From an uncultured virus (IMG/VR IMGVR_UViG_2534681803_000003) (lineage: Duplodnaviria > Heunggongvirae > Uroviricota > Caudoviricetes): 20,000 nt of DNA. The stretch is taken from positions 54,044-74,043 of IMG/VR virus record IMGVR_UViG_2534681803_000003. One strand, 5' to 3'. The notes below the pieces were generated by a model. The model made no database searches. It was not told the origin of the DNA and was given only the letters and a program-made list of their open reading frames with translations. Positions 1 to 20,000 of this stretch are shown here, in pieces (within the stretch, counting starts at the first letter, position 1; each line of letters begins with the position of its first letter). Made by a program: the position numbers and the translations under genes.

Positions 1-136
1 CTTCTTCTGAATTAGTCTTTTTGTCTTGTTTGTCTTTGCCTTCATCATCGTTGTTATCTTTTGATGTTCCATTATCTCCATCTGATTCTTCAGCAAAAAA
101 CTGTAATTTGAGTTTTAACTTCTCTTGGATATCCAT
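1..136 (-). CDS. Capsid scaffolding protein (DUF4355), 5' part, truncated by window edge
   Basis: Not in ORF track. Manual translation from ATG at 136 gives MDIQEKLKLKLQFFAEESDGDNGTSKDNNDDEGKDKQDKKTNSEE; GAGGTG RBS upstream; LQFFA Prp-cleavage motif; follows minor head gene. Confidence 0.92.
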   Translation of the reverse strand, partial: MDIQEKLKLKLQFFAEESDGDNGTSKDNNDDEGKDKQDKKTNSEE

Positions 137-170
137 AGTTTTTACACCTCATTTATTTACTCTTGATTAG

Positions 171-242
171 TTTTAAGCCATACATGGTTCGGGCTGTTAC
201 ACTTGCATCTTTTATTGTCATAAGCATGGTTTGGACATAAAA
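171..242 (-). promoter_or_regulatory. Tandem stem-loop RNA motif in scaffold 5' leader (putative cis-regulatory RNA)
   Basis: TGTC-CAAACCATGCTTAT-GACA-ATAAAA and AGCC-CGAACCATGTAT-GGCT-TAAAA on the - strand; similar loops with compensatory stem changes. Confidence 0.45.
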
Positions 243-270
243 AATAGCCAACACAATTAAGTGCTAGCTA
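239..270 (-). terminator. Intrinsic terminator-like hairpin upstream of scaffold gene
   Basis: TAGCTAGCAC-TTAATT-GTGTTGGCTA-TTTTTT: 10-bp stem with two G-U pairs plus a U6 tract, immediately after the stop of 271..441. Confidence 0.7.
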
Positions 271-441
271 TTAAAAGAGAGGTTCATTATATTTCGATTT
301 TTCTTTATCGGCTAATACTGCCGACCTTACACTATCTAAGTTTGCATCAATAATAACTGTTTCGTTTCGCTTTTGTAACTCTTTACGTATACCTTTTAAT
401 TCTCTTGCTATGTCTCTAAGGTATTTGTCAGTATTACTCAT
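271..441 (-). CDS. Conserved small head-module protein (80alpha gp45-like), 56 aa
   Basis: ATG at 441 with GGAGG RBS 8 nt upstream; MSNTDKYLRDIARELKGIRKELQKRN...; synteny between minor head and scaffold genes. Confidence 0.85.
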   Translation of the reverse strand: MSNTDKYLRDIARELKGIRKELQKRNETVIIDANLDSVRSAVLADKEKSKYNEPLF

Positions 442-513
442 ATTAGTATCCTCCAAACATTTAATTTACTGTCATACAAAACTAACTTGCCTTTAAAAAA
501 CTTTACTTTTAAA

Positions 514-1509
514 TCAATCACCGCTTTTCACTTTCCCTCCGAAGTATTTTGTTTTTCGTTTCTTGCTTGGTTTTTTCGGCCACATAGATTTAGGTAGTAA
601 AGCGCAATCTGAACGACAATTGATATGCATAGGATAGAAATTAACACCAATTTTAGCGTCTTTAACTTTGAATATTTCTCCATTAAGCCCTTTGCATACT
701 TTAGTTGTTCTATTATCGATTTTTGCAATATACATATAATATCCTTCCGGTGAAATTTCTTTCATGCTGTCAATGCTTGATTGTGCGTGAACACGTGCCG
801 ATTCCGTATAAAGCAATGATTTAATTGCTGCGGTCTTTTGTCGTGCTGTGCCTTCGAATTTATTTAAGTGCTTGCGCATATCTTTAACATATTCATTAGG
901 ATGTCGACCTCTAATAACTACATTAGCAATTATTTCTTCTACTTCTTGTTTCATTGCTTCGGTATTAGTCCATAATCGCTCTGACCAAACGACACCATGA
1001 AATTGTGTATCAACGATTGTATCTATAACTTCTTTAGCTACTTGTACACCTTCACCTAAAATACCCGCTTGATCACTGAACACACGATAAGCTGTTGATT
1101 CGAAATATTCCCTCATCGATAATTCTGTTTGAGCTGTTGCATAAGCAATTAAGAATTCTATTTGAATCTTTAACATCTGTTCTCTAGATACATACATCTT
1201 AGTGTTATACTTCTTTAATTCTTCATTTGCTCTATCGCTAAAGTCCTTGTTTTCGACCAATCTTTTTGCTTCTTCTTGAAACGCTTTTACATCGAACTCA
1301 TCAATAATCTTTTGTGCTTCTTGTAATGTAACGCCTGCAAAATCTCCGTACTTAACAATAAACGCATTGATCTCTTTTTCAATGCGCTTAATCATCATAT
1401 TCAATATACGTTCTATTTCTTCAGCTTTAGTTTTATCACGCTTCAACTCATTCTCGATTGCTTTGCGTCCGCGTTCTTCCCAATATTCTTGAGTGTTTTT
1501 GTTAGGCAA
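514..1509 (-). CDS. Minor head/ejection protein (SPP1 gp7 / Mu gpF family, 80alpha gp44-like)
   Basis: 331 aa, TTG start after AAGGA; C-terminal D-x-RTT-x2-C...PMHINCRS motif; directly follows portal. Confidence 0.93.
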   Translation of the reverse strand: MPNKNTQEYWEERGRKAIENELKRDKTKAEEIERILNMMIKRIEKEINAFIVKYGDFAGVTLQEAQKIIDEFDVKAFQEEAKRLVENKDFSDRANEELKKYNTKMYVSREQMLKIQIEFLIAYATAQTELSMREYFESTAYRVFSDQAGILGEGVQVAKEVIDTIVDTQFHGVVWSERLWTNTEAMKQEVEEIIANVVIRGRHPNEYVKDMRKHLNKFEGTARQKTAAIKSLLYTESARVHAQSSIDSMKEISPEGYYMYIAKIDNRTTKVCKGLNGEIFKVKDAKIGVNFYPMHINCRSDCALLPKSMWPKKPSKKRKTKYFGGKVKSGD

Positions 1510-1515
1510 TTACAA

Positions 1516-3051
1516 TCATTCCTTTTTATCAACAGTATCTTTTGTATCATCATCTTGTTCGTCATCATTGATGTCTCTAGGGTCTTTATAAATACCTTTT
1601 TGAGCTTTTTTAATAGATTCTTTCTCATCTTCTTCGATTTTCTTAACTTCTAATTCAGGGTCTTGGAAGAACGAGAATAGAGACATTAAAGTTGTTTGGC
1701 TAATCTTCCCGCCAGAATCAATATAAGCTTTTAATTCTTCAATCAATGATTTAGGTAAGTTTCTGTTGTATACGTATCTAACAGTATTGAAATCTTTGTT
1801 AGCGTCAATCGACCGTGTATTTTTAAGTATTGTCTCTAACAACTTAGCACGACGTCTTAACCCTTTAGTAAACAATCCTTCTTTAGTTTTAGTACGTTGT
1901 TCCAATCCAAATAATTTGTATTTCATTGCCTCGCCCGATTGAGTGCCACTAAAGTTATCATCTTTCATGTTAGGCGTGTTGGTAAACATGTGTATATCAC
2001 TGTTCAAACGGTCTTTATAAGCTTCGGTACCTTGTACATCGTATTGCTTATAAATATAACCACCGTCAACTGAACCTTCTGTTTCTCTACCTTCGCTATC
2101 AGCATAAACAGTCGGTTCTAAAAACAACACGTTAGCTTCCTTTTGTTTTCTAACTTCTACAGGATCTAAATTTAAATTACCTTTAATAAGTAACATAGCG
2201 TCATTTAAATCACTCATATAGTTAGCTGTATCTGATTCAGCATTATCATACAAATCAATTAAAGTGATTACTTTCTCGTAATCCCCTTTTCTTCTTTCGT
2301 TATTGCTAAATTCTGTAATAGGCATGCGTTCAAATGAGTGAGATTCAAAACTGTTTTCACGTGGTGTGAGCTTCAATCCATTTGTTCTATTGGTAAGATA
2401 TCTATAAACACCGTGTGAAGTGAATAAATCAACAGTAAACACTTCATCTTCGTCGGTCTTGTCTATTGGTTTAGTTCTTAAATATCTAACGCCTGCGATA
2501 CTGTTACGTTCAACTGTGTTGTCATATATGATAAAAGTGCTCATCGCATCACTCTTGTATAAACGCGTTTCATCATCTTGATTTCTAATCATCAACTCAT
2601 AAGCTTTACCATAAATTGACAAATCTAATCCTAAAGATCTATTGTGTGACTCAACATCATTCAAATCATTGAACGCCTCAATAGCTTCTAATACATCTTT
2701 GTCATCATCTTGATATTGAATTGGATTACCCAAGAAATAGCCGTTGATAAAATCGCTAATATAAGATGCGTAATCATGCGCTACACGGTTATCTGCCATG
2801 TACTCTTCTTTGCGTCGTGTTAACTCAACTAAGTTCTTAGTTTTACCTTCGTAATAATCACTTAACACTTTCAATCTAGGTCGTTGGTAATCCATGTGAT
2901 GTTCAATGTATTTACTTACTTCATTAACGTTTTGTAATAAATCGGATTCCGTCCCGTCATATGTGTAAACAACATTGGCTTCATCATTAAATAAGTAATT
3001 TATGTTTCCCCGTAGATCTGTATCTGTTTCAAATTCGTTTACTTTTAACAT
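1516..3051 (-). CDS. Portal protein (SPP1 gp6 family)
   Basis: 511 aa; GGAGG RBS; SGEAMKYKL motif typical of SPP1-type portals; follows terL. Confidence 0.96.
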   Translation of the reverse strand: MLKVNEFETDTDLRGNINYLFNDEANVVYTYDGTESDLLQNVNEVSKYIEHHMDYQRPRLKVLSDYYEGKTKNLVELTRRKEEYMADNRVAHDYASYISDFINGYFLGNPIQYQDDDKDVLEAIEAFNDLNDVESHNRSLGLDLSIYGKAYELMIRNQDDETRLYKSDAMSTFIIYDNTVERNSIAGVRYLRTKPIDKTDEDEVFTVDLFTSHGVYRYLTNRTNGLKLTPRENSFESHSFERMPITEFSNNERRKGDYEKVITLIDLYDNAESDTANYMSDLNDAMLLIKGNLNLDPVEVRKQKEANVLFLEPTVYADSEGRETEGSVDGGYIYKQYDVQGTEAYKDRLNSDIHMFTNTPNMKDDNFSGTQSGEAMKYKLFGLEQRTKTKEGLFTKGLRRRAKLLETILKNTRSIDANKDFNTVRYVYNRNLPKSLIEELKAYIDSGGKISQTTLMSLFSFFQDPELEVKKIEEDEKESIKKAQKGIYKDPRDINDDEQDDDTKDTVDKKE

Positions 3052-3061
3052 TTGTTCCCTC

Positions 3062-4339
3062 CTATAATCCTAGAGATTTTATTGTGTCAACTTTCGAACT
3101 GACATTTGTGCGTTTTCTAACCGGTCTGTAGAATCGTTCCACTGAATAACGCAACGAATCGATACAATGATTGTATGTATCTACTGGTTCATTGGTATAT
3201 TCACCTGTATCTTTGTCCTTTTGCCATGTGTAGTTGTCAAACTCTTCAATAGTCTTGAAACAACGTTCATCAACAATGATTTCAAATTGCATTAAGAATT
3301 GTAACCCTTGTACAACCGAGCCCTTCCCTTTTTTGGTTGGTAAAATCCTTTTAAGCCCTAGATTCCTTAATTCAGCTATACTTTTTTGTTCTGCACTATC
3401 TGCTGTAATTTCTTCTTTAGCATAACCAAGTTGCTTTATGACATTAGCTATTTCATCATTCAGCATACCTTGTTTAACATACTCTTCAATGATGTATAAC
3501 TTCTTTTTCTTTACATCTATTTTAGAATGTATAAAAGCACTAGGATCATTAACGTATCCAAAGTCCAATCCAAAATAAGAAGGTAAATGTCTTAACTCAT
3601 CTTTATTTATTAAACGTTTTTCATACTTAGGGAAAACCAATTTGTCTAGTGTAGCAAATTCACCTAACGCATAAATTTTGTAATATGCTGGATTGCGATT
3701 TGCTAACAACTCTAAGTTTTGTCGTGTCATTTCATCAAGAAACTTATTATCTCGATAACTAGATTGTCTAATCATGACATTTTCCATTGGTTCACCATGT
3801 TCAAAGAAATACTTATAAACCCAATTCAGTTTAGATACTGGGTTAAACATCAAAAATATTTGCTTATTCACGTGTTTACGCTCCCTCAAACGCAACGTTA
3901 ATTGCGTGTAATCATTTAGTGTGAATTCAGACGCTTCTTCCATGACTATGTCTGATATGCCTTTTATCGACTTTATTTTCTCTGGGTTATCTAATCCTTT
4001 AAACAAAAAAACTGCGCCGTTTGGCAATTCAACTTTGTTATCAGTCTTATTCCAAAGGCACATGTCCCAAATACCGAAGTTTATCAAACAATCTTTGACA
4101 TCTTCGAATAAACTATCTTTAATTGTTGATTGGACTTTTCTAAGCCATAGTATACGCCTAGGATATTTCCAGTCTTGCAATGCTTTAAGTACAACTTTTT
4201 GTATAACGCCGTGAGACTTACCGCTCGAACCTCCACCGTAATGCACTTCAGTGAAGTTATCGTAATTGGTTAGTATTTCGAATATGTTTCTGTTGAAAAC
4301 ATTAGATGGTTTGTTAAAGTTTAATTTAACTTTCGTCAT
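3062..4339 (-). CDS. terL: Terminase large subunit (PBSX/SPP1 type, pac headful packaging)
   Basis: Walker A-like YGGGSSGKS, Walker B IVMEEA, nuclease motifs GLDFG and NHCIDSLRY. Start taken at ATG 4339 (425 aa, overlapping terS end); the ORF is open to 4405. Confidence 0.96.
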   Translation of the reverse strand: MTKVKLNFNKPSNVFNRNIFEILTNYDNFTEVHYGGGSSGKSHGVIQKVVLKALQDWKYPRRILWLRKVQSTIKDSLFEDVKDCLINFGIWDMCLWNKTDNKVELPNGAVFLFKGLDNPEKIKSIKGISDIVMEEASEFTLNDYTQLTLRLRERKHVNKQIFLMFNPVSKLNWVYKYFFEHGEPMENVMIRQSSYRDNKFLDEMTRQNLELLANRNPAYYKIYALGEFATLDKLVFPKYEKRLINKDELRHLPSYFGLDFGYVNDPSAFIHSKIDVKKKKLYIIEEYVKQGMLNDEIANVIKQLGYAKEEITADSAEQKSIAELRNLGLKRILPTKKGKGSVVQGLQFLMQFEIIVDERCFKTIEEFDNYTWQKDKDTGEYTNEPVDTYNHCIDSLRYSVERFYRPVRKRTNVSSKVDTIKSLGL

Positions 4340-4766
4340 CGTACTCACCAATATTAATCTCAATATTCTTCTGAGTAATTTCTTTTTTATCGATATACGC
4401 ACCATGTACTTTTAGTATGTGGTCAATAGATCTCTGACGCTCTTCAAAAGTTGGTGTGATTGTGTAAGTAACCTCTTTTTCCACTTCATCGTTTAAATGG
4501 TCATATTTCTTACTGTAAGCCTCTTGAGGTTCTCCTCTAGCAATAGAAGCAGATAACGCTAAAGCTTCTGTAATACTCATTAAACGCTCTTCTTGTATCT
4601 GTTCTAATCGTTCTTTAATATATTCCGAAACATTAACATTTCTTAACAATCGACTTGCTAAAGACTCTGCTGTTTTCTTACTATAACCTGCTGAAATTGC
4701 TGCTTTTTTACCATTACATCCATTCATTATATATTCATCTGCGAATCTCTTTTGTTTTTCGTTCAT
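4326..4766 (-). CDS. terS: Terminase small subunit
   Basis: 146 aa from ATG 4766; MNEKQKRFADEY...AAISAGYS HTH characteristic of Terminase_2; upstream of terL. Confidence 0.95.
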   Translation of the reverse strand: MNEKQKRFADEYIMNGCNGKKAAISAGYSKKTAESLASRLLRNVNVSEYIKERLEQIQEERLMSITEALALSASIARGEPQEAYSKKYDHLNDEVEKEVTYTITPTFEERQRSIDHILKVHGAYIDKKEITQKNIEINIGEYDDES

Positions 4767-4808
4767 TTCATTTACCACCAACTCTCGCGCTATACGCTTT
4801 TTAAAATT

Positions 4809-4838
4809 AAAAAAGGATTGGCTATAATCAGCCAACCC
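4809..4838 (-). terminator. Intrinsic terminator in rinA-terS intergenic region
   Basis: GGGTTGGCT-GATTAT-AGCCAATCC-TTTTTT on the - strand. Confidence 0.75.
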
Positions 4839-4899
4839 ACATAGGTCCTTTATTCCTAATTGCGATAAGGGAAACGCAGTAAGATAATCAATATCCTAC

Positions 4900-4950
4900 A
4901 CTATCATAATATCTCATTTTAGGTATCAAAAACTGCCACTTTACTGCCAA
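4900..4950 (-). promoter_or_regulatory. RinA-dependent late promoter with RinA-binding direct repeats
   Basis: TGGCAGT direct repeat at 4943-4949 and 4932-4938 (11-bp period) just after the rinA stop, then a -10-like TATGAT at 4903-4908. RinA is known to bind repeats upstream of terS. Confidence 0.7.
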
Positions 4951-4952
4951 TT

Positions 4953-5375
4953 TCACTCTTCCCCTAACTCTTCCGCCAATCTAGATATGATTTTCCTTTT
5001 GATTCTATGCGCAGTTCTATCAGAAATGTGTATGTCATCACAAACTTTCACTAATTCCTTTTTATTAAAATAATACTCTTGAATGAATTCGCGTTCTTTC
5101 CTACTTGATGTGTTGATTATACGTTCAATCGCACTCTTAAACTCAAGGATTTTACCTCTTCGTATACTACAAAGATAATTAGTTACTGCCATTTCTGTTT
5201 TCGATGTATTAGACGGTATAAACTCCCCGCCTATATTTGTATCTGTTGGAATCCATGGTGTCATTATTTCACTTCTTAAATCTTCGAGTTGCTTATGATA
5301 ATTAGGATAATCACACAACTCATCTTCTAACTTTCGAACTGTTGATAATTTTAATCCATATTTCTTTTTAGTCAT
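4953..5375 (-). CDS. rinA: Late-gene transcriptional activator RinA
   Basis: 140 aa; C-terminal sigma-like HTH; position immediately before terS; matches recalled phi11/80alpha RinA. Confidence 0.93.
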   Translation of the reverse strand: MTKKKYGLKLSTVRKLEDELCDYPNYHKQLEDLRSEIMTPWIPTDTNIGGEFIPSNTSKTEMAVTNYLCSIRRGKILEFKSAIERIINTSSRKEREFIQEYYFNKKELVKVCDDIHISDRTAHRIKRKIISRLAEELGEE

Positions 5376-5398
5376 GAATACCCTCCATACAAATATTT

Positions 5399-5545
5399 TT
5401 AATCTTCAAAATGTCTCAATCTACTTCTTAATATCTCTATCTCTCGCTCTTTAACTTTCACATCGCCTTTTAACTGTTCAGCTTGCAACATCACACCAAA
5501 CAATAAGATGACTAGTAATATAATTGCTATGACTAACCACATCAT
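5399..5545 (-). CDS. Small membrane-anchored phage protein, 48 aa
   Basis: Not in ORF track. MMWLVIAIILLVILLFGVMLQAEQLKGDVKVKEREIEILRSRLRHFED; GGAGG RBS; starts right after the rinB stop; N-terminal TM helix plus coiled coil. Confidence 0.85.
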   Translation of the reverse strand: MMWLVIAIILLVILLFGVMLQAEQLKGDVKVKEREIEILRSRLRHFED

Positions 5546-5761
5546 CTACTCTGACACCTCCGCCCTCATCAAATCACACTGATCGCTCAACTTTGCGAAG
5601 CCATTCAGCAACTCTACGTCATCTTTAGCTGACGCTCCAATAAGCGCTCGCTCTATCACTTCATCATTAGCCGTCATCATAATATATACTTGCTCAGTTA
5701 CATACTTACCTAACTCATACATTGCTAGTAAGAATAATAGTCTTAATATTTGTTTAATCAT
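5546..5761 (-). CDS. rinB: Transcriptional activator RinB (long 71-aa allele)
   Basis: MIKQILRLLFLLAMYELGKYVTEQVYIMMTAND...RAEVSE signature; ATG 5761 with AGGAG RBS. Confidence 0.9.
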   Translation of the reverse strand: MIKQILRLLFLLAMYELGKYVTEQVYIMMTANDEVIERALIGASAKDDVELLNGFAKLSDQCDLMRAEVSE

Positions 5762-5765
5762 CTTC

Positions 5766-5951
5766 CTACTCCTCAATAAGTGTGATTGCTTCAATTGCAT
5801 TCGCTTTAACACATGATACCTGTTTGATTAAATTTTCCGCATAAATGTAACCGTTACAACTCATCGCGCCTTTAACGTAATCTTCAAAAGGTCTTCTTAT
5901 TTTCGCAAAATAAACTTCACCTGAAATAGTTTTAATTTTAACCTCCGTCAT
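5766..5951 (-). CDS. Hypothetical phage protein, 61 aa
   Basis: ATG 5951 overlaps the upstream stop (ATGA); fills the variable slot between DUF1381 and rinB. Confidence 0.75.
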   Translation of the reverse strand: MTEVKIKTISGEVYFAKIRRPFEDYVKGAMSCNGYIYAENLIKQVSCVKANAIEAITLIEE

Positions 5952-6154
5952 TTCCCACACTCCCTTATATTTTCAAACAACTGACTCACTTTAATAATTT
6001 CATCCCTTTTAACTTGTTTCCCGTACTTCTCTTTTGCTTTTTCTTTACTCTCTGCCTCAACAACTGTAAACCTTTGATTGCTCTTAGCTTTAGTTATGTG
6101 CGTATGTTTACGTCCTGTTGAATCTTTGAATGTTGTGACTAAGTATTGTGTCAC
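5948..6154 (-). CDS. DUF1381 family phage protein
   Basis: GTG start with AGGAGG RBS; MTQYLVTTFKDSTG...FTVVEAESKE signature; follows dut. Confidence 0.88.
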   Translation of the reverse strand: MTQYLVTTFKDSTGRKHTHITKAKSNQRFTVVEAESKEKAKEKYGKQVKRDEIIKVSQLFENIRECGK

Positions 6155-6190
6155 TTCCCCAAAACCTCCTTGACTCGATCTAAGATGTCT

Positions 6191-6724
6191 TTACACTCCG
6201 CTACTTCCGAAGCCTTTTGCTCCACGTTCTGAAACATTCTCGAATTCCTCCACTTGCTTTAGTTCAGGTGTCCATATAGGCACAATAACCAATTGAGCTA
6301 GTTTGTCGCCTTTGTTTATGACATAACTACCATTCATACATAAAATTTTATCTGTTACAGGTAGTCGGGCATACTTTCCATCTATCCCAGCAGGACTCCG
6401 ACCAAAGTTACTCATATCCTCACTCTCTAACGTTTCATTATCATTCTTGATATTAATCCCTAAATTACCATGATATCCCGCGTCTATTTTGCCTGTTTCA
6501 ATCACTAAATGCGTTTTACTGCTTACACCACTACGGCTAGTTAATAGCCCGACATAGCCCTCTGGAATGCTCACAGCTACATCTGTTTTAATCACTGCCT
6601 TTTCTTGTGGCTCGAGTACGACGGTTTCAGCTGAGAATATGTCATAACCTGCATCCGTCTTATGATTTCGTTCGGGCATTCTAGCATTTTCTGATAATAG
6701 TTTTACTTGTAATGTGTTAGTCAT
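6191..6724 (-). CDS. dut: Trimeric dUTPase with phage-specific motif VI
   Basis: Motifs AGYD, SRSG, GKIDAGYHG, LAQL and RGAKGFGSSG; 177 aa from ATG 6724 with GAGGAG RBS. Confidence 0.97.
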   Translation of the reverse strand: MTNTLQVKLLSENARMPERNHKTDAGYDIFSAETVVLEPQEKAVIKTDVAVSIPEGYVGLLTSRSGVSSKTHLVIETGKIDAGYHGNLGINIKNDNETLESEDMSNFGRSPAGIDGKYARLPVTDKILCMNGSYVINKGDKLAQLVIVPIWTPELKQVEEFENVSERGAKGFGSSGV

Positions 6725-6965
6725 TTTCCTGTTCCTCCTCATATTTATAGACAACTTGACTCGTCATAATCCCTACTGCTTCATCAAGTTCAATACCTTC
6801 TTTAACTGAATGTTGAATAGCATTTGTCATTCCCTCAAGTATTTCATCAAACGCTTGCGCTTTCTTATATACGTCCTCAATCTCTTTTAGTAATCCCTCT
6901 GTGTCATTGCCGTTATACGCACTAGCACTTATAACGGATTGTTCAATTTGTTCGCGATTATTCAT
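6717..6965 (-). CDS. DUF1024 family phage protein
   Basis: MNNREQIEQSVISASAYNGNDTEGLLKEIEDVYKKAQAFDEI signature; upstream of dut. Confidence 0.9.
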   Translation of the reverse strand: MNNREQIEQSVISASAYNGNDTEGLLKEIEDVYKKAQAFDEILEGMTNAIQHSVKEGIELDEAVGIMTSQVVYKYEEEQEND

Positions 6966-7266
6966 TAGTGTCTTCCTCCATAAAAATTTTATTGTTTAAT
7001 TCCATTCCAAATTTAACTCTTTCAACATCTTTGCCGAATTCGTTTATTAAATCTTTTTCAACACTCTTGCAATACCTATCCCATGCGCTTGCTTTCTTCT
7101 CCAGCTCTTTGTTACAATCTCGTAACTTCGCTATATCCCCAATAAGCTCATCTCGTTGCTTCTTGTACTCTTCACGATCTTTTAATGCTTTGTGAAGTTT
7201 ATCTAATAACTTGTTAGAGTTAGTACAAAGATTTTTATATTGTTCATCTGATAAGGTGAACGTCAT
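6958..7266 (-). CDS. Conserved hypothetical coiled-coil phage protein
   Basis: 102 aa; GGAGG RBS; overlapping start and stop with neighbours. Confidence 0.85.
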   Translation of the reverse strand: MTFTLSDEQYKNLCTNSNKLLDKLHKALKDREEYKKQRDELIGDIAKLRDCNKELEKKASAWDRYCKSVEKDLINEFGKDVERVKFGMELNNKIFMEEDTNE

Positions 7267-7610
7267 CTCATAACCTCCAATAGCATCTCATTTTCAAAAA
7301 TATTTCCAACAATTTCAATAATATCGTCATTTTCACTTAGTAATTCAGTTACATTGCTAAAAGTTATATAAAAGGCTCCTTCTTTAAACTCGATAAAACT
7401 TACTTCTCTCGAATAACAATCTTGAACAATATCCCCTTCATAAATCTCCACACCGTGCACATCTTTAAATCCTGTGTATTGTAATAGTTTTACTTCATTG
7501 AAACTTTTATAACCTGTTGAAATCAAAATGTACCCACTATTAAAATCGATTTCGTCAATAATACTCATAACTTTTTTATCTTTATCCCAAGCTTTAAATT
7601 TCAACATCAT
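7263..7610 (-). CDS. YopX family protein
   Basis: KFKAWDK, LLQYTGFKD.HGVEIYEGDIV and EIVGNIFEN motifs. Confidence 0.92.
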   Translation of the reverse strand: MMLKFKAWDKDKKVMSIIDEIDFNSGYILISTGYKSFNEVKLLQYTGFKDVHGVEIYEGDIVQDCYSREVSFIEFKEGAFYITFSNVTELLSENDDIIEIVGNIFENEMLLEVMR

Positions 7611-8011
7611 ACTAGCAACTCCCCATCTTTCCAGATTAACGTCATAGTTAGGTCATCGTTTAAGATATAGAATGCTTTAGTAGGAAAAATATTGTCGTCT
7701 TCAAAACGTTCGTTCAAACTGATACCTTTGTGTAATGCGGATTTATAGACTCCTTCTTGAATCTCATATACCTCTAACAACCTATCAAACTTAGTCTCTT
7801 CCGTTACTTCTTTTTCAATATCAACTATGAAGGGGATATCAATTGGAATAAAACTTGACGTCGAACACTTATTTGTATTTGGATGAAAACGAACGAATCC
7901 ATCACTAAATCCTGTTGAAAAAAATATTTTTCCTTGTGATAGATCCGGATTTTCTCGCGCCCATTTAATTAATTCATCTAATCTCATTTCTTTTTTAACT
8001 TTGATTTTCAT
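7607..8011 (-). CDS. Hypothetical phage protein, 134 aa (paralog of 8014..8220)
   Basis: GAGGAG RBS; coupled to neighbours; N-terminus homologous to the upstream ORF. Confidence 0.85.
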   Translation of the reverse strand: MKIKVKKEMRLDELIKWARENPDLSQGKIFFSTGFSDGFVRFHPNTNKCSTSSFIPIDIPFIVDIEKEVTEETKFDRLLEVYEIQEGVYKSALHKGISLNERFEDDNIFPTKAFYILNDDLTMTLIWKDGELLV

Positions 8012-8013
8012 TG

Positions 8014-8220
8014 TTATATCTCCTCTTGAACAGTAAATTTATCGTTAATTGATACATATCCAGTCACATTACATAAGATGCTATCAACATGAAAAGTCAC
8101 AAAACAGTTGCGCTCAACATCATTTGAATAGAATCTTTTATTACCTGATAACTTGGGGTTATCCCAAGCCCATTGGATAAGTTCAGGTAAATTCATTTCT
8201 TTTTCAATTTTGATTTTCAT
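8014..8220 (-). CDS. Hypothetical phage protein, 68 aa
   Basis: Fills the gap in the operon; MKIKIEKEMNLPELIQWAWDNP. Confidence 0.82.
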   Translation of the reverse strand: MKIKIEKEMNLPELIQWAWDNPKLSGNKRFYSNDVERNCFVTFHVDSILCNVTGYVSINDKFTVQEEI

Positions 8221-8233
8221 TGTTTCCGCCCTT

Positions 8234-8476
8234 TTAAAATAAAGTTAGTTGCTTCTGTTCCTCATATTCCAAACCATGTTGCTTTATATATGTTTCAAGC
8301 TCTTCCGCTGTATCAAATGTCTTTTTCACACCTTGCCAACCTGGTACGATATGTCCGTGAAAGTAATAAGTGCCGTTTACTACATGGATATGTGCCACTC
8401 GTTCGTTATCCTGATACAGATATCTCTTAGATCCAAAGAATTGATTTAGGTATTCTTTACGCGCGCTATCTGTCAT
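8234..8476 (-). CDS. phiPVL orf51-like (SAV1978-type) protein, 80 aa, ending in QLTLF
   Basis: ATG 8476 with AAGGAG RBS 8 nt upstream; sequence matches a recalled conserved S. aureus phage protein. Confidence 0.85.
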   Translation of the reverse strand: MTDSARKEYLNQFFGSKRYLYQDNERVAHIHVVNGTYYFHGHIVPGWQGVKKTFDTAEELETYIKQHGLEYEEQKQLTLF

Positions 8477-8490
8477 GGTCATCACTCCTT

Positions 8491-8691
8491 TTAACAATTA
8501 GGCAGACCAAACGACATGCATTCGTCGTATAGCTCTTCATTACTTATGCTTGCCTTATAGTTTTCAATCACATTGCTAACTTCTTTATGACTCATTGCTT
8601 TAACTTGTTCGTCTGTATATTTTTCGCAGTCTTCTAATTCCAATTGCTCCTGTAATGACATTACGTAATCAACTTGTTTTTGCGTTGCCAT
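8491..8691 (-). CDS. Acidic hypothetical phage protein, 66 aa
   Basis: ATG 8691 with GGAGG RBS; MATQKQVDYVMSL. Confidence 0.82.
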   Translation of the reverse strand: MATQKQVDYVMSLQEQLELEDCEKYTDEQVKAMSHKEVSNVIENYKASISNEELYDECMSFGLPNC

Positions 8692-8693
8692 CG

Positions 8694-8951
8694 TTACCCC
8701 TCCCACAAATCAAATACTCTATCGACATAAAACTTCGCTTTTGCTAAATCCTCATGACCATTCTTTAACGGTGCTCTAGACAAGTATTTGATTGCATTAC
8801 CTATTGCGAATGCTAATTGTGGTGGGTACTGCGCCGTAACTTGTTCAATAAAATCTATAATTTCAATGTTGCCGTATGTGTAATGCGCCGGTTGCTTAAC
8901 ATTGTCTTGCGTTTTGTTCATATCTACTTTTCTGTTACTGATTATGCTCAT
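8694..8951 (-). CDS. DUF3310 domain protein
   Basis: DNVKQPAHY, GNAIKYLSRAPLKNGHEDLAKAKFY signature. Confidence 0.9.
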   Translation of the reverse strand: MSIISNRKVDMNKTQDNVKQPAHYTYGNIEIIDFIEQVTAQYPPQLAFAIGNAIKYLSRAPLKNGHEDLAKAKFYVDRVFDLWEG

Positions 8952-9568
8952 TATGCTTCACTCCATTTCTTGAACATTTGGTTATAAGTGACATCGAACC
9001 AGTACGGATCACGTGAATGTTTTTGTGGTACATCAAATAAATGTGGCTTCTTTCTTCTTAGCTCAGCTTCTTTACGTCGTTGCCTAGCCATTTCACGCTC
9101 TCGCTCCAAAGCTTTTGTTATTTGTATTTCTCTATAGTCGTTTAGCTTCATGCCGAAAGGTGCATCAATTGCTTCCGACATCTCCCAACCCTTCGCAACT
9201 CTGTTTCTAACTATTTCGGGCGTGAGTCCTTTCTTTTTCATCTGCTCATTTTCATATTCAGTGTATTTAGAAGGGGGTTTTTCTTGTGGTGGCGCAATAA
9301 GCGCATCGCCCGTTAGCCCTTTTGCTATCCTGTAATTAATTAGTCCTTTGCTTAGGTTGTACTTTTTAACTATTTCGCTAACAGTCATCATTTTGCCGTC
9401 AACCTTTACTTTCTTAGGCTTTACTACATTTTGTATTAAATCTTTCCCCCTCGCCCCTCTGTCGTACCTAGTAATCAATGTCGATACTTTGATGTCGTAT
9501 TTATCCGATACATCAATAAGCGTCATCAATTTACCGTCTATTCTCACTTTCGTTTTTATGCCCGCCAT
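8951..9568 (-). CDS. PVL ORF50 (SA1788) family protein with expanded tandem HTH-like repeats
   Basis: C-terminal RRKKPHLFDVPQKHSRDPYW family signature; three N-terminal repeats. Confidence 0.85.
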   Translation of the reverse strand: MAGIKTKVRIDGKLMTLIDVSDKYDIKVSTLITRYDRGARGKDLIQNVVKPKKVKVDGKMMTVSEIVKKYNLSKGLINYRIAKGLTGDALIAPPQEKPPSKYTEYENEQMKKKGLTPEIVRNRVAKGWEMSEAIDAPFGMKLNDYREIQITKALEREREMARQRRKEAELRRKKPHLFDVPQKHSRDPYWFDVTYNQMFKKWSEA

Positions 9569-9754
9569 TTATTCCACCTCTACATTTACATTTCTAATTT
9601 TTAAATTGTCATACTCTAGTATTTCGCCAGGATTGTTATATAAGTAATCTGCCAGCGATTCTTTTTCTTTATCCACATCATCAAAATACTGATATTCAAC
9701 TTCTGTAGGTATCCTTATATCAATCGTTGCGTTTATATATGCTTGTTGTTGCAT
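9569..9754 (-). CDS. DUF3113 family protein
   Basis: MQQQAYINATIDIRIPTEVEY signature; 61 aa. Confidence 0.88.
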   Translation of the reverse strand: MQQQAYINATIDIRIPTEVEYQYFDDVDKEKESLADYLYNNPGEILEYDNLKIRNVNVEVE

Positions 9755-9758
9755 TAAA

Positions 9759-10163
9759 TCACTTCATTTCTCTTTTTCTTTTACGTCTGACTTTCACTAA
9801 GTCTTCATATGCTATCCATTCTTGACCTGTGTATTTAGGCGCTTTACATATCCACGTTAAATTCACATCTCTATACTGATATCTGAATATCTTCGCTTTG
9901 ATGTTGGCAACTTCAGTCGCCTTACCTTTAACGTCTATAACTTCAACCAGTTTCCCTTCCTTCCACAAAGAGAAATCGGCTATATACGTAATCGGTCTTT
10001 GTTTCCCGAATTTAGGTTGTAATTCAAATTTCGGTTGTATTTCGATACGATCATAGTTAGTGCCATTCATATTACTTTCTAAATATTGGTAATATTCGCA
10101 CTCTACTTTGCTATCAAATACAATTCCTTTGTACTCAACTTTCTTAGCGTTGTATTTACTCAT
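9759..10163 (-). CDS. DUF1064 PD-(D/E)xK nuclease (putative resolvase)
   Basis: SKYNAKK..FDSK.E..YY, QPKFEL, YIADF and IDVKG motifs; ATG 10163 with GAGG RBS. Confidence 0.9.
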   Translation of the reverse strand: MSKYNAKKVEYKGIVFDSKVECEYYQYLESNMNGTNYDRIEIQPKFELQPKFGKQRPITYIADFSLWKEGKLVEVIDVKGKATEVANIKAKIFRYQYRDVNLTWICKAPKYTGQEWIAYEDLVKVRRKRKREMK

Positions 10164-10173
10164 TGTGCCACCT

Positions 10174-10395
10174 CTAAATATCAAATATCGTTGCTTGTAA
10201 CCCTAGTTCTTGCTCATATAGAAGCCCGTGAGCGCCTTTGAATCGTTTTAGGTCACTATCAGTCATAATTTTCTTTTCGTCGCTGAAATGGGCTCCTGTG
10301 AGCGAATAAACTTCATTCTCATTCTCTTTATACTTGATGATCTTAATATCTTCCGTGCCATCTTCTCGGTATAAGTAATATTTTTCTTTCGGCAT
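10174..10395 (-). CDS. DUF3269 family protein, 73 aa, ending in QATIFDI
   Basis: MPKEKYYLYREDGTEDIK signature; AAGGAG RBS. Confidence 0.88.
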   Translation of the reverse strand: MPKEKYYLYREDGTEDIKIIKYKENENEVYSLTGAHFSDEKKIMTDSDLKRFKGAHGLLYEQELGLQATIFDI

Positions 10396-10397
10396 TT

Positions 10398-10613
10398 TTA
10401 ACACTCCTTAATGTGTGTTTTCTTCCAGTTGATTTCATTCATGATTTTCCTTTTAACTTTGTCATAATCATCAAAAGGCGATAACTCGTTATTGTCCAAC
10501 AATCTATTGACTGCCCAACCAGTTTCTATATAGACATTTGCTACAATCGGGTCGCTTTGCTTTGTCTCTTCATACATCGATTTCAATAAGCTTTTGAATT
10601 GCATGATGTTCAT
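10398..10613 (-). CDS. Conserved hypothetical phage protein downstream of helicase, 71 aa
   Basis: ATGA overlap with the helicase stop; GAGG RBS. Confidence 0.85.
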   Translation of the reverse strand: MNIMQFKSLLKSMYEETKQSDPIVANVYIETGWAVNRLLDNNELSPFDDYDKVKRKIMNEINWKKTHIKEC

Positions 10614-11851
10614 GTGAAAAACCTCTGCGTCTTCTTGTAATACTCAAATTCAATTATTCCAGTTTCTCCGTCTTTGTTTTTGGCTATGTTACATTCAACA
10701 ATAGATTTGCCTGTAATACCGTCATCTTCGTCACGGTTATAGTAATCATCACGGTAAAGTAGCATTGCTAAACTCGCATCTGCTTCTATTCCGCCTGATT
10801 CTTTCATGTCTGATAGCATTGGTCTTTTATCCTGTCTAGACTCGACACCACGATTCAGTTGTGAAAGTAGTACGATGATTGCGCCTGTCTCGTTAGCGAT
10901 TATCTTTAAGTCACGTGATATCTTTTCTACTGCTACACGTCTATCAACTTTCGCATTAGTATCCATCAGTTGGAGATAATCTATAAAAATAACTTGTTGC
11001 TCGTCTGAATGCCTCATTGCTTGTGCTCGGACATCTTGCGGTGTGATATTACTTTTATCAGAAATATCAATACCTAATTTCATGATTTTATCCATCGCAT
11101 TCGTTAACTTTGTTAAATCATCTGGCGTTAAGTTCCTGATTTCTTTTATTTTGGTTAACTCAATACCAGTAATTGTTGATAACATACGTTTCAATACTGA
11201 TGTGCCAGTTGTTTCAAGACTAAAGAAAGATGTTTTATATCCATTCCGTGCTATGTTCAGCATCATGTTTAATGCAAAACCTGTCTTACCCACTGAGGGA
11301 CGCGCTGCGATGACGATTAATTGCGACGGCTCCAATCCCCCTATTTTGTAATCCATGAGCTTATAACCCGTCTTAATTTGCTTCTTAGGGCTATCGCTGT
11401 ATAACTCTTCGACAAACTCCTCAACAAACTTCTTGGTTCCGTCTTCTTTTTTGTTAGTAATCGTTTTTAAATCCTTGAGTTCATCAATCAAGTTGTTAAA
11501 GTTTTGGTTCGTAGGTTGTTGTTTGAACTCAGTGACCAACTCATTCGCTTTGTTAATTTGATAACTTTCCAATAATTCTTGTTGGTAACGTTCAAAGAAG
11601 CCGTATCCAATGAAATCGGAGTTATAAAGTTTAGTTATAGTATCTGCATCTAAAAATTCTTTATCTTTAGTTGCTTTTAAATAGATTTCTTGATGATCTA
11701 TCTTTCCGGCGTCCATTACATAATTGAAAAAGGTTTTAAACTTTTCGTTAGTAAACATGTAATCTTTAACTCTTATCTTTTCTAGTACGTCCGGTTGTTT
11801 AAGTAGCGTAGCGATTATTGTGCTTTCAATTTCAAATTGTCCGTAATTCAT
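10610..11851 (-). CDS. dnaB: Phage DnaB-like replicative helicase
   Basis: Walker A AARPSVGKT, FSLE, IFIDYLQLM, LSQLNR, SGGIEADA and AKNKDG motifs. Confidence 0.96.
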   Translation of the reverse strand: MNYGQFEIESTIIATLLKQPDVLEKIRVKDYMFTNEKFKTFFNYVMDAGKIDHQEIYLKATKDKEFLDADTITKLYNSDFIGYGFFERYQQELLESYQINKANELVTEFKQQPTNQNFNNLIDELKDLKTITNKKEDGTKKFVEEFVEELYSDSPKKQIKTGYKLMDYKIGGLEPSQLIVIAARPSVGKTGFALNMMLNIARNGYKTSFFSLETTGTSVLKRMLSTITGIELTKIKEIRNLTPDDLTKLTNAMDKIMKLGIDISDKSNITPQDVRAQAMRHSDEQQVIFIDYLQLMDTNAKVDRRVAVEKISRDLKIIANETGAIIVLLSQLNRGVESRQDKRPMLSDMKESGGIEADASLAMLLYRDDYYNRDEDDGITGKSIVECNIAKNKDGETGIIEFEYYKKTQRFFT

Positions 11852-12204
11852 TCGTTATCGCCCCCAAATTCTGCCAACTTATTCATGAAGTTATCTAGCG
11901 CTATTTTTCTTTGTCTGACATATTCGGGGTCATTCTGCATTTTCCATTGGTGTGTGGCGGTTTCGTTATCTACTGGCTCGATAGATACTTTTTTAGGTGC
12001 CTTACGCATGATTGCTGGTAAGTTAGGCGGGTACGGGTTGTTACTGTTGATATATCCATCTACCGCTTTTACAGTTGGTTGATAATCTCCGTTTTGACTT
12101 AATACATCAATCCACATTTCTAACTTTGGTTTATCAAAATCGATGTTGTATACGTACCTAACTTTTTTAATAATTTCTAACGCTTGTGTTTTGCTCATCG
12201 GCAT
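11848..12204 (-). CDS. Helicase loader/inhibitor (SPP1 G39P-like)
   Basis: 118 aa between initiator and helicase; W..VL...DY and YPPNLPAI motifs. Confidence 0.85.
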   Translation of the reverse strand: MPMSKTQALEIIKKVRYVYNIDFDKPKLEMWIDVLSQNGDYQPTVKAVDGYINSNNPYPPNLPAIMRKAPKKVSIEPVDNETATHQWKMQNDPEYVRQRKIALDNFMNKLAEFGGDNE

Positions 12205-12959
12205 TAGTCATCACTCAATTCTTTTTCCATTTGTGCTATGACATCATCAGTAGTTTCTTTTTTAGAGTTACGAGGTTTCAATTTGTTTTCAGCACTTTCT
12301 TTATCTGAAACGCCTTCTTTATTCCAGTTCTTTAATACAGTTAGTAAGTAATTCAGACCTTTGTTGTTTTCTTTGCAGTAATCGGTAGCGACTTTTACTA
12401 TTTCGAACTGATCTTGCTTAAATGATTTAATTTCGTGTTCTAACTGTTCTGCTTTTAAAGGGTTTTGTATAATTTCTAAATTGGTACTAATATACTTAAA
12501 TGACTTTGAGACGTCGTCTGTCTCTCTATGTTTGTTAGTCTCTGTGTAGTCTATGGTATTGGTCGGGTCATTTTGTCCTCTTGCATCGTGCCATTTTGTC
12601 CTCATCGTCGGGCCATTTTGTCCCGATGGTCGTGCCACTAGTTTGTTTAATGTTTCATAATTGATTGAATACCATTTTGTACGGTCAAATCCAGCCTTGT
12701 TGTAGTTACCTACATGCAATAAATTTTGTTTTTCTAAACTCCCAAATGTCCTTTTTATAGTTCTCTCGCTCCAAAACGGAAATTGTTTTTGCCATTCTGG
12801 ATAAGAATTGAATATCCAAGTTTTACCATCGTATTTATGTTTTGAGTTGTTTAACCAATAATGAATTTGTTGCAATACTATTGCTTCGTTTAATCCTATT
12901 AATTCAGCTAATTTCGGTAATACTTGTATCGGATAGTCATCTATTAGTAACTTATTCAT
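12204..12959 (-). CDS. Replication initiator (N-terminal wHTH, C-terminal DnaD-like domain)
   Basis: IGLNEAIVLQQIHYW wHTH; YLLTVLKNW DnaD motif; internal iterons. Confidence 0.92.
   Translation of the reverse strand: MNKLLIDDYPIQVLPKLAELIGLNEAIVLQQIHYWLNNSKHKYDGKTWIFNSYPEWQKQFPFWSERTIKRTFGSLEKQNLLHVGNYNKAGFDRTKWYSINYETLNKLVARPSGQNGPTMRTKWHDARGQNDPTNTIDYTETNKHRETDDVSKSFKYISTNLEIIQNPLKAEQLEHEIKSFKQDQFEIVKVATDYCKENNKGLNYLLTVLKNWNKEGVSDKESAENKLKPRNSKKETTDDVIAQMEKELSDD
12562..12637. repeat. Iterons of phage replication origin within the initiator gene
   Basis: 19-bp direct repeats RTCGKGYCATTTTGTCC starting at 12562, 12585 and 12607, plus a partial copy at 12629 (22-23 bp period). Confidence 0.85.
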
Positions 12960-13626
12960 TTTTCTCTCCTTTCAGCATTTTGTTGAGCCTCTCATCAACT
13001 TTTATCCACGAGTCATGCAAGTGATATTTATCATCAAACGACTTAACGCCAATCGCATGTTGCTCGTTATGATGTTCGCGACATAACGCTAATACGTGTT
13101 TGTCGTAGTGATTCATCTTGTTTCTGTTCATGCCTCTACCTACTGCTTCGTAATGCGCTAGGTCAGCGTGAGGCTTTCCGCATATTACACAGTTACGGTT
13201 AACAGTTGACCAGTATAAGAATGATTTATCTTGTTTCAGTAGATTACTCGTTTTGTAGCTAAGTGGTATGTCATTGTAGAACGTCCAGTCAAGCGTTGCT
13301 TCAATGATTTGACTTGCTTGTGTTCTCGTACAATTACTTAGCGAAATACGTTCATCATAGCCGTAGTACGTTCTTACAAACTCGATGAACATATGTCTCA
13401 TATAGTCCATTGGTTGACCTGTATGTTCTTCTATGTCTTTGACAAGCGCGAATATTTTTCGACGTTGCTTGCCGGTAATTTGAAACGGATCTATAACGTT
13501 TACATCTACTTCTACATCAAACCCGTTATCAAGTAGTAATGTTTCTTTATTGCCTAATTCGACACCCGAGATGACAACTGTTGTTGTGCCGTCGTCTTGA
13601 GTGATATAACTAGTAATTTTTGGCAT
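12952..13626 (-). CDS. Putative HNH nuclease (DUF968 / HNHc_6)
   Basis: CVICG...DLAH...ALCREHHNEQH Zn/HNH motif. Confidence 0.88.
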   Translation of the reverse strand: MPKITSYITQDDGTTTVVISGVELGNKETLLLDNGFDVEVDVNVIDPFQITGKQRRKIFALVKDIEEHTGQPMDYMRHMFIEFVRTYYGYDERISLSNCTRTQASQIIEATLDWTFYNDIPLSYKTSNLLKQDKSFLYWSTVNRNCVICGKPHADLAHYEAVGRGMNRNKMNHYDKHVLALCREHHNEQHAIGVKSFDDKYHLHDSWIKVDERLNKMLKGEKNE

Positions 13627-13639
13627 TTAATCATTCCAA

Positions 13640-14059
13640 TCAGAACGGTAAGTCAGAAAAGTCTTCTTCGGTATTGTCGAACGGATTATTACCAGTTTGA
13701 GTTTGTCCGTTGTGTTGTTGGTTATTCTGTTTGTTGTTATTCTTCGGTTCTAAGAATTGAACGCTGTCCGCTACTACTTCTGTCACAAATACACGTCGCC
13801 CTTCTTTGTTATCGTAACTGCGTGTTTGTAATCGCCCGTCTACACCTGCCAGTGATCCTTTAGAAAGGTAGTTTTTAACGTTTTCAGCTTGTTTTTTGAA
13901 TACTACTACGTTTATAAAGTCTGCTTCACGCTCGCCTTGAGCATTTGTAAATGTTCTGTTTACTGCTAATGTGAATGTCCCTACATTTACGCCATTTGGC
14001 GTGCTTCTTAATTCTGGGTCTTTTGTTAATCGCCCTACTAATACTGTTCTGTTTAACAT
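13640..14059 (-). CDS. ssb: Single-stranded DNA-binding protein
   Basis: [20 protein letters not shown]-fold; acidic DLPF C-terminus. Confidence 0.97.
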
Positions 14060-14682
14060 TATTGTTTCTCCTCACTATCCAATTGTTTTAATCCCGCATC
14101 TAATTTTTGGTGTGCTTCTGCGATTTGTTTTTGACTCAATTTATTAATGTTAGAGATTTTTAGCCATCTCATTGTTTTATCTATAGTTGCATCTCGTCCC
14201 TTTTCTTGAGATAAACTCACGAACTGATTGATACGCTCTTCTAATTCTGTAATATCATTGTCACTTGCACTTGGAAGTTCCTCGCCGTTGTAGATATATA
14301 AACCTAAACCGTGTAAAGCCGAAGCTTTAACGAAACATCGTTTTTGCGCTTTGTTAATATCGAAAGTTGTTGCACTACCTTTAGCAAGCGATTTATTTCT
14401 AAAGTCCAATACTGGAAGCCACTCAGTCTCTGTACTATCTTTCACAGTCACAGATACCTGTACAAAATAGCCTTCTGGTGTAGCCAAATAAGGTACAAAA
14501 TAATTTTCTGTGTTAATATCTGGATGTGGAAACTCGTGTACTTTTACTGTGTAGTTTGGGTCAATCTTTTTCAGCTCTTGGTGTGCATATGACCATGCTA
14601 GATAAGTTAATCCATTTTTTTGTTCTGTATGATCATTCACGTTTTTACTGTTCAACTGTTCAAATAATGTTTGTTCAGTCAT
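14059..14682 (-). CDS. Sak (Rad52-like, DUF1071) single-strand annealing recombinase
   Basis: [19 protein letters not shown] and [24 protein letters not shown] motifs; adjacent to ssb. Not staphylokinase. Confidence 0.92.
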
Positions 14683-14896
14683 GTTCTACCTCCTCGTACT
14701 CAATTGTTTCTGTCACTGTTTTCTTGATTGCTTTGTGATAATCCATATTGATACTCGCTTCTTCCATACCGTTAAACTCCCTAGCTCTATTTCTATTTGT
14801 GGAGTAACTAATATCTGAATTGTTATCAGTTGGTTTGTTAGTTATATAAATTGGCATATCCCTATGACGAATGATATAAGTTACAGTCTGCTTCAT
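14675..14896 (-). CDS. DUF2483 family protein
   Basis: MKQTVTYIIRHRDMPIYITNKP signature; GGAGG RBS. Confidence 0.87.
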   Translation of the reverse strand: MKQTVTYIIRHRDMPIYITNKPTDNNSDISYSTNRNRAREFNGMEEASINMDYHKAIKKTVTETIEYEEVEHD

Positions 14897-14905
14897 AGCA
14901 ACCTC

Positions 14906-15166
14906 CTACCATTTCATGACTAAGTTAATTAGTCTGTCATAATCATCTGCGTTTTCTTCAATCCATTCGTAAATAGATTGATTTAATATGTCTAATGCTG
15001 TGTATAGATCGTTCTCATTAGTTATGTTTATGCCGTCGATAAACTTATCTTCTAAATCTAAGATATTCACCAGAATGCTGTGGTCCTTCTTCTTAACTGC
15101 TAATTTAAAATCAAATCCGTCTACATTAATTACCTTCTGACATACATCGCCTATTTCGTAATACAT
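14906..15166 (-). CDS. DUF1108 family protein
   Basis: MYYEIG...INVDGFDFK...LINLVMKW signature; GGAGG RBS. Confidence 0.88.
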   Translation of the reverse strand: MYYEIGDVCQKVINVDGFDFKLAVKKKDHSILVNILDLEDKFIDGINITNENDLYTALDILNQSIYEWIEENADDYDRLINLVMKW

Positions 15167-15167
15167 C

Positions 15168-15196
15168 TTGACTTCCTCCGTTTTTCGTTTTATATT
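15168..15196 (+). promoter_or_regulatory. Antisense sigma-A promoter (TTGACT-17-TATATT)
   Basis: -35 at 15168-15173 and -10 at 15191-15196, each one mismatch from consensus, exact 17-bp spacer; overlaps the DUF1108 RBS on the opposite strand. Confidence 0.6.
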
Positions 15197-15202
15197 GAAC
15201 GT

Positions 15203-15260
15203 AAGTTTATATTTCTAATTACTTTTCTGTTACCTGTTGGCGCATGTAACAGATTTTTTT
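15203..15260 (+). ncRNA. Predicted ~58-nt antisense small RNA
   Basis: Bounded by the near-consensus promoter and a + strand intrinsic terminator; no ORF. Start site is inferred. Confidence 0.45.
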
Positions 15261-15545
15261 ATTATTTACAAATTCTTCTAAATCTTTTAAAGCTTGTTTA
15301 TATCCCTTGTCATATGCTAATTGTTCAGAATTTCTTGAATATTTAGGGATTTTTACATTGTCGTATTCTCCGTTTAAATAACGATTAATTTTCTCTCTCT
15401 TCTGATCAGTTATTCTTCTTGAACCATTTCTTAACTTAATAAAATAAGTATCAGAGAAACCTAGCAAATATCCTATTTCTCTCACCGTTAAATCTTTTTC
15501 TTTCCTTCTCTTGTCAACTTTTTCCATCAAGTCTTTATCTGACAT
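15219..15545 (-). CDS. XRE-family HTH protein, 108 aa (accessory)
   Basis: ATG 15545 with AAGGAG RBS; RRKEKDLTVREIGYLLGFSDTYFIKLRNG HTH. Confidence 0.82.
   Translation of the reverse strand: MSDKDLMEKVDKRRKEKDLTVREIGYLLGFSDTYFIKLRNGSRRITDQKREKINRYLNGEYDNVKIPKYSRNSEQLAYDKGYKQALKDLEEFVNNKKICYMRQQVTEK
15226..15260 (+). terminator. Intrinsic terminator on the + (antisense) strand
   Basis: TCTGTTAC-CTGTTGGCGCAT-GTAACAGA-TTTTTTT. Confidence 0.7.
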
Positions 15546-15549
15546 CTTT

Positions 15550-15720
15550 TTATTCTCCTTTGTTGTCATAAAAGTATTCTTTATAGAATATGAATGTTGC
15601 GATGCTTGCGAATCCTGCAATTGACCACGCTGTAGTGAAGTATAGAAACGGCATGAGTACAATCGCTAAGACTGTGAAGCATAGCACTGCTACTAGGTAG
15701 CTTTTATAAGTTTTACTCAT
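15550..15720 (-). CDS. DUF1270 family small membrane protein
   Basis: ATG 15720 with AGGAGG RBS; two hydrophobic segments; MSKTYKSYLVAVLCFTVLAIVLMPFLYFTTAW signature. Confidence 0.88.
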   Translation of the reverse strand: MSKTYKSYLVAVLCFTVLAIVLMPFLYFTTAWSIAGFASIATFIFYKEYFYDNKGE

Positions 15721-15733
15721 TTGATAACTCCTC

Positions 15734-15943
15734 CTATAATTCGTATTCATTAATCATTAAATTGGTACCGATAAATTGAATAGCTTTGTCAATTTTTATA
15801 TAACGCTTTTGTCCTCGACCAAATCTGTACATGCATTCTTTTTGAAACTCTTTGTTCGAGTAGACTTTTTTCTCTAGATCATCTTTTGAAATGCCACTTA
15901 TTTTTACAAACGCATTTGCGTCTGCATATCCGATGTATTCCAT
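15734..15943 (-). CDS. Small DNA-binding protein (DUF771/excisionase-like), candidate recombination directionality factor
   Basis: 69 aa; AGGAG RBS; helix-turn-helix plus basic wing (RFGRGQKRYIKI) pattern. Function is inferred. Confidence 0.65.
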   Translation of the reverse strand: MEYIGYADANAFVKISGISKDDLEKKVYSNKEFQKECMYRFGRGQKRYIKIDKAIQFIGTNLMINEYEL

Positions 15944-15967
15944 ATTCAGCCTCTCCTATATTTCATT

Positions 15968-16693
15968 TTAAAATTTCATTTCAATTTGCTTGATTCTGTA
16001 TAAAGTAGCTTGTGACGGGAACCAATTAGCAATCATTTCAATTACATCGTCGAAATGTTTTTGTCTTACGTTCGTTCTTGAACTCGCACCAGTCATCTTT
16101 TTCACTTCTGAATTAATATCCCTGAATAATTCGCTACGTTGTTTTTGGTTTGTTATCGCATGTAGTCTTTGTATATGAGCTACTCTTTGATTGATTGTTC
16201 TAGTTAAGAAGTTGTAGTCTCCCGCATCCAGTTTTTGATTTTCTTTCAAATCAATAACATCATCTTTCACATTTTTAATTTCTTGTTTTGTTTCTTCTGT
16301 AGCTTCAAACATTAATCTCAATGCTTGCATTGGGTCGCTAGGTACTTGGTACGCTCCGGTTTTTCTTAAAGTTGGTAAAACTTCCGAAGTTACCCAACGT
16401 TTGAATTTCCTAGCGGTTTCTCTAATGTTTTCGTTTTTACTTTGTTTAGAAGCATCAAAGATTAAACTGTATAAACCAGATTCATTGATGATGATCATAT
16501 TTCTGTTTTGACCTGACGCACTAATTTGGTGCATCAGCCTATCTTCACTATCAACATGATTGCGTATGGCATTATCTGCTCGTGCATATCCTAAAATTTC
16601 AGCAACATCTTTACCTAAAAAGAAGGGTTCTCCTTCCACTTCAATTTTCCTTACTGGTAATTCTTCAAAATTAAATGTTTGTAATGCTTGCAT
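15968..16693 (-). CDS. ant: Phage antirepressor (BRO-N plus ORF6C domain)
   Basis: PFFLGKDVAEILGY, INESGLYSLI and FKRWVTSEVLPTLRKTG BRO-N motifs; follows cro. Confidence 0.92.
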   Translation of the reverse strand: MQALQTFNFEELPVRKIEVEGEPFFLGKDVAEILGYARADNAIRNHVDSEDRLMHQISASGQNRNMIIINESGLYSLIFDASKQSKNENIRETARKFKRWVTSEVLPTLRKTGAYQVPSDPMQALRLMFEATEETKQEIKNVKDDVIDLKENQKLDAGDYNFLTRTINQRVAHIQRLHAITNQKQRSELFRDINSEVKKMTGASSRTNVRQKHFDDVIEMIANWFPSQATLYRIKQIEMKF

Positions 16694-16716
16694 TTGAGTT
16701 TCCTCCTTCAGTTTGT

Positions 16717-16947
16717 TTATTGTTCTTTTTCGGGAACGTTATTGGTAAAAAAAATATCTAAATTATTTGTTTCATAACCTAATATTTTTGCCATTTTAAT
16801 AAATTCATTCGCTCCAATATCTACTATCCCATTTTCCCTCTTTGCATAAGGTGTTCTTGTTTTCCACCCCATTTTGTGAGCCATTTCATCTTGTGTAATA
16901 CCACAAGCTATTCTTTCTGCTCTCAATCTTTTTAAATTTAGTACCAC
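16717..16947 (-). CDS. cro: Cro-like HTH regulator
   Basis: GTG start with AGGAGG RBS; XRE HTH; first gene of the lytic operon, divergent from the repressor. Confidence 0.9.
   Translation of the reverse strand: MVLNLKRLRAERIACGITQDEMAHKMGWKTRTPYAKRENGIVDIGANEFIKMAKILGYETNNLDIFFTNNVPEKEQ
16722..16737. promoter_or_regulatory. Distal operator (GTTC-N8-GAAC) in 3' end of cro
   Basis: GTTCTTTTTCGGGAAC shares TTTCGGGAAC with the operator at 17063-17078. Confidence 0.65.
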
Positions 16948-16963
16948 GTTTACACCTCCTGCC

Positions 16964-17111
16964 GTTCTCGTTTGAGAACTAAATACAATTTAACACTCTC
17001 GTTCTCATTCGTCAACACTTTTAACTAAAAAAATTCAAAAAGTTTTTTCTTTCTTATATATTGTATTCTTTCGGGAACGATGCTATAATCAAATTGTTCA
17101 CAAATAAGAAC
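16964..17111. promoter_or_regulatory. Lysis/lysogeny switch: divergent promoters and four operators
   Basis: Operators at 16964-79 GTTCTCGTTTGAGAAC, 17001-16, 17063-78 and 17096-111. P-cro (-): TTGACG(17010-15)-17-TAAATT(16987-92) with extended TG. P-cI (+): TTGTAT(17061-66)-17-TATAAT(17084-89) with extended TG. Confidence 0.85.
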
Positions 17112-17138
17112 AAATATTCAATTCAGGAGATACAAGAA

Positions 17139-17471
17139 ATGAGAACTAATGATGAAATAATCACAATAATTAAAACATCTATGAAAGAACAAAATATGTC
17201 ACTAAGTGAATTAGCTCGTCGTGTCGGTGTAGCAAAATCAGCGGTATCAAGATATTTAAATTTAACTAGAGAGTTCCCTTTAAATCGTGCCGAAGATTTT
17301 GCGAAAGTACTTGGAATAAAAACAGAATATTTATTAGGATTTGCTGAACGTGAAGAATCTACAAAACAAGATACTATCGCTGCACACTTAGACGGGGATT
17401 TTACAGAAGAAGAATTGATTGAAATCAGAAAGTATGCAGAGTTAGTAAGAAAAGCACATCGAAATCAGTAA
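17139..17471 (+). CDS. cI: CI/ImmR-like XRE repressor without autocleavage domain, 110 aa
   Basis: ATG 17139 with AGGAG RBS; N-terminal HTH (SLSELARRVGVAKSAVSRY); short C-terminus with TIAAH motif. Confidence 0.92.
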   Translation: MRTNDEIITIIKTSMKEQNMSLSELARRVGVAKSAVSRYLNLTREFPLNRAEDFAKVLGIKTEYLLGFAEREESTKQDTIAAHLDGDFTEEELIEIRKYAELVRKAHRNQ

Positions 17472-17482
17472 GGGGTAATTTT

Positions 17483-17941
17483 ATGTATTTATACGAAAAG
17501 ATGGTTATTGAAAACAAAGAAATTCCAATTGATGACAGGAAGTCTTTAGGTAATTTCGAGGGGTTCTATGATAATGGAGTAATTTTGATTAATAAGAATT
17601 TATCAGAAAGACGTAAAGCTGAAGTTTTATATGAGGAACTTGCACACCACAAGTTGACATACGGTAACATTTTAGATCAATCAAAATTTAATAATCGAAA
17701 ATTCGAAAATTATGCGAGACGCCACGGTTTTATTTCCGCTGTTCCGTTACGTGAAATTATAGAAGCTTATAATTACGGAGTTCGTAATTTATACGAATTG
17801 TCCGAATATCTTCAGTTAAGCGAAAGTTACATAAAAGAAGCACTCGAACATTATAAAAAGATTTATGGTATTGGAACTAACTATGGAGAATACTCAATAA
17901 CATTCGAACCATTAAGAGTATTTAAATATAAAGATATATAA
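17483..17941 (+). CDS. immA: ImmA/IrrE family metallo-endopeptidase (anti-repressor protease)
   Basis: ILINKNLSERRKAEVLYEELAHH (EExxH variant) and downstream KFENYAR; directly after the repressor. Confidence 0.9.
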   Translation: MYLYEKMVIENKEIPIDDRKSLGNFEGFYDNGVILINKNLSERRKAEVLYEELAHHKLTYGNILDQSKFNNRKFENYARRHGFISAVPLREIIEAYNYGVRNLYELSEYLQLSESYIKEALEHYKKIYGIGTNYGEYSITFEPLRVFKYKDI

Positions 17942-17959
17942 ACAAAGGAGAAATGAACA

Positions 17960-18889
17960 ATGAGAAGATTATTAGGTTTAGTATTAGCAAGTACGTTGGT
18001 GTTAGGCGCATGTGGTAGTGATGGAAACAAAAAAGAAAGTAATGACTCAAAAACTTCTGTAGATGAAAATAAAGCGCAATTTAAAAACGACACATTAGTT
18101 TTAGATCAAGCAGTCTTAAAAATTAAAGATGTATTTTTAATTAATGATAAGGATAACAAAAAGAGTAAAAAGAAGCTTATCGCATTTAAATATGAGGTTA
18201 AAAGTAAAGTTGATGACGACAAAATAACTTCAACTAATGTTTGGATTGCATCTATGAGTGCTACTCAAGATAGTAAAGATACCGTTAATAAATTAGAAAT
18301 GGATATTACGCCAAACACTGGCAAACTTGGAGAATGGAACAAACATAGTTTCGATAAAATTAAAAAAGGCGGAACCGCTAAAGGTCTTGTAACTTACCAA
18401 CTCCAAAATGACAATGAAGTTACTTTGCACGCTACAAAAGGTAGTGAAGACAAAAAATTAGGTACTAAAAAAATTGATATCAGTAAATTAAAAACAGTAG
18501 ATTATTCAGTTATGGAAGATTTCGACAATCCTACTACTAAAGAAGAATCACAAGATGATAGTGATAAAGTTTCGAGTGCCGAAGAACAAAGTGATGAAAA
18601 TAAGCAAAGTGCTTCTAATTCAAATAAAAATCAAACACAAAATAATCCCACTTCTAATAAAAACAACAATGCGCCAGTAAAAGATGAGTTTTCAAGCGAC
18701 ACATCTTATAACGCTTATCAAGAAGCTAAAAGAGCAACAGAAGAAAACAAACGTCAGAATGGTGGACATACTGCCGGCATAGGTGGTTCATGGGCAGTAC
18801 AAGACGGACAAGACTATAATTCATGGAAGAAAGCACAAAATGATTTTGACAATTTCAAACGTCAAAATAGTGAAGTGATTCAACAATAA
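17960..18889 (+). CDS. Lipoprotein (DUF5067-like N-terminal domain), putative superinfection exclusion or lysogenic conversion factor
   Basis: Signal peptide II with LGAC lipobox; beta-rich domain, low-complexity S/N/E/D linker, C-terminal repeat module; AAGGAG RBS. Confidence 0.85.
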   Translation: MRRLLGLVLASTLVLGACGSDGNKKESNDSKTSVDENKAQFKNDTLVLDQAVLKIKDVFLINDKDNKKSKKKLIAFKYEVKSKVDDDKITSTNVWIASMSATQDSKDTVNKLEMDITPNTGKLGEWNKHSFDKIKKGGTAKGLVTYQLQNDNEVTLHATKGSEDKKLGTKKIDISKLKTVDYSVMEDFDNPTTKEESQDDSDKVSSAEEQSDENKQSASNSNKNQTQNNPTSNKNNNAPVKDEFSSDTSYNAYQEAKRATEENKRQNGGHTAGIGGSWAVQDGQDYNSWKKAQNDFDNFKRQNSEVIQQ

Positions 18890-18895
18890 AATTTC

Positions 18896-18925
18896 GGGTA
18901 GTCTCGCCTACCCTTATTATTTTTT
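18896..18925 (+). terminator. Hairpin/terminator between lipoprotein and integrase
   Basis: GGGTAG-TCTCGC-CTACCC followed by TTATTATTTTTT. Confidence 0.6.
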
Positions 18926-18950
18926 GCCAATTTTGAGGAGGAAAAGTAAA

Positions 18951-20000
18951 ATGGCGTCATTTACAATTACAAAAAGGAAGAATAAAGCAACAGCATCTTG
19001 GCAGTACGACGTAAAACATCCGTCTTTCAAATCAGGAAAGAAAAGAAAGTCAGGATTCAAAACTAAAGCTGAGGCAACCAACGCTGCTCAACAACTGCTT
19101 AGAGATTTGGATGATGGAAACAATTTAGATGAAAATAAAAAGTTTGAAGAATATTACAATGATTGGTTAGATTCAAAAAATAAGAAACATGTCGCTTCAC
19201 AACAATTCTATTGGTATCAACGTTCATTAAAATTATTTAACGAATATTTCGGGAGTGATTTTTTAATAAAAAACATCAAACGTTCGGAGTATCAAAAGTT
19301 TTTGAACGAATTCGGTCGAGGTCGTACTAATGAAACGGTTCGTAAATTAAACAGTTGTTTATCACAATGCTTCAGAGATGCAGTATATGAGGGCTATTTA
19401 AAGAAAGACCCTAGCTATCAAATAGATATTCGTGGTACAAAAAAATCAAAAGACGAACACTCTAAATTCATCACCATAGAACAATACTTGCAATTGATAG
19501 AATACTTTAAATCTAGAGACGAATCGAGTTATATTTTTTTATTCATCCTAGCTATCACTGGTGCAAGATACAGCGATGTAATTAATATGTTGCCTATCGA
19601 TCTAAACGAAAAAGAGGGTACAATACATCTTCGTGGAACAAAAACAGTTAACGCGGACAGACTTGTGGAGGTACCAAAAAAGGATATACAACATATTAAA
19701 GCTAAATTATCAAAATTACCAAAACGTACAGATAATAAGTTGTTTAAATTGAGTCATAATGCCGTTAAAAAGTCATTTAACCATGCTAAGAGTCAAATAG
19801 GACTAAATGATACTAAAATAACACCTTATTCATTAAGACACACGCATACATCTTTCCTACTTTCTAAAGGTATACCTATTGAATATATTAGCAAAAGATT
19901 AGGCCATTATAATATATCTATAACTTTAGACACCTACTCTCACTTACTTGATGAACATAAAAAAGAGCAAGGTCAACGTGTCAGAAAATTATTTTCTTGA
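18951..20000 (+). CDS. int: Tyrosine integrase (Sa1int-related type), 349 aa
   Basis: ATG 18951 with GAGGAGG RBS; Arm-binding N-terminus (KSGFKTKAEA); catalytic TGAR, GTKT, YSLRH, LGH and DTY; TGA at 19998-20000. Confidence 0.96.
   Translation: MASFTITKRKNKATASWQYDVKHPSFKSGKKRKSGFKTKAEATNAAQQLLRDLDDGNNLDENKKFEEYYNDWLDSKNKKHVASQQFYWYQRSLKLFNEYFGSDFLIKNIKRSEYQKFLNEFGRGRTNETVRKLNSCLSQCFRDAVYEGYLKKDPSYQIDIRGTKKSKDEHSKFITIEQYLQLIEYFKSRDESSYIFLFILAITGARYSDVINMLPIDLNEKEGTIHLRGTKTVNADRLVEVPKKDIQHIKAKLSKLPKRTDNKLFKLSHNAVKKSFNHAKSQIGLNDTKITPYSLRHTHTSFLLSKGIPIEYISKRLGHYNISITLDTYSHLLDEHKKEQGQRVRKLFS

Follow-up and report, generated by a model that had tools for sequence, protein, structure and literature searches.

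The PF06194 protein, an 80-residue product of staphylococcal temperate phages, ends in the pentapeptide QLTLF, and judging from its sequence this tail is rather likely to be a genuine beta-clamp-binding motif that docks in the peptide pocket of the host clamp, DnaN. The protein is encoded in a 20,000-nucleotide stretch of viral DNA, hereafter the window, and the motif, its position at the extreme C-terminus, its conservation, a probable paralogue of the gene and the genomic context were observed directly. Few function-unknown genes of S. aureus prophages are as widespread as this one, and the label 'virulence associated' given to it is silent on mechanism. If the tail binds, nature would have supplied in it a ligand for the peptide pocket of the S. 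aureus clamp, an antibacterial target already studied.

The gene and its genomic context

The gene lies on the minus strand, with the following features:

8234..8476, minus strand: PF06194 coding sequence, a small early protein of 80 amino acids plus stop (open reading frame translation; Pfam; PHROG 258)
8237..8251, minus strand: QLTLF, the C-terminal pentapeptide, a putative beta-clamp-binding motif of the QLxLF class (translation; conservation)
8252..8269, minus strand: EYEEQK, an acidic flank that differs among homologues and forms the linker from the folded core to the motif (translation; alignment)
8485..8491, minus strand: Shine-Dalgarno sequence AAAGGAG, 8 nt before the ATG at 8476 (read from the sequence)

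Translation from the ATG at 8476 to the stop codon at 8234-8236 gives a protein whose C-terminus is ...HGLEYEEQKQLTLF. This bears out an earlier note on the same DNA, which had read the end of the protein as EEQKQLTLF. On the minus strand EEQK is encoded by 8252-8263 and QLTLF by 8237-8251. An alternative ATG at 8482 would yield an 82-aa form, the one called in most databases, and because codon 1 is AAA in 7 of 50 alleles the start of those alleles must lie upstream. The gene is tightly packed in its operon, with the upstream stop codon at 8491-8493 and the downstream start at 8220. The two ORFs that follow it (8014-8220 and 7607-8011, both on the minus strand) are paralogues across the whole 68-aa protein, with 43% identity (E 1e-16), and both begin MKIK[IV].KEM.L.ELI.WA..NP. 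One database protein, P0132 (117 aa), consists of the N-terminal half of PF06194 fused to a C-terminus that resembles that of the 134-aa ORF.

The window belongs to a temperate siphovirus of S. aureus and is contained in a 74-kb provirus record; over 6 kb its identity to P954 and StauST398-3 is ~94-95%. Its replication functions are grouped as follows:

9759..14682, minus strand: replication/recombination module, with Sak annealase, SSB, HNHc_6 nuclease, DnaD-like initiator, DnaB-type helicase, DUF3269 and DUF1064 (Pfam scan)

Along the minus strand this order (Sak annealase, SSB, HNHc_6, DnaD-like, DnaB-type helicase, DUF3269, DUF1064) continues with DUF3113, PVL ORF50, DUF3310, a 66-aa ORF and PF06194, after which come the two small paralogous ORFs, YopX, DUF1024, dUTPase, RinA and terminase. 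The neighbourhood is repeated in other staphylococcal phages and prophages, where the PF06194 gene stands after DUF3310 and before dUTPase, between the replication and late-regulation modules, and in the second of two S. schweitzeri prophages that carry the gene it directly follows SSB and a DnaD-like initiator. A search of the 74-kb provirus for a clamp or a family A, B or C polymerase (PF00712, PF00476, PF07733, PF00136) found none, and the phage must therefore replicate with the polymerase and clamp of its host.

Several neighbours deserve a word of their own. The DUF3310 ('SaV-like') gene at 8694-8951 on the minus strand lies two positions upstream of the PF06194 gene, with the 66-aa ORF in between, and in an S. 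kloosii locus (L011) DUF3310 is directly upstream; one table in the available part of PMC12323379 lists DUF3310 as a putative abortive-infection protein. The HNHc_6 nuclease (12952-13626, minus strand, 224 aa) is 62% identical to PhiNM1 Gp16 (E 3e-105), the C-terminal halves being nearly identical, and Gp16 has been described as a RecA-dependent nickase that halts host replication (PMC12817073). The phage SSB (13640-14059, minus strand) ends ...EEDFSDLPF, the usual acidic docking tip of SSB, and the SSB-like gene beside the second S. schweitzeri copy of PF06194 (L138:229-777) ends ...INDDDLPF.

A narrow family with a compact core

Over its full length the protein matches PF06194 (Phage_Orf51, phi PVL ORF51-like), with residues 1-80 on profile positions 1-80 of 80, an E value of 2e-58 and 194.8 bits against a cut-off of 27. 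The same Pfam scan, at E up to 1, returned besides this family just a sub-threshold SP_0191-like match. The protein also matches PHROG 258, labelled 'virulence associated', and its relatives are named 'SAV1978 family virulence-associated passenger protein' in the source database; in the partial text of authors who cite it, the virulence label is traced to a mutant screen. No match was returned by NCBIfam release 20, and a search of the ESM Atlas returned the protein's own family alone.

By tblastn the family was found in 371 phage records, of which 370 are from Staphylococcus; 345 of the 371 are at least 90% identical to the query and 21 fall below 60%. Among 1.84 billion cluster representatives, 27 matches were obtained at E <=0.001, many of them fragments. 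On genome contigs the family occurs in the thousands, and a large share of S. aureus prophages carry the gene. By these searches PF06194 is a narrow, function-unknown family confined to staphylococcal siphoviruses. A 95%-identical copy of S. aureus type on an Allobacillus salarius scaffold (L009, 2298 bp) and the one 'Pseudomonas' phage record among the 371 seem to reflect mislabelled or contaminated entries and not a wider host range.

In the AF2 model residues ~3-66 fold into a compact alpha/beta core with a helix at either end of four strands; a short acidic linker then leads to the C-terminal QLTLF. The pLDDT is 88-95 in the core and 69 in the last 10 residues, where residues 72-78 are drawn as a helix. 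The searches gave the core no convincing fold or family: Foldseek of the model against the PDB gave nothing at E <=0.001, the best match being YkuJ (2ffg; E 0.23, TM 0.52, rmsd 6.8); the best Z of a wide VIA-align run was 5.2, for B. subtilis YkuJ, below the noise guide of 7-8 given for that tool; and PDB sequences searched with a profile (E up to 1) yielded 6lnh_A alone, at chance level. A structure search of BFVD returned uncharacterised phage proteins plus DUF3269 and nothing else. No DNA-binding fold was recognisable in the fold searches, and the protein is mildly acidic.

Both family alignments share eleven invariant positions, which include K17, Y19, L20, H29, H31, G41 and H42, and the mean column identity is ~50%. 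A metal or catalytic site at the invariant H29, H31 and H42 was considered and set aside, as the AHxH pair is not kept in DUF3269 and no enzyme fold was matched.

Fit of the tail to clamp-binding peptides

In the available text of PMC11139829, natural clamp-binding motifs are given as Q-phi-x-[L/M]-[F/L] or Q-phi-x-[L/M]-x-[F/L], with QLxLF as the tightest class. Position 3 is free and position 2 tolerant, a Q-to-E change greatly lowers affinity, and in most cases the motif has acidic flanks or a free carboxylate at its end (PMC11139829, same text). EYEEQK-QLTLF-COOH agrees with every sequence criterion given in that part of the source. The suggestion of the earlier note that this is a sliding-clamp-type motif is thus upheld as regards its form: QLTLF fits the QLxLF class, stands at the extreme C-terminus and follows an acidic flank.

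Among the 307 ORFs of at least 40 aa in the 74-kb provirus, the strict form Q[LI][STDN][LFIM]F has a single match, at the C-terminus of PF06194, and ~0.0014 occurrences are expected at the extreme C-termini of ~70 genes. Since a scan of many windows still yields chance matches, the case rests on conservation and not on this figure. A 60-aa ORF outside the window (G000 44913-45095, plus strand; probably no gene) ends ...NQTELFVPFD, a loose match to Qxx[LIMF][FL].

In one genome of the S. aureus complex, that of S. schweitzeri, the DNA pattern for QL[ST][LF]F has 61 sites in all, as against 64 for the reversed control, and it was the in-frame count alone that proved informative. In frame, QL[ST][LF]F is found in six ORFs of at least 60 aa, namely a Y-family polymerase, two PF06194 proteins from two different prophages, a FeoB-like membrane protein, another membrane protein and a hydrophobic 71-aa ORF. 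Because the same pentapeptide occurs in the FeoB-like protein, a match by itself is insufficient. The motif is at the extreme C-terminus in two of the six, both of them PF06194; taking 2,600 proteins with 800,000 residues as assumed totals, 0.005 cases would be expected there and ~1.6 anywhere.

The Y-family polymerase is of interest as a host protein with the same peptide. Its motif region in S. schweitzeri reads ...NEDERQLSLFEDEY..., and Q[LM][NSD]LF with acidic flanks was present in all 30 of the Y-family polymerase loci read (30 of 41 staphylococcal genomes with a match). QLxLF is therefore the form in which the genus itself uses the motif, and position 3 varies there as freely as in the phage proteins. 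The staphylococcal Y-family (UmuC-like) polymerase (...RQL[NSD]LF[IEV]DEY...) and the phage protein (...KQL[TSN]LF-stop) share one pentapeptide class. They differ in that the polymerase motif is internal, ~52 residues short of the C-terminus in an enzyme of 420 aa, whereas the phage motif is terminal in a protein of 80 aa that has no catalytic domain. In the S. warneri-labelled P0160, the terminal nine residues EDERQLSLF are identical to the corresponding residues of the S. schweitzeri polymerase (L094:736-1998, minus strand; ...NEDERQLSLFEDE...), an identity that may have arisen by mimicry, by capture of a host sequence or by coincidence.

Conservation of the tail

The query and its 120 nearest clusters make up 121 proteins, in which the C-terminal pentapeptide is QLTLF in 101, ELTLF in 6, QPTLF in 6, QLNLF in 5 and RLTLF in 1, with read-through or other ends in the remaining 2. 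The longer end EEQKQLTLF is found in 78 of 84 family ORFs that a script selected from 80 viral contig loci and genome loci; all of these are close relatives. Summed by hand over ~4,100 contigs, ELTLF occurs on ~143, which is ~3% of S. aureus contigs, and QPTLF on ~78. The S. aureus alleles are at least 90% identical to each other, and among 50 distinct DNA alleles codons 74-80 show zero synonymous changes and one Q76E. The last seven codons are thus near-invariant in DNA among close relatives, which makes them uninformative on selection for the peptide.

Further away, seven lineages at 47-55% identity to the query keep Q-L-[ST]-[LF]-F, and the four residues that precede it vary. C-termini of the following kinds occur:

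S. aureus type (query): ...EEQKQLTLF-stop
Second S. schweitzeri prophage: ...EKAKQLSLF-stop
S. warneri-labelled cluster: ...EDERQLSLF-stop
S. intermedius: ...EESQQLTLFEV-stop
S. pseudintermedius: ...EESKQLSFFEV-stop and ...IESEQLTSFFEV-stop (a QLTSFFEV end)

In the QLSFF of S. pseudintermedius position 4 is F, not L or M. Other relatives have no such tail. The phiSP119-2-type clade (cluster P0158, with 51 member sequences and 63 contigs) ends ...ELRFKE, S. intermedius NCTC 11048 ends IESTI, and the motif is absent from the most distant homologues, of S. kloosii and S. pettenkoferi type. It is missing from P0158/P0164/P0123, L010, L011, L012, P0145 and P0149, and a few of the forms without it are frameshifted or fused.

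The earlier note had proposed that the clamp-binding idea be judged by conservation of the C-terminus among homologues, and the outcome is mostly in favour of the idea: the motif persists in the seven divergent lineages, although tail-less clades exist and Q76E circulates in S. aureus. Kept in some lineages and lost in others, the tail behaves as a module, in the manner of short linear motifs. It is also not required for folding, since the core is retained in the tail-less natural variants.

DUF3269 and a third branch

Further up the same module lies a second small protein with a tail of similar appearance:

10174..10395, minus strand: DUF3269 (PF11673) coding sequence, 73 aa plus stop, ending ...LGLQATIFDI-stop (Pfam scan)
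10183..10197, minus strand: QATIF, clamp-binding-like motif in the DUF3269 protein, with D-I after it (translation; family count)

By BLASTP the C-terminal halves of the PF06194 and DUF3269 proteins align with their motifs in register (E 0.016), and by hhalign 62 columns align at 34% identity, again with the motifs aligned, at an E of 0.039 and a probability of just 1.3%. In BFVD the PF06194 model matches a 'DUF3269 family protein' with prob 1.00, TM 0.61/0.67 and 29% identity, and in a Pfam scan at E up to 1 the DUF3269 HMM did not match the PF06194 protein. The AF2 models of both proteins have the order strand-strand-strand-strand-helix-tail, with an extra N-terminal helix in PF06194, and in the DUF3269 model the pLDDT is ~60 in the tail against 70-88 in the core. 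Taken singly these scores are weak; combined with the shared position, size, fold order and tail they make common descent likely. DUF3269 is thus probably a distant paralogue of PF06194 rather than a member of that family.

The tail is a regular feature of DUF3269. From a sample of 107 proteins (106 matches and the query), 77 of at least 66 aa were counted as full-length, and 70 of these have Qxx[LIM]F within the last 12 residues (QATIF in 32, QANLF in 27, QADLF in 7, QASLF in 2, QTNLF in 1 and QETIF in 1). The tail columns are among the most conserved of the family. A further branch (P0277) appears in phiSP119-2, the phage whose PF06194 protein is tail-less: a 68-aa protein there, which belongs to no Pfam family, has the end QTDIFEFL, and its alignment to the DUF3269 profile has an E of 0.0034. 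The motif is thus kept in DUF3269 and in this third branch at ~26-34% identity.

DUF3269 and PF06194 are therefore alike in belonging to the same module, in size, in the order of strands and helices, and in a C-terminal Q-A-x-[IL]-F that aligns with QLTLF. They are unlike in that DUF3269 has neither the N-terminal helix nor the AHxH...GH histidines, and has alanine at position 2. In the consensus peptide QLDLF, alanine at position 2 lowers affinity ~40-fold (PMC11139829, available text). In S. schweitzeri a DinB-like polymerase (L093:1477-2547, plus strand), a Pol IV-like protein of 356 aa, ends ...KNMTIYDFI-stop, which resembles the DUF3269 tail ...LQATIFDI-stop.

A possible role for the tail

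From these observations we infer binding to DnaN and all that would lie downstream of it. In the reading that we favour, the QLTLF tail would insert into the hydrophobic peptide pocket of DnaN, the one that polymerases and repair proteins use, and the PF06194 protein would be carried by host clamps loaded on DNA at phage forks, acting either as an adaptor or as a mild competitor. In the first role it would bring its globular domain, with any partner of that domain, to replicating phage DNA. In the second it would dislodge clients with a weaker hold on the clamp, among them the Y-family translesion polymerase, which carries RQL[NSD]LF in staphylococci. The phage brings an initiator and a helicase and no polymerase or clamp, so a lethal block of the clamp would harm the phage itself. 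This dependence, together with a non-toxic DUF3269 homologue, favours a rider, adaptor or mild competitor over a poison of the Gp168 kind. The earlier note raised two options, competition with PolC, DnaE or MutL and recruitment of the clamp to phage forks; docking or recruitment is the likelier, ahead of outright competition or poisoning.

An unlikely reading, though the best placed of the alternatives, is that the conserved tail docks on some other phage or host partner, or folds back as a short helix on its own beta-sheet, so that its likeness to a clamp motif is coincidental. The helix drawn at residues 72-78 at a middling pLDDT of ~69 is consistent with a tail that packs on the core. With ~50% mean column identity the conservation of Q, L and F alone is unexceptional, and the residue at position 4 falls outside the strict [L/M] both in S. 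pseudintermedius, where it is F, and in the DUF3269 protein of S. aureus, where it is I. Against this, natural variants retain the core after losing the tail; the best-binding clamp consensus is matched in three separate branches; position 3 varies as it does in the Y-family polymerase motif of the genus; and the gene lies within the replication module.

Could the protein instead be a potent clamp inhibitor that, like Twort Gp168 or G1 Gp240, shuts off the host, in this case by saturating the DnaN pocket and so stopping host replication? We regard this as improbable. QLxLF is the highest-affinity class of motif in the available text of PMC11139829, and overexpression of phage Mu MuC is lethal through its clamp-binding motifs (PMC12867686, in the part available). 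A growth-inhibition screen of PhiNM1 also leaves room for such an activity: 20 early ORFs were cloned, and PhiNM1 gp25 (L007:12911-13159), which is the PF06194 protein ending in QLTLF, is absent from the screen as given in the available text, though gp24 and gp26 were included (PMC11237401). In the same screen, growth was reduced by gp11 and gp16 only, and the DUF3269 homologue gp20, which ends QATIFDI and whose identity is supported by primer matches, was among the 20 ORFs and was not growth-inhibitory (PMC11237401, same part); gp numbers were matched to the GenBank order by means of Gp16 (ABF73046.1) and the primers for gp20, gp24 and gp26. Inhibition is further opposed by the need of the phage for the host clamp and polymerase in its own replication, by the presence of the gene in a large share of S. 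aureus prophages, and by the different mechanism and fold of Gp168 (PMC8565349, available text).

It is equally doubtful that the tail is functionless and its motif a chance match inherited by descent, for although conservation among S. aureus alleles at least 90% identical is uninformative, some clades have lost the tail, Q76E alleles circulate and a scan of very many windows yields chance C-terminal matches, the motif persists beside a variable linker in relatives at 47-55% identity, and at ~26-34% in DUF3269 and the third branch, and both extreme-C-terminal occurrences in S. schweitzeri are PF06194 where 0.005 were expected.

With clamp docking in mind, one may speculate on a wider scheme, which we put forward as an outside chance. 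According to this speculation, PF06194, DUF3269 and the 68-aa branch of phiSP119-2 form one superfamily of 'clamp riders' of 70-80 residues, whose most persistent shared feature is the C-terminal clamp-binding peptide, and which would load a phage domain on host clamps and so mark replicating phage DNA. Such marking might couple late, RinA-dependent transcription to replication, as Mu MuC does and as gp45 and gp33 couple the two processes in T4; alternatively, it might evict the host translesion polymerase, whose RQL[NSD]LF motif the tail would copy. What is new here is the probable link between two staphylococcal phage families; the hooking of clamps by mobile elements through a standard peptide is already known.

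Comparison with known systems

Literature searches, with the original inhibitor screens outside their coverage, returned no function or clamp link for PF06194 or DUF3269 and no staphylococcal temperate-phage protein with a clamp-binding motif. Those original screens for staphylococcal phage inhibitors, reportedly by Liu et al. 2004 and Belley et al. 2006, may contain relevant negative data.

One comparison is with Twort Gp168 and G1 Gp240, which are likewise small staphylococcal phage proteins directed at S. aureus DnaN, for PF06194 a putative target. Gp168 binds DnaN as a dimer of two-helix hairpins lodged in the DNA channel, so that the peptide pocket stays unoccupied, and its authors found no sequence homologues (both from the available text of PMC8565349). 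The earlier note had placed our protein beside these two; the common target survives as a putative one, but the mechanism does not carry over, since Gp168 plugs the DNA channel and not the peptide pocket (PMC8565349, same text). Moreover, Gp168 and Gp240 come from myoviruses, and Gp168, as far as that text describes it, is built of two antiparallel helices that act in the channel, whereas PF06194 comes from temperate siphoviruses, has an alpha/beta model and would use the pocket. No Gp168-like chain appeared in the PDB profile search (E up to 1) or in the Foldseek or VIA lists, and it is by description that the two are set apart.

Some transposases also bind the beta clamp, as stated in the available part of PMC4549789. 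They resemble PF06194 as mobile-element proteins that hook the host clamp, and differ from it as enzymes with an activity of their own (PMC4549789, same part).

A precedent is MuC of phage Mu. In the text available from PMC12867686, MuC binds the E. coli clamp through the near-consensus terminal motifs QHDLF and QPDLF and thereby activates late transcription. Like PF06194, MuC is a small protein of a phage that borrows the host replisome, and the pentapeptides at its termini are comparable with the putative clamp-binding one of PF06194. It differs in belonging to the Mor/C family of transcription factors, which bind DNA, and in that its clamp binding is demonstrated (PMC12867686, same text), whereas for PF06194, in a Gram-positive host, we infer binding; a Pfam scan at E up to 1 found no Mor/C family domain in the PF06194 protein. 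If our reading is true, PF06194 would gain a function, DUF3269 may act alike, and Mu MuC would have a counterpart in temperate phages of Gram-positive bacteria.
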